A stretch of DNA of 64,000 bases from Pseudomonadota bacterium (GCA_043809315.1 JAZDDX010000016.1:117732-181731); one strand, 5' to 3'; shown: positions 1-64,000, numbered from the stretch's first letter. The notes: generated by a model from the letters alone, not told the origin. Made by a program: numbers and translations.

Positions 1-1
1 G

Positions 2-259
2 AAGGTCCCCGCTCTTCTCGAGCTCTACACGACCCCCAAACAACTCTTCTTCGTCGAGCACGGAGGAACGTTTTCGTTCGAGTCGGCAGAGAACCTTCAA
101 TCCACGAGAGATCGGCTGTTCGGTCCGAAGGAATTGTTGGAGCTTAAGAAGACAGACCAGGTGTCCGCCGCGCCCGCCCGCCTCTGGGCCTTGTATACCG
201 AGATCGGGAACTATTACGTCAGCGCCTCGGGCAACGGATTCGTTCTTGTGAAAGACTGA
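2..259 (+). CDS. C-terminal part of a protein ending in a degenerate Hint (intein-like) domain; 5' partial
   Basis: Frame 2 reads KVPALLELYTTPKQLFFVEHGG...LWALYTEIGNYYVSASGNGFVLVKD* (TGA 257-259). It aligns by eye with Hint blocks B and F/G of the next ORF, but TxxH is TPKQ and the terminal HN is KD. Not in the ORF track. Confidence 0.65.
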   Translation, partial: KVPALLELYTTPKQLFFVEHGGTFSFESAENLQSTRDRLFGPKELLELKKTDQVSAAPARLWALYTEIGNYYVSASGNGFVLVKD

Positions 260-393
260 TTGCTTCGACCGTCGGGCCCTTGATCCGGCCGAGCGAACCG
301 CGATCGTCGCCAGCGTCCGCGCGGCAACGGGCCTCCCCTCTATTGGTTAAAAGCTGGACAACCGGACCGAGAATACTACGATGCGTCATATCT

Positions 394-1263
394 ATGACGT
401 CCAAACGACGCTGTCTCGTCCTCTTCGCCCTTTTCTTCCTTTCCTCGGTTCCGACCGTCTCGGCCGAATCGTGGAAAGCGGTGACCCAAAAGATCCAACA
501 CGCGGGGATCCAGGCAATTGAGGAGCAGTACGCGTCGATGCCGCCGTTCTACAAGTACTTCGATTACCCCGTCTGTAAGGAGATCCTCGACCGCCGCGCC
601 GCCGAGGATGCCGACCGCCGTGCCTACGGCGCCGAGTACGGCCTGAAGCCGCTCAAGAGGATCTCGGGAGGAAAAGCGGAAGAGGAGTTCGAGATCCACC
701 ATCGGGTCAAGAAGGAGTGCTCTCCGGCGGGCGACGTTCCTTGTTTCGCGAGCAACACGAAAATCGTGAAGCTCGACCGCACGCCGACCGGTGACCGCGT
801 GATCGAAACCGAGATCGCCGCGCTTCGAAAAGGGGACTACGTCCTCGGTTCCACCGCCGATCAAGCTCGCGAGGAGCGGTACCAGGTCCGCGCCTGCTGG
901 ACGCAGGTCACCGAAGCGCCGTACGAAGGGGAAATGAAGGAGGGGGATTCGTACTTGACGATCATGTATCGAAGAGAGGGAGAACTCCTGGCCGACAAAC
1001 AGACGTTGGACGTCACGACCCACCATCGCGTGCGGGCCACCTATTGGGGGGGACGGATGCTCTGGATCGACGCCATCCGCTTGGTCCGCGGCTACCGCAT
1101 CTACGGAGCCGACGGGACGTTCGTTCTCGAGGCCAAGCCGAAATTACACAAGGTCGGGGGAGAGAAACAGACCGTCACGAACCTCCAGACCGAAACCGGG
1201 AACTACTTCATCGGGCCGAAGGGGAGCGCCATCCTCGCCCACAATGAAGGAGTCTGCACGTAG
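394..1263 (+). CDS. Secreted protein with C-terminal Hint (bacterial intein-like) domain
   Basis: ATG 394 gives signal peptide MTSKRRCLVLFALFFLSSVPTVSA. Hint block A P/CFASNT (Cys codon 742), IAALRKGDYVL, block B VTTHH, block F/G VTNLQTETGNYFIG...ILAHN, then the tail EGVCT. Confidence 0.85.
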   Translation: MTSKRRCLVLFALFFLSSVPTVSAESWKAVTQKIQHAGIQAIEEQYASMPPFYKYFDYPVCKEILDRRAAEDADRRAYGAEYGLKPLKRISGGKAEEEFEIHHRVKKECSPAGDVPCFASNTKIVKLDRTPTGDRVIETEIAALRKGDYVLGSTADQAREERYQVRACWTQVTEAPYEGEMKEGDSYLTIMYRREGELLADKQTLDVTTHHRVRATYWGGRMLWIDAIRLVRGYRIYGADGTFVLEAKPKLHKVGGEKQTVTNLQTETGNYFIGPKGSAILAHNEGVCT

Positions 1264-1265
1264 CT

Positions 1266-2420
1266 TTACAGTCCTCTGAACGCCGCACCGAGATCGGCCA
1301 CGAGATCCTCGTGGTGTTCGATCCCGACCGACAGGCGGATAAAGCCGTCGGTAATCCCGAGCTTCGTTCGCACATCGGCCGGCAGGCTCGCGTGCGTCAT
1401 GATCGCCGGGTGCTCGATCAGGGACTCCACGCCACCCAAACTCTCCGCGAGCGTGAAGACTTGGAGCGCCGACAGGAAACGCTTCGTTTCGGCCAGCGAC
1501 GCCTTGAGATAGACGCTCACCATCCCGCCGAAGTCGCGCATCTGTTTCTTCGCGAGCGCGTGCTGCGGATGGGACGGATCGCCGGGATAGATCACGCGAT
1601 CCACTTTCGGCTGCTTTTGCAGGAACTCCACCACCTTCTTGGCGTTCGCGCAGTGCCGGTCCATCCGGACCGCGAGCGTCTTTAAGCCCCGCAACGTCAG
1701 CCACGAATCGATCGGTCCCGGCGTCGCCCCGATCGATTTCTGCAGGAACTTCACCTGGTCGAACAGCTCTTTCGTTTTGAGGATCACCGCCCCGCCGACC
1801 ACGTCCGAGTGCCCGCCGATATACTTCGTCGTCGAGTGCACGACGACGTCGGCGCCGAGCGCCAGCGGGTTCTGCAAGTACGGCGTCGCGAACGTGTTGT
1901 CGACCACCGTCAGGATCTTTCGTTTCGAAGCCTTCGCCGCGATCGCCTCGATGTCGATCAGCTTGAGTAACGGGTTCGTCGGCGTCTCGATCCAGACCAT
2001 TTTCGTAGCCGGTGTCATCGCCTCGTCCAGGGCGGACGGGTCCGTGAGGTCGACGAACGTGAACGAAAAACCGCGCGACGCGAGAACCTGCGAAAACAGA
2101 CGATACGTTCCGCCATAAACATCGTCGCAACAGACGACATGGCTCCCCTCGGGCAGAACGTGCGCCAACGTCGCCATCCCACCGAGACCGGAGGAGAAGG
2201 CCAGGCCGTACTCCGACCCCTCCAGCGAAGCGAGACAATCCTCCAAGGCCTTGCGCGTCGGGTTGTCGGCACGGGAGTAGTCGTACCCCTTATGTACCCC
2301 GGGCTCGGGCTGCGCGTACGTGCTGGTCTGGTAGATCGGCGTGATCACGGCGCCGGTCGCCGGGTCGGGCGCCTGCCCGACATGGATCGCCTTCGTCTCA
2401 AAGCGGGATTTCTCGTTCAT
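1266..2420 (-). CDS. Cystathionine gamma-lyase/gamma-synthase (PLP transsulfuration enzyme)
   Basis: PIYQTSTY, YSRADNPT, VVDNTFATP, HSTTKYIGGHSD PLP-lysine motif, AESLGGVESL. Confidence 0.95.
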   Translation of the reverse strand: MNEKSRFETKAIHVGQAPDPATGAVITPIYQTSTYAQPEPGVHKGYDYSRADNPTRKALEDCLASLEGSEYGLAFSSGLGGMATLAHVLPEGSHVVCCDDVYGGTYRLFSQVLASRGFSFTFVDLTDPSALDEAMTPATKMVWIETPTNPLLKLIDIEAIAAKASKRKILTVVDNTFATPYLQNPLALGADVVVHSTTKYIGGHSDVVGGAVILKTKELFDQVKFLQKSIGATPGPIDSWLTLRGLKTLAVRMDRHCANAKKVVEFLQKQPKVDRVIYPGDPSHPQHALAKKQMRDFGGMVSVYLKASLAETKRFLSALQVFTLAESLGGVESLIEHPAIMTHASLPADVRTKLGITDGFIRLSVGIEHHEDLVADLGAAFRGL

Positions 2421-3406
2421 TTCCCCTCCACCTCAAAGCCGTTCGTCCGCATCCATTCGTCGTTGTACATCTTCGAGAGGTATTTGGACCCGCCGTCGGG
2501 CAAGAGAATCAGGAACGTCTTCGGTTCTTTCAAGGTTTTCGCGAACTTGAGCGCCCCCGCCACGGCGCCGCCACAGGAACCGCCGGCAAAGATCCCCTCC
2601 TCCTTCGTAAGTCTCCGCCCGTAGGTGAAACACTCCTGATCGGTCACCTGGACCATCTCGTCGATGATCTTGAAATCGAGGCATTTGGGCAGGAAGTCCT
2701 CACCGAACCCCTCGACCTTGTAGCTGGTCAGGAGTTTCGGCGCTTTCCCGGTTTTGAAATACTCGTAGAAGATCGAACCGACCGGATCGATGCCGAGCGT
2801 CTTGAGCTTCGGGTTCTTTTCCTTCAGGAATTTCGAGATCCCGCTGATCGTCCCGCCGGTCCCGGCCGCGATGACCAGCCAATCGAACTCGGAGCCCATC
2901 TGCTCCCAGATCTCCGGCCCGGTCGAAAGATAGTGCGCCTTCGGGTTGGACGGGTTGTCGTACTGGTTGATGTGGAACGAGTTCGGAGTCTCCTTCTCCA
3001 GGCGTTTCGCCACGGAATAATAGCTGCGGGGATCGTCCGGTTCGACCGCCGTCGGCGTCGAGATCACCTTCGCCCCGAACGCCTCGAGCGCCCGCACCTT
3101 CTCATCGGAGATCTTGTCCGGCATGACGAAGATGCACGTAAAACCCCGCACCGCAGCCACCATGGCGAGCCCCATTCCGGTGTTCCCGGACGTCGTCTCG
3201 ATGATCGTCCCGCCGGGTTTGAGTTTCCCGGAAGCAACCGCATCGTCCACCAACTGGATCCCGATCCGGTCTTTCACCGACCCACCCGGGTTCATGAACT
3301 CGAGCTTGACGTAGAACTTATGCGGAAGATCTTTTCCGATCGAGTTCAAACGCACGATCGGCGTCCTCCCGACACATTCGAGGATATTCCCGTAGACGTT
3401 TTTCAT
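2417..3406 (-). CDS. Cystathionine beta-synthase / cysteine synthase family PLP enzyme
   Basis: Start MKNVYGNIL (ATG 3406, overlapping the oppA stop); KLEFMNPGGSVKDR, TSGNTG, GTGGT, YKVEGFGEDF. Paired with the gamma-lyase, suggesting reverse transsulfuration. Confidence 0.92.
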   Translation of the reverse strand: MKNVYGNILECVGRTPIVRLNSIGKDLPHKFYVKLEFMNPGGSVKDRIGIQLVDDAVASGKLKPGGTIIETTSGNTGMGLAMVAAVRGFTCIFVMPDKISDEKVRALEAFGAKVISTPTAVEPDDPRSYYSVAKRLEKETPNSFHINQYDNPSNPKAHYLSTGPEIWEQMGSEFDWLVIAAGTGGTISGISKFLKEKNPKLKTLGIDPVGSIFYEYFKTGKAPKLLTSYKVEGFGEDFLPKCLDFKIIDEMVQVTDQECFTYGRRLTKEEGIFAGGSCGGAVAGALKFAKTLKEPKTFLILLPDGGSKYLSKMYNDEWMRTNGFEVEGK

Positions 3407-5001
3407 GGCGCGAGGCTTATATCCGAAAACGGATGGAGGTCCCAGAGATTGGGGGTGTATCCGGTGACTGCGGGGGAGATGAGAATCGGAATCGTCGCAT
3501 AGAAGAGCGGAACGATTCCACCGTCCCGAAGGATCGTCGACTCGGCCCTGCGGATGAACCCGCGCGCCGTATTCCATTCGACCGATTGTTCGACTTCTTT
3601 GAGCAATTGGTCGAACTCCCGACTGGAAAAGCCGCCCGCGGTACTGCGCCCGGTCCGGAACGCTTCCAGAAAGCCGAACGGCCGGTCGGGGGTCACCGCC
3701 AAGTCGTCCAGCGCCATCGTGTACTCCCCGGCGGAAACGAGTCGCACGAATTCGTCCGGGGATTTCTGCGTGACAACGATCCCCTCGATCCCTAAATTCC
3801 GTTTGAGCATCGTCTCGACCGTGAGAGCGATCTTCCGCTTCTGCTCGCTCTCAGGATGAATGAGTGTCAGAAGCGGGAACGGCTTGCACGCACCCTCCGT
3901 CTTTTTCTTCCCGCAGTACCCGAGGTCACGGATCATCTTCTGCGCCGAAAGCACGCTCAAGAGATAGCCGCGCGGCGGCTCGTACCCGCGGATTCCGGAA
4001 GGGATAAGGGAGAAGGCGGGGGATTCCCCCGAAAGGCCAATGGAGCTCAAGAGAAGCGGCCGATCGATCGCCATCGCCATCGCTTGCCTTAAGCCCACCT
4101 GGGAGAGCGGGGCCTTCGCGGCGTTGAGGCGCAAGAAGACGGTCCGCAGGTCCGGTTCGTAGAGAAGGTCGCTCCGCCCTGCCAGTCGCGGAACCTTGTT
4201 CGACGGGACACCGAAATCCCTAAGCCCAAACTGATCGACCGATCCGTTCGTGTACAGCTCCACACCGGAGGAGCCGTTCTCCACCCACGTGACGCGGACT
4301 TCGTCGATCCGGATCGAGGCGGCCAGGCGGTGGTGCGGATTCTTCGCGAGAACCATCCCGCGCTCGTCCATCGACACCGGCACGAACGGGCCGTTCCCGA
4401 CCCAGTTCTCCGGTTTCGCCCAACCGTTCTTGTTCCGCTCGATCGCCCGCCGGTCGACCGGGCCGGTTCCCGGCTCGGAGAAAAGATCGAGGAAGAGAGA
4501 GGACGGGCGCTTGAGCTCCAAAACAAGCGTCGTTTCGTCCTTCGCGTCGATCCCGACCTGGGAGGGAGCCAGCAGCATCCCCTCCCGCATCTCCTCCCCC
4601 CCTTTGACGAGGGTCAAACGATCGCTCAGCCAACCGTGCTGGCTCGGCTGCAGGAGGCGACGGAGGGAGTAGGCGTAATCCTCGGCGGTCACCTTCTTTC
4701 CGTTCGACCAGAAGAGATCGTTCCGAAGGTAGAACGTGATCTTGTGGCCGTCCGGAGAGAACGTGGTCCTCTCGGCCGCAGCCGGCTCCAGAGTTCCGTT
4801 CTCCGGATTCCGCTTGAGCAACGGCTCAACGAGGCTCGAAGCGATGGCCAGCTCCGATGTGGAATCGGCAGTCGCCGGGTCGAGGGTGTCGATCGGACCG
4901 GCCAGAGCGATCCGGAAGACCCGCTTCGGCGGCTCGCCGTTCGCAACGGAAGCAAGGCAAAGAAAGGCCGCTAGGAGGCCAGATAGTTCTGAGCGAGCGA
5001 T
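3403..5001 (-). CDS. oppA: Oligopeptide ABC transporter substrate-binding protein (SBP family 5); start uncertain
   Basis: TLDPA, WSNGKKVTAEDYAYSLRR, VGNGPF, LRQAMAMAIDR, VPLFY motifs. Signal-like stretch LSGLLAAFLCLASVANG lacks a nearby ATG/GTG/TTG. Confidence 0.85.
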   Translation of the reverse strand: MARSELSGLLAAFLCLASVANGEPPKRVFRIALAGPIDTLDPATADSTSELAIASSLVEPLLKRNPENGTLEPAAAERTTFSPDGHKITFYLRNDLFWSNGKKVTAEDYAYSLRRLLQPSQHGWLSDRLTLVKGGEEMREGMLLAPSQVGIDAKDETTLVLELKRPSSLFLDLFSEPGTGPVDRRAIERNKNGWAKPENWVGNGPFVPVSMDERGMVLAKNPHHRLAASIRIDEVRVTWVENGSSGVELYTNGSVDQFGLRDFGVPSNKVPRLAGRSDLLYEPDLRTVFLRLNAAKAPLSQVGLRQAMAMAIDRPLLLSSIGLSGESPAFSLIPSGIRGYEPPRGYLLSVLSAQKMIRDLGYCGKKKTEGACKPFPLLTLIHPESEQKRKIALTVETMLKRNLGIEGIVVTQKSPDEFVRLVSAGEYTMALDDLAVTPDRPFGFLEAFRTGRSTAGGFSSREFDQLLKEVEQSVEWNTARGFIRRAESTILRDGGIVPLFYATIPILISPAVTGYTPNLWDLHPFSDISLAP

Positions 5002-5357
5002 TCGACCGCCTTTCTCGCCCGCAGGACCCTCGGTGCGTCCTGTTCGAGGATCGCGAGCAGGTATTCGTAATGCTGATCCGAGATCTTGTTGAACTGCGCC
5101 TCGGGGGTCTCGGACGTCAATACCAACGCGTGCCAGTAGACTTCCTGATCGATCGAGATCTCCTGCCCCGGCAGCTCCAACGCCGCACGGTAGAGGAACT
5201 CGATCCCCTCGAACGGGCAGGGTTGGACCACCAGCTTCACGTGGGACGCTTCCCCCAGCCGCTCGATCTCGCGGCGCTTCCGTTCCAGGTCTCCCGATTG
5301 GATGAAGAGAACGATGCTGTATCGGTTGGTCGTATCCGCGAATGCGTCGAAGTTCAC
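4971..5357 (-). CDS. Hypothetical protein (128 aa)
   Basis: GTG start overlaps the stop of the M16 peptidase; host-like codon usage; operon position. Confidence 0.7.
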   Translation of the reverse strand: MNFDAFADTTNRYSIVLFIQSGDLERKRREIERLGEASHVKLVVQPCPFEGIEFLYRAALELPGQEISIDQEVYWHALVLTSETPEAQFNKISDQHYEYLLAILEQDAPRVLRARKAVESLAQNYLAS

Positions 5358-7969
5358 GATCTCCCCCGCACGATCCCCGAAGCATACTGCTCCGGATTGA
5401 GGATGTCGCGCGCCGTTTGACAGACGCTGTCGGCTGTCACGCTCTCGATCCGACTTTCGTATTCCGCGATCCCTTCCGGTCCCCTCCCCGCGATGATGTG
5501 ATGGAGGTAAGCATACGCCACCGGCAAATTCCCCTGGAGCGACATGGCGTGGCTGCCGATGCAGTACGCCTTGGCGGCCTTCAGCTCGTCCTCCGGCACC
5601 CGTCGCTCGCGAACGTTCATCAGCTCCGACAGGAGCCGCGCCCGCGCCTCGTTCTCCTTCTCGCGGGAGGTGGCGATGTAGGTGAAGAATGCCCCGCCTC
5701 GAAGGAGTGAGATGTTGAACGCCGTCGCCGTGTAGACCAACGGGGCCTCCTCTCGCAGTGCCCGGAAGAAGCGCCCTCCCATTCCGGCCAGGACGTTCCG
5801 GAGCACCTCGAGAGCGAAATACCGGTCGTCGCGAATCGGGACGCCGGCGAACCCGAGTGCTACGCCGGTCTGTTGCCGTTCCCTCTCTTCCACCGCCTCG
5901 CGGACTCCACGGGCCGGCACCACCGGATAGAGCTGCGCCTTCGGCTCGTCGTCCCGATCCCCCGAAACGCCGAACTTTTCCCGAACAACCGAGACCGCTC
6001 GATTCCGATCAATGTCCCCCGCGACCGTCACCACCATCTTCCGCCACTGGAACGCCTCGGAATACCAGTCGGTCAAGTCGGATCGGGTGATCCGGCCGAT
6101 CGACTCCTCGGTCCCGTTCCGAGGGAGGCCGTACGGGTGGAGGCCGAACATCGAGCGATAAAACAGTTCGATCGGGTACCGGAACATGTCGTCCCGGCTC
6201 CGGCGGACCGCGGCCGTGATGGTCTGCCGTTCCTTCTCGACCTCGGTATCGGGGAACGCGGGACGAGTGACGACGTCGCTTAGGAGGTCGAGTCCTTTGT
6301 CGAAGTCGCGGGAGAGGAGGCTCATCGAATAGCCGAACAGGTCGGCCGTCGACTCGACCGCAATCGAGCTTCCGAGCGATTCCATCTCGAAGGCAATTTC
6401 GTCGGCCGAACGATGTTCCGTCCCTTTGAGCGTCGAGCGGAGCATGAACTGCGTGACGCCGCAGTTCCCCTCCGTCTCGTCCAGACGCCCTCCCGGGAAG
6501 TAAACCGCGGCGGAGACGAGCGGAAGCGCCGGATTGTGGAGATGAAGAAGCGTGGCCCCCCCGAGATCGATCGTCTCGAGGCTCTGCGTGAGCGGCCGGG
6601 TGTCGAACGAAGAGAAGACGAACGGAGGAACGGCCGGGATCTCCGGAGCGGGGGCGGCTGTCTCTTTCTCCCATCGCCTCCCGACCCTCTTTTCGAGACT
6701 CTCCAGACGCGCCTCGATCGGCGCCCCCTCCCCGAGGCGGTTCGGGACGTACTCGATCAGGCTCATGTTCGGGAAGGTGAAATACTTCTCGAGAACCCGG
6801 AGAATGTCGGACGAGGTCACGCTCCGCATCCGGTTCACGTATTCGAGAACCTGCTCGTACCCGCCGAGATCCTCGAAGAAGGCGAGGCCGTACGCCTGCC
6901 CCATCACGTCCTCTTTCTCGGAGAAGAAGTTCACCTCGACGACGCTCCGGATCTTCGCGATTTCCTCCGCCGTCGGGGGATCTTTCCGGATCCGGTCCAA
7001 CTCGACCCAGATCTCCTCCTCGCAGAGTGGGAGGTTCTCCGGTTTCAGATCGGCCTCGATCGCCAGGAACCCGACATCGCGCGATGTGTAGAGCGAAACA
7101 CCGACCGCGTCGACGATCCCCTTCTCCTCTTTGATGGAACGGTAGAGACGGGAACTCCGTCCCCGTCCGAGAAGGATCGAGAGAGCGATCGTCGCGTAGT
7201 AGTCCGGATGATTCGTCGGAGGGACGTGAAACCCCATCTTGAGAAGGGGCTGGACGATATCCCCGTTCAGACGGACCATCTTAGGAGCGGCCTGCAAAGG
7301 CTCCTCCGGGGAACGGTTCCGTTCGACCTCACGGGCCGGCATCTCCCCGTACCGCCGTTCGATCTCGGGGAAAAGCGCACCGGGTTCGAAATCCCCCGCC
7401 ACGACGAGGATGATGTTCCCGGGGGCGTAGTACCGTTCGTAGTACCCGACGACGTCGTCCCGCGTGAGCTTTCGGATGTTCTCCTCTTTCCCCATCCGCC
7501 AGCGCCGGATCCTGTGTTTCTCGAACGCCAGCTCCAGGAGCTTTTCCCAGGCGAACGGGTTCGGGCTGTCGTACTTCCGCTTCAGCTCCTCGATGACGAC
7601 CTCTTTCTCCTTGTCGAGTTCGCCGGCATCGAACAACGGATGCATGAGAGCGTCGGCCTGGATGTCGATCGCAGGGACGAGGTTCTTGGAGGGAAGAACC
7701 GTATAGTAATAGGTGTGGTCGTAGATCGTGGCGGCGTTCAGATACCCGCCGAGGAGCTTCGTCTGGCGTGCGATCTCGCTCCCCGCGCGCGTCGGCGTCC
7801 CCTTGAAGAACATATGCTCGATCACGTGGGAGATCCCGACGTTCTCGTCCGGCTCGTCGAAGTACCCCGCCCGGACCCAGGTCAGGGCGCAGGCGAGAGG
7901 GAGCCGGTGGTCGGGACACAGCAGGACCGTCAATCCGTTCGAAAGCTTTCTTCGCTCGACCCCTTTCAA
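5354..7969 (-). CDS. M16 family zinc peptidase (pitrilysin/insulinase), tandem two-unit form
   Basis: HVIEHMFFKGT (HxxEH), GGYLNAAT; second, inactive M16 unit (GGRLDE...QFMLRSTLKGT). Confidence 0.93.
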   Translation of the reverse strand: MKGVERRKLSNGLTVLLCPDHRLPLACALTWVRAGYFDEPDENVGISHVIEHMFFKGTPTRAGSEIARQTKLLGGYLNAATIYDHTYYYTVLPSKNLVPAIDIQADALMHPLFDAGELDKEKEVVIEELKRKYDSPNPFAWEKLLELAFEKHRIRRWRMGKEENIRKLTRDDVVGYYERYYAPGNIILVVAGDFEPGALFPEIERRYGEMPAREVERNRSPEEPLQAAPKMVRLNGDIVQPLLKMGFHVPPTNHPDYYATIALSILLGRGRSSRLYRSIKEEKGIVDAVGVSLYTSRDVGFLAIEADLKPENLPLCEEEIWVELDRIRKDPPTAEEIAKIRSVVEVNFFSEKEDVMGQAYGLAFFEDLGGYEQVLEYVNRMRSVTSSDILRVLEKYFTFPNMSLIEYVPNRLGEGAPIEARLESLEKRVGRRWEKETAAPAPEIPAVPPFVFSSFDTRPLTQSLETIDLGGATLLHLHNPALPLVSAAVYFPGGRLDETEGNCGVTQFMLRSTLKGTEHRSADEIAFEMESLGSSIAVESTADLFGYSMSLLSRDFDKGLDLLSDVVTRPAFPDTEVEKERQTITAAVRRSRDDMFRYPIELFYRSMFGLHPYGLPRNGTEESIGRITRSDLTDWYSEAFQWRKMVVTVAGDIDRNRAVSVVREKFGVSGDRDDEPKAQLYPVVPARGVREAVEERERQQTGVALGFAGVPIRDDRYFALEVLRNVLAGMGGRFFRALREEAPLVYTATAFNISLLRGGAFFTYIATSREKENEARARLLSELMNVRERRVPEDELKAAKAYCIGSHAMSLQGNLPVAYAYLHHIIAGRGPEGIAEYESRIESVTADSVCQTARDILNPEQYASGIVRGRS

Positions 7970-7976
7970 ACGGATG

Positions 7977-8861
7977 TCATCCTATCTTGTCTTTCGACGA
8001 AGAGAAGCCGAAATCGCGGAGATGCTCGCTCCACTCGTCTTCCGTCGCACGAACGCGAGGGTCGGACCATCGAAAAATCAGAAGAGTGATCGGCAGGAGG
8101 TAGAGAAAGATCCCGGCGATCAGGAGCCCGCGTTCCCCGATCCAGCCGGTCATGAAAAGGTTGAACGCGAGAACGCCGAAGTAGAGTCCCAAACCGTAGA
8201 GTCCTTGGAACGGGAGGATTCGGATTCCGGAATCGCGAAACCCCGCTCCCAACCAGTTCCCTTCGATCCGTTGGTAGATCCAGGTTGCGACGAAGCCGAC
8301 CAACCCCCAGCCGAGAGCGTTCGAAAGAGGGACGCCGAAGTAGGCCCCCGGTTTGTCATAGAAATAGATCCTCCCCAGGAACCACCGATCTCCGCGCAGT
8401 GCCACGGGGTCGATCACGAAGTCGATCAGCATCATGAAGAGCGCGGTCAGAACGAGCGTCTTCCAACTCCTTCGGATCGCGAACGTGTCGGCGATCTGAA
8501 CGTCGCGGCGGCTGACCTTGAGCGGGGAGAGAAAAAACAGAGCGGTCGAAAACGAAGCGAAGAGAAGGAACGTGAACGAGAGGGAATCCATGAACGGGAC
8601 ATTCGAGAGGAACAGCTCCTCTCCCCGCGTGCTCTCGGTGTAATGATAGAGGCCGTACGGAAATCCGGTCCGGGTCGAACAGATCTCCGACAGGAAGGCG
8701 ACGACCCAAGTACCGAACATGAATACGAGCGTCCGGCGGAGTCCAATCGAAACGATGGCGGCGAAAAGAAACGCTCCCATGAAGACGAAGACGTACGGCC
8801 GCAAGGCGACCGTCTTGAGGAAAAGGACGGGGATTTCCATCTCGGTCTTCATGTTAGACAC
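7977..8861 (-). CDS. Carotenoid biosynthesis membrane protein (CruF/DUF422-like)
   Basis: Multi-TM protein with E..STRTGFPYGLYHYT, VP, D..IDPVA and YFGVPLSN..GW motifs. Confidence 0.75.
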   Translation of the reverse strand: MSNMKTEMEIPVLFLKTVALRPYVFVFMGAFLFAAIVSIGLRRTLVFMFGTWVVAFLSEICSTRTGFPYGLYHYTESTRGEELFLSNVPFMDSLSFTFLLFASFSTALFFLSPLKVSRRDVQIADTFAIRRSWKTLVLTALFMMLIDFVIDPVALRGDRWFLGRIYFYDKPGAYFGVPLSNALGWGLVGFVATWIYQRIEGNWLGAGFRDSGIRILPFQGLYGLGLYFGVLAFNLFMTGWIGERGLLIAGIFLYLLPITLLIFRWSDPRVRATEDEWSEHLRDFGFSSSKDKIG

Positions 8862-8890
8862 CTTCGTCGGAATCCGCTACATCGCCGGAC

Positions 8891-9106
8891 ATGCAAGGGC
8901 TTCACCAGGCGTTGGGGGTCAAGGACGTCATCTACGCCCTGACGCTGGAGATCGTCTTCCTCGGGGCCTGCGCGGTTTTCATCGGCCTGGGATGGTCCGA
9001 ACTCAAGAAAGGGAAGGACCGGACCCGATGCTGGTTCCTGATCGGCATGGGAGGTATGTTGGCCCTCGTCAGTCTCTATGTTACCCGACTTCTGATTCGA
9101 GGTTGA
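8891..9106 (+). CDS. Small two-TM hypothetical membrane protein
   Basis: 71 aa, two hydrophobic helices, first gene before xseB. Confidence 0.6.
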   Translation: MQGLHQALGVKDVIYALTLEIVFLGACAVFIGLGWSELKKGKDRTRCWFLIGMGGMLALVSLYVTRLLIRG

Positions 9107-9110
9107 CTCC

Positions 9111-9338
9111 ATGGCACGCGCGAAAACCGACATGAAGTTCGAAACCGCGATGAAAGAGCTCGGGGAGATCGTTGCGAAGCTCGAATCCCCCGAACTCCCT
9201 CTCGAGGAGTCGATCTCTCTTTTCGAACAAGGAACCGTCCTTTCCAAGATCTGCGCCCGGAAGCTCTCGGAAGCGGAGAAAAAGATCGAGCAGCTCCTCA
9301 AGGAGCTCTCGAAGGAGACCTCTGATGCCGACGCTTGA
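9111..9338 (+). CDS. xseB: Exodeoxyribonuclease VII small subunit
   Basis: FETAMKELGEIVAKLE...LEESISLFEQG..L...C...LSEAEKKI; upstream of ispA. Confidence 0.95.
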   Translation: MARAKTDMKFETAMKELGEIVAKLESPELPLEESISLFEQGTVLSKICARKLSEAEKKIEQLLKELSKETSDADA

Positions 9339-10207
9339 GGATCTCGATCGTTTCCGCGTGACGGTCGAAAAGGCTCTCGAAGATTATTTCGCCAAGAGCC
9401 TCCCCGCCCCGCGTCTGTCCGAATCAATGAAATACAGCCTGAATGCCGGGGGGAAACGGATCCGCCCGGCCCTGGTATTTGCCGCCTGCACGGCCGCCGG
9501 AGGAAAGACCGAGGATGCCGTACCGGCCGCCTGCGCGCTCGAAATGATTCACACCTATTCCCTCATTCACGACGATCTCCCGGCGATGGACGACGACGAC
9601 CTGAGGAGAGGGAAGCCGACGAACCACAAGATTTTCGGCGACGCCCTCGCGATCCTGGCCGGAGACGGGCTCCTCACCGAAGCGTTCTCCTGCCTTTCCG
9701 ACCCGAACTGGAAGATCCCCGCCGATCGGAAGATCGAGATCGTCCGGATCATCGCCGACGGTGCGGGCGCGAACGGCATGGTAGCGGGTCAGGTGCTCGA
9801 CCTCGAAGCCGAGGGGAAGGGCTGCGACGAACGGACGATCGAGAAGATCCACAAGCACAAGACCGGGAAACTCCTGATCGCGTCGGTCCTAGCCGGCGGC
9901 AAGGCGGGGGGGGGCCGCCGGGGAGAGGTTCGAGCAACTGCGGAAATATGCCGAGGCGATCGGCCTCGCGTTTCAGATCGCGGACGACATCCTCGATCTG
10001 ACGGCGACGACCGAACAGCTCGGAAAAGATTCGAAGAGCGATCTGAAGAAAGGAAAAGCGACCTACCCTTCCCTCCTCGGGCTCGAAGCTTCGAAAGCGC
10101 GCGCAAAAGGGCTTCTGGACGAAGCTCTTCGCGCGATCGCTCCGTTCGGGCCCAAAGGGGAGATGCTCTCCTTCATTGCCCGGTACATCGTCGAACGGCG
10201 GGCGTGA
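9325..10207 (+). pseudogene. ispA: Farnesyl/geranylgeranyl diphosphate synthase with a +1 frameshift in a G9 run (9906-9914); may be a sequencing error
   Basis: GGKRIRP, IHDDLPAMDDDDLRRGKPT and GQ in frame 1. After removing one G the frame continues IGLAFQIADDILD...GKDSKSDLKKGKATYP to TGA 10205-10207. Confidence 0.88.
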
Positions 10208-10944
10208 CCAAGAAACGTCTGGACCAACTCGTTCTCGAGGCGGGGCTCGCCGACACCCGATCCAAAGCCCGCGCTCTGATTCTCGCGGGAGAAATCCTGG
10301 TAGATGGCATTGCTGCCACAAAAGCCGGCATGCTCATTTCCGGGGACACACGACTGAACCTCAATCACCCAGGCCCCAGATACGTCAGCCGCGGCGGGAT
10401 TAAACTGGCCGGCGCGCTCGATCATTTCGGAATCGACCCGACCGGCTGGACCTGCCTTGACGTCGGCGCCTCGACCGGCGGATTCAGCGACTGCTTGCTC
10501 CAACGTGGAGCAGCCAAGATCTTCGCCATCGATGTCGGCAGAGGGCAGCTCGACCCGAAGATCCGGAATGATCCCCGCGTTTCCTGGAAAGAGTCGTTCC
10601 ATGCGAACGATCTGACGCCGGCGACGTTCCCCTCCCCCGTTGATCTCGCGGTGGTCGACGTGTCGTTCATCTCGCTCGAAAAAGTGCTTCCGTTCGTCCT
10701 CCCGTGCATCAAGGCCGGTGGATTTCTCCTGGCGCTCATCAAACCGCAGTTCGAAGCTTCCCCGAAAGAGGTCGGCAAAGGGGGGGTGATCCGGGATGAG
10801 AAGAAGCGGCAGGAGATCGTCGAACGGGTCACGAACTACGCACGAGAGACTCTCCATCTTCAAAAAGTTCAAACGGTCGATTCATCTCTTCCGGGACCGA
10901 AGGGAAACCGGGAGGTTTTCGTTCTCGGAAGACTGGCCGAATAA
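10204..10944 (+). CDS. tlyA: TlyA family rRNA methyltransferase/hemolysin
   Basis: GTG 10204 overlapping the ispA stop; KKRLD S4 domain, YVSRGGIKL, LDVGASTGGF, DVSFISL, LIKPQFE, GPKGNRE. Confidence 0.95.
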   Translation: MTKKRLDQLVLEAGLADTRSKARALILAGEILVDGIAATKAGMLISGDTRLNLNHPGPRYVSRGGIKLAGALDHFGIDPTGWTCLDVGASTGGFSDCLLQRGAAKIFAIDVGRGQLDPKIRNDPRVSWKESFHANDLTPATFPSPVDLAVVDVSFISLEKVLPFVLPCIKAGGFLLALIKPQFEASPKEVGKGGVIRDEKKRQEIVERVTNYARETLHLQKVQTVDSSLPGPKGNREVFVLGRLAE

Positions 10945-11015
10945 CGGCGTAAATCAGCATAGTTGCCGAAAATCGGCTCAGAAGTTGACGCCAAACTCCA
11001 TGTAGACTATAATAA

Positions 11016-11058
11016 TTTCAATCACTTAGCAGACTTGCGATCTTGGCACGGAAGTTGG
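11016..11058 (+). promoter_or_regulatory. Putative IHF site plus sigma54 promoter
   Basis: TTTCAATCACTTA (11016-11028) resembles the IHF consensus WATCAANNNNTTR; TGGCACG-GAAG-TTGG (11044-11058) has a perfect -24 box with GG instead of GC at -12. Confidence 0.55.
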
Positions 11059-11101
11059 GATAGATGGGCGTGTGCAAATGTCATCTCGGAAGGAGAATGT
11101 C

Positions 11102-12325
11102 ATGTTTCGGAAGCCTCTCGCCGTCACTTTGACCCTTTGGCTCGGTCTGGCCTTCACGCTTGGAGCCTGCGCAAAGCAGACGCCGACCACGACAGTGCCC
11201 CCCGCAAATAACACCGATATCAACAAAGCCAAAGAGCTGGCCTGTGCCCAAACGGGAGATACCTGGGACGCCATTCTTCAGATCTGTAAAAACAAGGCAA
11301 GCACCCTCCCCCCTATTCCGACACAGAACCCCGCATCCTGCGCGGCTACGAATACCTGCGGCACCCCGACCCCCCCTCCAGGCCAGGATCTTCACTGGAC
11401 GATTTACAACCCTTGGACGTGGGTTGCCGGCGCAGTAGGCGCGTACGGGCTCTGGTTTCTGGTCCGCGGCGCGTTTCTCCACGGAGGGTGGAGCGCCGAT
11501 CCGTTCCGGTTCGATTCCGATCAGTCCACCACGGCAGGCAGCGGCATTCAATCGACACAGAACTTTGTCACGTTCAGCGACTATGAGGCAGGTTCCGGGG
11601 TGTTCCTGACAAAACCGATCGACGGAATGACCAATCAGGGCAAGTTCTACATGGCGGCGCATGTTCGATCGAAAGATGCGATCGTAATCGGGACCCAGAC
11701 CATGGGGAAAGAATCCTCGGTCTGTCTGAACGGTAAGTTCACTACGGGATCGGTCACGAGCGGGGTCAATAAAGTACCCTTCCAGTACCAGATCGCTCAA
11801 CCCAACTTGGGGCAGGAACGGATCTTCACCAACATTACGGATGTAACGGCTCTCTGCAAAGGGTTTGAGGGGGCATGGATCACCTGGCAAGAGTCAACGG
11901 GTAAATACTATATGCTCGCGGTGAACCCGATCGCTTTGGGGTTCAAACCAACCACCGAGACCAACTGGGCGGACCCCTATGTTGCAGACGGGATGTTCGC
12001 GTTCAGCGACCTGACTGCGGCAAGCGCAAGCTTCGCGTTGGAGAACGTGACCGACCCCACTCAAAGAACAGCCTCTTTCACGATCTCGAACGGAACTGAG
12101 GTGCCCAACCTCGCGACAGTTGTTTCCGACTATGTTTCGGTGTCTAACGCGTTGATGGGACTTTTCTTGTCGGTCAACATGGCCTCTGTCGGCGGCAATA
12201 CTGACCCGCCCACCAGGTACTTAAATGCATTAAAGGTCAAGAAAGTGTTCAAGATGGCCGGCGCGACCGTACCTGAGCTTACTACCGGACCGGCCGCGGC
12301 CGTGGCAACGGACTGGTCGAACTAG
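11102..12325 (+). CDS. Hypothetical lipoprotein with Pro/Thr/Cys-rich N-terminus and internal TM segment
   Basis: SD AAGGAG; lipobox LGA-C; codon usage differs from neighbours. Confidence 0.75.
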   Translation: MFRKPLAVTLTLWLGLAFTLGACAKQTPTTTVPPANNTDINKAKELACAQTGDTWDAILQICKNKASTLPPIPTQNPASCAATNTCGTPTPPPGQDLHWTIYNPWTWVAGAVGAYGLWFLVRGAFLHGGWSADPFRFDSDQSTTAGSGIQSTQNFVTFSDYEAGSGVFLTKPIDGMTNQGKFYMAAHVRSKDAIVIGTQTMGKESSVCLNGKFTTGSVTSGVNKVPFQYQIAQPNLGQERIFTNITDVTALCKGFEGAWITWQESTGKYYMLAVNPIALGFKPTTETNWADPYVADGMFAFSDLTAASASFALENVTDPTQRTASFTISNGTEVPNLATVVSDYVSVSNALMGLFLSVNMASVGGNTDPPTRYLNALKVKKVFKMAGATVPELTTGPAAAVATDWSN

Positions 12326-12349
12326 AGATCCTTCGTCGTCAGGCCGTAC
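12326..12349. repeat. 24-bp direct repeat, copy 1 (duplicate of the 3' end of the sigma54 activator gene)
   Basis: AGATCCTTCGTCGTCAGGCCGTAC, identical to 13663-13686. Confidence 0.95.
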
Positions 12350-12364
12350 GTCTCGCTCCGGTTC

Positions 12365-13603
12365 TTATCCCCGAAGATCCCACGGGATCGCGTAATCACG
12401 CTCTGAAATCTGCTCGATCTCTTCGACGGGGGCCACGATCAGCCCCTTCGCGATCCGCGCGCCCGGGAACGCCTCTCGAAACGACTGGATCCCGCGCGCG
12501 TCCCTCTTCGTCAGGTTCCGCTTTCCCTTCACTTCAATCGGATAGAGCGTTCCGTCCCGTTCCAGGACAAGATCCACTTCCGCCCCCCCGTGGGACCGCC
12601 AGTGATACAGGTGCGGCGGAGTCCTCATCACCCCGCAGAGCTTCCGGACCTCGCCAAACACGGCGCTCTCGAACACCGAACCCCAGGCCGGATGACTCTC
12701 CAGCGCCAGGGGGGATGAAATCGCGAGCGCATGACAGACCAGTCCGGTGTCCGCGAAGTGTCCCTTCGGGGTGCCGCTCACTCGCTTGATGCTGTTCCGA
12801 GAATAAGCGGGCAGCTCGAACCATTGAAACGTTGCCGTAAGAATCGCGAGCCACCGTTGAGCCGTCTGCGGCGTCACCCCGATCTCGCGCCCCAACTCGC
12901 TGTAATTGATCTCTTGCGCCGTCAGCGCCGCGACAAGGCGGACAAAACGAAGAAATAGACCGAGATTCGAGATGTCCGCCATCTGCCGCACATCCCGTTC
13001 GATGTAGGTTCTTTCGTACCCCTTCCAGAAATCGGGAACCGACCCCACGGACGAAAGATGCGCCTCCGGAAGCCAGCCTTTCCAGAGCTGCGCATACAGC
13101 TTCACACCGTGACGCCGGAACTCCTTCCGCCGCCGGAGAAACCGTTCTGGGTTCGAAAGCCACCGATCGAGCCACGACGTCCCGACCCCTGCCGAACCGA
13201 TCTCCCCGAGCGAGAAACCTTCCAGATCGATGAAACCCACCCGCCCGGCGAGACTTTCAGCCAGCGCTTTCATGACATTCCACTGCTGTGAGCCGGTCAG
13301 GAAGTACTGCCCTCTGCGACCCTTTCGATCCACTCTGCGCTTCAGCGCGGCGACCAGTTGCGGAATGTACTGGATCTCATCCAGGATCAGAGGAGTCCCA
13401 TGGCTCTCCAGAAACAGTTCCGGATCCTCTCGGGCTCGCCCGACATCGATCAACGGATCGAATACGACCTGCTCGGCGCGGTCCCCAAAGGTCTTCGCGA
13501 GAAGCGTGCTCTTTCCCACTTGCCGGGCTCCGGTAACGGCAACGACGGGAAAAGAGCGGGATAGTCGCACGAGGCGGGCTGCGATCGTTCGCGGGATGTA
13601 CAT
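12365..13603 (-). CDS. AAA+ ATPase (AAA_14) with DUF4143 and C-terminal PD-(D/E)xK-like motif
   Basis: GARQVGKST Walker A, ILDEIQ Walker B, LTGS, ESLAGR, TYIERD, DTGL, EVDLV...PIEVK. Confidence 0.92.
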   Translation of the reverse strand: MYIPRTIAARLVRLSRSFPVVAVTGARQVGKSTLLAKTFGDRAEQVVFDPLIDVGRAREDPELFLESHGTPLILDEIQYIPQLVAALKRRVDRKGRRGQYFLTGSQQWNVMKALAESLAGRVGFIDLEGFSLGEIGSAGVGTSWLDRWLSNPERFLRRRKEFRRHGVKLYAQLWKGWLPEAHLSSVGSVPDFWKGYERTYIERDVRQMADISNLGLFLRFVRLVAALTAQEINYSELGREIGVTPQTAQRWLAILTATFQWFELPAYSRNSIKRVSGTPKGHFADTGLVCHALAISSPLALESHPAWGSVFESAVFGEVRKLCGVMRTPPHLYHWRSHGGAEVDLVLERDGTLYPIEVKGKRNLTKRDARGIQSFREAFPGARIAKGLIVAPVEEIEQISERDYAIPWDLRG

Positions 13604-13604
13604 A

Positions 13605-13641
13605 CCTCGATTTTTAATGATCTAATCATCAAAAATCAAGG
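13605..13641. promoter_or_regulatory. 37-bp imperfect palindrome over the promoter/RBS of the AAA-DUF4143 gene (putative operator)
   Basis: CCTCGATTTTTAATGA-TCTAA-TCATCAAAAATCAAGG; arms match at 14/16. Confidence 0.55.
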
Positions 13642-13658
13642 TAAAAAATTCCTTGACT

Positions 13659-15062
13659 TTACAGATCCTTCGTCGTCAGGCCGTACTTCTTGAGCAACCG
13701 CTGCACCGATTTGCGGTCGATGCCGGCCTGCTTGGCGGCCTTTGAGATGTTCATGTTGTTGCGGCGTAATACTTCAACGAGATAGTCCTTCTCGAACCCC
13801 TCGATCCATTTCTCTTTCGCCTCCTTGAATGGCAGCGCGCCGTCCATCGACGGGTGGGCCTGCGTCACGATCGAGCGCTCCTGGATGTAATCGGGAAGGT
13901 TGATCACGTCGATTTCCTGCCCCTCGCAGAAGCTGAACGCCCGGTCGATCGCGTTCTTGAGTTCCCGCACGTTCCCCGGCCACTGGTACTCCTGCAAGAG
14001 CCTCGACGCGTCCGGCGAAATCCCGGTGATGTGCTTCGCCGCATCGGCCGTCTTCTGCGCCATCTCGAAGAAGTGGTTCACCAAGAGCGGGATGTCGTCC
14101 AACCGCTTCCTAAGGGCCGGAACATAGAGCTGCACCACCGAAACACGGAAGAAGAGATCCTCGCGGAACCTCCCCTTCTTCACCTCATCTTTGAGATTCC
14201 GGTTCGTCGCCGCCACTACGCGCACGTCGACTTTGCGCGGCCGGTCCGCCCCGACCCGCTTCACTTCCCCGGTCTCCAGAGCCCGAAGCAGCTTCGGCTG
14301 AAGGTCGAGGGAAAGCTCGCCGATCTCGTCCAGGAAGATCGTCCCGTTGTCCGCCAGCTCGAACGCCCCCTGCCGCGTCGTCGTCGCACCGGTGAACGAC
14401 CCCCGTTCGTGCCCGAACAGCTCGCTCTCGATCAGGTTCTCCGCCACCGCTCCGCAATCAAAGACTATGAACGGGTTCCGCGCCCGCTTCGAGTGCTGGT
14501 GGAGCGCCTTCGCTACCAATTCTTTGCCGGTCCCCGTTTCGCCGACCACCACCACCGTCACGTTCGTCGGCGCGATCTTCTCGAGAACGCCGAATATCTT
14601 CCGCATCTCGAGCGACCGCCCGATCAGATCCCCGAACCGCGTTTTTTTCGACGGGTAGATCTCGAGCTGCTCATCCTGCGGGATGAACTTGATCCGGGTT
14701 TTGCCGATCTTGATGATCGAGTTGGCGCTCAAAAACGCCTCTTTGACCTTGAGACCTCCCACGAATGTCCCGTTCGTGGAGCCGAGGTCGCGGATCAGGT
14801 ACCCCTCTTTCGTCTTCACGATCTCCGCGTGGTTCCGGGAGACCGTCTCGTCCTTGATCTGGAGGTCGCACCCTTCCGACGTCCCGATCGAGATCGTCCC
14901 CTTGTCGACCGTGAATTCCCGGGCTCCGCCGTCCCCCTCGACGATCGAGATCTTGCTCTTCGGCAGAAGCAGGGTGGTCGGTTGTTCGCTGGCGTGGATG
15001 ACTTTCGTTTCGGCTCGGGTCACAGTTTGACCATGATACCGGGACTCCCCGGCACCGATCAA
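13659..15062 (-). CDS. Sigma54-dependent transcriptional activator with N-terminal FHA domain and Fis HTH (start may be GTG 15023)
   Basis: VSRNHAEI/DLGSTNGT FHA; GETGTGKE, ESELFGHERGSFTGA, FLDEIGE, FREDLFFR, WPGNVREL; C-terminal HTH. Confidence 0.95.
   Translation of the reverse strand: MIGAGESRYHGQTVTRAETKVIHASEQPTTLLLPKSKISIVEGDGGAREFTVDKGTISIGTSEGCDLQIKDETVSRNHAEIVKTKEGYLIRDLGSTNGTFVGGLKVKEAFLSANSIIKIGKTRIKFIPQDEQLEIYPSKKTRFGDLIGRSLEMRKIFGVLEKIAPTNVTVVVVGETGTGKELVAKALHQHSKRARNPFIVFDCGAVAENLIESELFGHERGSFTGATTTRQGAFELADNGTIFLDEIGELSLDLQPKLLRALETGEVKRVGADRPRKVDVRVVAATNRNLKDEVKKGRFREDLFFRVSVVQLYVPALRKRLDDIPLLVNHFFEMAQKTADAAKHITGISPDASRLLQEYQWPGNVRELKNAIDRAFSFCEGQEIDVINLPDYIQERSIVTQAHPSMDGALPFKEAKEKWIEGFEKDYLVEVLRRNNMNISKAAKQAGIDRKSVQRLLKKYGLTTKDL
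13663..13686. repeat. 24-bp direct repeat, copy 2
   Basis: Identical to 12326-12349; encodes the YGLTTKDL end of the activator. Confidence 0.95.
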
Positions 15063-15090
15063 CCGTTTTCTGCGGAATTCCTGTCGCAGT

Positions 15091-15450
15091 TTAAGGGGGA
15101 GTCCACAGAGCGTGAAAACGCTCCGCCATCAGGGAAAGAAGGATGTCGTCGCGGAGTGACTTCGCGACCCCCTCCATCCGCTCGAAGCGGATCCCGAACC
15201 CCGATTTCCCGCCATGGAAAAAATTATCCCGCATCCGGACGACGCGACCCACGACCGGGGCCGAAACGGTCCCGTTCGAGAGGGTGAACTGAAACGGCGT
15301 GCCGATCGGCAAGACATTCTGACTTTCAATGTAGGCGCCGTAACGGGAGAGGTCGGTGATGAAACCGAAGTTCATCCCTTCCTTATCGACCGTCACGATC
15401 CCGAGGTGTGAGGGGAAGCGTCGCGCCGAACGACGCTCACGGATCTCCAT
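15091..15450 (-). CDS. PilZ domain protein
   Basis: ERRSARRF (RxxxR), DLSRYG (D/NxSxxG), GFGIRF. Confidence 0.85.
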   Translation of the reverse strand: MEIRERRSARRFPSHLGIVTVDKEGMNFGFITDLSRYGAYIESQNVLPIGTPFQFTLSNGTVSAPVVGRVVRMRDNFFHGGKSGFGIRFERMEGVAKSLRDDILLSLMAERFHALWTPP

Positions 15451-15499
15451 TCGTCCTCCCGCCACCACACCTGCTCCTTACCACAGGTGACGGGTAGCG

Positions 15500-16792
15500 T
15501 CATCCGGAATTCTTGCTTGACACCGCCGGTTTGAAAACGTCCCACGTCTTCAGGTATTCCACCGCCCGCCGCAACTGGATGTCGCTGTCGACGGCGGTCT
15601 CTCCCCGCTTTGCCTGCAGTTTCTTCGTGTCCGGCTTCTTCGCGACCGCCGGCGCCTCGATATGCCCCTTGAGATCCCGTTCACGGAGGGTTCCGGTGTC
15701 GGCCATGGGGGGTGGGACCTCGGAGACCTCGATGTCGGGGGTGATCCCCTGCGCCTGGATCGAGCGGCCGTTCGGCGTGTAATAGCGCGCGATCGTCACC
15801 TTGAGCGCGCTCCCGTCCTCGAGATCGATGATCGTCTGCACCGATCCCTTGCCGAACGTCTGATCTCCCAGGATCACGGAGCGTTTGTGATCCTGCAGCG
15901 CCCCGGCTACGATCTCGGAGGCCGATGCGCTCCCCACGTTGACCAACGTGATCATCGGAACCGGCTTCCAGGTCCCCTCCTTGTGCGCCATCTTCACCTC
16001 CTGGAACGCCCCTTTCCTTCCCATCGTCGAGACGATCACGCCGGACTCGAGGAAAACGTCCGCCACGCGGATCGCCTGCTCGAGAAGCCCCCCCGGATTG
16101 TTCCGGAGATCGAGGATGATCCCCTTGAGTTCCTTCTTCCCCGTTTCTTTCTCGATCCTTTCCAGATGCCTGGTCAGCTCCCGGTCGGTCTTTTCCTGGA
16201 AACTCTTGATCCGGAGGTACCCGTACCCCGGCTCCAGAAGCTCGGAGGAGACTGACTTGATCCCGATCTTCTCCCGCGTGAGCGTCACCTCGTATGCCTC
16301 GGTCGCATCCTTATGCTGGAGCTGGATCGTCACCTTGGAGCCTTGCGGTCCTTTCAGTTTCTTGACCGCTTCCAGAAGGAACATCCCTTTGGTCGGCGTC
16401 CCGTTGATCTTCAAGATCGTGTCCCCCGCCTTGATCCCGGCACGGTCGGCCGGAGAATCCTCGATCGGCGCCACGATGGTGAGCGCCTCGTTCTTCACCG
16501 ACAGCTCGATCCCGACCCCTTCGAACTCCCCCGACGTGTCCTCCTTGAGCTCCCGGTAGAGGTTCGGGGGCATGTACATCGTGTGCGGATCGAGGGAGGA
16601 GACCATCCCCCGGATCCCGTTGTCGATCAGCTCTTCGTCGCTGACGTCTTCGATGTAGTTCGTATCGATGTAACTTAACACCTTCGCGAAGACCTCGAGC
16701 TTCCGGTAGACCTTCGCATCGGCGGCCCGGGCGAGCCCCGGAGCCGCAAGCGTCAAGACCGCGATCCCGATCCAGAATCGTTTCGATTTCAT
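15500..16792 (-). CDS. ctpA: Carboxyl-terminal processing protease, S41 family
   Basis: LDPHT, PDZ GVGI, DLRNNPGG, SASASEI, TFGKGSVQ, GITPD. Confidence 0.95.
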   Translation of the reverse strand: MKSKRFWIGIAVLTLAAPGLARAADAKVYRKLEVFAKVLSYIDTNYIEDVSDEELIDNGIRGMVSSLDPHTMYMPPNLYRELKEDTSGEFEGVGIELSVKNEALTIVAPIEDSPADRAGIKAGDTILKINGTPTKGMFLLEAVKKLKGPQGSKVTIQLQHKDATEAYEVTLTREKIGIKSVSSELLEPGYGYLRIKSFQEKTDRELTRHLERIEKETGKKELKGIILDLRNNPGGLLEQAIRVADVFLESGVIVSTMGRKGAFQEVKMAHKEGTWKPVPMITLVNVGSASASEIVAGALQDHKRSVILGDQTFGKGSVQTIIDLEDGSALKVTIARYYTPNGRSIQAQGITPDIEVSEVPPPMADTGTLRERDLKGHIEAPAVAKKPDTKKLQAKRGETAVDSDIQLRRAVEYLKTWDVFKPAVSSKNSG

Positions 16793-16808
16793 CGTTCCTC
16801 TCCCTTTC

Positions 16809-17948
16809 TCACGAACTTCCCCTTCCGAACCACGGCCACGGGTCTTCGGAGATCCCTTTTTTGCGAAGCTCGAAGTAAAGATACGACCCCTTCAGCGACC
16901 CGGTGTCCCCGACCTGGCCGACCGTCTCCCCCGCCGCCACCTTCTCCCCGACCCCCTTCTCGGTCGTCGAGAGGTGGGCGTACAGCGTGAAGTACCCGCC
17001 TCCGTGATCGAGGATCAGAACCTTACCATACCCGACGAACCACCCGGCGTAGACCACCTTCCCGTCGAATACCGCCCGGACCTCCGACCCCTCCCGCGCG
17101 CGGAGATCGATCCCTTTGTTGTACATCCGGATCTTGAGTCTCCCGTCGGTGTACGGCCCGTACGACCGTTCCAGCACACCACGGACCGGCAGCGAAAGCC
17201 TACCGCGCATCCGGGCGAAGAGAGAATCCCCCTCGCTTTCACCCCCGCGCAGCGCCTCGATCAGTTTCTGCAAATCCCTCGACGCCTGCGTGAGCTCCCG
17301 CACGCTCTGCTCGTAGTACTCGCGTTGCGTCCGGACCAGCGAGAGGAGCTTGCTGCGCGCCTCCCTCTCCCGACTCAAGTCTCTCCGTCCCGCATCCAGG
17401 TCGGCGAGAACCTTCAGATGTTTCTTCTGGCTTAAGGTGAGCGACGCGCGCCGGCCGAGAAGTTCCTCCGCCTTCCGCTGGTACTCCTGGATCGCGATAC
17501 GGTCGGAATCGATCCAGTGCCGCACGAGCCACCATCGCTCCCGAAACTCGTTCGGGGAGCGGGACGAAAGGACCACGCGGACCAGAGAGGGTTTCTTTCG
17601 CACGTACATGCTCCGCAGGCGGTGGCGGAGCTGGGATTTTCCCGACTCGATCGATTGTTCCAACTTGGCGATCGCGCTCTCGGTCGTCCCGATCCTCTCC
17701 GCCGTCTCCCGTCTCTCTTTCTCCAGGCGGACGATCTGGTCGTTCAGCCGCTCGATCCGGGAGGAGAAGATCCCCAATTCGGTGTGAAGCGATCGTTCGC
17801 GGACGGAAAGGGTCTTGAGCTGCCCGCGTTGCTCCCCGATTTTCTGTTGATACGTTCGGAGGTTCTTCTGCTTCTCGTCGAGCACCCGATCGGCCTGGAC
17901 CGGCAAAGCCCAGAGAAAGAGCATCGCCGCGACCCACCCCCGTTTCAT
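16809..17948 (-). CDS. envC: Murein hydrolase activator EnvC (coiled coil + M23)
   Basis: Signal peptide, long coiled coil, NKGIDL...YAHL...LYFELR; downstream of ftsEX. Confidence 0.88.
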   Translation of the reverse strand: MKRGWVAAMLFLWALPVQADRVLDEKQKNLRTYQQKIGEQRGQLKTLSVRERSLHTELGIFSSRIERLNDQIVRLEKERRETAERIGTTESAIAKLEQSIESGKSQLRHRLRSMYVRKKPSLVRVVLSSRSPNEFRERWWLVRHWIDSDRIAIQEYQRKAEELLGRRASLTLSQKKHLKVLADLDAGRRDLSREREARSKLLSLVRTQREYYEQSVRELTQASRDLQKLIEALRGGESEGDSLFARMRGRLSLPVRGVLERSYGPYTDGRLKIRMYNKGIDLRAREGSEVRAVFDGKVVYAGWFVGYGKVLILDHGGGYFTLYAHLSTTEKGVGEKVAAGETVGQVGDTGSLKGSYLYFELRKKGISEDPWPWFGRGSS

Positions 17949-18850
17949 GACCGGAGAAATTTCCCCACGGCGAGCGCGCTCCCGACGAAACCTAAGAGAA
18001 CTCCCGCCAGAATCGCGACTCCTTGCGCCGACAGCGAAAGAAAACGGAAATCGACCGGAAGCAGCCCATCGAAATGCATCGTCGCGTACTGCTTCCCGTA
18101 TTCGAACCCGAGACGGACGGCGGCGGTGGCGAGAAGCGCCCCCATCCCCCCTTGGAACATCCCCTCGATCAGAAATGGGGCGCGGATCGTCCGATCGGTC
18201 GCCCCAACGAGGCTTAGAATCTCGATCTCATCCCGCTTCGCATGAACCAGGATCCGGATCGTGTTGAACACGACGAAAACGGCCGCCGACCCAAGCGCCA
18301 AAGCGACGATGACGAAAAGGGTGTCGACGAAACCCAGAAGTCGGATCCATTGGACGAGCCATTCCCCCCCTTCTTCGACACCGTCGACCTGCGGGAGGGC
18401 CGACACGCGGCCGGTGAACTCCCGGAGCGCCTGGGTGTCCCGGAATCGCGGATCGATCTCGATTCGGAGCGAGGCCGGAAAGGGATTCTCGCCCAACGTC
18501 GAGACCGCCGACGCGAGATCCGGGTTCGCCTCGAGAAACCGTTTCCGCGCCTCGGACGAAGAGCGGAAGTCGCAGGCTCGCACGAACGATGCCCGGCAGG
18601 CGGTCCTCTCCATCTCCTCCCGTCCCACCGCTTCCCCCCCGTCCTTCAGATACACCGTCATCTCCGTCTGCCCTCGCGTCCCGAGGAAAAGGCCGCGGAC
18701 GTTCCAGAACAGGAGAAACCCTCCCTCGAAGACCAGGAAGACGGTGGCGATCGTCGAGATCGTGAGCAGATGCAGCTTCCAGCCGCTCCGAAGGTTCCGC
18801 AGGGCCGTGGAGATCGCGTATCCGGTCACGCGGGCCGAACGGGGGATCAA
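17945..18850 (-). CDS. ftsX: Cell division permease FtsX
   Basis: NPFPAS, NTIRIL...RDEIEILSLVGAT...PFLIEG. Confidence 0.92.
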   Translation of the reverse strand: MIPRSARVTGYAISTALRNLRSGWKLHLLTISTIATVFLVFEGGFLLFWNVRGLFLGTRGQTEMTVYLKDGGEAVGREEMERTACRASFVRACDFRSSSEARKRFLEANPDLASAVSTLGENPFPASLRIEIDPRFRDTQALREFTGRVSALPQVDGVEEGGEWLVQWIRLLGFVDTLFVIVALALGSAAVFVVFNTIRILVHAKRDEIEILSLVGATDRTIRAPFLIEGMFQGGMGALLATAAVRLGFEYGKQYATMHFDGLLPVDFRFLSLSAQGVAILAGVLLGFVGSALAVGKFLRS

Positions 18851-19497
18851 ACGACCCTCCCTTCCTTGAGAGCGATTTCTTGCTTCGCCATGTGCGCCAC
18901 GAGGCGTCGGTCGTGGGTGGCGAGAACAATCGTCGTGCCGCGGAGGTTGATGTCGCGGAGAAGTTCGAGGATCTCGAGCGTGAGATCGGGGTCGAGGTTC
19001 CCGGTCGGTTCGTCGGCCAGCAGGATCTTCGGGTCGTTCACGAGGGCCCGCGCGATCGCGACTCGTTGTTGTTCGCCGCCCGAAAGACGAAGCGGAAGTG
19101 AATCGGCTCTCTTCTCAAGACCGACCAGCCGGAGCATCATCGACACCCGCCGATCGATCTGTGCCGCCGGCTTCCCCAAAACCTGGAGACTCACTGCCAC
19201 GTTTTGAGAGACGGTGCGCCACGGGATCAGCTTAAAATCCTGGAAGACGACGCCGATCGAACGGCGGAGACGGGCGATCGGGTTCCGGCGCAGCCGGGAG
19301 ATATTCCGGCCGTCGACCAGGATCTGCCCCTCGGAGGCGCGCTCGGCTGCGAAAATCAGCCTGAGCAAGGTCGTTTTCCCGGCACCGCTCGGCCCGGTCA
19401 AACAGACAAAATCCCCTTTTTCGATCCGGATGTTGATGTCGGAGAGAGCGGCGGCGTCGCGCTGGTACCACTTATAGACGTGGAACATCTGGATCAT
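18847..19497 (-). CDS. ftsE: Cell division ATP-binding protein FtsE
   Basis: GPSGAGKTT, GVVFQDFKL, LSGGEQQRVAIARA, ADEPTGNLD. Confidence 0.95.
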   Translation of the reverse strand: MIQMFHVYKWYQRDAAALSDINIRIEKGDFVCLTGPSGAGKTTLLRLIFAAERASEGQILVDGRNISRLRRNPIARLRRSIGVVFQDFKLIPWRTVSQNVAVSLQVLGKPAAQIDRRVSMMLRLVGLEKRADSLPLRLSGGEQQRVAIARALVNDPKILLADEPTGNLDPDLTLEILELLRDINLRGTTIVLATHDRRLVAHMAKQEIALKEGRVV

Positions 19498-19979
19498 GAC
19501 GGCTCCGGCTCCTCCGTTGCAAGGAACTCGAGGATCATTTCATCGAGCGTCTTCTCCGTGGCCCCGGTCGTATCGAGCGTCCGGGCCGGCGCCCCGGGCT
19601 TCCGGTACGGCCGGTCCGCCACTTTGGGAGGGGGCACGACCGCGCGGGGCTCCGCGGCTTTCGGCTTCGGCGGGAGGAGCGCATCCGGCGGGACGATCGA
19701 AACGGTCGGCTGATTCAGGCGTTTCTGCACCCCGGGCAGGCGGCCGTGGACGAGATCCTTCATCATCTCTTTGTGCTGCTCCTGCATGATCGCGAGGACG
19801 ATCTCCCGCAAAGAAGGTTTGATAATAAACTTCTGATAGTTCGACCTGCGCGCGGCGAGAACGTTCCCCCCGGCAAAGACGTGCGTCACGACCACCGGGT
19901 TGTCGACCCCGCCGTCCTCGGTCTGGATGTGGAATACGACCCCTTCGTGGCGAAGGTTGTGGTTGTACCCCGGGAGCAC
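19494..19979 (-). CDS. Conserved hypothetical protein
   Basis: GYNHNLRHEGVVFHIQTED...QHKEMMKDL, Pro-rich linker, EKTLDEMILEFL tail; a pattern recalled from myxobacterial-type hypotheticals. Confidence 0.75.
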   Translation of the reverse strand: MLPGYNHNLRHEGVVFHIQTEDGGVDNPVVVTHVFAGGNVLAARRSNYQKFIIKPSLREIVLAIMQEQHKEMMKDLVHGRLPGVQKRLNQPTVSIVPPDALLPPKPKAAEPRAVVPPPKVADRPYRKPGAPARTLDTTGATEKTLDEMILEFLATEEPEPS

Positions 19980-19994
19980 GCGGTCATCGTAACA

Positions 19995-20015
19995 TTCATT
20001 GCGGAGAAAGGGGAC
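19995..20015. repeat. 21-bp direct repeat, copy 1
   Basis: TTCATTGCGGAGAAAGGGGAC vs TTCATTGCGGAGGACGGGGAC at 20160-20180 (19/21). Confidence 0.85.
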
Positions 20016-20086
20016 GGATCCGGCGTAGTTACTCGCAGCCGCTTGAACCGATGTGACCCGCGATCGTGTGCGAGCAAAGTCCCGCG

Positions 20087-20149
20087 TGGTGCGAAAGGGC
20101 GGACTTGAACCCCCACGACCTTGCGGCCACTAGACCCTGAATCTAGCGT
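20087..20149 (-). pseudogene. 5'-truncated tRNA-Leu(CAG) remnant
   Basis: Anticodon arm CTAGA-TTCAGGG-TCTAG, long variable arm, GGTTCAAGT, 3' acceptor CTTTCGC-A-CCA. The 5' acceptor strand (GCGAAAG) and D-arm are missing and the T-stem has a G-G mismatch. Confidence 0.8.
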
Positions 20150-20159
20150 CCAGCACCAT

Positions 20160-20180
20160 TTCATTGCGGAGGACGGGGAC
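20160..20180. repeat. 21-bp direct repeat, copy 2
   Basis: See 19995-20015. Confidence 0.85.
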
Positions 20181-20194
20181 CGAAGCGAACAAAA

Positions 20195-20500
20195 CTACTT
20201 ATGGAATGAGCCTCGAACGGAAAGTTTGAGAACCGCGACGTCGGTTTCAACTGAGGTAAGACGCTGTTCGAAATTTTCGTACCCTCCGACGGGAGGGGTG
20301 AGCTGCTCCAGGACAAGCCCAATCTGACTTCGAAGCTCCTCATGAAGAACTCCCATGTACCGTTTGGCATCCTCGTACCGCTGCTCGATCTTCTGTTCGA
20401 GCTTATTCTCAAGTCTCGCAAGCGAGTCATTAAGTATACGGGTGGTCACCGGAGCTTCGTCGGAACATGGAAAAGTCATCGTTCGAGTTTCGTCTACCAT
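20195..20500 (-). CDS. Small coiled-coil hypothetical protein (101 aa)
   Basis: SD AAGGAG before ATG 20500; heptad-like segments; sigma54 promoter upstream. Confidence 0.75.
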   Translation of the reverse strand: MVDETRTMTFPCSDEAPVTTRILNDSLARLENKLEQKIEQRYEDAKRYMGVLHEELRSQIGLVLEQLTPPVGGYENFEQRLTSVETDVAVLKLSVRGSFHK

Positions 20501-20525
20501 TTGTTTTCTCCTTGAGGCAAGCGGA

Positions 20526-20541
20526 AGCAGAAAATGTGCCA
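20526..20541 (-). promoter_or_regulatory. Sigma54 promoter
   Basis: TGGCACA-TTTT-CTGCT (GG-N10-GC). Confidence 0.7.
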
Positions 20542-20615
20542 AGCCAAGCGCCTTTTCAATCGACTTGAGACCTTCTCCGAGACCGAAAATCGGATGCCGG
20601 TTCGGAAATCGACCG

Positions 20616-21173
20616 TCAGGGATGGGGGATCGGAAACAGGCGGCGGATATCGACATGCCCCCAGAGCGTCTCGCGGTCGGCCCCGTCGATCAGGATCTTG
20701 AGGGCAGTCACTCCGGGGATGTTCCGTCCGACCGACACGAGAAGCGCTTCAATCGCCAGGGTCTCCATCTCCACGCCGACCGGTCCGGCGTCGATCTCAT
20801 CCGCCGAAAAATCGAGGAAGAGATCCCCCCGTTCGTCGAAAAAGACGGCCCGCGGGTGAAGATCGGCGGGCAGTGCGGGAACCGCAGATTCCCCCGGAGA
20901 TCGCCCGAGCGCTGCAAGAATCGTCCCGACCCATTCCACAGACCGGGCGCGTCGGTCCGGCAAGCTGAGGGAATAATCGACGAGCCCTTTCAGATCGCGC
21001 CGAGGGTACGACAGAATTACGGACACCTCTGCCAAAGGGGACGGAAGGACGGAAACCGGTGACGGTGCGGGTCTCGAGACGGCGCCCCATCTCTCCTGGC
21101 GCCATTTCCAGGCCGTAACGACCGTCGCAATGACAGCGGCCAAACAAAAAACCTTCAAGAGACCTTTTGACAC
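20616..21173 (-). CDS. GerMN domain-containing protein
   Basis: N-terminal anchor; LPADLHPRAVF, LFLDFS, LKILIDGADRETLWGHVDI. Confidence 0.82.
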   Translation of the reverse strand: MSKGLLKVFCLAAVIATVVTAWKWRQERWGAVSRPAPSPVSVLPSPLAEVSVILSYPRRDLKGLVDYSLSLPDRRARSVEWVGTILAALGRSPGESAVPALPADLHPRAVFFDERGDLFLDFSADEIDAGPVGVEMETLAIEALLVSVGRNIPGVTALKILIDGADRETLWGHVDIRRLFPIPHP

Positions 21174-21212
21174 GGGTCCCCCGTTTGGTACCGTCTCGAC
21201 GCTTTTCCTCCC

Positions 21213-21899
21213 ATGAAACTCAACATCTTCAGACTCATCGTCGAGGCCGGGATCGTCGTCAAGTTTGTCCTCCTTCTCTTGGGGGCATTCTCCGTGATCT
21301 CGTGGGGAATCATTTTCCTCAAGGTCCGGACGCTCCGGCGCGCGAGGGACAATTCCGAGCGGTTCCTGGAGTTCTTCTGGTCGCAGCGGAACATGGAGAA
21401 CGCATTCAAGAAGGCGGAGGAGTTCGACATCTGCCCGGTGGCGGCGGTCTTCCGGCGCGGCTACGCAGAGCTCACGAAGGTGAGGGAGGCGGCTCAGAAG
21501 TCGGGCGAAGGAACGAAGGAGGATATCCCGGGGATTCTCGACAACGTCGAGCGTGCGTTACGCCGGAGCGCTACGACACAGCTCACCTCCCTGGAGCGGC
21601 GGGTTCCCTTCCTCGCCACGACCGGAAGCTCGGCGCCGTTCATCGGCCTCTTCGGGACGGTCTGGGGGATCATGGGCGCCTTTTTGAACATCGGGGCCAG
21701 CGGGGCGACGAACCTCGCCGTCGTGGCCCCCGGTATCTCCGAGGCTCTCATTGCAACCGCCGTCGGCCTCTTCGCCGCCATCCCCGCGGTCATCGGCTAC
21801 AACTATTGCGTGAGCCAGATCCGCGTCGTCCAGCGCGAGATGGAGAACTTCTCGAACGATTTCTTGAACGTCATCAAACGCCAGCTCGGAACGAGTTAG
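21213..21899 (+). CDS. tolQ: TolQ
   Basis: FLATTGSSAPFIGLFGTVWGIM, VAPGISEALIATAVGL. Confidence 0.95.
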   Translation: MKLNIFRLIVEAGIVVKFVLLLLGAFSVISWGIIFLKVRTLRRARDNSERFLEFFWSQRNMENAFKKAEEFDICPVAAVFRRGYAELTKVREAAQKSGEGTKEDIPGILDNVERALRRSATTQLTSLERRVPFLATTGSSAPFIGLFGTVWGIMGAFLNIGASGATNLAVVAPGISEALIATAVGLFAAIPAVIGYNYCVSQIRVVQREMENFSNDFLNVIKRQLGTS

Positions 21900-21905
21900 A
21901 TCGGA

Positions 21906-22331
21906 ATGGCGTTCACTCCCCAGGCCTCCGACAGCGGGATGATGTCCGAGATCAACGTCACCCCGTTCGTCGACGTGATGCTCGTTCTTCTCGTAATCTT
22001 CATGGTGACGGCGCCGCTCATCCAAAAGGAGGTCGATATCGATCTCCCGGAAACCCGGGCCGTTCAAACGGTCTCGGTCAAAGAAACGGATGTGGTCCTC
22101 ACGATCAACAAACAGCGCCAGGTCTTTCTCGCGAAGACGCCGATCGGCGTCTCGGATCTGACGCCGAAACTCCGTGAGATATTCCGGACGAAGGTGCGGA
22201 AGGAGATCTTCCTTCGCGCCGACAAAGGGATTCCCTACGGCTTCGTGATCAAGGTGATGGCGTTGGTGAAAAACGCCGGCATCGACCGGATGGGGATGAT
22301 CACGGAGAGCGAAACGGAGCCTTCTTCGTAG
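21906..22331 (+). CDS. tolR: TolR
   Basis: EINVTPFVDVMLVLLVIFMVTAP, LRADK..PYG. Confidence 0.95.
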   Translation: MAFTPQASDSGMMSEINVTPFVDVMLVLLVIFMVTAPLIQKEVDIDLPETRAVQTVSVKETDVVLTINKQRQVFLAKTPIGVSDLTPKLREIFRTKVRKEIFLRADKGIPYGFVIKVMALVKNAGIDRMGMITESETEPSS

Positions 22332-22343
22332 TAGAATCCAACC

Positions 22344-23096
22344 GTGGTCGACGTCGAACAGCTCCAGTTCCGTCGGATGTTGGCGGCTTCGACCGCCTTC
22401 CACACGGTGATCCTCGGAACGGTTCTGGTCACGACGTCGTATTCTCCCCGCCATTATGTAGATGTCGGATCGAAGGGGCCGATCAATGTCATGTGGGCCT
22501 CGACTGTCCACCTTCCGGCCGAAACCGCCCCCAACAAACTCCCCGGACCGGCCGTCGCCCTTCCGTCGGAAGTCCTTCCGGCTCCGCCACAGCCAAAGTA
22601 CGTGATGCCGGAGGATCTCCAGAAGATGGATCGGTCCAAGATCGAGGAGGCGCGGCGAAAAGCGATGACAGAGGCCGTGGCCTCGGTGCGGCGGACGATC
22701 GACGACCGCCCGATTCCGAGGGCGGACAACTACCCGTCGAAGTGGACGCGAAATGCGGAGGAGGGACTTCCAAGCGGCCCCGGGGGGCTCGCAGGAGTTC
22801 TGGGAGGGAGTCCGGTTTTCACCGAATACAAAGATCGGATCCGGCAGATCATCATCCGGAACTGGATCTGGATCCAGCAACGGGGAGCCATGAAGACCGA
22901 GGTGATCTTCACGATCGATGAGCAGGGGAATATTTCCAATCTGTCGGTCTCGAAAAGCTCGGGAGACCCGTCGTTCGACGCCTCGGCATTGCGGGCGGTC
23001 CGAAAATCGTCCCCCCTCCCGGCCCCTCCCGACGAAATTGCCCAAAGTCTGATAAAAGAGGGATTGGGTTTGATCTTCGACCCGAACCAGAAATGA
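22344..23096 (+). CDS. tolA: TolA/TonB-like energy transducer
   Basis: N-terminal SxxxH TM, Pro-rich region, KSSGDPSFDASALRAVRKSSPLP; between tolR and tolB. Confidence 0.85.
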   Translation: MVDVEQLQFRRMLAASTAFHTVILGTVLVTTSYSPRHYVDVGSKGPINVMWASTVHLPAETAPNKLPGPAVALPSEVLPAPPQPKYVMPEDLQKMDRSKIEEARRKAMTEAVASVRRTIDDRPIPRADNYPSKWTRNAEEGLPSGPGGLAGVLGGSPVFTEYKDRIRQIIIRNWIWIQQRGAMKTEVIFTIDEQGNISNLSVSKSSGDPSFDASALRAVRKSSPLPAPPDEIAQSLIKEGLGLIFDPNQK

Positions 23097-24409
23097 AAAA
23101 AGCTCTTTGGATCCTGATCTTCCTGTCGGTTCTTGCGCCGGAGTTCGCGCAGGCGCGTGTCTACATCGACATCAATCAGGTTTCAACTGATTCGTTTCCG
23201 ATCGCGGTGGTCCCGCCCTATCGCGTTCGCGGAGACGAGGACCGGGCGCTCCTGAACGATGACTTCGCGAAGACCGTACGGAACGATCTCGAGCTGATGG
23301 GGGTCTTCCGGCGGATCGAGCCGAAGGCGTTCATCGAGAGCCCGACGAAACAGGGGCTGACCCCGGCCGAAATCGATTTCGCCAGTTGGGCGCTTCTCGA
23401 CGCCCTGGCCCTTGTGAAAGGGTGGTATCGGGTCGACGGGAAGAAACTCACGATCGAAGCTCACCTGTACGACGTCCTCTCGAAGACGGAGCTAGTGGCG
23501 AAAAGATACGACTCGACCGTCGACCGGGCGGTCGCGATCGGCCACCGGTTCGCGAACGAAATCATGCAGATCTTGACCGGCGAATCGGGGCTCTTCGACA
23601 CTAAGATCGCCTTCGTCTGCCAGCCGAAAGGGCCGAAGGAGCTCTGCGTGACCGATTTCGACGGATCGAACGTGCGACAACTCACGCGCTACGGATCGAT
23701 CGTCCTTTCCCCCGCGTGGGAGCTCGACGGGAAAACGATCTTTTTCACGTCGTTCGCGGGAGCGAAGGTGCCGCAGCTCTTCCGGGTCGGCTCGGACGGT
23801 TCGGGCGTGCCGAGCAAGCTCGCCTCGCTCCCGGGACTTACGATCGGGCTCTCGATCGATCCGACCGAGCCTCTCCTCGCCACCACGCTCACGAAAGACG
23901 GGAACCCGGAAATCTATCTCCTGACCCTGGCCGGAACGTTGAAGCAACGTCTCACCACGAACAACGACATCGACGTGAGCGCTTCGTTCTCTCCGGACGG
24001 AAAACACCTGACGTTCGTCTCGAACCGCGACGGATCCCCGCAGGTCTACAAGATGGACCGGAACGGGGAGAACGTGCAGCGACTGACGTTCAAGGGGGCC
24101 AACAACACGGCGCCGGCCTGGTCCCCCCGCGGGGACAAGATCGCTTTCGCGGGGCTCGACACCGACGGGGAGTTCGACATCTTCACGATGAACATCGACG
24201 GCTCCGGTATGATGAGGCTCACGTACGACACGAGGGACAATCAGGAGCCGAAGTGGGCTCCGGGGGGTCAGTTGATCACCTTCGCCTCGAAACGGACCGG
24301 CCATTACCAAATCTGGTCGATGCGCCCCGACGGGACGAAACAAATGCAATTGACTCGCGAGCCGTGGGATCACACGATGCCGGTTTGGGGGCCGAGAACC
24401 GTCAAGTGA
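23093..24409 (+). CDS. tolB: TolB beta-propeller protein
   Basis: TolB_N domain followed by PD40 repeats (SPAW, FSPDG, WSPRG, WAPGG). Confidence 0.93.
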   Translation: MKKALWILIFLSVLAPEFAQARVYIDINQVSTDSFPIAVVPPYRVRGDEDRALLNDDFAKTVRNDLELMGVFRRIEPKAFIESPTKQGLTPAEIDFASWALLDALALVKGWYRVDGKKLTIEAHLYDVLSKTELVAKRYDSTVDRAVAIGHRFANEIMQILTGESGLFDTKIAFVCQPKGPKELCVTDFDGSNVRQLTRYGSIVLSPAWELDGKTIFFTSFAGAKVPQLFRVGSDGSGVPSKLASLPGLTIGLSIDPTEPLLATTLTKDGNPEIYLLTLAGTLKQRLTTNNDIDVSASFSPDGKHLTFVSNRDGSPQVYKMDRNGENVQRLTFKGANNTAPAWSPRGDKIAFAGLDTDGEFDIFTMNIDGSGMMRLTYDTRDNQEPKWAPGGQLITFASKRTGHYQIWSMRPDGTKQMQLTREPWDHTMPVWGPRTVK

Positions 24410-25353
24410 CCTACAAACGACGCCGGATCGCTTCCATCGACCTGGGAAGCAACTCATTTCTCCTTCTGGCCGCGGAACGGGGGGAGGACGGTCTTTTCAC
24501 CGTTCTGGCCGACGAAAGCGAAACGCCGAGAATCAGCGAGGGGCTCCGGGCGACCCGGACAATCTCCCCGGAAGCGGTCCAGCGGGCCGTCGCAGCGCTC
24601 ACGAAGCTTTCGACCCGGGCCAAGGAGATCGGCGCCACGGAGATCTTCGCCACCGCCACCGCCGCGGTTCGCGAAGCGTCGAACCGGGACGACGTGATCC
24701 GTGTTTTCTCGGAGGCGGCCGGCGTGCCGCTCGAGGTGCTCCCTCCCGCGGAGGAGGCCCGCCTCTCCTATCTTTCGGTCACGATGGAGCTGCCGCACAA
24801 CGAGCGGACGATGGTGGTCGACATCGGCGGCGGTTCGACCGAGATCACCTGGGGAATCGGCCACCGCTTCGACGGCGCGAGAAGCTTGAACCTCGGGACG
24901 GTGAAACTCCTTGAAAAACACCTCACGATGGAGTGCCCCACCGCCATCGAACTCGACGCCGCCCGGGATGAAATCGACGCCGCCCTGGCGCGGATCACCC
25001 CGCTCGGCACCCTCGATCATTATTATGGAACCGCGGGGAGTTTCACGCACCTTGCCTCCCTCGAACTCGGGTTGGAGCGGTACTCATCGCAAGGTGTCGC
25101 CGGACATATCCTGACGCGGGAACGTGTGGAGGAGTGGGTGAACAAGATCGCGTCGACCCCGTTCGAAGGGCGAAAGTTACTTCCGGGGGCCGATCCGCGA
25201 CGGATCGATGTCCTCCTCTCCGGGACGCTGATTGTCGAGAGATTGTTCGAAAAATTCAAGAACCGGTCATTCCAGGTCTTCGATCGCGGGGTCCGGTTCG
25301 GAAAGGCGTACGACGTCCTTCGGGGGTTCGCCCCCCCGATTCACTTCGCCTGA
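24406..25353 (+). CDS. ppx: Ppx/GppA family phosphatase
   Basis: GTG 24406; IDLGSNS, ATAAVREASN, EEARL, DIGGGSTE. Confidence 0.9.
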   Translation: MTYKRRRIASIDLGSNSFLLLAAERGEDGLFTVLADESETPRISEGLRATRTISPEAVQRAVAALTKLSTRAKEIGATEIFATATAAVREASNRDDVIRVFSEAAGVPLEVLPPAEEARLSYLSVTMELPHNERTMVVDIGGGSTEITWGIGHRFDGARSLNLGTVKLLEKHLTMECPTAIELDAARDEIDAALARITPLGTLDHYYGTAGSFTHLASLELGLERYSSQGVAGHILTRERVEEWVNKIASTPFEGRKLLPGADPRRIDVLLSGTLIVERLFEKFKNRSFQVFDRGVRFGKAYDVLRGFAPPIHFA

Positions 25354-25376
25354 GCCGTCGACTTTTCAGGTAAACT

Positions 25377-26369
25377 ATGGCATTAGGCCCCCCCATGTCT
25401 CTGGAGACAGTACCGCGCGGTTATTTCTGGCTGAAAACGAAGCTGGCGGCCAAGTATTACCGGAACCTCCTCCTTCACCGGCCGGTCTCCATCAATCTGG
25501 AGGTCACGAAGCGGTGCAACGCCCGTTGCGACTTCTGCGACTACTGGAAGACGAAGAAGGAAGAGGTGATCGACGACTACGGCCCGATCGTCAAGAAGAT
25601 TGATCCGATGATGGTCACGATCACGGGGGGGGAGCCGTTGCTCCGCCTCGATCTTCCCGACGTCCTTCGGAAGATCAAGAAGGCGGTGCCGGTCAGTTAC
25701 ATGGCGATGATTACCAACGCCTCGCTGCTGACGCCGGAAAAGGCGAAGGAACCGCACGAGGCGGGGCTCGACCAGATCTCGATCTCCCTCGATTTTCTGG
25801 ACGAACGGCATGACAAGAGCCGCGGCCTCCCGTTCCTCTGGAAACATATTTCGACGATCGTTCCCCAACTTCCTGCGATCGGGTTCGACGCCGTGAACCT
25901 GAACTGGATCGTCATGGAACAGAACTTCGATCAGACGTTGGCTCTGGCGGAGAAGGCCCGCGAGTGGGGGGTCACGGCCACCTATACCGCGTATTGCGAC
26001 CTGAAATCGATGAACGACGGGCATTTCCTCTCGGAGAAGAACCTCGAGAAGTTCCCGTCGGTGATCAAAGAAATCTTCCACTTTAAACGCAACTTCAAAA
26101 CGATCCGCTCCTCCGACTTCTTCCTGGAACGAATGCCGGGGTATTACCGACACGATCGGATCGACGGATGCCCGGCAGGTCTACGGTGGATTCAGATCAC
26201 GCCGGAAGGGTGGTTCAAACCCTGTTCGGAACTCCCCCCGGTCGTCCATTGGACGGAGTATGATCACCGGAAGAGTTTTGAGCCGCAGGAATGCACTCTT
26301 TGCTGGTACAGCTGCCGGGGCGAAGCGCAAACGCCGATCGGCCCCAAACGAATCCGCGAGTTCTTGTAG
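25377..26369 (+). CDS. Radical SAM protein with C-terminal Cys-rich (SPASM/twitch-like) domain
   Basis: CNARCDFC, TGGEPL, CPAG...PC...CTLCWYSC. Confidence 0.9.
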   Translation: MALGPPMSLETVPRGYFWLKTKLAAKYYRNLLLHRPVSINLEVTKRCNARCDFCDYWKTKKEEVIDDYGPIVKKIDPMMVTITGGEPLLRLDLPDVLRKIKKAVPVSYMAMITNASLLTPEKAKEPHEAGLDQISISLDFLDERHDKSRGLPFLWKHISTIVPQLPAIGFDAVNLNWIVMEQNFDQTLALAEKAREWGVTATYTAYCDLKSMNDGHFLSEKNLEKFPSVIKEIFHFKRNFKTIRSSDFFLERMPGYYRHDRIDGCPAGLRWIQITPEGWFKPCSELPPVVHWTEYDHRKSFEPQECTLCWYSCRGEAQTPIGPKRIREFL

Positions 26370-26371
26370 CG

Positions 26372-28009
26372 ATGTCACTCCGGACGATCCTCCTTGTCCT
26401 GACAGGATCCGTCTGTGCCTGCGCGAACCATTGCCCAAACACCGGGTTCACGTTGATCTGCGCCCAGGGAGGTTCGGGAATCGCCAAGATCGACACGTCG
26501 GCCTCCGAGCGAAAGTTCCTGCTCATCCCGTTTTCGGCACCGTCTCAGGAATCGGACAGCGCCCTCCCCTACGATCTCCAGATCGACACGACTTCGAAGA
26601 CGGCGGCCGTTTCCTCCCCGCGACTCACGGTTTCGCCTCCTTCGACTCTCTCGGAAAAGATCGTGGCACGAATTCAAGCCGAGAGCCGCCGCCGAGCGGT
26701 CGATCAAATTTCCATCGAAAAAGCCGTCCGCAGTTTCCGTTCGGATCCAGCCCCGTTCCGGCGGCTCCTCTCCCCCCGCGCCGCCTCGACGGCCCCACGC
26801 GACGTTACCACGACAATCTCGATCTTCTCGCCGTTCGACGGCGAGGAGGGAACGAAGCTGACCGGGAACCTTCGGGTCAAGTCGGCGCACACGGCGATCT
26901 ATGTCGACTCCCGCGTCGACCTCACGGTGGCGGACGCCGACGTCAAAGCGATGATGCAGGGGTTCGACAACATCACACTCCCCCGTCTCCACGTCCTGTT
27001 CGGGGCTGAGTCCGACGTCGACGGGAACGGAGTCGTGAACGTCTTCCTCGCGGCGCCTGAGAAGGTCGGCTCGAACGTGATCGGCTTTTTCCGTCCCACC
27101 GATCTTCTTCCGGACGGAACCGTTTCGGGAGTGCGAAGCAACGTGATGGAAATCGTCTACGTCCGGACCCCGGGGGCCGGCTTCGATTTCTCGCTGGCGC
27201 AAGCCACGCTGGCGCACGAGATATTTCACCTGATCAACTTCGCTCAGAAAAGCTTGCCGCTGTTCCGGGCGAGTGTGGGGACCCTCGCCTTCACCGAGGC
27301 GATCTTCTTGAACGAAGGACAGGCGCACCTGGCGGAGGATCTGACCGGCTGGGGGGTCGGCACTCCCGATTTGATCAAGATCTATCTCAAGTGCATCGGG
27401 CTGACTTCTCTCGCGGGGGGAGGAACGACGACGTCGGATGATGCGACCTGCCGGATCGCCGCGGCGGGAAGCGACAGCATCCCGAGGCGGGGGGCCGCGA
27501 TGCTCCTTCTTCTTTACATGTTCCAGCAGTTGGGCGGTGCCACGTTCAGCACCACCACGGTGGACGACATCCAGGGGGATGGGATCAAATTCCTTAAAAA
27601 GCTCAGTAGCACGACGTCGATCGGGCTGGCCAACCTCGAGGAGTCGAGCAACCGGACGTTCTTCTTCTGGTACGCCGACTTCGCCGGGGTTCTGGCTCTC
27701 GACAACACGAACGGATCGACCGATCCCCGGTATCACCTCGTCTCGCCGGAACTCGATCCGTTCACGAACTTCTACCGATACATCCGCCTCCGTTCCTCGC
27801 GCGTCGTGGACGGAAACACGGTGACTTGGGAAGGCCCTCTCCCGTCGCACGAGATCACCGCCGGCGCCGACACGAAACTCAGCGATTCTCTCTTCGTCAC
27901 CGGCTTGCAGGCGACGGTCTTGACCGTCCCGGCGAACCTCCAGGCACAGATCACCGCGAGCGCGAATTCCCATCTGGCCCTCGGCCTCGCGATCGTTCCG
28001 ATGCCGTAA
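26372..28009 (+). CDS. Secreted/lipoprotein zinc metallopeptidase (M30/hyicolysin-like)
   Basis: Signal/lipobox-like N-terminus; FGAESDVDGNG, GFF, TLAHEIFHLIN (HExxH), FLNEGQAH. Confidence 0.75.
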   Translation: MSLRTILLVLTGSVCACANHCPNTGFTLICAQGGSGIAKIDTSASERKFLLIPFSAPSQESDSALPYDLQIDTTSKTAAVSSPRLTVSPPSTLSEKIVARIQAESRRRAVDQISIEKAVRSFRSDPAPFRRLLSPRAASTAPRDVTTTISIFSPFDGEEGTKLTGNLRVKSAHTAIYVDSRVDLTVADADVKAMMQGFDNITLPRLHVLFGAESDVDGNGVVNVFLAAPEKVGSNVIGFFRPTDLLPDGTVSGVRSNVMEIVYVRTPGAGFDFSLAQATLAHEIFHLINFAQKSLPLFRASVGTLAFTEAIFLNEGQAHLAEDLTGWGVGTPDLIKIYLKCIGLTSLAGGGTTTSDDATCRIAAAGSDSIPRRGAAMLLLLYMFQQLGGATFSTTTVDDIQGDGIKFLKKLSSTTSIGLANLEESSNRTFFFWYADFAGVLALDNTNGSTDPRYHLVSPELDPFTNFYRYIRLRSSRVVDGNTVTWEGPLPSHEITAGADTKLSDSLFVTGLQATVLTVPANLQAQITASANSHLALGLAIVPMP

Positions 28010-28011
28010 CC
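27997..28011. repeat. 15-bp direct repeat, copy 1 (includes the peptidase stop codon)
   Basis: TCCGATGCCGTAACC, identical to 28959-28973. Confidence 0.9.
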
Positions 28012-28082
28012 TGGGTTGTCAGCGGAAGGTTCCGCTGGAAGCTCCCCCGTTGCTATGTGTCTGTATTTACAAAACAAATACT

Positions 28083-28097
28083 TGGCCCACCCCTTGC
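28083..28097 (+). promoter_or_regulatory. Sigma54 promoter
   Basis: TGGCCCA-CCCC-TTGC with an AT-rich tract upstream. Confidence 0.6.
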
Positions 28098-28137
28098 GTA
28101 CTCAGATGTCCGTATGCGGGGAAAGGAAGGCCAAACG

Positions 28138-28947
28138 ATGAATACAACGAAGATGGCGTTTTCTTTGATCGCGATTCTGTCACTCGCTGCGTGCGCCGAA
28201 CTCAAGAAAGCGGAGGAAGATCTGAACCGTCTCGCGAATTCGGGGATGGTGCCGATCGCGAAGACGGATCAGGATTCGACGACGGACGCCACAGGATCGA
28301 CAGGTTCATCTCAAGGGGGCGGCGGGGATTCATCCAGTAACACCGGATCGAATCTCGTGGGAGCCGATGAAACGTTCGTCGTGACGATCGGCAAGGACGA
28401 CAACAAAATCGCGGCCGAGAGCGACAACATGATCGTGACCGGGGACGACAACATGATCGTGATTGGAACAGATGGCAGTTTCGCGGCGGAAGGCGGTTTC
28501 GTGCCGGGAGGCGACAACCTAGTCGTGATCTCGACTGATGTTCCCATCTCTCCTAACCACGCTGTCTGTCATGAGTTTGCTGAACACGCAAAAGCATCCT
28601 TGTACCGACTGGCGAACGGTAGAGAGATGGTCATAATCTCCGTAGACAAGAGTGTTCTCACGAAGATTGATGGTTTCGGTTACTTATTGCGACGAAACGG
28701 TCTTCCAGTTGGATCTGACTGCGCCGCGTACCAGGGTGCAAACAACTGTAGTGAACTGTTCTACGGACTGAACCCGGATCGAGAAACGGCGATAAGATCT
28801 ATTGCCCCAGCGTTTGAAACCAGCCTGAGTTTCGAGAACCGCCTCACGCGTCAGCCCGGCGATATACTGGAGATCACACCCCGCTACAAACTCGGAACGG
28901 ACTGCAACCCTGGGCCTGACCCTGGCGATGTTTCCACGCAGTCGTAG
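28138..28947 (+). CDS. Hypothetical lipoprotein with Gly/Ser linker and DN-x-I/V repeats
   Basis: ATG 28138; lipobox LAA-C; DDNKI/SDNMIV/DDNMIV/GDNLVV repeats. Confidence 0.78.
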   Translation: MNTTKMAFSLIAILSLAACAELKKAEEDLNRLANSGMVPIAKTDQDSTTDATGSTGSSQGGGGDSSSNTGSNLVGADETFVVTIGKDDNKIAAESDNMIVTGDDNMIVIGTDGSFAAEGGFVPGGDNLVVISTDVPISPNHAVCHEFAEHAKASLYRLANGREMVIISVDKSVLTKIDGFGYLLRRNGLPVGSDCAAYQGANNCSELFYGLNPDRETAIRSIAPAFETSLSFENRLTRQPGDILEITPRYKLGTDCNPGPDPGDVSTQS

Positions 28948-28958
28948 GGCAGAACAGA

Positions 28959-28973
28959 TCCGATGCCGTAACC
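28959..28973. repeat. 15-bp direct repeat, copy 2
   Basis: Identical to 27997-28011. Confidence 0.9.
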
Positions 28974-29093
28974 CTGCGTACCACGCGCCCCACCTGAGCA
29001 GATCTTCGCCCCAAATTGACACGTATGCGTCAAAACCACGCTTCTAACTATCTAACATTACTTGATAAATTCAACAGAAACGCGGTGCGTCGG

Positions 29094-29108
29094 TGGTACG
29101 CGCCTTGC
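29094..29108 (+). promoter_or_regulatory. Sigma54 promoter
   Basis: TGGTACG-CGCC-TTGC preceded by an AT-rich tract (about 29041-29075). Confidence 0.7.
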
Positions 29109-29134
29109 GAAGATAGATAAGCAAGGAGTTACAA

Positions 29135-29299
29135 ATGAACGAAACGCCGAAACGAACCTCGTTCCTAAAAGAGATCGAACTCGCCCTTTTCGACTGCCGC
29201 CATCAGATCCGCCAAGCGGTTCGGCAATACGAGAGAGATGTCGAGTCGGCTCTTCGCGATCTCCGGACCGAATTGAGTCAGACTAGGAACGCCGCGTAA
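29135..29299 (+). CDS. Small helical protein, 54 aa (not in ORF track)
   Basis: SD AAGGAG; MNETPKRTSFLKEIELALFDCRHQIRQAVRQYERDVESALRDLRTELSQTRNAA*; sigma54 promoter upstream. Confidence 0.65.
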   Translation: MNETPKRTSFLKEIELALFDCRHQIRQAVRQYERDVESALRDLRTELSQTRNAA

Positions 29300-30068
29300 T
29301 CGCTTCTTTCGCACGGTTCCACAGATCGTCCAGTTCGCGATCGCTCAAACCCTTCAACTCGATCCCGTTCTTTCGCGCCTCTTCCTCCATCCAACGGAAC
29401 CTCGTTTCGAACTTCCCTGTCGACAGCCGCAAGCTCGACTCCGCGTCGACCCCCAGGTGACGAGCCAGACTCGTCAGGGCAAAGAGAAGATCTCCGAACT
29501 CTTCCTCCACACGTTTCGGATCCCCCTCCACTTCCGATAACTCGTCCAACTCCTCGTTGATCTTCGCGCGGACCTCTTCCGCCTTCTTCCAATCGAACCC
29601 GACGCTCGCCGCCTTCTCCCCGACCCGGGAAGCCCGGAGCAGCGCCGGCAGAGTCCCCGGGATCCCATCGAGCAGATGCTCCCTCCCCTCCTTCTCCTTG
29701 ATCTTTGACCATTTCTTCAAAACCTGATCCGCGGTCGAGGCCTCATCCCCCTCGTCTTTCCGGAAGACGTGCGGGTGCCGCCGAACCAGCTTGTCGTGAA
29801 TCGCCCCGATCACCCCGTCGATGTCGAACGTCCCCACTTCCGACGCCATCTGCGCGTGAAAGACGACCTGGAGAAGGAGGTCCCCCAGCTCGTCCCGAAG
29901 TCCGGGCCAGTCTTTCCGATCGATCGCGTCGACCACCTCGTACGCCTCCTCGATCGCGTACGGCCGGATCGACTCGTGCGTCTGCTCCCGGTCCCAGGGG
30001 CATCCCCCGTCGCCGCGCAGCTTTTCCATCAGACCGACCAAGGCCCGAAACGGGTCAACCTTCCCCAC
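29283..30068 (-). CDS. mazG: Nucleoside triphosphate pyrophosphohydrolase MazG
   Basis: GCPWDREQTHES, EEAYEV, ELGDLLLQVVFH, RRHPHVF, EEFGDLLF. Confidence 0.95.
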   Translation of the reverse strand: MGKVDPFRALVGLMEKLRGDGGCPWDREQTHESIRPYAIEEAYEVVDAIDRKDWPGLRDELGDLLLQVVFHAQMASEVGTFDIDGVIGAIHDKLVRRHPHVFRKDEGDEASTADQVLKKWSKIKEKEGREHLLDGIPGTLPALLRASRVGEKAASVGFDWKKAEEVRAKINEELDELSEVEGDPKRVEEEFGDLLFALTSLARHLGVDAESSLRLSTGKFETRFRWMEEEARKNGIELKGLSDRELDDLWNRAKEAITRRS

Positions 30069-30795
30069 GAAACACCTCCTCCCGGAACTTCTGGCTCTTC
30101 GGCTCGCGCCCGAGCGTCGCACATACGAACGAGTTCAAGACCTGCCGCAATTGCGTCGCCGCCGGGGGCGGCAACGGATCCCCCGCCTGCGCGGCTTTGA
30201 TCCAGGCGGCCTCGACGAAGCGCCCTTCGCCGCTCCGCGGGCATCTCGAACAGATCACGCCACCGCGGACAAACGAGAAAAAGACCTGTCCCGTGACCGA
30301 TTCCGAGCCGCATTCCAAGCAACGGTCCCAATGAGGAGCGAACCCCAGGAACGACAGGAGTTCCAACTCGAACCGAAGATCGGCGGCGACCGAAATCGGT
30401 TGCGTCGCCAGACGTCCGAGCGCCTCTTTCCACCACGCGTACGTCTCCGGATGCGGGTCCCCCTCCCCAAGCAGGTTCCACAGGCAGTCGGCGAGGTATC
30501 CAGCCGCCGCCAGCCGGCGGAGATCGCCGCGGAGGCCGTGGTACCCTTCGACGAGAGAGACACGCTCGAGCCTCCAGAGCGCCCCTTGCGGATCCCGTGG
30601 GGGTCGGAGATCGATCGCAAGACAATGAAACAGGTCGAGCGTCCCGCCGAACCGTTTGCGGCTCACGCGCGCCTTCATCGCAAACGCCGAAATCTTCCCC
30701 ATATCGGGGGTTAAGAATCCGACGATCCGGTCGCTCTCCCCGTAATCGATGATCCGAAGAACGATCCCCTCCGTTTCCCGCGAAGGGGCGTTCAT
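30055..30795 (-). CDS. recO: DNA repair protein RecO
   Basis: EGIVLR..DYGESDRIV, SRKRFGG, CxxC...CxxC zinc finger; ATG 30795. Confidence 0.92.
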   Translation of the reverse strand: MNAPSRETEGIVLRIIDYGESDRIVGFLTPDMGKISAFAMKARVSRKRFGGTLDLFHCLAIDLRPPRDPQGALWRLERVSLVEGYHGLRGDLRRLAAAGYLADCLWNLLGEGDPHPETYAWWKEALGRLATQPISVAADLRFELELLSFLGFAPHWDRCLECGSESVTGQVFFSFVRGGVICSRCPRSGEGRFVEAAWIKAAQAGDPLPPPAATQLRQVLNSFVCATLGREPKSQKFREEVFRGEG

Positions 30796-31691
30796 CGGAA
30801 CAGCCTTCGGCGCCTCTTCTCGTCGAATCCGAATACCTGGAGAGGTGGAGCCGACGTCGAAACAACGAGCCGCTCTCCCAGGTGGAACGGGAACTGACTG
30901 TGAGCGCCGTCGACGTAGACTCGGCCGTTCCTCATCTTGGAATAGAGGACGAGCTCCTCGTCGGCTTTCAGGATTCCGCGAGCCTTCCCGAGAAAGGAAC
31001 CGTTCCGGGGATACGGCTCCCGGACGACGAACTGGAATCCGCGGCTCCGGATCGGCATCACCTTCCCGCCTGCGGAGGCCAGTGCGGCGGTCGTCCCGGC
31101 CGGTGGCGCGATCCAGACACCGGAGCATTTGAACTCGAACCGGTCGTTGCACCGCTCGAAAATCAGTTTCGATGTCGCGGCCGGATTCGCATGCGCGATC
31201 AAGGCGTCGTTGAGGACCGGGAACGGGATCTTCTGTCGTCCGATTCGGATGGCGAGCCGGGCCAGATCGATCGGCTTCGCTCTCCCCAGCTCGATCGCGT
31301 CGAGCATCTCCTCGAAGCGGTCGGGGATCGTCCCACAAAGAAGACCGACACTGTCATTTGGGCTGGAGTTCAACCCGAGGATCGGACACCCGGTGAGCGA
31401 GTGGGCGGCGTCCAGAAACGTGCCGTCCCCCCCAACGGTGAGGACGAGGTCGACCCCCCGTTGCCGGAATGGGCGTGCTCGGTAAACGAACTCCGCCGAG
31501 ATCCCTCGGCGCTTCAAAACCTCACGAACCAGGGCGAGGGCTTCGTAGTGACTCCGGTGGCTCGGAACGAACCGGCGTGTGACCGGGTGGCCCGACCGGA
31601 GCATGGACATAACCCGCGGGCTCTTTCGCTCCTTCGTGTAAAGCTCCAGCGCGCTCTTCTTGTAGACCACTACGACCTTCCGGAGCTTCAC
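30792..31691 (-). CDS. nadK: NAD kinase
   Basis: GGDGTFL, LND, SGVWIAPPAGTTA...SAGG, VDG. Confidence 0.88.
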   Translation of the reverse strand: MKLRKVVVVYKKSALELYTKERKSPRVMSMLRSGHPVTRRFVPSHRSHYEALALVREVLKRRGISAEFVYRARPFRQRGVDLVLTVGGDGTFLDAAHSLTGCPILGLNSSPNDSVGLLCGTIPDRFEEMLDAIELGRAKPIDLARLAIRIGRQKIPFPVLNDALIAHANPAATSKLIFERCNDRFEFKCSGVWIAPPAGTTAALASAGGKVMPIRSRGFQFVVREPYPRNGSFLGKARGILKADEELVLYSKMRNGRVYVDGAHSQFPFHLGERLVVSTSAPPLQVFGFDEKRRRRLFR

Positions 31692-33322
31692 GACGCATCC
31701 CCCCTCGCGATCGGCATCCGCCACCCGGATCCGAACGCTTTCGGGGAAAGGCGTAAGCCCGGCGCGGCCTGGCGGCGTTTGAACTCGTTCCGGTCGACCA
31801 TCGAGATCACGCGCTCGACGACTTCACGCGGGTATCCCGCCTTCACGATCCGGTCGATCCCGGCTCTCTCCTCGACGTACATCTTCAAGATCGGGTCGAG
31901 CTGTCCGTACGGCGGGAGGGAATCCTCGTCCTTCTGATCGGGCCGGAGTTCCGCGGAGGGGGGCCGGTCGAAGACCCGCTTCGGTACCGCCTTCCATTTG
32001 TCGTTCAGGTATCTCGCGACGGTGTAAACCCCTTCCTTCGGAAGATCGGAGATGACGGCAAGCCCTCCGGCCATGTCGCCATACTGCGTGCAGTACCCGA
32101 CCGCCAGCTCCGACTTGTTCCCGGTGCTCAAGACGAGCGCCCCGAATTTGTTCGAAAGCGCCATCAGGAGATTCCCCCGGATCCGGGCCTGGATGTTTTC
32201 CTCCGTCGCATCCGGCTCTTTTCCGGCGAACAGATCGGCCAGGGAGCGGTCGTACTCTTTCATCAACGGCTCGATCGGAAGGGTCAGGAACCCGATTCCG
32301 AGTTTTGCGGCCAGTGCGGCGGCGTCGGTCTGACTGGCCTCGCTCGTGAACGGCGACGGCATCGACACCCCCGTCACCTTCCCGGCCCCGAGCGCCTCGA
32401 CCGCGAGAAGGGCGACCAGGGAAGAGTCGATCCCTCCGGAAAGTCCGATCAAGGCTCGGTCGAACCCGCATTTATGCGTGTAGTCCCGGATCCCCATCGT
32501 CAGAGCCCGGGCCACCCACTCGGGGGACTTCTCCGGCCAAGGATGGAGGTCTCCACTCCCGTTCCCGAAATCGACGACCGCCAGATCTTCTTCGAACACC
32601 TTGCAGCGGGCGAGTACCTTTCCGTGCGGGTCCAGGGCGACGCTCCCGCCGTCGAAAAGAATCTCGTCGTTCCCGCCGACCAGGTTCACGATCACGAACG
32701 GAATCCTGAGATCGGAGACCACCCGGTCGAACAGCCGTTTCCGGATCTTTTCCTTCCCGTCGTGATACGGCGAAGAGGAGAGATTGACGATCAGCTTCGC
32801 CCCCTTTTCTTTCAGCTCCCGCGCGGGGAACCGCTCGTACAGCTTCCTTCCTAAGAACTCTTCGTAGTTCCAGATATCCTCGCAGATGGTGATCCCGACC
32901 GGCATTCCTCCGATCGTGACGAGATCGCTCCGGTCGGCGGAATCGAAATAGCGGGCTTCCTCGAAGATGTCGTACGTCGGAAGGAGGCTCTTGTGCTGGA
33001 CGAACCGCACCTTGCCTCCCGAAACATACGCGGCGGCGTTGTACTTTCCTTTTCCGGTCTTTCCACCGGCATCGACGAAGCCGACGATGAAGTCCTGCTT
33101 CGGATGGTCGGCAGCCAACCGGTCGAGCGCCTCCCGGCTTCGGGGGAGGAACCCCTCGATTTCGAGGAGGTCCTTGGGGGGGTATCCGACCAGCGCCAAC
33201 TCCGGGAAGACGGTCAGATCGGCACCACGGGAGGCCGCTTCTTTCAAAAACCGGGCGATCCGGCGGCAGTTCGCATCGACCGCCCCCATCGAAGTATTGA
33301 TCTGGGCCAGAGCCAGACGCAT
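31688..33322 (-). CDS. nadE: Glutamine-dependent NAD+ synthetase
   Basis: MRLALAQIN, FPEL, ICEDIW, GLSGGIDS, ENIQARIRG, TGNKSE, PPSAEL, EFKRRQ. Confidence 0.95.
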   Translation of the reverse strand: MRLALAQINTSMGAVDANCRRIARFLKEAASRGADLTVFPELALVGYPPKDLLEIEGFLPRSREALDRLAADHPKQDFIVGFVDAGGKTGKGKYNAAAYVSGGKVRFVQHKSLLPTYDIFEEARYFDSADRSDLVTIGGMPVGITICEDIWNYEEFLGRKLYERFPARELKEKGAKLIVNLSSSPYHDGKEKIRKRLFDRVVSDLRIPFVIVNLVGGNDEILFDGGSVALDPHGKVLARCKVFEEDLAVVDFGNGSGDLHPWPEKSPEWVARALTMGIRDYTHKCGFDRALIGLSGGIDSSLVALLAVEALGAGKVTGVSMPSPFTSEASQTDAAALAAKLGIGFLTLPIEPLMKEYDRSLADLFAGKEPDATEENIQARIRGNLLMALSNKFGALVLSTGNKSELAVGYCTQYGDMAGGLAVISDLPKEGVYTVARYLNDKWKAVPKRVFDRPPSAELRPDQKDEDSLPPYGQLDPILKMYVEERAGIDRIVKAGYPREVVERVISMVDRNEFKRRQAAPGLRLSPKAFGSGWRMPIARGDAS

Positions 33323-33389
33323 CGGGGCGCATGGTACCACGTCCGCGCCGCAAGACACGTTTCGAACCGGATGGTAGGCTGCGCGCATC

Positions 33390-34115
33390 GTGGCTTTCCG
33401 GATTCGACGTATAATTCCCGTTCTCGCCCTCCTGATCTCCGTGGGAAGGGTCGCCGCCGACGACGGGAGAACCCCATTCACGGTCGTTTTGGATCCGGGG
33501 CATGGCGGTACCGACGCCGGCGTCCGTCGGGATCCGCTCACGGAAAAAGGGCTAACTCTCGATATCGCCCGACGGGTCGAAACGATCCTGAAAGGACGAC
33601 CGGAGATCCGTGTTCTTCTGACTCGCACGGATGACACGCGGGTGTCGTCCGACGATCGCAAAAAACTGGGGAATGCAAACCCCGCAGGGATCTACATCTC
33701 ACTCCACTTCGCCTCGGCTTCCGACCCCGCGCTGCGGGGCCCGCGAGTCTATGTCCTCCCTCCGCCCACCGTGAGCGGTACGCGGTCCGCTCTTCCCAAA
33801 GCCGACCAGGCACACGCCTGGAGTTTGAGCGAAAGCTGGAAGTTGGCGAAGACGTTGAGCCGGACGCTCGCCCCCCAGGAAGCGGACGGACTCGCAAGAA
33901 TCGCCCCTCTCCCGCTGGTCCCGCTCCTCGGGGTGACGGTCCCTTGTACGCTCGTCGAGATCGATTATTTGACGGCGGCCGATTCCAGCCGGTGGAGCGA
34001 TCCGGTCTCGGTCGAGGCAACGGCACAACAGATCGCCTCCGCGATCACCTTGTATCAGCAGCCGGTTCCTTCGCTTGACCCGGCACCGCCGGCAGGGAAC
34101 AATCCGCCGCCATGA
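33390..34115 (+). CDS. N-acetylmuramoyl-L-alanine amidase (Amidase_3)
   Basis: VVLDPGHGGTD, EK, LTRTDD, ISLH, LVE. Confidence 0.88.
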   Translation: MAFRIRRIIPVLALLISVGRVAADDGRTPFTVVLDPGHGGTDAGVRRDPLTEKGLTLDIARRVETILKGRPEIRVLLTRTDDTRVSSDDRKKLGNANPAGIYISLHFASASDPALRGPRVYVLPPPTVSGTRSALPKADQAHAWSLSESWKLAKTLSRTLAPQEADGLARIAPLPLVPLLGVTVPCTLVEIDYLTAADSSRWSDPVSVEATAQQIASAITLYQQPVPSLDPAPPAGNNPPP

Positions 34116-34837
34116 GAACTTCGAACCGGGACGACTTGGGGCTGCGACGGATCACGTTGGAGCCGAACTTCATCAAACATGCTGAAGGCTCCTGTCTACT
34201 CAAGATGGGGGAGACCTGGGTGATCACCACCGCCTCCGTCGAGGAAAAGGTCCCCCCGTGGCTGGAAAGAAAGGGGAGCGGCTGGGTGACGGCCGAATAC
34301 GCGATGCTCCCCCGCGCGACGAACTCGCGGACACGGCGGGAAGGGGCCGCCGGCAAGCAAACGGGTCGGACGCAGGAGATCCAGCGGCTGATCGGGCGAG
34401 CCCTCCGCGCTGCGGTGGACTTGAAGGCGCTCGGCGAGCGGACGATCACGATCGATTGCGACGTGATCCAGGCGGACGGGGGAACACGGATCGCCTCGAT
34501 CAACGGCGGCTTCGTGTCGCTGGCGCTGGCGATCGCGTGGCTTCAGAAAAAAGAAAAGATCGCGACCAGCCCGATCAAATCGGCGGTGGCCGGTATTTCT
34601 CTCGGGCTCAAGAAGGGGAATTTTCTGGTCGATCCCGACTACAACGAGGACTCGACCTGCGACGTCGACCTGAACGTCGTGATGCTGGAGAAGGGGAAGA
34701 TCGTGGAGCTGCAGGGGACCGCCGAAGGGGCGACCTTCACGGCCGAAGAGTCGAATCAGATGGTCCGGCAGGCCTCCCACGCGATCGAGCGGATCTTCGA
34801 CGCCCAGTATTCCGCGCTCGGTGTCGCGCGTGCCTGA
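34112..34837 (+). CDS. rph: Ribonuclease PH
   Basis: GWVTAEYAMLP, GRTQEIQRLIGR, QADGGTR, QGTAE. Confidence 0.96.
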   Translation: MRTSNRDDLGLRRITLEPNFIKHAEGSCLLKMGETWVITTASVEEKVPPWLERKGSGWVTAEYAMLPRATNSRTRREGAAGKQTGRTQEIQRLIGRALRAAVDLKALGERTITIDCDVIQADGGTRIASINGGFVSLALAIAWLQKKEKIATSPIKSAVAGISLGLKKGNFLVDPDYNEDSTCDVDLNVVMLEKGKIVELQGTAEGATFTAEESNQMVRQASHAIERIFDAQYSALGVARA

Positions 34838-35411
34838 GCTGCTGATCGCGACGCAAAACCGCGGGAAGGTCAAAGAGATCAGCGCGTTCTTCGCGTCGGT
34901 TCGACCCGACCTTACTTGTCTCGCTCTCGCTGACCTCGATCCTTCCTGGAATGTGATCGAAAACGGAGCGACGTTTCTCGAAAACGCCCGGAAAAAGGGG
35001 ATCGAAACGGCGAAGAGGTTCGGCAAGATCACGCTCGCGGACGACACGGGGCTTCTGGTGGATCGCTTGGACGGGCGCCCCGGGGTCTATTCGTCGCGGT
35101 ATGCGAATTCGGATGCGGAAAAAGTTGAAAGACTTCTCGGAGAATTACGCGGGATTCCGAAGGAAAAGAGAACCGCGCGGTTCGAGTGCGTGATGGTTCT
35201 CGCGCAACCGGACGGCAAGACCGCCGTCGAGACGGGGACGGTGGAAGGAACGATCCTTGAGTCGCCGCGGGGAACCGATGGGTTCGGGTTCGATCCGGTC
35301 TTCTGGATCCCAGAGCTTCAAAAAACGCTGGCGGAGATCTCGACCGACGAGAAAAACCGAATCAGTCACCGGGCCAAAGCTCTTCGGAAGATCGCGCGGC
35401 ATCTGGTATAA
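34821..35411 (+). CDS. rdgB: Non-canonical purine NTP pyrophosphatase (RdgB/HAM1)
   Basis: ATQNRGK, ADDTGL, PGVYSSRY, GFGFDPVF, KNRISHR. Confidence 0.95.
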   Translation: MSRVPELLIATQNRGKVKEISAFFASVRPDLTCLALADLDPSWNVIENGATFLENARKKGIETAKRFGKITLADDTGLLVDRLDGRPGVYSSRYANSDAEKVERLLGELRGIPKEKRTARFECVMVLAQPDGKTAVETGTVEGTILESPRGTDGFGFDPVFWIPELQKTLAEISTDEKNRISHRAKALRKIARHLV

Positions 35412-35426
35412 GAGAGGCGATCGTGT

Positions 35427-35503
35427 CGGGGCGTAGCTCAGCCTGGTAGAGCACCTGCTTTGGGAGCAGGGGGTCGCCGGTTCAAATCCAGTCGCCCCGA
35501 CCA
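35427..35503 (+). tRNA. tRNA-Pro(TGG)
   Basis: CGGGGCG...CGCCCCG-A-CCA cloverleaf, anticodon loop TTTGGGA; follows rph-rdgB. Confidence 0.93.
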
Positions 35504-35526
35504 ACTTTAAGCTCGTCGATAGATCC

Positions 35527-37206
35527 GTGAAGAGAGCCGGACTCATCCTCGTCCTCCTGTTTCTCTGGATCGCCCACTTGACCCCGGTGGTCGATCCCGA
35601 TCTCTGGTGGCATATCGCCGTCGGCAAGGAGATCCTCGCAAACCACGCCATCCCGACGACCGATCTCTATTCCCACACATTCCCGGGCGCGTCCTGCGTC
35701 TACCCCGACTGGTTGGGGGGTGTTTTCTGGGCCACGATCGATTCCTGGGGAGGGATCCCCTTGCTCGTCATCGCTACCGCCACGCTCCTCATTCTGACCT
35801 ACGTCTTGAGTTGGAGCGCCGTCGATCGCGAGCGCTCCCCGTTTCTCGAGTCGGCCGTGGTTTTCCTTTCCCTCTTCTTCTGCCTCAAAACCTACGCTCT
35901 GGCCCGACCGCAGCTCCTCGGCTTTTTCTTTTTCGGATTGATCTCCTGGTGCGCGGCTCGAGCGCGAAGCGCAAATCATCGCTGGATCTACGTCATCCCG
36001 CTCGTCCAGATTCTCTGGATCAACACTCACCGGAGCGCCCTCCTCGCTCCTCTCTTCATGGCGACCGTTCTGTTCTTCTCAGATCCGAAAGATCGAAAGG
36101 TATTCCTCCGAGGAACGATCCTGACCGTCCTCGCGACCTTCCTCCATCCCCAGGCGCTCTTCCTTTGGAGTTCGACGCTGGGGCTTTTCGGCTCGGCTGA
36201 GATGCGGACCCACGTCATCGAATGGCAGGGGTCGGGCCCGTGGGGTCTGATCCGATCGTTCTTTCCGCTCTGGATCTCGATCGTTCTCCTGTTCCTCTTC
36301 CGGACGCCCCGGCGCGGAGAGACCTGGTTCGCCCTCGCACTCTCCATCGCCGGAATCCGCTATCCGCGCCTCCTCCCGTTCGCATCGCTCCTTCTGGTGC
36401 CGGCCGGATTCGCCTGGATCCGGAACTTTTCTTCGCTTCGAACGAAGGTCCCTGCCGCCGTCTATTCGCTGGTTCTCTCCGCGGTGATCGTTCTCTCGTG
36501 GTTCGCGCCGGGTTGGGCGAGCCCGATCCGCTCCGACCGACCGGGGTTCAAGATCTCTTCCACCTTCCCCCGTGCCGCGGCCGATCTTTTGCGTCGCGAG
36601 TTCCCCCAGGCGCGGCTCTTCAACCTTCTCGAAGACGGCGGATATCTCATGTACCACCTCGGCCGCGATGCGCGTCTCTTCATCGACGGACGGACCGGGA
36701 TTCTCTATCCGTTCTCGCTCGTGGAGGAGGGGGCGAACGCCCTTTCCTCCCGGCAGGCTCTCCTCGCTGTACTAGAGCGCCGCAAAGTCGAGGTGGCGAT
36801 CCTTCCGGTCGCGCCGGGCGATCGTTTCGACTCCCTTCTCGCGGGAGATCCGCGGTGGCCGGTCGTCCTTCTGGGGGATCATCGCGTCGTACACCTCCGC
36901 GCGGATCTTCTCCCGAAACATCCCGGTCTCCGACCGTTGACCGGGGTCGACCTTGCCGATCCGTTCCGGTCGATCGCGGCGATGAAAACAAACGCGCCGG
37001 GTTGGAGTCAGCTGCGAGAGACGCTCGATCAGTACCGTTCTCTCGATTCTTCGAGCTTCAAAGCGACCGTCCTGCGGGCGTTCGTCGCGCATCGGGAGGG
37101 GGATCGTTCCTCGGAAGCCGACCTCCTTCGGCGCGCGTTGGTCTTGAACCCACAGTATGACTTCGCGAAGCGAGAACTCACCGCTTTGGAGAACCGGCGA
37201 CCTTGA
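35527..37206 (+). CDS. Multi-TM membrane protein, GT-C-like, with C-terminal TPR-like helix
   Basis: DPDLWWH..G loop motif, RPQ, WIN.H, EW, GGYL, FIDGR. Confidence 0.7.
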   Translation: MKRAGLILVLLFLWIAHLTPVVDPDLWWHIAVGKEILANHAIPTTDLYSHTFPGASCVYPDWLGGVFWATIDSWGGIPLLVIATATLLILTYVLSWSAVDRERSPFLESAVVFLSLFFCLKTYALARPQLLGFFFFGLISWCAARARSANHRWIYVIPLVQILWINTHRSALLAPLFMATVLFFSDPKDRKVFLRGTILTVLATFLHPQALFLWSSTLGLFGSAEMRTHVIEWQGSGPWGLIRSFFPLWISIVLLFLFRTPRRGETWFALALSIAGIRYPRLLPFASLLLVPAGFAWIRNFSSLRTKVPAAVYSLVLSAVIVLSWFAPGWASPIRSDRPGFKISSTFPRAAADLLRREFPQARLFNLLEDGGYLMYHLGRDARLFIDGRTGILYPFSLVEEGANALSSRQALLAVLERRKVEVAILPVAPGDRFDSLLAGDPRWPVVLLGDHRVVHLRADLLPKHPGLRPLTGVDLADPFRSIAAMKTNAPGWSQLRETLDQYRSLDSSSFKATVLRAFVAHREGDRSSEADLLRRALVLNPQYDFAKRELTALENRRP

Positions 37207-39236
37207 CGGCGCGAACCGTCCGATCCCTGTCGTTCCTCCTCCTTCCGGTGGTCCTATTCTTTCCGTATCTCACCGGGTCGAAACTCCTCGGGGGACCGGA
37301 CTTCGAGCAGACCTATCTCCCCTGGCAACTGTTCCTGATCCGACAGCTCCGCGAGGGGAACTTCCCCGCCTGGAATCCGTTCGCGATGTTCGGTCTCCCG
37401 GTCTGGGGACAGGTCGAAAATTCCTTTCTCTATCCTCCGCGCTGGATCCTCTTCTTCTCCCCCGAACGGACGATCGCCTGGTTCCTGCTGTTCCATTTCG
37501 TCGTGGCCCACTGGGGAAGTTTCCGCCTCGGGCGCAAACTCGGCCTCGGCTCTCTCCCCTCGTGGCTTCTCGGAGTCGTCTACACATGGAACGGATGGAC
37601 TGCCTCGCATCTTCTGGCCAACCACTGCTTCATTCTCGCCACCGTCGCCTGGTTCCCGCACCTCCTGACCGATCTGTTGTCGCTTCCGGAAAACCCCCGC
37701 TTCGGCCGTTCGCTCCTCCTCCTGTTCGGCGAGCTCTCTTTCTTGACCGGAGCTGGATCGCCGCAGATGGCGTACTACTCGCTTTTCGCGGTTTCGATCG
37801 CCGTCGCCTCGTTGCAGCCGACGTTGTTTATCAACCGTCGTTTTTGGATCGGTCTCGGGTTGGCGCTCGGGGGAGCCGCTTTCGTCGCCCTTCCTCATCT
37901 CTGGGCCACGCACGAACTTCACACACTTTCCCACCGTTCGGGGATCTGGCCGGTCGAGAAAGTCTCCTGGTTTGCCTTCAGCTTTCGTCGGATCGGCGAG
38001 ATCTTCTTCGGCCCCCCTCCCGGGTGGCTCCAGAGAACGGAGGACAGCTCCCTTTATGAAACCGGTTCGTATGCGGGGGCCGCCGCGGTTCTATTCGCCG
38101 CGTGGGGCCTCGCACGTCGTTTCCGGAGATCGGGCCCTCTTCTGATCGCGTTCGTTCTCTTTGCGGCTCTCGCCTCCGCTCAGCCGCCGTTCCTTCTGGA
38201 TTGGTTCCGGAACCTCCCCTCCGCCGCCCTCTTCCGGGCACCGGCACGATTCCTGGCGCCTGCGATGCTCTTTCTAGCGCTCTTAACTGCAATCGGGATC
38301 GATGACGTGAGAGGGTGGTTGCGAACGAAGCTGGGCGACCGCCCGGCCCGGATCGTCGACGGGGCGCTGTTCGTGGCGATCGTTCTTCCGCTCTTCCTCC
38401 ATATGCGACTTTACGTTCCGCAAGCCACCGATCGATTCCGGGAGATCCGCGAACAGATCGCCTTGTTCGCACGAGTCGAGACGGGGGATCGATCCCCGCG
38501 CCTCCTCCTCGGAGACGGCCCGATCGTCCCGAACGCGTTCTGGGAGAACGAGGTCGAGATGACGTCGGGGCGGTCGAATCTTTTCCTCGGCCGGTACCTC
38601 GGGTACCTCACCCCCCGCCTCTCCGCAAACGTAGAGGATATCCTTTCCGTGGCGATCCGCCCGCCGGCGACGCCCGCCGGTTTCATCGACGCGATGGCCG
38701 CTCCGTTCGAACTTTCAACGCACCTGCCGAAACCGGTCGCCGCGAATCGGATCGGTCCGTACTTTGTCGTTCGAAATCCGCGCGCCGTTCCGAAAGTCCG
38801 ATGGTTCGCAACGGGTACCGCCGTCGTGGATGAGAGAGAGGCACGCGAAATGCTGGCAACCGGCCACAATCCGGCCCGCGAACTTTGGTACGAAGGCCCG
38901 CCGTTCCCGGGAACGCGAACCGGTTCCGCGGGGCGCTGCGAATCCGAGCGTTTTTCGACCGATCGCTGGCGACTCCGCTGTTCTTCGTCCGGGCCTGGGT
39001 TCGTACAGATCGCACAATCGTATTATCCGGGTTGGCGTGCGCGCGTGAACGGCGTCGATGCTCCGATTCACCCGGCCCAGCTTCTGTTTCAGACCGTTTC
39101 GATCCCGGCTGGGAAAAGTGAGATCGATCTCACGTTCGTGCCGACCGGGCTCCGTCCGCAACTCATCCTCGTCCTCGAAACCTGTTCCCTCTTCCTAACG
39201 CTGGCGCTCTTCTTGTTGCCTCGACGGAACGGGTGA
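37203..39236 (+). CDS. YfhO family membrane protein (GT-C-like)
   Basis: PAWNPFAMFGLP, FLYP, RAPARF, YYPGWRARVNG...IPAG...F.P. Confidence 0.8.
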   Translation: MTARTVRSLSFLLLPVVLFFPYLTGSKLLGGPDFEQTYLPWQLFLIRQLREGNFPAWNPFAMFGLPVWGQVENSFLYPPRWILFFSPERTIAWFLLFHFVVAHWGSFRLGRKLGLGSLPSWLLGVVYTWNGWTASHLLANHCFILATVAWFPHLLTDLLSLPENPRFGRSLLLLFGELSFLTGAGSPQMAYYSLFAVSIAVASLQPTLFINRRFWIGLGLALGGAAFVALPHLWATHELHTLSHRSGIWPVEKVSWFAFSFRRIGEIFFGPPPGWLQRTEDSSLYETGSYAGAAAVLFAAWGLARRFRRSGPLLIAFVLFAALASAQPPFLLDWFRNLPSAALFRAPARFLAPAMLFLALLTAIGIDDVRGWLRTKLGDRPARIVDGALFVAIVLPLFLHMRLYVPQATDRFREIREQIALFARVETGDRSPRLLLGDGPIVPNAFWENEVEMTSGRSNLFLGRYLGYLTPRLSANVEDILSVAIRPPATPAGFIDAMAAPFELSTHLPKPVAANRIGPYFVVRNPRAVPKVRWFATGTAVVDEREAREMLATGHNPARELWYEGPPFPGTRTGSAGRCESERFSTDRWRLRCSSSGPGFVQIAQSYYPGWRARVNGVDAPIHPAQLLFQTVSIPAGKSEIDLTFVPTGLRPQLILVLETCSLFLTLALFLLPRRNG

Positions 39237-39682
39237 GATCTAATCTCCGCGTGCCGCACGAGCCGTCGACCTGGAAACCGACCGTTGCGATCTGGCTCTT
39301 CGCTTTTCTCCTCCTCCTCTTGACCAGCGGGCGGATGCCGATCTGGGGGGATGCCCAGCTGACTTCGTATGCCGCACAAGGGTTGATCGCACACGGGACT
39401 CCGGACGTTCCCCCTCAAGCCCGAATCGACGTCCTTGCGGGAACGGATGGCCGGTTCTACACCAAATACTCCTGGGTCCCGATCCTTCTGTCGGTCCCCC
39501 CCGCAGCCGTTCTTCCCTCCCTCGGCTCCGTCGAAACCCCGGCCTTGCGCCTTCTCTTCGTGAACTCCTGGATCGACGGATCGATCGAATCGGTCCTGGC
39601 GTCGTTTCTGTTGGCGGTAACCACGGTGTTGGCCGCAGGGTGGCTGATACGCATGATCCGACGGAGCCCGCACCGCTCATGA
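39233..39682 (+). CDS. Short membrane protein resembling the N-terminus of a GT-C-like protein (possibly truncated)
   Basis: TM + GD motif + GTDGRFYTKY loop, ends after about 3 TMs; overlaps both neighbours by 4 nt. Confidence 0.55.
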   Translation: MRSNLRVPHEPSTWKPTVAIWLFAFLLLLLTSGRMPIWGDAQLTSYAAQGLIAHGTPDVPPQARIDVLAGTDGRFYTKYSWVPILLSVPPAAVLPSLGSVETPALRLLFVNSWIDGSIESVLASFLLAVTTVLAAGWLIRMIRRSPHRS

Positions 39683-40395
39683 AGAGATCGATCGTCGTCA
39701 TTCCGACCTACAACGAAGCAGAGAACATCCCGGTGCTCGTCACCACGATCTGTTCGCTCGGACCCGGATACGAGGTTCTGGTGGTCGACGATTCCTCCCC
39801 CGACGGGACCGCCGCTTGCGTGGAAAAACTCCGCCGCGACCGTCCGGAGCTGGCCTCGCGGATTTCGCTACGGGTGCGACCGGGGAAAGGAGGGCTCGGG
39901 TCTGCCTATCGCGAAGGACTCACCGAAGCGTTGACCCGAAATCCCGACGCCGTCTTCCAGATGGACGCCGATTTTTCCCACGACCCGCAGGATCTTCCTC
40001 GCCTTCTCGAACGGCTCGAGGAGGCCGATCTCGTTCTCGGATCCCGCTACATACCGGGGGGAGGGACCGTTGGGTGGCCGTGGAAACGGGAACTCTTGAG
40101 CCGGGTCGCGAACCTGTACGCCAGATTCCTCCTTTGGGTGCCGGTGCACGATCTGACGGGGGGGTTCAAGTGTTTCCGGAAAGAGGCGCTTCGCGCCGCC
40201 GACCTCTCGCACCTCACGTCCGAGGGGTACACGTTCCAGATCGAAACGACCGCCCGCCTCCTGCGTAAAGGGTATCGCGTTGCCGAGGTCCCGATCCTCT
40301 TCCGCGAACGGACGCGGGGAAAAAGTAAGATTTCGTCGTGGAGGGTGATCCTCCAGACGGTCTGGCTCGTCCTACGGCTTCGTTTCAGCCAATAG
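39679..40395 (+). CDS. Polyprenol-monophosphomannose synthase (GT2, Dpm1/Ppm1-like)
   Basis: IPTYNEAEN, VDDSSPDGT, GLGSAY, MDADFSH, GSRY, DLTGGF, FQIE. Confidence 0.92.
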   Translation: MKRSIVVIPTYNEAENIPVLVTTICSLGPGYEVLVVDDSSPDGTAACVEKLRRDRPELASRISLRVRPGKGGLGSAYREGLTEALTRNPDAVFQMDADFSHDPQDLPRLLERLEEADLVLGSRYIPGGGTVGWPWKRELLSRVANLYARFLLWVPVHDLTGGFKCFRKEALRAADLSHLTSEGYTFQIETTARLLRKGYRVAEVPILFRERTRGKSKISSWRVILQTVWLVLRLRFSQ

Positions 40396-41772
40396 CGTTT
40401 CGTTCGCGGAGACCAGGTAAACATCCTCGATCTTTACGGCACGCGCTTGCGGCCATAGCCGGATCAAAGTCGAAGCATCCTCGGCATTCTTGACCACAAA
40501 CATTTGCGGCACGGATCCCGCCGCCTCCACGTGGATCGACGTCCGGGAATGGTCGAAGCGGACATGGACAAACCGATCCGGCCGGTCCGATGCCACTGCC
40601 AAATGCATGCCCCGGAGCGGATCGAGATCGACGCCGACGGGATTCTTCCGGATCATCCGATTCCAGGTCGGCGAGGAACGAAGCTTCGTACCGGCCCGCA
40701 ACATCTCCTCATCAAGTTTCGAAGCGTGATTCGGGAGAAGCGCGACCTGATACCCGATCGAAACCGCTAAAAGCGCCCCGATCCAGCCGGAACCGACCCA
40801 ACGACGTTCCCAGATCAAACCCAGGAACGATCCGGCGACACCGAGAAGAAAAAGACCCGATACCGAGAAAGAACGAAGAGGAAAGACGGTTGGGATCCGA
40901 CCCCAGATGATCGCCGTCTCCAACGCCAGGGCACCCACCCCTGCGACCGCAAGCGCGTGAAGATTCCGCGGAAGCCGTCTCCACGTCGCCGCAAGCACCG
41001 CCAAACCAAGGAGGGGAATCGCGAAGACATGCAGAAATTCGATCGCAAGTTCGGCGAACGGTTGATTGGCCCCATAGAACGTCCGTGAATCGTCCGCCTG
41101 GAAGCGAATGGCAAAGAACGGATCCCCCCAGGTGAACATCATCAACGACATCCAAAGAATCGGGAACGCCCAGGACGCGACGACGGGAAAGAGCGACTCC
41201 AGCCTTCTCTCCCGTCCGATCACGTATAGGCCGAAACCTGCGGCGACCGGCCAGGCGAACCAGCGGTCCATCGACATCAGGAGGAGAAGAAGGACCGACA
41301 TCCAAAGCTGAATACGCGAAGAAGTGCGGATCCATGCGAGAAATGCCAGGACGAATGCCAAGACAAGAACGTTGAAAAACGGCTCGCTCAGCATCGAGAC
41401 CCCGAACCAGACGTAAAGAGGGGACGAGGCGATCAGCAACGCGGAACAGAGCGACGCACGCGGCGATCCGGTCATCGTTTCCGTGAGCCTCGCACCGAGA
41501 AAAACCGTCGCTCCCGCGCAAAGGGCGTTTAGGAGGTGGATCGCCACCAGTCCCTTTCCGGTCAGATATCCGGGGAGGCCGAAGAGGATGCTGTGGAGAG
41601 GCAGCCAATAGATCACCTGGTACAGATTCGGCCGGTGCCACCAGGTCATGGCGAAAAAGGCGCGGCTGATGCAGTCGGTGCAAACAGCCACGACTCCCAA
41701 CTCATAGGCGGCAAATGAAGTCATCGCCGACAGAATCGCGACGACGATCGTCCAACGACGAAAACCGTTCAT
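40372..41772 (-). CDS. GT39/ArnT-like membrane glycosyltransferase
   Basis: Multi-TM; D..SR, WLPLH, SP.Y...MLSEP motifs. Confidence 0.65.
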   Translation of the reverse strand: MNGFRRWTIVVAILSAMTSFAAYELGVVAVCTDCISRAFFAMTWWHRPNLYQVIYWLPLHSILFGLPGYLTGKGLVAIHLLNALCAGATVFLGARLTETMTGSPRASLCSALLIASSPLYVWFGVSMLSEPFFNVLVLAFVLAFLAWIRTSSRIQLWMSVLLLLLMSMDRWFAWPVAAGFGLYVIGRERRLESLFPVVASWAFPILWMSLMMFTWGDPFFAIRFQADDSRTFYGANQPFAELAIEFLHVFAIPLLGLAVLAATWRRLPRNLHALAVAGVGALALETAIIWGRIPTVFPLRSFSVSGLFLLGVAGSFLGLIWERRWVGSGWIGALLAVSIGYQVALLPNHASKLDEEMLRAGTKLRSSPTWNRMIRKNPVGVDLDPLRGMHLAVASDRPDRFVHVRFDHSRTSIHVEAAGSVPQMFVVKNAEDASTLIRLWPQARAVKIEDVYLVSANETLLAETKP

Positions 41773-42407
41773 AGCCGGGGATTCTTCATCCCGGACGGGG
41801 ACGGAGTCGGGCTACCTGTTGCAGCTTCCGTCGGAGAAGGCGTCGGGGTCGCGGCCTGGATCGCCGCCAGACGGTCCCCGACCGCGGTCATGATCTTCGG
41901 AAGGAACTTTTTCGCCCCCCAGGCGACGAGCCATCGGGGAAGACCCATCCCGATATCGACCGTGACCCGCATCCGGATCGCGCTCTTCTCCTCCTCCGCC
42001 ACGACTTCGAGGGTCCCGACGTTCTTCTTGATGTTCCCGTCGAGCATCTCCCAGGAGACGCGATGGGCGTCGACGTCCCGCGTGAGCGACAGGATGTTCC
42101 AGATGTTCGGGAGAGGCCACGGGATGTTGAGAAGGATATAGACCCGCTCCTTTTGATCCGAGGTCCCCAGCGACTCGCTCGCAAGCACCCGGGGAACGAA
42201 CTTCGGATAGTCCGAAATCGCGTTGATCAGCCGCCAGGTATTCTCGACGTCGGCCGGAAAGTGCGCCTCGCAGGTCACCAGCCGGACGCGCGAGCCGGCC
42301 ACCGGCTTCGATGACGCCTGGATCTGATACGGCTCGGCCGTTTGACAAAAGGCAGAAGTCGTCCAGAGAACGATCGAAACCGGGAATGACCAGGTAGCGT
42401 TCTGCAC
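41769..42407 (-). CDS. Secreted SRPBCC/START-like protein
   Basis: Signal peptide; W..I....YPKFVP, PWP, W....GNIK...G, LPRWLV; PT-rich tail. Confidence 0.7.
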   Translation of the reverse strand: MQNATWSFPVSIVLWTTSAFCQTAEPYQIQASSKPVAGSRVRLVTCEAHFPADVENTWRLINAISDYPKFVPRVLASESLGTSDQKERVYILLNIPWPLPNIWNILSLTRDVDAHRVSWEMLDGNIKKNVGTLEVVAEEEKSAIRMRVTVDIGMGLPRWLVAWGAKKFLPKIMTAVGDRLAAIQAATPTPSPTEAATGSPTPSPSGMKNPRL

Positions 42408-42473
42408 GCGGGGCTAATCTAAAGGGAAAAACGTTTTGACACCACAGGTTCCGACGTCTACGGTTCTGGACGC

Positions 42474-43877
42474 ATGGCAACCGGATCCCGCGCGGCAACG
42501 ACCCTCCTGGCGCGGCTTTCCTCCACGTCCCCGGCTTTCGAGGTCTGGACCGACCCCGGACGGATCGAGGCGTATCTGCACGACGAGGCGGCCCGTGCGA
42601 AAGAGCCGTGCGCCGCGGTTCTTTTCCCCCGCTCCACCGCCGAGGTCGCCCAAGTTCTCCGTCTCGCTTCCGAATTAGGGGTTCCGATCGTTCCCCGAGG
42701 GGCCGGCTCCGGTTTGAGCGGAGCCGCCGTCCCTTCCCGTGATTCGATCGTTCTGTCGCTGGAACGGATGAACCGGATTTTCACGATCGACGAAGTCGAT
42801 GCCATCGCCGTGGTCGAACCGGGTGTGATCACGGGCGCGATCCGGGCGGCGGTCGAGGAGAAAGGTCTTTTTTACCCTCCGATCCCGGCAAGTATCGACC
42901 TCTGCACGATCGGCGGGAACGTCGCCACGAACGCCGGCGGTCTTTGCGCGGTGAAGTACGGCGTCACGCGCGAGTATGTCCTCGGCCTCGAAGTGGTTCT
43001 CCCCACGGGCGACGTCATTGAAACCGGGGGGCGGTACCTCAAGAACTCGACCGGATACAACCTCACGCAACTGATCACCGGCTCCGAAGGAACTCTCGGG
43101 GTGATCACGAAGATCATTCTCCGCTTGCGGCCGCTCCCGAGGGAACGGGTCACGCTTCTCGCCCCGTTCCGGCGTTTGAGCGAAGTATCAAACGCGGTGG
43201 TCGCGATCCTCGCCGAGCGGATCGTCCCTCCGACGCTGGAGCTGCTCCCCAAAGGTGCGGTCCGGTGCGTCCTTGCCCGCCACACCGAGCTTTCGTATCC
43301 GTTCCCCGACCACGAAGCCTCCCTCCTGATCGAACTCGACAGCCGCGATGGAGCTTCGATCCCCGGCGAGGTCGAAACGCTGCAGAAGGTGCTGGAGCGA
43401 TGCGGTTCCCCCGACCCTCTCGTCGCGACATCGACGGCTCAGCGTGATCAGCTCTGGTCTCTCCGGAAACAGATCCGCGATTCGATCGCGAACTCCGGTG
43501 ACTTCATCGAAGCCGACAGCGTAGTCCCGCGCCGGAACCTCCCGGCGCTGGTCGAAGCGGCCGAGACGATCGGAAAACAGTTCCATCTCGAAGTGATCAG
43601 TTACGGCCACGCAGGGGACGGGAACCTCCACACTTACTTCCGGAGAGGGGAGACACCCAAGACGGGATGGGAGACACTCTCGAAGAAAGCTTTGACGGCG
43701 TTTTTTGAAAAAACGATTGCCCTCGGCGGCACTCTTTCCGGCGAGCACGGGATCGGGCTCTTGAAGAAAGAGTATCTTCCGATGGCCCTCTCCCAAGCCC
43801 AGATCGATCTCATGAGGCGCCTCAAAAAAGCGTTCGACCCGAAGAACATCCTGAACCCCGGAAAGGTTATCCCTTAA
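42474..43877 (+). CDS. FAD-linked oxidoreductase, GlcD/D-lactate dehydrogenase family
   Basis: PRGAGSGLSG, TIGGNVATNAGG, GSEGTLG, GHAGDGNLH, GEHGIG, DPKNILNPGK. Confidence 0.92.
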   Translation: MATGSRAATTLLARLSSTSPAFEVWTDPGRIEAYLHDEAARAKEPCAAVLFPRSTAEVAQVLRLASELGVPIVPRGAGSGLSGAAVPSRDSIVLSLERMNRIFTIDEVDAIAVVEPGVITGAIRAAVEEKGLFYPPIPASIDLCTIGGNVATNAGGLCAVKYGVTREYVLGLEVVLPTGDVIETGGRYLKNSTGYNLTQLITGSEGTLGVITKIILRLRPLPRERVTLLAPFRRLSEVSNAVVAILAERIVPPTLELLPKGAVRCVLARHTELSYPFPDHEASLLIELDSRDGASIPGEVETLQKVLERCGSPDPLVATSTAQRDQLWSLRKQIRDSIANSGDFIEADSVVPRRNLPALVEAAETIGKQFHLEVISYGHAGDGNLHTYFRRGETPKTGWETLSKKALTAFFEKTIALGGTLSGEHGIGLLKKEYLPMALSQAQIDLMRRLKKAFDPKNILNPGKVIP

Positions 43878-45437
43878 ATGACCCTCGTCCTGACCGAACA
43901 GAGAAACCCCCTTTCCGAAGACCTCGATACGAAATCGAGTCTCGAAATCGTGGAGATCATCAACCGGGAGGATGGGCGGATCGCCAAAGCGATTTTCGAC
44001 GCGAAGGCTTCGATCGCAAACGCGATCGACTGGGCGGCCGAATCGTTCGCCAAAGGGGGGCGCCTTTTTTATGTCGGAGCGGGAACGAGCGGACGCCTCG
44101 GAGTTCTCGACGCCGCCGAGTGCCCGCCGACGTTCGGTGTGGAACCGACGCAGGTGCAAGCATTGATCGCGGGGGGGAGACGAACGCTCACACGCTCGGC
44201 GGAGGGAGCGGAGGACAACGCCAAAGCGGGAGCGCGCGAGATCGCCGCCAAGAAGGTGACCCGGAAAGATGTCGTCATCGGGATCTCGGCCGGATCGACC
44301 ACGGCGTATGTCCTCGGCGCTCTGCAGGAGGCACGGAAACGGAAGGCGAGAACGGCGCTCCTCACCTGTACTCCCCTTCGCGACCGGGGGGATTTCGTCG
44401 ATCTCGTGATCACGGCGCTGACCGGACCCGAGATCCTGACCGGATCGACCCGGATGAAGGCGGGGAGTGCGACGAAGATGATCCTCAACACGATCTCGAC
44501 CGGGGCGATGATCCGGAGCGGGCGGACGTACGGGAACCTGATGGTCGATCTCCGCTGCTCGAACCGGAAGCTGGTCGAACGCGGGGTCCGGATCGTGGAG
44601 AACGTGACCCGGATCCCGACGGTTGAGGCCCGGTCGCTCCTGAAAGCGGCGGGGTACGACGTGAAGGTCGCGCTCGCCATGCAGCTGTATGCGCTCTCAC
44701 GCGCCGAGGCGCGCAAGCGGTTGAAAGAAAATGACGGCTTCCTCCGGAGGCTGGTTGATTTCACGCACTCGAAGAATCCCCGGATCGAGGCGATTTTCTT
44801 CGACATGGACGGCACGATCGTCCAGTACGGGCTGCCGACCGGCTTCTCGACCTGGGCCGCCCTCGGATGGGCGTACGGGCTCTTCAACGAGATGGAGGAG
44901 TGGGTGGACCACTACCTTTCCGGCAAATTGGGCTACGAGGAGATTTGGGAAGCGTGTGCGAAACGTCTCCAAGGGCAACCGTATGCGAAGGCGTACGATA
45001 CGCTATTCCCCTGTGCCGGCAGCCCTCCCTACAGCCGCGGTTTTTCGGAGTGCGTGAAGATGCTCCGGCCGCACTACCGCCTCGGGATCATCTCGAGCGG
45101 CCTCAGCATGGTCTCGCAGGAGATCCGCAAGAAATTGAACCTCGATTTCGAGATCTCGAACGAGATCGGGATGGCGCGCGGAACGTTCGACGGCGGGTAC
45201 CGGGTCCGCGTTCCGTTCGATCGGAAGCTCGACGTGGTTCGAGCGCAGGCGGACAAGATGAAAATCCCGCTCAAGCGGATCTGTTTCATCGGGGACTCCC
45301 CGAACGACGTCGAGGTCCTCAAGGCGGTCGGGTTCCCGGTGGCCTATAATCCCAAGACCCCGGAAGTGGCAACGGCAGCTAAAGGAGCCGTGATCGGCGA
45401 TTTCCTTCAGCTGCCGCGCTTATTAGAAACCTTCTAG
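43878..45437 (+). CDS. murQ: N-acetylmuramic acid 6-phosphate etherase fused to a C-terminal HAD phosphatase
   Basis: TEQRNP, GAGTSGRLGVLDAAECPPTFG, EGAED, GPEILTGSTRMKAGSATKMILN, NLMVD; then FFDMDGT...IISSG...K...GDSPND HAD motifs. Confidence 0.9.
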   Translation: MTLVLTEQRNPLSEDLDTKSSLEIVEIINREDGRIAKAIFDAKASIANAIDWAAESFAKGGRLFYVGAGTSGRLGVLDAAECPPTFGVEPTQVQALIAGGRRTLTRSAEGAEDNAKAGAREIAAKKVTRKDVVIGISAGSTTAYVLGALQEARKRKARTALLTCTPLRDRGDFVDLVITALTGPEILTGSTRMKAGSATKMILNTISTGAMIRSGRTYGNLMVDLRCSNRKLVERGVRIVENVTRIPTVEARSLLKAAGYDVKVALAMQLYALSRAEARKRLKENDGFLRRLVDFTHSKNPRIEAIFFDMDGTIVQYGLPTGFSTWAALGWAYGLFNEMEEWVDHYLSGKLGYEEIWEACAKRLQGQPYAKAYDTLFPCAGSPPYSRGFSECVKMLRPHYRLGIISSGLSMVSQEIRKKLNLDFEISNEIGMARGTFDGGYRVRVPFDRKLDVVRAQADKMKIPLKRICFIGDSPNDVEVLKAVGFPVAYNPKTPEVATAAKGAVIGDFLQLPRLLETF

Positions 45438-45439
45438 CG

Positions 45440-46189
45440 CTATTTGGACTTCTCCGTGCCCGGAAGCTTCGGAAGCGTCCGGAGGTAATGGTTGAGCTTC
45501 AGCTTCAACCAGTCCTCCTCCCAGTCGATCCAGAGCCTTGCGGCGGCCTTCGGCTGATCCTTGGGCACGACTTTCTGGGTAAGGGAAAGGAATCCGAGCT
45601 TCCGGCCATTCCCTTTCTTCTCGGCCATCTCGACGACCGGAGCACAACGGTGGAGCTGCGTTTTGTCGTCATCTTTCCACCAGGCTCCGAACGCCCCGTC
45701 CCAACACGGCCTGATGACGATCTTCTGGAGGCGACCTTCCGTCATGTAGTACGTCCAGAACGAGTTACTTTCCTTCCCGGCATTCGACGCCTGGGACGCT
45801 AGGTTGTACTCCTCGACCCCCTTGGCTTGGATTGTGTTGACTGTCCGCTTCGCCAGTTCGCTGTACAGCTTGACCGCATCGTTACAAGAGAAGGTCTTAT
45901 GAACACTTGCCGAGTCCTTCTCCAAAAGATCGAACCAAAGCTCCAGCGGAATTTCCGGCCCGTAAAAGGCGATCGTAACGACCAGCTTGTGAGTCACGCC
46001 CTGGGCATCTCTTTTGATCGGGTCCGGTTTCGGATTCTTGGGATCCTTGTACTCTTTTTGAAGCGGAATCTGGCTCAGGATCTTCTGGAGACAGGCATCA
46101 TCCGACACCTTTTTCTCTCCCGCGTATCCCGGGACCGAAACCATCGCGGCGATTGCAGCCGCCAGAATTATCGTCAAACACCGACCCAT
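45440..46189 (-). CDS. Secreted hypothetical protein
   Basis: SD AAGGAGG before ATG 46189; signal peptide; Lys-rich. Confidence 0.72.
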   Translation of the reverse strand: MGRCLTIILAAAIAAMVSVPGYAGEKKVSDDACLQKILSQIPLQKEYKDPKNPKPDPIKRDAQGVTHKLVVTIAFYGPEIPLELWFDLLEKDSASVHKTFSCNDAVKLYSELAKRTVNTIQAKGVEEYNLASQASNAGKESNSFWTYYMTEGRLQKIVIRPCWDGAFGAWWKDDDKTQLHRCAPVVEMAEKKGNGRKLGFLSLTQKVVPKDQPKAAARLWIDWEEDWLKLKLNHYLRTLPKLPGTEKSK

Positions 46190-46326
46190 TACATCCTCCT
46201 TGCCAAAGGGGTTACGTCGAACCTGTCGCGTTGCAATACCTCCGACGACGCATGCCGTCAAGGGTCTTTCCGGACCAAAAAACGTGATAATTGAGGTATA
46301 TCAACTAAAGTGCGCTCGACCCGGAC

Positions 46327-46402
<76 letters not shown>

Positions 46403-46455
46403 CCTCTTCCTTCTCAAACGGCGGGAAGTGAGGTATGGCGCCGTTTCCTTCTAGT

Positions 46456-46533
46456 GGTGAGCGTAGCTCAGTTGGTTAGAGCACCAGGTTGTGGCCCTGG
46501 GGGTCGCGGGTTCAAATCCCGTCGCTCACCCCA
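46456..46533 (+). tRNA. tRNA-His(GTG)
   Basis: G-1, GTGAGCG...CGCTCAC-C-CCA; anticodon loop TTGTGGC. Confidence 0.95.
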
Positions 46534-48948
46534 TCAATACTCGTGAGCCCCGATGTCGGGCGCCGATCCCCGGACGCTCCGGAAGAAGTCCTCCGTCACC
46601 TCCGACAAGACCTCGGCGCGGTTGATCGCCGGGGAAGTCGCCAGCAGTTTGAAGTACTCGGGAAGCAGCTGACCCGGCCCTGTCGGGCCTGAAAGAGTGA
46701 GGCGGGGGTCCCCGATGATGTCGTTGGCGCCTACCCCGCTGGCGGGCGGGGTGCGGGACCAGAGGTTGTTGGAAAAATGAAGCCCCGTACCCGACTTGAT
46801 CGAGGCGATCGTCCCGGTCGCCTGAAGGATGATGTTGTTCTCGAACCGGCCGTTCGTGTGGACCCCCCCGTCGATCCGGACTGAAGTCGGATTGGACACC
46901 CCCCCGCGGGCGTTGACGAACGTGTTGTATGCCACGATGGAGTTGGCGAGCCCGCCCGGATCCCCCGGCTCCCAGGCCCAATTCTTGATGCCGTTGACGT
47001 CCCCCGCCCAATTGAAGTTATAGACTCCTCCCATCACGAGATTGTTCAACACCTTGATGTCGTGCGTGTAGTTGTCGGGGAATTTCTCGTCCATCGATCC
47101 CGATTCATCGGCGATCAGGATCCCTTCGGAAGGGTTCCCGTCGCGGAAGTAAGCGGGATCCCCCGAGTTGTAGATGAGGTTTCGCTGGATCGTGACGAAA
47201 GCGGAGTGCTCGCTGTAGAGCTGAAGGGCGAAGTTGTCGTACGAGATGTTGTCCTCGATTACGAAGCGGTCCGACCCCATGATGATGATCCCCTCCCCCC
47301 ACGTGTGGAGAACAGTGTTGCCATGGAAAAGGCTGTCGGTGCACCCCCACGACACGAGACCTCCACCCCAGTTGAGCGTGGAGGTGTCACGGTTGTAGGG
47401 CGCCCAGTTCTGGCTGGATTCGACCCGGCTGTTCCGTACGGTGTTCCGCTGGCACCGGTACATCTGGATCCCGCTGGTCCGGACGTCGTGCACCCAGACG
47501 TCATCGACCAGGTTGTCGTTGGCCGACAGATAGATCCCCGCGCCGTGCGAACGCATGACCTCGAAATTCCGGACTACGATGTGGTGGCAGGTGGCGAAAT
47601 GAATCATCGGCAGGGCGACCGTCGTGTTGCCGGTCACGGGATCGGTGCTGGTGATCGACCCCTCCGGAAGGGTGTACTCGCCGTCGAGGATCGGACGCTC
47701 CCCCGGATAACCGGCCAGCGTGATCGGTTTTTCCGCCTCCCCCGACCGGCCGAACATCACCGCCTCGTGGTAGGTCCCCCCGCGCACGTAGACCGTCTCC
47801 CCCGGCATCGCCTTGCTCAACCCCTTCTTGATCGTCCGGAACGGAGAACCGATCGTTCCCGGGTTGAGATCGTTTCCGGAAAGGCTCACGTAATAGGCGT
47901 TCGCCGAGATCGTCCCGATCGGTGTCGGCGTCGGGCTCGCGGTCGCCGTTGGAGTCGCGGTGGGAGTGGCCGTGGGTGTGGGACTCGCGACCGACCCGTT
48001 GACCGTGACGAGGAGCTGGGGAGCCAGCGAAGAACCTGCCTCTTTCGAATCGTAGTCGGCCCCGTCGCTCACCGAAGAGGAGAGTTCGAAACTGTACGTC
48101 CCGTCCCCCGTCACGACCGACTTGACGTCCATCTCGTACCATTGACCCGCCGCCACTGAACCCAACGACGCCAGACTCGCGCTGTCTGCCGCAGGAGCGT
48201 TACTCCACGTCACCCCGGTTTCCGTCCAGCTGTTCGAAGCAACCCGGCGAAGAACGCCGCCGCCCGTCGCCGAGGAGTTCACGTTGTAGATCCGAATCTT
48301 CGCGCCGGTGACGCTTCCCGTTCCGACGCCCGAGACCGTGAACTTCATCAGGAACTTCGCGAGCGGGTCCCCATCGGCTTGCAGCGTGGTATCCGTCCCG
48401 AAGTTCGTCCCGGACGATGTGCTGTCGAGGGTCGCGTCCGCGGCCGGAGAAAACACTAACGTGCCTGATTCAGGTGTCGACGTCGGGGTGGCGGTCGGCG
48501 TCGCGGTAGCCGTCAGCGGGTCGAGCGTGACGGCGGACGCCACGTTCGAGTACGACGTGAACGCCGTGACCCCCGTCTTCATGAGCCTTCCGGCCCGCAC
48601 CCGGTAGTAATACGTCGCGCGTGCGGCCAACCCCGAATTCTCATAACTCACCACGTTCCGTCCGACCCGATCGATCTCCGAGAAACCGCTCGACGCCGTC
48701 ACGCTTCGTTCGATCAAATAGGAGTCTTCCCCGGTGACGTCGTTCCAGGAGAGCGAGATCCCGATGGAAGAAACCGCGGTTGCCTTCAAGGAGATCGCTT
48801 TGGCCCGAAGGAAGATCGCTTCCGACTCGTTCATCGATTCGATCGCCGAATCGTCGGAGGAAATGTCCACGCCTCCCCCACAGGAAGCGAGCAGCAAGAG
48901 GCCGGGAAGGATGTGGAGACAGGCAAATTTTTTGTTCGCGAGGGTCAT
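46534..48948 (-). CDS. Lipoprotein A: FN3 + DNRLRE/CBM96-like module + PT linker + right-handed beta-helix (pectin-lyase-like) domain
   Basis: ATG 48948 with SD; LAS-C lipobox; TYYYRVRA; PAADATL...DSKE...PQL; YYVSLSGND..PGT...PFRTI; APDIGAHEY terminus. Confidence 0.82.
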   Translation of the reverse strand: MTLANKKFACLHILPGLLLLASCGGGVDISSDDSAIESMNESEAIFLRAKAISLKATAVSSIGISLSWNDVTGEDSYLIERSVTASSGFSEIDRVGRNVVSYENSGLAARATYYYRVRAGRLMKTGVTAFTSYSNVASAVTLDPLTATATPTATPTSTPESGTLVFSPAADATLDSTSSGTNFGTDTTLQADGDPLAKFLMKFTVSGVGTGSVTGAKIRIYNVNSSATGGGVLRRVASNSWTETGVTWSNAPAADSASLASLGSVAAGQWYEMDVKSVVTGDGTYSFELSSSVSDGADYDSKEAGSSLAPQLLVTVNGSVASPTPTATPTATPTATASPTPTPIGTISANAYYVSLSGNDLNPGTIGSPFRTIKKGLSKAMPGETVYVRGGTYHEAVMFGRSGEAEKPITLAGYPGERPILDGEYTLPEGSITSTDPVTGNTTVALPMIHFATCHHIVVRNFEVMRSHGAGIYLSANDNLVDDVWVHDVRTSGIQMYRCQRNTVRNSRVESSQNWAPYNRDTSTLNWGGGLVSWGCTDSLFHGNTVLHTWGEGIIIMGSDRFVIEDNISYDNFALQLYSEHSAFVTIQRNLIYNSGDPAYFRDGNPSEGILIADESGSMDEKFPDNYTHDIKVLNNLVMGGVYNFNWAGDVNGIKNWAWEPGDPGGLANSIVAYNTFVNARGGVSNPTSVRIDGGVHTNGRFENNIILQATGTIASIKSGTGLHFSNNLWSRTPPASGVGANDIIGDPRLTLSGPTGPGQLLPEYFKLLATSPAINRAEVLSEVTEDFFRSVRGSAPDIGAHEY

Positions 48949-49354
48949 CGGGGCTCCTTCTTCGATTCCTCCGCATAAGCCGTGCCATTCAATTTTCCTA
49001 ACCATTTCAATGGGTTGACATATCTGCGTGAGAGCGCAACCCCGCAAAGTTTTCCGAATCGCGCATCCAACTATGAAATATTTGCAAGGGAAGAAAGGTT
49101 TCGGCATACCCCCTGAAATAATTGCGGCCTCAGGGTTTCGAACGTCGGATATGTTCGTTGCTCTCAACTGCTGGGAAACAAAGAATCCTGATGCCGATCG
49201 ATCGAACCATCGTCCTCCTTATCTTAACAATGTTCCTTCCCATCGGGTGCAGTGGCTCCAATGTCGTTGCGGGGGCCGACACAAAGGCACCGGTCGTCGG
49301 AATTTCTTCGCCGATGAGCGGAGCAACTATTTGGGGAATCACGACGACCGGTGG
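47927..49354. repeat. Copy 1 of a ~1.4-kb direct duplication (N-terminal module + divergent promoter + start of divergent gene)
   Basis: Near-identical to 51216-52749 at offset 3289, with 43-bp and ~66-bp deletions in this copy. Confidence 0.95.
48973..49017 (-). promoter_or_regulatory. Sigma54 promoter with upstream IHF-like site
   Basis: TGGCACG-GCTT-ATGC (48987-48973); TTTCAATGGGTTG (49005-49017). Confidence 0.75.
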
Positions 49355-49406
49355 TTGCGTGTCGGCGGTTCGCGACTGGCCTGGAGTGGGAGTCGCACCA
49401 TCCTAG
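49191..49406 (+). pseudogene. Truncated paralogue of lipoprotein C (signal peptide + start of Ig domain)
   Basis: MPIDRTIV...IGCSGSNV...PVVGISSPMSGATIWGITT matches the 52523 gene, then diverges and stops; its sigma54 -24 box is deleted. Confidence 0.85.
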
Positions 49407-52237
49407 GGTCCAACATAAACGAACTTAAACGCATCGGCGATCACGGGGCCGTTCGCGTTGTTGGAAAGCGAGACCTGAGCTGTCCCGTCCGCAGTAAAGG
49501 TGTACGTGCCGAGCAGGTTCCACTGACCGTAGTTGATCTGTTGGTTCACGGCGAGATTCGCCGTGGCTCCCCCGGCATACTTGATCTGAACCGGAGTGTT
49601 TGTGGCTTCCGCATACTGAGAAGCGGAACTCCCCACCCAACCGTGCCACTCGTAGACCGCATACCGACCTGCAACGTTGATCGTGGGCTTGAAAACGGCC
49701 GTCTCGGAACCGTTTCCGGCAGGGGCGTGGCGACTGCGGTTGGAATATTCCGTGGAGTCGGTTGCCGTTCCCCACCCCGGATTGCTGTTCCACGTGGTGT
49801 TGTCTTTCACGAACCCGGAACTCAAAACCGCCTCGAAAGAACCCGCAGAGGTCCCCGTCTCGTGATCGTTCACGATGATGTCGGAAACCACGGTTTTCTG
49901 GGTCGTGAGAAGGATGATTCCCTCGCCGACGTTTTGCGGGCGAACGTCCCCGCCTTCGGTGATCGCACTTGTGCTGGTTAGGATCACCTGGTCGAATGCC
50001 GCGCCGTTGTTCCAGACGGGATCTTGGTTCCCCTGGAACCGGTAATAAGACCCCGCGTTACCGGGGAGACCACCCAGCATCTCTTTTGTCACTGTGACCG
50101 TGGTGTTGGTGGGGTTGACGATCGAAACCCCGTTGTCGAAGAGCCGCACTCTTGCACCGTTGCTCAAGACCTGTGCAGGGCCCTTCGGTTGTCCGAGCTT
50201 CACATCGAACTCGTCGTAATAATCGGGTCCCCTGTGGAAGCCGGCGCCAAGCCCTCCCCCCGTGAAGTAATAGACATCGTTGAGCAGGGCGATCCCCAAC
50301 GTCCAGCGAACGAATCGGAAATAGTCTTGAAGCCGTTTCGGAGCGTTGGAAGTGTCGTAGTATTTCCCGAAGTAGTGCGGATGGGCCGTAATAAAATTGA
50401 TCTTCGGCAGAGGGCCCGTGCTCTCCAATTGGTTGATGAATCCAGGCCACGGTGCAAAGGTCTCCGGGGAATTGAAGAACATCCCCTCCCACATCATCCC
50501 ATTCAGGTACGAAATGCTCATGAGGCCATCGCCCGGACCACCGGGATTCAAGACGAGCAGCTTTGCATCCCGGCTTCCAAACTTCTGCTGATAAAGCTGC
50601 CGGATCTTGTCGGTCAGATAATCGTAGCCCTCCCACCACTTCTGCTTGACCCAGGAATCTCCATGCGTCGTACGGTCGTTTTGTCCATCCCCATCCAAGT
50701 CGATGTCACTTGCTTGCCAAGGAAAAACCCACGAACCATCGCTGCTGATGCCGTCGAAAATGGCCCAATCGGTTGTCTCCAGCAGGGTTCTGGCCAGGGC
50801 ATCGACGTACCGCTCATTGTAAACGGGGTAACCGTTGACCGTTCCCGTATACGTTTTGGAACTTAATTGGATCGTGGGATTGACTAAGTACAATTCACCA
50901 TACTTGAGGTAAGTGCCGGAGCTGCTCTTCAATCTCCAAGCGGGGGGAATATCTTCGCAAGGCCCAGGCCAACACCCCTTAAACATTCCCCCGGCGTTCC
51001 AATCCAACGTTGCCAAAAAATATGAATTGGGATTTTTAGCTTTTGCTTTTCTCAAAACATCAGCGTTCCCAGTAAGCTCATTGTTCACTTTCGTCGGAGG
51101 GACCACAACGAGATCAAACTTGCTGAACCAATCCGGATTTCCGCCGCCCCACTGAAAAGCCATGATCCGGGGGAAATCGTGTCCGTGGGCGTTGGGATTG
51201 ATGGGAGTCGAGGTGGGCGTCGGACTCGCGGTCGCCGTCGGAGTCGCGGTGGGGGTGGCCGTGGGTGTAGGACTCGCGACCGACCCGTTGACCGTGACGA
51301 CGAGCTGGGGAGCCAGCGAAGAACCTGCCTCTTTCGAATCGTAGTCGGCCCCGTCGCTCACCGAAGAGGAGAGTTCGAAGCTGTACGTCCCGTCCCCCGT
51401 CACGACCGACTTGACGTCCATCTCGTACCATTGGCCCGCCGCCACTGAACCCAACGACGCCAGACTCGCGCTGTCTGCCGCAGGAGCGTTACTCCACGTC
51501 ACCCCGGTTTCCGTCCAGCTGTTCGAAGCAACCCGGCGGAGAACGCCGCCGCCCGTCGCCGAGGAGTTCACGTTGTAGATCCGAATCTTCGCACCGGTGA
51601 CAGATCCCGTTCCGACGCCGGAGATCGCGAACTTCATCAGAAACTTCGCGAGCGGGTCCCCGTCGGCTTGCAGGGTGGTATCCGTTCCGAAGTTCGTCCC
51701 GGACGATGCGCTGTCGAGGGTCGCGTCCGCGACCGGGATGAATACCAGCGTGCCCGACACGGGCGTTGACGTCGGGGTGGCGGTCGGCGTCGCGGTAGCC
51801 GTCAGCGGGTCGAGCGTGGTGGCGGACGCCACGTTCGAGTACGACGTGAACGCCGTGACCCCCGTCTTCATGAGCCTTCCGGCCCGCACCCGGTAGTAAT
51901 ACGTCGTGCGCGCGGTCAACCCCGAATCCTCATAACTCACCACGTTCCGTCCGACCCGATCGATCTCCGAGAAACCGCTCGACGCCGTCACGCTTCGTTC
52001 GATCAAATAGGAGTCTTCCCCGGTGACGTCGTTCCAGGAGAGCGAGATTCCGACGGAAGAAACCGCGGTTGCCTTCAAGGAGATCGCTTTGGCCCGAAGG
52101 AAGATCGTTTCTGACTCGTTCATCGATTCGATCGCCGAATCGTCGGAGGAAATGCCCAGGCCTCCCCCACAGGAAGCGACCAAAAACAAACCGAGAAGAA
52201 GCGGGAGACGGGTGCATTTCGTATTCGCGAGGGTCAT
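49403..52237 (-). CDS. Lipoprotein B: same FN3 + DNRLRE/CBM96-like module, putative glycoside-hydrolase-like domain, golvesin/xanthan-lyase C-terminal CBD-like domain
   Basis: VAS-C lipobox; FDGISSDG, NGMMWE, RWTLGIALL.D.Y, YYDEFDVKLGQP, GRYAVYEW...QQINYGQWNLLGTY...VIADAFKF. Confidence 0.8.
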   Translation of the reverse strand: MTLANTKCTRLPLLLGLFLVASCGGGLGISSDDSAIESMNESETIFLRAKAISLKATAVSSVGISLSWNDVTGEDSYLIERSVTASSGFSEIDRVGRNVVSYEDSGLTARTTYYYRVRAGRLMKTGVTAFTSYSNVASATTLDPLTATATPTATPTSTPVSGTLVFIPVADATLDSASSGTNFGTDTTLQADGDPLAKFLMKFAISGVGTGSVTGAKIRIYNVNSSATGGGVLRRVASNSWTETGVTWSNAPAADSASLASLGSVAAGQWYEMDVKSVVTGDGTYSFELSSSVSDGADYDSKEAGSSLAPQLVVTVNGSVASPTPTATPTATPTATASPTPTSTPINPNAHGHDFPRIMAFQWGGGNPDWFSKFDLVVVPPTKVNNELTGNADVLRKAKAKNPNSYFLATLDWNAGGMFKGCWPGPCEDIPPAWRLKSSSGTYLKYGELYLVNPTIQLSSKTYTGTVNGYPVYNERYVDALARTLLETTDWAIFDGISSDGSWVFPWQASDIDLDGDGQNDRTTHGDSWVKQKWWEGYDYLTDKIRQLYQQKFGSRDAKLLVLNPGGPGDGLMSISYLNGMMWEGMFFNSPETFAPWPGFINQLESTGPLPKINFITAHPHYFGKYYDTSNAPKRLQDYFRFVRWTLGIALLNDVYYFTGGGLGAGFHRGPDYYDEFDVKLGQPKGPAQVLSNGARVRLFDNGVSIVNPTNTTVTVTKEMLGGLPGNAGSYYRFQGNQDPVWNNGAAFDQVILTSTSAITEGGDVRPQNVGEGIILLTTQKTVVSDIIVNDHETGTSAGSFEAVLSSGFVKDNTTWNSNPGWGTATDSTEYSNRSRHAPAGNGSETAVFKPTINVAGRYAVYEWHGWVGSSASQYAEATNTPVQIKYAGGATANLAVNQQINYGQWNLLGTYTFTADGTAQVSLSNNANGPVIADAFKFVYVGP

Positions 52238-52261
52238 CGGGGCTCCTTCCTCGATTCCTCC

Positions 52262-52306
52262 GCATAAGCCATGCCATATAAAATTCTTAACCATTTCAAT
52301 GGGTTG
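52262..52306 (-). promoter_or_regulatory. Sigma54 promoter with IHF-like site
   Basis: TGGCATG-GCTT-ATGC; TTTCAATGGGTTG (52294-52306). Confidence 0.75.
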
Positions 52307-52478
52307 ACATTTCTGCGTGAGAGCACAACTCCGCAAAGTTTTCCGACTCGGGCATCCAACTATGAAAAACCTGCAAGGGAAGAAAGGTTTCGGCATACCC
52401 CCTGAAAGAATTGCGGCCTCAGGGTTTCGAACGTCGGATATGTCCATTTTCATTCAGTAGGTTAGAGAATCGGGACGT

Positions 52479-52494
52479 TGGCATATCCGTTGCT
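52479..52494 (+). promoter_or_regulatory. Sigma54 promoter of lipoprotein C
   Basis: TGGCATA-TCCG-TTGCT. Confidence 0.75.
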
Positions 52495-52522
52495 TTCAAC
52501 TGCTGGGGAACAAAGAATCCTG

Positions 52523-54751
52523 ATGCCGGTCGATCGAACCATTGTCCCTCTTCTCCTAGCAACCCTTCAGATCGGGTGCAGCGGCTCCAATGTCGCTCAG
52601 GGAGCCCACACACAATCGCCGGTCGTCGGGATTTCTTCGCCGATGAGCGGAGCGACCGTTTGGGGGGTCACGACGATCACCGCCGCCGCGACCGACGACG
52701 TCGGCGTCGCGAGCGTCGCGATCCAAGTCGACGGCACGACGGCCGGTGGGGAGCTGAGCGCCTCTCCGTACAGCGTGTCGTGGGACACCTCCACCGTCGC
52801 CAACGGATCGCACACGATCACTGCAACCGCGAAGGACGCTGCAGAAAACACGACGACAAGTGATGGCGTCACCGTGACCGTTTCGAACGGTGCAGTGGTC
52901 GGATCGAAGATTATCAATCACCCGTACCCGCGAATTGGATTGCTGCAATGGGGGGGCGGGAACGTCGACTGGTTCTGCCGGTACAACCTCGTGATGGTTC
53001 CGATGACCGAGACATACAAGGCACGCGAGATGCAGACCCGCTGCCCGAACACGTACATTTTGGTCACGTTCGATTGGGACCAGGGGGGGGTCTTCCAACC
53101 TCCGGGACACGCCAACGTCCTTCCGAACCCGTGGTTCGAGAAGGTCTACTACGACCACAGCATCCCTTCCCGCGGCGACGACTCGTACTGGGGGATCATG
53201 AACTTCACGCACCACTGCCCCGCCTACCACGGCGACATCACGAGCGCCGCGTACGCCGATTTCGAGATTCCGACGACGATTCACATTGAGAACAAGACCT
53301 ATTCGGAAGCGGTATCCGATGCTTTCATGGATTACATCGACTGGACCGCCTGGGACGGCGTGAACAGCGACGGCACCTGGGTCTTCCCCTACAACAGCCC
53401 CGACCTCGATCTCGACTTGGACGGGGTTTACGACTTCACGCAACACGGTTGCGCGAGCAACCCCTGCACGTCCAGCAGCACCGGCTTCGAGGCGGCCTAC
53501 CTGGCCATTCAGCAGGACTGGGTCGCCGGGTACGAAGCGCTGTTCCAGATGGTCCGCGACAAGATGCAAGCGAAGCTCGGAAAACAGAAGTTGATCACGT
53601 ACTGGAACATCAGCGCCGGGGACGCCGCGCACGGCGCCCTGATGGGGGCCAATATCGTCAACGGCGCCGGCTGGGAGATGGCGTCGTACCTGCCGAACAC
53701 GTGGACCAGCTTCATCCCGAACAATGCCGGGTTCGCCAGCCGCGGACCGCAGCCGAAGATCAACTGGGTCAACAGCACGATGATGGGGGATCGCTCGAAC
53801 GCCCCCGATCCGACGAAACCGAAGAACTACTTCCGATTCATGCGGTACATGCTCACGCAGACGCTCCGAGGGGATAACTACTTCATGCAGGAGGACGGGT
53901 CGGCGTTCCCGGAGGGGGGACGCAATGAGCACATGTTCCACAGTTACTACGACGAATTCGACGTGAAGCTCGGGTATCCGACCGGCGCGGCTCAGTCACT
54001 ACCCAGTGGAGTTTGGGTCCGGTTTTTCGACAACGGCGTCTCGATCACGAACCCGACGGCTTCGGCGAAGAGCGCGAGCGACGCCGATCTTCAAACTCTC
54101 ACGGGGTACAACGGCCCGTATTACCGATTCGTCGGGAACCAGGACAACACCGTCAACAACGGGGCTGCGTTCGGATCGGTTACCTTGACGTCGAGCGCTT
54201 CCGGGGGAAGCGTGAACCCGGTGGGGGATGGGATCCTTCTCGTCCGGACATCGAACACGGTCGTCGTCTCCGACATCATCGTCGACAATGTTTACGCCGG
54301 AACCTCCCCCGGTTCGGAGCCGGCCGTGATGACCAGTTTCTCGTGGGATGAGAACGCAAGCGGAAACTACCGGCACCCGTCCTATTACGTCGGGAGCCGG
54401 ACCGACAACTCGGCGATCATGCACAAACAGCACACCGCCGCCGCGGGGAGCGGCTCGGCGACGGCGGTTTTCGCGCCGACGATCCACGTCCCGGGACAGT
54501 ACCGCGTCTACGAGTGGCATGGCTGGTACGGGGCGAACTCCTCGGCGACCGAGGGGACGAACGTCCCGGCGGCCATCGTCCACACCGGCGGGACAGCAAA
54601 CGTGACGATCAACCAGCGCGAGAACTTCGGACAGTGGAACTTCGTCGGGATGTACGCCCTCGACCCAACGCACGCTTCGGTGACGATCACGAACAATGCG
54701 AACGGCCGCGTGATCGCCGACGCGTTCAAGTTTGTCTACGTCGGACCGTAG
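52523..54751 (+). CDS. Lipoprotein C: bacterial Ig-like domain + glycoside-hydrolase-like domain + golvesin-like C-terminal domain (paralogue of B)
   Basis: IG-C lipobox-like; ATDDVGV..V...VDG, WDT..VANGSHTITATAKDAA; WDGVNSDG, YYDEFDVKLG, ends ADAFKFVYVGP like B. Confidence 0.8.
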   Translation: MPVDRTIVPLLLATLQIGCSGSNVAQGAHTQSPVVGISSPMSGATVWGVTTITAAATDDVGVASVAIQVDGTTAGGELSASPYSVSWDTSTVANGSHTITATAKDAAENTTTSDGVTVTVSNGAVVGSKIINHPYPRIGLLQWGGGNVDWFCRYNLVMVPMTETYKAREMQTRCPNTYILVTFDWDQGGVFQPPGHANVLPNPWFEKVYYDHSIPSRGDDSYWGIMNFTHHCPAYHGDITSAAYADFEIPTTIHIENKTYSEAVSDAFMDYIDWTAWDGVNSDGTWVFPYNSPDLDLDLDGVYDFTQHGCASNPCTSSSTGFEAAYLAIQQDWVAGYEALFQMVRDKMQAKLGKQKLITYWNISAGDAAHGALMGANIVNGAGWEMASYLPNTWTSFIPNNAGFASRGPQPKINWVNSTMMGDRSNAPDPTKPKNYFRFMRYMLTQTLRGDNYFMQEDGSAFPEGGRNEHMFHSYYDEFDVKLGYPTGAAQSLPSGVWVRFFDNGVSITNPTASAKSASDADLQTLTGYNGPYYRFVGNQDNTVNNGAAFGSVTLTSSASGGSVNPVGDGILLVRTSNTVVVSDIIVDNVYAGTSPGSEPAVMTSFSWDENASGNYRHPSYYVGSRTDNSAIMHKQHTAAAGSGSATAVFAPTIHVPGQYRVYEWHGWYGANSSATEGTNVPAAIVHTGGTANVTINQRENFGQWNFVGMYALDPTHASVTITNNANGRVIADAFKFVYVGP

Positions 54752-54782
54752 ACGAATTCCCGGACTGTGAGTTTTCCGATTC

Positions 54783-56093
54783 TTGCGATACATTCCCTCT
54801 GTGACTCGGAAACGACTTCACCTCCTTCTCGTGACAGCCGGCATTGCGGGGGGCGTTCTTCTCTGCTGCCTCGCCAGATACGTCGCTTATCCCTCCGTCT
54901 GCTCCCCGAGACTCCCGGCCAAGAGCAGCTTCGGCACCTCCCCCATCCTGGATGAACCGAGGATCGATCCGAGTTTTCTCCTGGTGCCCGTCATGGATGG
55001 ACGGGTCGTCTATCTGTTGGACCTCTACGGGAGGTCGCTGCACGCCTGGCAAACGGAACTCCCCGTCTTTTATGCCGTGCTCCTGCCCAACGGAAATCTG
55101 CTGGTCGAATTGATTACCGCGTACGACAAGAAGGAGGATGCGTTGGGAGGAAGAACCGGACTCCTGCAGGAACTGACCTGGGATGGCCGTGTGGTCTGGC
55201 AGTACAGGGATCCCAAGCTGCACCACGACATCGACCCCCTTCCGGGCGGACGGGTCGCGGTCCTCCGCTGGGTCAAGGTGCCGTCCGGCATCGCTCGGAA
55301 GATCCGCGGCGGTGTCCCGGGATCGGAACGGGAGGGGGTGATCTGGACGGACCAGATCGCTGAGATCGATCGTGCCGGGAACACCGTCTGGAGTTGGGAC
55401 GCCTACCGACACCTGGATCCGACGCGGGACCAACTCGGCCCGCTGGACCGGCGTCGCGAGTGGACGCACGCCAACTCCATTCAGTACGTTCCGGATCTCG
55501 GCGTTGTTTCCGAACCTTCCCGCAACTTGCGCGGAAAAGACGGATACCTGATCAGCTTTCGCGAAATCAGCACGGTCGCCCTTCTTCGAAGGGACACGGG
55601 AGAGATCGTCTGGCGATCTCCCGAACAACTCTTCGCTCACCAGCACGACGCATCGGTCCTGCCGAACGGGAACATTCTCGTTTTCGACAACGGCTTGCAC
55701 CGCACGCCCGGTCGGGCCCCCTGGTATGGCAGTGCGATCGTGGTGATCGATCCACGATCGAACGCCGTCGTCTGGAAATACAACAGCCACAAAGACTCCT
55801 TCTACGGCGCGCAGCTTTACGCCAGCGTGGTTTCCGGCGCACAACTTCTCGCGAACGGGAATACGCTGATCGCAATCGGCCTGTCCGGTCACTTTCTGGA
55901 AGTGACCCCCGATCGAAAAGTCGTTTGGGATCTGCTCAACCCGTACGGTTCGGCTCCAAACGCTCCCTGGCCGAGAGGGGGCGTTTTCAAGGCGCGCCGA
56001 TATGCCCCTTGGGAGATCGCTTGGCCGGAGAGGATTGGAGATCCACTTCCCTGGTTCGCGAAATGGTGTCGCCGACTCGGAGATTCGAACTAG
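54783..56093 (+). CDS. Arylsulfotransferase (ASST) family protein
   Basis: N-terminal anchor; HHD, HANSI, HQHDA, FDNG, SGAQLLANGNTLI. Confidence 0.8.
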   Translation: MRYIPSVTRKRLHLLLVTAGIAGGVLLCCLARYVAYPSVCSPRLPAKSSFGTSPILDEPRIDPSFLLVPVMDGRVVYLLDLYGRSLHAWQTELPVFYAVLLPNGNLLVELITAYDKKEDALGGRTGLLQELTWDGRVVWQYRDPKLHHDIDPLPGGRVAVLRWVKVPSGIARKIRGGVPGSEREGVIWTDQIAEIDRAGNTVWSWDAYRHLDPTRDQLGPLDRRREWTHANSIQYVPDLGVVSEPSRNLRGKDGYLISFREISTVALLRRDTGEIVWRSPEQLFAHQHDASVLPNGNILVFDNGLHRTPGRAPWYGSAIVVIDPRSNAVVWKYNSHKDSFYGAQLYASVVSGAQLLANGNTLIAIGLSGHFLEVTPDRKVVWDLLNPYGSAPNAPWPRGGVFKARRYAPWEIAWPERIGDPLPWFAKWCRRLGDSN

Positions 56094-56620
56094 CGCGACA
56101 TACGCGGAACGACCGTCCGGAGTCTCCACCCCAGCTCCGCCGATCCGACGGCGACGCCGATCGATCCGGCAAGCCACGCCAAAAGCACGAGATCGAAAGC
56201 GACGAACCCGACTAACCGGAAAAATAGAAGGGAGAAGATTGAAAGCGACGCCCACGGAACGAGCCGGTGTTTCCGGAGAACGCCGACCTCTTCACGGGTG
56301 AGAACCAAAGCTGCGATCAGTGCGCTCGTCCCGAGAAAAAATCCGCCGCAGGCGGCCGTGCAGGCGGCGTGACCGTACTTCATCAGAAATTCGAAGAGGA
56401 TCTCGCTTCGACCCGGCGAAAAGTTGAACTGCGGACAAACCAGAAGCGTCCCGGTCCCGACCACGAGATGGACCCCGAGCGCCTTGCCGAGAACGCGCCC
56501 CCAGGAGGGATGAAGATCCGATTTCACTTTGGAAAAAATCGCCCGGGAGATCCCTTCCGGCGGCCTCTCCTCCGGCGTTTCGAGAAACGCCCCGAACTCT
56601 TCCATCCACCGGTCGGTCAT
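56090..56620 (-). CDS. Putative membrane anti-sigma factor with Cys/His in TM segments
   Basis: ATG 56620 overlaps the ECF stop; H...VCPQF and HAACTAACG; about 4 TMs. Confidence 0.65.
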   Translation of the reverse strand: MTDRWMEEFGAFLETPEERPPEGISRAIFSKVKSDLHPSWGRVLGKALGVHLVVGTGTLLVCPQFNFSPGRSEILFEFLMKYGHAACTAACGGFFLGTSALIAALVLTREEVGVLRKHRLVPWASLSIFSLLFFRLVGFVAFDLVLLAWLAGSIGVAVGSAELGWRLRTVVPRMSR

Positions 56621-57123
56621 TTCGCACCTCGGAGTTTCCGGATCCCGCGCGAGACCAGCTGCCGGACGTTCGACGGCGTCGTCTCGAGCTTCCGCGCGAT
56701 TTCGTCGAACCGGAGATCCTCCCCGTACCGGAGGCGGATCGCCTGGCGCTGCGGCTCGGTGAGAACCTTCCACGCGGGAAGTTCACGCGCCGGTTCTGCC
56801 GAAGCGGTGATCGATTCAGGAACCAATTCAACCGTCGGCTCCTTCCCCGTTTTCCGGAAGTGATCTGTCAGAAGATTCCGTGCGATCGTGAAGAGCCACG
56901 GCGCGAACGGATAGGACGGATCGTACCGATGTCGTCCCTCGTGGAGCTTCAGAAACGCCCCCTGGAAGAGATCCCCCGCCACTTCCCGGTCGGAAAGCCG
57001 GCCGACGAAATATCCGTACAGTCTCCCGGAGTACCTCCGGTACAGCCGTTCGAACGCGGAGAGATCCCCATCCTGGTAGGCGCGCATCAGCTCCTCATCG
57101 GTTGATTGTTCCTGCGCCGCCAA
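56617..57123 (-). CDS. ECF RNA polymerase sigma-70 factor
   Basis: DEELM...GD..AFERLYRRY, DLFQ..F.K, WLFTIARN, region 4 FDEIA...SRG. Confidence 0.92.
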   Translation of the reverse strand: MAAQEQSTDEELMRAYQDGDLSAFERLYRRYSGRLYGYFVGRLSDREVAGDLFQGAFLKLHEGRHRYDPSYPFAPWLFTIARNLLTDHFRKTGKEPTVELVPESITASAEPARELPAWKVLTEPQRQAIRLRYGEDLRFDEIARKLETTPSNVRQLVSRGIRKLRGAK

Positions 57124-57149
57124 ATCGGTTCCTTCTCAAGAACCCATTA

Positions 57150-57374
57150 TCACACATTCTTGTCTTCCTTCGACTTGCAGCAGGGGCAACCGCAGCTCTT
57201 TCCGCAGTTACACACCTTCTTGCAAGAGCAGTCTTTGTGGTTACAGGCCGCTTCATGTTTCAACATACAGGGACATTTCGGCTTTTCGGCCGCCTGCCCC
57301 GCCCCCTCTTGCGCGAACGCCGGAGCGACCGCCAGAAAGGCCAAGACGGTGAGCCAACTGAGTGTTTTTCTCAT
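57150..57374 (-). CDS. Secreted metallothionein-like Cys-rich small protein (74 aa)
   Basis: Signal peptide ending AFA; mature part contains KCPCMLKHEAACNHKDCSCKKVCNCGKSCGCPCCK (11 Cys, 2 His, no aromatics). Confidence 0.8.
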   Translation of the reverse strand: MRKTLSWLTVLAFLAVAPAFAQEGAGQAAEKPKCPCMLKHEAACNHKDCSCKKVCNCGKSCGCPCCKSKEDKNV

Positions 57375-57384
57375 AGTGACGAGT

Positions 57385-57412
57385 AATACGGACCCGGAGA
57401 CCTTTTGTGACA
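57385..57412 (-). promoter_or_regulatory. Putative ECF sigma promoter
   Basis: TGTCAC-N16-CGTATT ending 10 nt before ATG 57374; no SD (near-leaderless). Confidence 0.55.
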
Positions 57413-57447
57413 CCCCCGTTCCTGTGTTAGACCGTTCCCTCAAGGCC

Positions 57448-58143
57448 ATGTCGATTCACGTTTTCGTCGTCGAGGACGAGCCGAAGGTCCAGAAGTTCGT
57501 CCGGAAAGCCCTGGAAGCGGCTGGGATGCAGGTCGAGTCGACCGACAACCTCGACGAGCTGGAGCCGTTCCTGATCCGGGTTCCGTTCGACGTCATCGTT
57601 CTCGACCGTCTTCTCGGCCGCCGGGACTCCCTCCCGATGGTTCCGGAGATCAAGCGGATCTGCCCGGAGGCGAAGGTTCTTTTCTTAAGCGCCCTCGGCG
57701 ATCTCGACCAGCGCGTGTCGGGGCTCGAGATCGGCGCCGACGATTATCTCGCCAAACCGTTCCACGTTACCGAGTTGGTCGCCCGCGTCCGTGCCCTGGC
57801 CCGACGCCCCTCCGCCGAAGAAGGGGGCGAGAACCTCCTCCGTTTCGGCGATCTCGAAATCCGAATGGACACGCAGGAGGTCCGGCGCGGCGGGAGAGCG
57901 GTTCCGCTCACGGCCAAAGAGTTCAAGCTCCTGACGCTTCTCGCCCGGAAGCCGCGGAAGGTTTTCTCCCGCGAGGAGCTTCTGGATCGAGTCTGGGGGG
58001 TCAACGCCGATCCCGGATCGAATGTCGTCGAGGTCACCGTAACCCGCCTCCGCTCCAAGCTGGACGAGGGGGGGAGCAAACCGCTCATCCACACCAAGCG
58101 CGGCAGCGGGTACTGGTTCGGTGAACGCAATGACCAGGAATAA
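57448..58143 (+). CDS. OmpR-family response regulator (CusR/CopR-like)
   Basis: VVEDE, VLD, GADDYLAKPF, LTAKEFKLL, NVVEV...RLRSK, IHTKRGSGY. Confidence 0.92.
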   Translation: MSIHVFVVEDEPKVQKFVRKALEAAGMQVESTDNLDELEPFLIRVPFDVIVLDRLLGRRDSLPMVPEIKRICPEAKVLFLSALGDLDQRVSGLEIGADDYLAKPFHVTELVARVRALARRPSAEEGGENLLRFGDLEIRMDTQEVRRGGRAVPLTAKEFKLLTLLARKPRKVFSREELLDRVWGVNADPGSNVVEVTVTRLRSKLDEGGSKPLIHTKRGSGYWFGERNDQE

Positions 58144-59527
58144 ATCGCTCGTCACACGCCTGACGGGGGGGATGTGGCTCTTCTCCGCGATCAGCTGTGT
58201 CGCCGCCGCGCTTCTTGCCACGTTTCTCATCATCCGGAATTCGGAACTCCAGGCAAAAGACCGGATCAAAGCGGAGGAGGCGAACCTTGTCTCCTTAGGT
58301 CTGATCGATCTGATCTCGCTCAACGACTTCAAGGAGTTGGTGCCGCGGATCCCGGAAACGTTGCAAGGGGGGGAAGGGTTGGATGAGGTTATCCGGATCT
58401 ACGAACCGCCCGGGAAGCTCCTCTTCACCAACGTGAAGTCCCCCGAGATCGCCCGAGCCAAGGTCCCTCGCGCAAAGGTTGTCGATAAGGGGTTCTACGA
58501 GATCGAAGGAAAAACCCACCACTACCTCGCGCTATTGCGCAGCTATCAGGCGTATGACGGCGACACGCTCTGGATCGAGATCGTGACCCCCAGGACTTCC
58601 GCCATCGCGGTTCTCCAGCAGATCATGCTTCCTTTCCTTCTCGCTTTAACCCTCCTTCTGATCCTCTCGTACGTCATCGCCCGAATCGTGACACGGAAGG
58701 CGCTGATGCCGCTCCAATCGATGGGGAGGCAGATGGACCATCTCGACGTCACGCAGTTCAAGGCGTGGGAACCGTTTGCCGTCGCCGAGCAGCCGAAAGA
58801 GTTCCAGCCGATTCTGGGGAAGGTGAACGAGCTGATCGCACGGATCCAGAACGCCTTCTTGAAGTTCCACCGCCTCGGCCAGTTCGTCGCGCACGAAGTT
58901 CGAACGCCGCTCACCGTGATCCAGGGGGAGATCGAGAACGCTCTCGCCACGCCGACGGCAACCCCAGAGGAGTACCGCGAGACGCTTACGAGCTGCATGG
59001 GAGAGGTTGCCCGGATCGACGAGATCGTCGGAACGGTTCTGCGGGTCGCTAAGGCGGACGCCGAGATTCGGCCGTATGTCCCAGAGACGGTCGACCTCGG
59101 GGCGTTTCTGGGAGAGTTGGGACCCAAATTGGAAAAATACACGGGACGAAAGATCCGGCTCTCCCCCGGGGAGAGTGCGCCCCTTTTCGCCGACCGCGAG
59201 TTGATCGGGCTCCTCGTCAGCAACCTGGTCCAGAACGTGGCCAAGCACACGCCGGCCGGAACCGCGACTGAGATCCGCTGGTCGAAGCGGGGGGAGAACG
59301 AAACGGAGCTCGAAATCCTGGATCGGGGGCCTGGGCTCCCACCGGATATCTTATCGGTCGCCAATTCGGACCAGATCGGGAACGAAACCCTCGGCATCGG
59401 CCTCACTCTTTGCAAACAGATCGCCCAGATCAGTCACCTGAAGCTCGAGTTCGAAAACCGGCCGGAAGGGGGCCTCCTGGTCCGGATGATCGTCCCGACC
59501 GCCCAGCCGAACATGACGAAAATGTAA
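58130..59527 (+). CDS. Sensor histidine kinase (CusS-like architecture)
   Basis: Two TMs, periplasmic domain, VAHEVRTPL, NLVQNVAKHT, DRGPG, GIGL. Confidence 0.9.
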   Translation: MTRNKSLVTRLTGGMWLFSAISCVAAALLATFLIIRNSELQAKDRIKAEEANLVSLGLIDLISLNDFKELVPRIPETLQGGEGLDEVIRIYEPPGKLLFTNVKSPEIARAKVPRAKVVDKGFYEIEGKTHHYLALLRSYQAYDGDTLWIEIVTPRTSAIAVLQQIMLPFLLALTLLLILSYVIARIVTRKALMPLQSMGRQMDHLDVTQFKAWEPFAVAEQPKEFQPILGKVNELIARIQNAFLKFHRLGQFVAHEVRTPLTVIQGEIENALATPTATPEEYRETLTSCMGEVARIDEIVGTVLRVAKADAEIRPYVPETVDLGAFLGELGPKLEKYTGRKIRLSPGESAPLFADRELIGLLVSNLVQNVAKHTPAGTATEIRWSKRGENETELEILDRGPGLPPDILSVANSDQIGNETLGIGLTLCKQIAQISHLKLEFENRPEGGLLVRMIVPTAQPNMTKM

Positions 59528-59539
59528 TGAAGCTGTCAT
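59513..59539 (+). promoter_or_regulatory. CusR/CopR-type binding box
   Basis: ATGACGAAAATGTAAT-GAAGC-TGTCAT resembles the cop/cus box TGACA-N4-TGTAAT/TGTCAT; upstream of the 59637 gene. Confidence 0.65.
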
Positions 59540-59636
59540 CCGCGGGTCACCCGCTGGGCCGATACTGATCTCGTGAACGCGGAAGGGGATTCCCCCGAGC
59601 GTTCGAAACCAAAACTGAAAATTAGGAGATCACACA

Positions 59637-59981
59637 ATGAAACGCACACTCATCGGAATGGCACTCTTGGTTCCCGCCCTTTGCTTCGCAGGGAACACGG
59701 TTACCGCCGCCAACCCGACCCATGCGAAATCGCATGTCGTCGCGAAGAAAGTGGAAGCCAGCAAGAAGGCCGAGACTGCAATGACCAAAGACATCAACCT
59801 GACGGGCGGCACCGAAGCCAACCGGATGGAGATCGAAAAGATCGCCAAAGAGGCCGGCGCTACCAGCGCGAGCTTCGATGCGAAGACCGGCACACTGAAG
59901 GTCAGCGCGAAGAGCTTCGACGAAGCGAAGTTCTTAGGCTCCGTCGAGAAGGCCCTCCCGGGCGTCTCGCTCAAGAAGTAA
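59637..59981 (+). CDS. Secreted small protein with HMA-like fold pattern lacking CxxC
   Basis: SD AGGAG; signal peptide; INLTGGTEANRMEIEK...ASFDAKTGTLKV...VEKA resembles the HMA beta-alpha-beta-beta-alpha-beta pattern. Confidence 0.6.
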   Translation: MKRTLIGMALLVPALCFAGNTVTAANPTHAKSHVVAKKVEASKKAETAMTKDINLTGGTEANRMEIEKIAKEAGATSASFDAKTGTLKVSAKSFDEAKFLGSVEKALPGVSLKK

Positions 59982-60000
59982 CTGCTGAGTTGAAGTAGTC

Positions 60001-60038
60001 AAAAAAGGGGACCTGCCGGGCGGCGGGTCCCCTTTTTG
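60001..60038 (+). terminator. Intrinsic terminator (bidirectional form)
   Basis: AAAAAAGGGGACCTGCC-GGGC-GGCGGGTCCCCTTTTT. Confidence 0.88.
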
Positions 60039-60096
60039 TTTTTGCTTGAAGACGGTGACCTCGCGCGGGGTTTGAGCTATAGACCTCCATTCGAAA

Positions 60097-60173
60097 GGGC
60101 CATTAGCTCAGCTGGATAGAGCATCGGGCTTCGAACCCGAGGGTCGGCGGTTCGAATCCGTCATGGCCCACCA
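60097..60173 (+). tRNA. tRNA-Arg(TCG)
   Basis: GGGCCAT...ATGGCCC-A-CCA; anticodon arm TCGGG-CTTCGAA-CCCGA. Confidence 0.95.
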
Positions 60174-60176
60174 CAA

Positions 60177-60261
60177 GCCGCCGTGGTGGAATTGGCAGAC
60201 ACGCCAGGCTTAGGACCTGGTGGGGCAACCCGTGGGGGTTCGAGTCCCTCCGGCGGCACCA
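60177..60261 (+). tRNA. tRNA-Leu(TAG)
   Basis: GCCGCCG...CGGCGGC-A-CCA; CCAGG-CTTAGGA-CCTGG; long variable arm. Confidence 0.95.
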
Positions 60262-60277
60262 TAAAATGTTGGATAAG

Positions 60278-60778
60278 ATGACCTCGAAACTCTCACTGAT
60301 CCTTACGATTTTGGCGCTCCTCCCATGGCTCACGGCGGCAGAAGCGGAGGAATCGATCGCGGGTCACTTCTATGCCACCGCGTTCATTTCGAGCACTCCC
60401 GGCTATCTGACAAATCAAGGTCACCTCGAAGGGTGGCAGCGGGATTATTCCCCCGGCGTCAGCGTCGGATACAACTGGACCGACGAATGGGCGTTCGGCC
60501 TCAACCTCTCCCCGAACTTCATCCGCGACCGTTACGACAGCCTGGGGGTGATTCCGGGGGCCTACTGGAGCTTTAACTCGTTCCTGTTCGCCGCATTTCA
60601 ACTCTATGTTCCGGTCCAACCAACGGTCGATTTCGGCATCGAACCGGGCATCGGTGCCTACACGGATTTCGGCCATGGATTCAGCCCGTTCGTGGAGTTC
60701 GACGTCTTGAGCATCTTCGGACGGGAGAAACCGGATCTCGGTTTCATCGCCATCCTGGGGTTGGAAAAGGAGTTCTGA
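60278..60778 (+). CDS. Small outer-membrane beta-barrel-like protein
   Basis: Signal peptide, alternating aromatic/Gly strands, C-terminal Phe (LGLEKEF). Confidence 0.65.
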   Translation: MTSKLSLILTILALLPWLTAAEAEESIAGHFYATAFISSTPGYLTNQGHLEGWQRDYSPGVSVGYNWTDEWAFGLNLSPNFIRDRYDSLGVIPGAYWSFNSFLFAAFQLYVPVQPTVDFGIEPGIGAYTDFGHGFSPFVEFDVLSIFGREKPDLGFIAILGLEKEF

Positions 60779-60840
60779 GGGCTGAGCTCGCGAAATGCGT
60801 ATTGTGTCCCCCGAAAAGGTGCGGTAAAAGCCGCCCCCTT

Positions 60841-62103
60841 ATGCAAGTCAAAGTCGATTCCGTTTCCGCGGTAGAAAAGAAGCTCTCCGTCTCGATTCCG
60901 GAGGAGCGTGTCCAGACCGAGATCGAGGAGGCGTTCAAGCAGCTCTCCAAGAAGATCGCCATCCCCGGATTCCGCGCCGGCAAGGTCCCCCGCACGATCC
61001 TCGAACAGCGCTTCGGCGCCTCCGTCGAGGCCGACGTCTACCAGGACCTGGTCCAGAAGACCGTCTCCGAGGCATTGACCGAGCACAAGCTCGATGCCAT
61101 CCGGGTCTACGACATCGCCGAACCGAAACGGAAAAAGGGGGAAGGGTTCTCCTATGTCGCCTCCATCGAAGTGAAGCCGGAGATCGAGCCGAAAGATTAC
61201 CTCGGGATCAAGGTGGAAGCGTCGAAGACCGTCGTGAAAGAGGAACAGATTCAGGAAGTCTTGAAGCGCCTTCAGGATTCCCAGGCAGTCCTCAAACACC
61301 GCGAAGGGGTAATGAAGCCGACCAAGGGGGATTTCGTCGGGGTCACGCTTCAGGAGTGCGATGAGACGGGAACCGTGAAAGCGACGAAGGAAGAGCTCCG
61401 CGAGCAGACGTACGAAGTCGGTGCCGAGCTTCTCCAGCCCGAGATCGAAAAAGGGGTGACCAAGATTACCCTTGGAGAATCGACCGTCGTGCCGGTCAAG
61501 CTCCAGAACCCCGACCGCGAGATCCACGCCAAGCTCACGCTCAAGACGATCAAGGAGAAGATCCTTCCGACGTTGGACGATGAATTCGCCAAATCGGTCG
61601 GACCGTTCGCCGATCTGAACGCGCTCCGCGAGCAGGTAACGAAAGATCTTCAGACCGAGGTGGAGCAGAAAGCGAAGAGCGAGACGGTCCGGAAGATCCT
61701 CGACGAGATCGTGAAGAAGAACCCGCTCATGCTCCCCGAGACGCTGGTCCACGAGGAACTACACCATATGATGGAAGGGCTCGCGCACCGGATGGCGCAG
61801 GCCGGAATCCAGAAGCTCCCGGACGACTATCACCCCGAAAAACTCGAGGCGGAGTTCCGCCCCGAAGCGGCGAAACACGTACACGAGCAACTCCTGATCG
61901 AGGCGGTCGCAAAGAAAGAGGGGCTGACCATCGAAGAGAAGGAGGTCAGCGAACGGATCGTTTCGATCGCCAAGGCTGCCAAAGTCCCGCCGGGAGAGCT
62001 CCGCGCGCACTACGAGAAGAGCGGAAAGTTCGAATCCCTGCGCTTCCAACTTCTTTCGCAAAAAACGCTTGATTTCCTCCTGAGCAAGGCTAACGTTAAG
62101 TAG
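60841..62103 (+). CDS. tig: Trigger factor
   Basis: IPGFRAGKVP, LDDEFAK; upstream of clpP. Confidence 0.93.
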   Translation: MQVKVDSVSAVEKKLSVSIPEERVQTEIEEAFKQLSKKIAIPGFRAGKVPRTILEQRFGASVEADVYQDLVQKTVSEALTEHKLDAIRVYDIAEPKRKKGEGFSYVASIEVKPEIEPKDYLGIKVEASKTVVKEEQIQEVLKRLQDSQAVLKHREGVMKPTKGDFVGVTLQECDETGTVKATKEELREQTYEVGAELLQPEIEKGVTKITLGESTVVPVKLQNPDREIHAKLTLKTIKEKILPTLDDEFAKSVGPFADLNALREQVTKDLQTEVEQKAKSETVRKILDEIVKKNPLMLPETLVHEELHHMMEGLAHRMAQAGIQKLPDDYHPEKLEAEFRPEAAKHVHEQLLIEAVAKKEGLTIEEKEVSERIVSIAKAAKVPPGELRAHYEKSGKFESLRFQLLSQKTLDFLLSKANVK

Positions 62104-62134
62104 TTAACATTAAAGACATTTTTTGAGGAGCATT

Positions 62135-62749
62135 ATGAACCTGATCCCGATGGTGGTTGAGCAAACGCACCGTGGCGAGCGGTCGTACGACATTTTCAGC
62201 CGCCTGCTCAAAGAGCGAATCATTTTTTTGAGCTCACCGATCGATGACGACGTCGCGAACCTGGTCGTCGCACAACTCCTCTATCTGGAGTCGGAAGAGC
62301 CGGACAAAGACATCAGCTTCTACATCAACTCCCCGGGGGGCTCGGTCTACGCCGGTCTTGCGATCTACGATACCATGCAGCACATCCGTCCGCAGATCTC
62401 GACCTTCTGTGTGGGGATGGCGGCGTCGATGGCGGCGGTTTTGCTGGCTGCCGGGGAACGCGGCAAGCGGTTTGTCCTCCCCCACTCCAGGATCCTGATC
62501 CACCAACCGCTCGGGAACTTCAAGGGGCAGGCGACCGACATCGACATCCAGGCGCGCGAGATCATGTCCTTACGGGAAGATCTCAACGAGATCCTCGCGA
62601 AACATACGAAACAACCGGTCGATAAAATCAAGAAAGATACCGACCGGGACTTCTACATGGCGCCGGAGGAGGCGAAAGAATACGGGATTATTGATACAAT
62701 CGTGATCAAGCAGAAGCCTACGCAAGCCGCGGTGGCTTCGAAGAAGTGA
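62135..62749 (+). CDS. clpP: ATP-dependent Clp protease proteolytic subunit
   Basis: [37 protein letters not shown]. Confidence 0.97.
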
Positions 62750-62762
62750 TCTCGAGGAACGG

Positions 62763-64000
62763 ATGAACCGGAAAGGGACAGAAGGCGGAGCGAACCTGGC
62801 CTGCTCGTTTTGCGGCAAGAGCCAGAAGGAAGTGAAGAAGCTGATCGCGGGGCCGACGGTCTACATCTGCGACGAGTGCATCGAGCTCTGCAACGACATC
62901 ATCGCCGAGGAGAACGAGCGCGAGGAGTCGTACACCCCGCAAGCGAAGATCCCGAAGCCGAACGAGATCAAGGCGATCCTCGACGAATATGTGATCGGGC
63001 AGGAGCGGGCGAAGAAGGTTCTCTCCGTCGCCGTTTATAACCACTACAAGCGGATCGACGCCCGGATGGTGGCCGGCGAGGTCGAGCTTCAAAAATCGAA
63101 CATCCTCCTGCTGGGTCCGACCGGCACCGGCAAGACGCTTCTTGCCCAGACGCTCGCCAAGATCCTGAACGTCCCGTTCACGATCGTCGATGCGACGACG
63201 CTCACCGAAGCCGGGTATGTCGGCGAGGATGTCGAGAACATCATCCTGAACCTCCTCCAGGCCGCCGATTACGACATCGAGAAGGCTCAGCGGGGGATCG
63301 CGTACATCGACGAGATCGACAAGATCTCGCGCAAATCCGACTCTCCTTCGATCACGCGCGACGTATCGGGGGAAGGAGTACAGCAGGCGCTCTTAAAGAT
63401 CATCGAGGGGACGATGGCGAATGTCCCGCCCAAAGGGGGACGGAAACACCCGCAGCAGGAGTTCCTGCAGGTCGACACGACGAACATCCTCTTCATCTGC
63501 GGCGGCGCCTTCATCGGCCTCGACAAGATCGTCGAGCAGCGGATGCACGAGAAGCATGTCGGGTTTACGGCGAAGATCACGTCCAAGAAGGACCGGAAGA
63601 TCGGAGACCTCTTGAACCATGTTCAGCCGGAGGACCTCCTGAAGTTCGGGTTGATTCCCGAGTTCATCGGTCGCCTCCCGGTTTTGGCGTCCCTACACGA
63701 ACTGGATGAAAACGCGTTGGTCGAGATCCTGACCAAGCCGAAGAACGCTCTCGTCAAGCAGTATCAGAAGCTGTTCGACTTCGAGAAAGTGAAGCTCAAG
63801 TTCACGAAGGGGGCGACGCAAGCGATCGCAAAGGAGGCTTTGGCAAGGGCTTCCGGCGCGCGCGGCCTCCGCTCGATCATGGAAAACATCATGCTGGAGA
63901 TCATGTACGAGATCCCCTCCAAGGATAACATCGAGGAGTGCGTGATCTCGGAAGAGGTCGTGCTGAACAAAGAAAAGCCGATCATCGTCTACCAGCGTGA
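62763..64000 (+). CDS. clpX: ATP-dependent Clp protease ATP-binding subunit ClpX (3' partial)
   Basis: CSFCGK...[52 protein letters not shown]; frame open to the window end. Confidence 0.97.

Follow-up and report, generated by a model that had tools for sequence, protein, structure and literature searches.

Two divergent operons whose start codons lie 73 nt apart raise the question of whether the locus encodes one stress-response system or two. The locus is part of the 2.42-Mb assembly of a Pseudomonadota bacterium (G000), and the window, meaning the whole stretch of DNA that was analysed, covers 64,000 nucleotides. A first-pass annotation had read both operons as a single envelope metal-stress system, with a metallothionein-like gene, an ECF sigma factor and a transmembrane protein behind an ECF-type promoter on the left, and a response regulator, a sensor kinase, a cop/cus-like box, a gene for a secreted HMA-like protein and a terminator on the right. 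Every feature that it named has been found in the sequence. These features are, however, two separable modules placed back to back rather than a single system. Module 1 (56090-57412, minus strand) consists of a promoter, the gene for a 74-aa secreted Cys-rich protein, an ECF sigma factor gene and a gene for a four-helix membrane protein; module 2 (57448-60037, plus strand) consists of an OmpR-type regulator gene, a kinase gene, direct repeats, the p114 gene and a terminator. Taken as a whole, the locus is best explained by two independent envelope-signalling modules, the first a metal switch and the second a regulator/kinase/p114 unit, and this explanation is considered rather probable. As the annotation had stated, neither an efflux pump nor a P-type ATPase is encoded within the locus, although elsewhere in this genome, on contig C11, there is one gene for a P-type ATPase of the CPC type that carries an HMBD domain. 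Metatranscriptome contigs are 100% identical to the window at 56958-57158 and 59391-59606, which is a weak hint of RNA.

The sigma factor of module 1 (168 aa; 56617..57123, minus strand) is matched by Sigma70_r2 (E 1.5e-15) and Sigma70_r4 (E 9e-12) in Pfam and by TIGR02937 in NCBIfam (91.3 bits against a cut-off of 42.9). Its small size and the presence of only regions sigma-2 and sigma-4 place it among the ECF (group IV) sigma-70 factors, and its relatives are 38-50% identical. The ATG of the 176-aa membrane protein encoded next (56090..56620, minus strand) overlaps the sigma stop codon (ATGA). The two genes are adjacent in all eight same-order loci, and the sigma gene, searched with our own HMMs, stands directly upstream of the membrane-protein gene in 34 of 39 further loci; by tblastn, the sigma gene was found in 40 of 43 loci. 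A profile of the membrane-protein family retrieves 685 clusters (227 at E<=1e-30), and 150 of 301 sampled Bdellovibrionota genomes carry the family, nearly always directly after a sigma gene. One fused form of 328 aa, P0141, is also found, with weak sigma-domain matches only. From the overlapping stop and start codons, the conserved adjacency and this fused form, the membrane protein is proposed to be a putative anti-sigma factor. No third conserved regulatory gene was seen in the scanned loci of the pair. The membrane protein matched no Pfam or NCBIfam family and its model has no fold match in PDB; it would represent a distinct anti-sigma family outside both family collections, one that about half of the Bdellovibrionota genomes in the sample carry.

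According to the structure model (pLDDT 94), two N-terminal cytoplasmic helices of this protein are followed by four membrane helices, seen as long hydrophobic helices at residues 40-61, 84-106, 121-137 and 144-175. C62 closes the first membrane helix (TM1) and C87 and C91 open the second (TM2), all three at helix ends on one face; the model and the positively charged loops suggest that this is the non-cytoplasmic, periplasmic side. Thirteen close homologues all share C62-P-Q-F65, C87 and C91-G92, and C62, Q64, C87, C91, G92 and W149 are kept in all 39 Bdellovibrionota homologues, 29 of which also keep H51. The residues singled out earlier in this protein (H, CPQ and HAACTAAC) are confirmed, and the protein is a putative sensor as well as anti-sigma factor.

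The promoter of module 1, TGTCACAAA-N13-CGTATT, lies at 57385..57412 on the minus strand, where the sequence reads TGTCACAAAAGGTCTCCGGGTCCGTATT. The ATG of the Cys-rich gene follows CGTATT after only 10 nt and a Shine-Dalgarno sequence is absent, so that the transcript is probably near-leaderless. In relatives, the sigma operon and divergent operons are preceded by a conserved TGTCACAAA-N13-CGTA(A/T)T, and nearly all of the 70 matches in 725 kb of 51 loci are located at such operons. The motif also precedes CusCBA-like RND pumps, a Tat multicopper oxidase gene, genes for an HMBD protein and DUF3347, MerP/MerT-like genes and HMA/MerT-like operons, and genes for five other secreted Cys-rich mini-proteins; Haem_bd cytochrome-like proteins are encoded by the first genes of several motif-driven operons. 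When G000 was scanned for the regulatory motifs of both modules, the strict promoter motif was found once in the whole assembly, and the predicted regulon in this genome is therefore the sigma operon itself; the direct-repeat box of module 2 likewise occurs once. A promoter so sharply defined would allow the regulon to be read directly from genome sequence.

Genes adjoining the pair in relatives bear on the signal. Genes for OEP, a CusB-like MFP with HMBD, and RND adjoin it in all seven same-order loci scanned, and those for RND and OEP in 12 of 39 further loci; at L032, an HMBD protein, MFP and RND are encoded beside it. HME-type RND pumps, multicopper oxidase, HMA/MerT-like genes and CDFs accompany promoter and pair in relatives, and the metal-stress link once drawn for the left operon thereby gains strong comparative support. 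These neighbours vary by locus (RND, CDF, Mer-like, multicopper oxidase), so that no single metal is defined by them, and at some loci, such as L033, L087, L099 and L103, the neighbourhood scan found no metal gene. From these gene contexts, module 1 is probably metal responsive, with copper as the favoured metal. Alternatively, module 1 could sense thiol-reactive oxidants or envelope redox state, as has been suggested for anti-sigma factors of the NrsF/OsrA type, with the Cys-rich protein as a sacrificial thiol buffer of the periplasm or a disulfide-rich structural peptide. The conserved cysteines face the periplasm in the model, the Haem_bd proteins head motif-driven operons, and ECF16 is described as answering both heavy metal and oxidative stress through periplasmic cysteines (PMC3511200, PMC7826278). 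Since periplasmic cysteines of the NrsF type have also been tied to oxidative stress (PMC7826278), a redox signal retains some plausibility. The motif-preceded neighbours are, however, mostly metal-handling genes (HMBD-containing MFP with RND, multicopper oxidase, HMA/MerT-like, CDF), and no catalase, peroxiredoxin or Msr gene was seen among the scanned targets; the redox signal is thus considered unlikely.

The first gene of the operon (57150..57374, minus strand) encodes the 74-aa protein, which has a signal-peptide-like N-terminus ending in AFA and a mature part of about 53 residues. This part contains 11 Cys, mostly as CxC, in keeping with the high content of Cys in CxC or CC pairs that characterizes metallothioneins. 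On this resemblance, the protein is proposed as a putative metal binder; its nearest ESM Atlas clusters are automatically named metallothionein (0.86-0.87), which is to be read as a lead only. Of 49 other loci, five encode, within 2.5 kb of the pair, a protein that has a signal peptide and 9-10 Cys, whereas 403 kb of farther flanks contain none, and all five of these analogues have the promoter 31-75 nt upstream. The suggestion that a small secreted Cys-rich product takes the place of a pump is strengthened by these promoter-bearing mini-proteins, and exported Cys-rich mini-proteins may be flagged as a class of regulated outputs. When the 74-aa protein is aligned with the five analogues, six columns hold Cys in every sequence. 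None of the six proteins matches a Pfam or NCBIfam family, curated models of bacterial metallothionein (BmtA/SmtA type) included. Under the default composition correction of HMMER, a profile built on the analogues fails to retrieve the 74-aa protein, but with the correction off this protein is the top match of 32,698 ORFs (E 2.9e-5), so that its likeness to the analogues may be compositional or convergent.

That the 74-codon frame encodes no metal binder at all, being either a chance ORF in the sigma leader or a disulfide-rich secreted peptide for signalling or antagonism, would agree with this failure of the default profile and with homologue searches that found no detectable homologue. The Atlas model is of very low confidence (pLDDT 0.43), and an open frame of 74 codons is, by our own estimate, common enough in DNA of 60% GC. 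We nevertheless regard this possibility as quite improbable, considering the signal-peptide-like N-terminus with 11 Cys in CxC pairs, the position of the ATG where relatives have the first start codon past the -10 element, a GC3 of 0.69 that exceeds both GC1 and GC2, and the five analogues each with its own promoter copy. Thiolate metal sites are unusual in the oxidising periplasm, which counts against metal binding there. If the mini-proteins do bind metal, metallothionein-like buffering would extend to the periplasm.

With module 1 taken as a metal switch, a mechanism can be proposed as follows. The two cytoplasmic helices at the N-terminus of the 176-aa protein would keep the sigma factor at the membrane, and C62, C87 and C91, with Q64 and often H51, would form a sensing site at the periplasmic ends of TM1 and TM2. 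Binding or modification of these thiols by a thiophilic metal, for which copper is the likeliest candidate, would release the sigma factor, which would then transcribe from TGTCACAAA-N13-CGTA(A/T)T in an autoregulated switch. The Cys-rich product of the first gene, exported by the Sec route, may act as a periplasmic metal sponge. This would amount to a new one-component intramembrane metal sensor and anti-sigma factor, a new family of Sec-exported periplasmic metallothioneins, and a regulon reduced, in a genome as small as this one, to sensor and sponge in which efflux is replaced by sequestration, a combination that we put forward tentatively, as somewhat less than an even prospect. If it is true, the direct ligands of Cu(I), or of another thiophilic metal, would be three invariant thiols at the periplasmic face of the membrane, and binding would release the sigma factor. 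The compact set of promoter, sigma factor and anti-sigma factor could also serve as an orthogonal metal-responsive switch, and those cultured Bdellovibrio relatives in which the family occurs offer a means of testing the system.

In module 2, the OmpR/PhoB-class response regulator (231 aa; 57448..58143, plus strand; Response_reg and Trans_reg_C) is followed by a 468-aa sensor histidine kinase whose sensor domain is periplasmic (58121..59527, plus strand; HisKA and HATPase_c), and of this kinase only the kinase core matches PDB sequences. Their best NCBIfam models belong to heavy-metal subfamilies, but the subfamily cut-offs are not reached by either the regulator (TIGR01387, 178.7 bits against 279.2) or the kinase (TIGR01386, 132.9 bits against 292.55). 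One relative, G003, has the regulator/kinase/p114 triad intact, with a regulator 59% and a kinase 47% identical. When the two kinase sensor domains (G000 and G003) were compared by eye, no His, Met or Cys ligand was seen to be kept between them. The earlier description of the pair as CusRS-like is weakened by these scores and by this comparison.

Between kinase and p114 lie three direct repeats in an 11-bp phase (59523..59550, plus strand; TGTAAT-N5-TGTCAT-N5-GGTCAC), a candidate site for the regulator that is unique in G000. The orthologous spacer of G003, the only one available, has TGTAAT/CTTCAT/CGTCAT in the same register. By our own arithmetic, about 0.7 occurrences of such a pattern would be expected in a genome, so that its weight comes from its position and from this single spacer. 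The box noted in the first-pass annotation corresponds to these direct repeats, and its cop/cus (CusR/CopR-type) identity is putative. A -10-like hexamer, GATACT, follows 21 nt after the second repeat (59561..59566, plus strand), and TACATT is found at the matching distance in G003. Because a sigma-70 consensus scan gave no full promoter in the region of 59561..59566, GATACT can only be proposed as the -10 element.

The gene thus placed encodes p114, a secreted protein of 114 aa (59637..59981, plus strand), and its transcript would end at an intrinsic terminator that has a stem of 16 pairs and, behind it, a T run (60002..60037, plus strand). After a signal peptide and a disordered linker comes an HMA-like domain at the C-terminus (residues ~47-114), modelled as beta-alpha-beta-beta-alpha-beta with strands at 49-56, 77-81 and 86-91 and helices at 60-72 and 96-106 (DSSP; pLDDT >90). 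CopZ, MerP and ATP7B domains are the top fold matches, and HMA-type domains fill 19 of the best 20 VIA rows, with Z reaching 8.7. The mature protein contains no Cys, has GGTEANR where HMA domains have GMxCxxC, lacks any canonical ligand motif and gave no Pfam HMA match at E<=0.1; indeed, a profile search found no HMA domain anywhere in G000. A Cys-less HMA protein, as p114 had been called, is accordingly what predicted-structure fold searches support.

In the proposed mechanism, the kinase would sense the periplasm, and the regulator would have the p114 gene as its predicted sole target through binding of the 11-bp-phased repeats; a metal, or an envelope stress linked to metals, is a possible cue. 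The reading of module 2 as a Cpx- or Bae-like pair for general envelope stress, with p114 as a periplasmic accessory protein or chaperone and no role for metal, has a substantial claim too, though we would place it short of an even chance. It would account for the lack of Cys/His/Met ligand motifs in p114 and of a conserved ligand residue in the kinase sensor domain, and for a triad with no linked metal transporter in either genome (G000, G003). A weak match of p114 to the Spy model NF007769 (26.6 bits against a cut-off of 174) points the same way. The score is under the cut-off, however, and the alpha/beta, HMA-like model of p114 differs from the all-helical Spy/CpxP chaperones, a family to which p114 was consequently not assigned; the best NCBIfam families of regulator and kinase are also heavy-metal ones.

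Whether the two modules form one integrated metal-stress circuit, with the thiol anti-sigma factor and the periplasmic kinase as its inputs and joint control of both secreted proteins, can be judged from their linkage. They are divergent neighbours, both outputs are small, secreted and reminiscent of metal proteins, and heavy-metal models fit the regulator and kinase best. The conserved neighbourhood that a single system implies was found only in part: the sigma/membrane-protein pair recurs widely, but a regulator, kinase or p114 homologue was found within ~7 kb of it at none of 51 other loci. In G003, contig C7 carries the triad, and the sigma pair is encoded on contig C3. Moreover, the ECF motif is absent before p114 and the direct-repeat box is absent before the Cys-rich gene. 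The single circuit proposed in the first-pass annotation is therefore highly unlikely.

Three described types of sigma factor system resemble module 1 in part. In Cupriavidus metallidurans, CnrYXH-CnrCBA (ECF20) uses paired promoters to express both its own operon and the operon next to it, which encodes RND heavy-metal efflux (PMC6851896), and the sigma pair in relatives of G000 shows the same arrangement. The single-pass CnrY and the separate His/Met sensor CnrX of that account have no counterpart here, where one four-helix protein with three invariant Cys follows the sigma factor with no second sensor gene, and the G000 locus has a secreted Cys-rich protein as output instead of a pump; a CnrYXH-type system was rejected on these grounds. 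SigF-NrsF of Caulobacter (ECF16, DUF1109) has a multi-pass anti-sigma factor encoded just after the sigma gene, which answers heavy metals and needs conserved periplasm-facing cysteines to hold the sigma factor (PMC3511200, PMC7826278). The membrane partner in module 1 is likewise multi-pass, directly follows the sigma gene and keeps its periplasm-facing cysteines, but it has four helices and three Cys with a TGTCACAAA-N13-CGTA promoter, whereas NrsF has six TM helices, two Cys and a GTAACC-N16-CGAA promoter. A search of G000 with PF06532 gave nothing at E<=0.01, although it did recover the Caulobacter control, and none of 13 family members matched the model at E<=1. ECF41 factors have a TGTCACA -35 element, a CGTC-type -10 element and a C-terminal regulatory extension with no anti-sigma factor (PMC3426412). 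The -35 element here is nearly identical, the spacer is similar and the -10 element is of the CGTx type, but the sigma factor ends right after sigma-4 at residue 168 and is accompanied by a conserved membrane partner, and ECF41 membership was rejected.

The outputs, too, have known relatives in function or fold. CusRS, SilRS and PcoRS, with PcoE and SilE, are examples of metal-responsive regulators that control small periplasmic metal-buffering proteins, and the copper storage protein Csp1 shows that a Cys-rich store of Cu(I) can be exported. PcoE and SilE are rich in Met and His, and Csp1 folds as a bundle of four helices, unlike the ~53-aa CxC-rich peptide under ECF control described here, and the two-component pair of module 2 differs from CusRS, SilRS and PcoRS in scoring under the heavy-metal subfamily cut-offs. 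p114 shares its fold with MerP and CopZ (Z 8.7-6.8, rmsd ~2 A over 61-70 residues) and, like MerP, is predicted to be exported, but it differs from both in lacking GMxCxxC, Cys in the mature protein and a match to PF00403. To our knowledge, the models of metal-responsive ECF systems are few, namely Cnr, CarQ, CorE and SigF/NrsF, and the locus points to one more.

Three genes lie behind one promoter on the minus strand (56090-57412): a 74-codon Cys-rich ORF with a signal-peptide-like N-terminus ending AFA (57150-57374), an ECF sigma factor gene (56617-57123), and a gene for a 176-aa membrane protein, the putative anti-sigma (56090-56620), whose ATG overlaps the sigma stop codon. On the plus strand, a second set of genes begins with an OmpR-class regulator (57448-58143), followed by a histidine kinase (58121-59527), a 109-nt spacer, the secreted 114-aa protein p114 (59637-59981) and a strong terminator (60002-60037). 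The features described in the first-pass annotation are present in the sequence, and its reading of the left operon as a metal-stress unit was right: the sigma pair (sigma and membrane protein) and the promoter recur beside metal-handling genes in relatives. This left module, hereafter module 1, is a variation on the ECF metal-stress theme, with an undescribed putative anti-sigma family and a clean promoter, and its predicted output belongs to a class of exported Cys-rich mini-proteins that recurs at such loci; we infer all functional steps of the proposed model. The assembly comprises 2.42 Mb in 44 contigs and is 96% complete. An arylsulfotransferase-like gene (54783-56093, plus strand) converges on the anti-sigma gene, the two stop codons sharing 4 nt (56090-56093), and no terminator was found between them. 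Beyond p114 (60097-60778) lie tRNA-Arg(TCG) and tRNA-Leu(TAG), 3 nt apart, and a 170-aa secreted protein with a weak outer-membrane beta-barrel match; tig-clpP-clpX comes next.

The TGTCAC-N16-CGTA element at 57385-57412, initially proposed as an ECF-type promoter, is a phylogenetic footprint kept in relatives, where TGTCACAAA-N13-CGTA(A/T)T precedes the sigma gene and another copy, in many cases arranged back to back with this one, is directed at a divergent operon. A slightly relaxed pattern gave 70 matches in 51 loci (725 kb), almost all at the sigma operon or its neighbour, against a chance expectation of about 3 by uniform-composition arithmetic. The suggested genome scan found the strict form once in the window's own genome, before the Cys-rich ORF. 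The ATG of this ORF lies 10 nt 3′ of CGTATT with no Shine-Dalgarno sequence, and in same-family relatives the sigma ATG follows CGTA by 6-7 nt; such distances suggest that transcripts of this kind are probably leaderless or nearly so.

The 176-aa membrane protein matched no Pfam or NCBIfam model, and 13 relatives showed no consistent Pfam family. Searched with a 13-sequence profile, the family comes to 685 clusters at 50% identity, of which 227 reach E<=1e-30, and the proteins are almost always 170-190 aa long; the large Bdellovibrionota phylum has a match in 150 of its 301 sampled genomes, and the window's own small GTDB phylum in 8 of 17. The sigma gene is directly upstream of the membrane-protein gene in all eight same-order loci and, among 39 further loci with a partner found by the ORF caller, upstream of it in 34; sigma was located by tblastn in 40/43 loci, and the related-locus search with a narrower alignment returned 5 loci. 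C62, C87, C91, Q64, G92 and W149 are invariant in 39/39 homologues, and H51 is present in 29. The AlphaFold model (pLDDT 94, built on 127 sequences) has N-terminal helices at 3-14 and 22-36 and long hydrophobic helices at 40-61, 84-106, 121-137 and 144-175, with C62 at the end of membrane helix 1 and both C87 and C91 at the start of membrane helix 2; it matched no PDB fold (best E 0.9). Since loop 107-120 and the C-terminus are Arg/Lys-rich, the predicted topology is N-in, so that all three Cys would lie at the periplasmic surface of the membrane. A 328-aa protein of the representative library (P0141) has weak sigma-2 and sigma-4 matches in its N-terminal part; its residues 154-322 match the anti-sigma family domain, and it may be either a natural sigma-partner fusion or a frameshifted gene call. 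The window's own genome also carries a second, 57-aa anti-sigma C-terminus (contig C24:15807-15977; L020:5808-5978, minus strand) with 60% protein and 71% DNA identity to the anti-sigma; it looks like a decayed paralogue, because no sigma or N-terminal part adjoins it. A shorter anti-sigma fragment is at a contig end (C4:2-91).

Pfam scans and custom HMMs were used to identify the genes that follow the motif or adjoin the pair. An outer-membrane efflux protein (OEP), a CusB-like membrane fusion protein (MFP) with an HMBD domain and an RND pump were present in all seven same-order loci scanned, and an eighth such locus, L018, has the same proteins as L016 in an ORF listing; RND and OEP genes were found in 12 of 39 further loci, and L032 has an HMBD protein with MFP and RND. 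L016 also has two CDF transporters, and further motif-linked targets are Haem_bd proteins, a DUF3347 protein, and HMA/MerP-like and MerT-like small proteins. At some loci, e.g., L033, L087, L099 and L103, no recognisable metal gene was found near the pair, and the neighbours of 688 and 742 aa are an unrelated pyrophosphatase and isocitrate dehydrogenase. Copper is the likely signal metal of module 1, judging by the multicopper oxidase at L095, the P-type ATPases, and the HMBD and CusB-type proteins; given the CDF and Mer-like neighbours, it may also be another thiophilic metal. The metal class was not resolved by the TM4 signature of the RND pumps. In the window's own genome, an orthologue of the relatives' pump OEP was not found and MFP matches were weak; contig C11 encodes a CPC-type P-type ATPase with HMBD, and the motif is absent in the stretch examined there.

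Several individual neighbours merit description. The multicopper oxidase (L095:1783-3075) has a Tat signal and an ECF motif 34 nt upstream, and lies ~3.4 kb from the sigma pair. Secreted proteins of ~160 aa that begin with a His-rich segment (HGGEDHS) and have a Haem_bd domain (PF14376) are found at L088:5812-6303, L091:5836-6336, L098:8261-8758 and L108:8200-8670, and in several genomes the gene for such a protein is the first to follow the motif, before the RND pump operon. Many Bdellovibrio-type genomes have a divergent motif-driven operon (e.g., L035:5768-7332 and L120:8159-9479) for a 210-aa beta-barrel-like protein, a MerP-like HMA protein and a MerT-like membrane protein with a CC motif. 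Directly 3′ of the anti-sigma gene of one relative (G002, L013:7822-8286) is a lipoprotein-like protein of 154 aa with 24 Met, which looks like a periplasmic metal binder.

The Cys-rich ORF of the window encodes 11 Cys, mostly as CxC, in about 53 mature residues, and its GC3 is 0.69 versus 0.47 and 0.51 at positions 1 and 2. A word-index search for homologues returned only the protein itself. A blind scan of 49 other loci for small proteins with a signal peptide and six or more Cys yielded five, each no more than 2.5 kb from the pair; the more distant flanks, 403 kb in all, yielded none. All five analogues, among them L104:7625-7792, have their own promoter copy 31-75 nt upstream and a ribosome-binding site; one of the genes comes directly after the anti-sigma gene, whose 3′ end contains the promoter copy. 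In an alignment of the window protein with the analogues, six Cys columns are invariant, and the analogues are 25-38% identical to the window protein. A profile of the analogues missed the window ORF under default scoring and ranked it first of 32,698 six-frame ORFs (E 2.9e-5) only with the composition correction off; homology is not established. The ESM Atlas neighbours of the window protein, automatically named metallothionein, are at 0.86-0.87, below the 0.9 bar of the tool. A metagenome scan returned no homologue: its matches were to the signal peptide or, on a marine contig, to a Cys/Ser/Lys-rich protein of low complexity, the latter rejected as compositional. On a low-GC marine metagenome contig (L047:3761-4195), a secreted 144-aa Cys/Ser/Lys-rich protein ends in CCKSKEDK like the window protein, a likeness that is probably compositional.

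The earlier proposal that the two operons form one system was not borne out: homologues of the regulator, kinase or p114 were found near the pair in 0 of 51 other loci, and in the same-family genome G003, the one in which the regulator-kinase-p114 triad recurs (59%, 47% and, over the core, 44% identity, respectively), the triad adjoins unrelated genes and the sigma pair is on another contig. The CusRS-like label is weak: the best NCBIfam models of the regulator and kinase are heavy-metal subfamilies, but the scores are far below the cut-offs (178.7 vs 279.2 bits and 132.9 vs 292.55 bits, respectively); by sequence, only the kinase core matched solved structures. The spacer contains the repeats TGTAAT, TGTCAT and GGTCAC at 11-bp phase (59523-59550), and that of G003 has TGTAAT, CTTCAT and CGTCAT in the same register, then a -10-like hexamer at the same distance. 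The direct-repeat pattern, also proposed for a genome scan, proved unique in the window's genome; about 0.7 matches per genome are expected by chance (our own arithmetic), and therefore position and conservation carry the argument. A hairpin without a T run, GCGGG-TCA-CCCGC (59541-59556), lies just 3′ of the kinase stop and overlaps the third repeat; a metatranscriptome contig passes through it, to 59606. The Cys-less HMA-like fold attributed to p114 was upheld by its predicted model, whose C-terminal domain is beta-alpha-beta-beta-alpha-beta (pLDDT above 90), by Foldseek (top matches CopZ, MerP and ATP7B domains, E about 2e-3) and by an independent all-against-all aligner, with HMA-type domains in 19 of the 20 top rows (best row Z 8.7, rmsd 2.1 Å, 66 residues; this Z is near the level the tool calls common). 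GGTEANR replaces the CxxC loop, the mature protein lacks Cys, and the Pfam HMA model matched neither p114 nor anything else in the genome. A p114 family search of 301 genomes gave nine weak matches, none beside a kinase.

Matches to sequencing runs were small in share, and contigs covered two short stretches, the uncovered parts being uninformative. One groundwater metatranscriptome has contigs 100% identical to 56958-57158 (the 5′ part of sigma with 35 nt upstream) and 59391-59606 (the kinase 3′ end with 79 nt of spacer). These are a weak hint of expression of the stretches in both modules, because contigs from an RNA library may be DNA and have no transcript ends.

Literature searches found no description of the module 1 system. 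In the main text and part of the supplement of the ECF reclassification paper, Bdellovibrio was not found, nor was any group that unites the module 1 promoter with a four-helix partner and RND neighbours. Bdellovibrio has two RpoE-like sigmas without recognisable anti-sigmas, according to parts of one report (PMC3464611). As outlined in portions of the respective sources, the working model of module 1 has parallels in CnrYXH, where an RND pump is under the control of an ECF sigma (review, PMC6851896), and in SigF-NrsF, with a multi-pass anti-sigma bearing periplasmic Cys (PMC3511200). Module 1 is a member of neither, because the Pfam NrsF model fails, the helix number differs and there is no CnrX-like second sensor. 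A third comparison is with ECF41: in sections of its description (PMC3426412), the -35 element given as ECF41-specific is that of module 1, whereas ECF41 sigmas, unlike the module 1 sigma, have a C-terminal extension and no anti-sigma.
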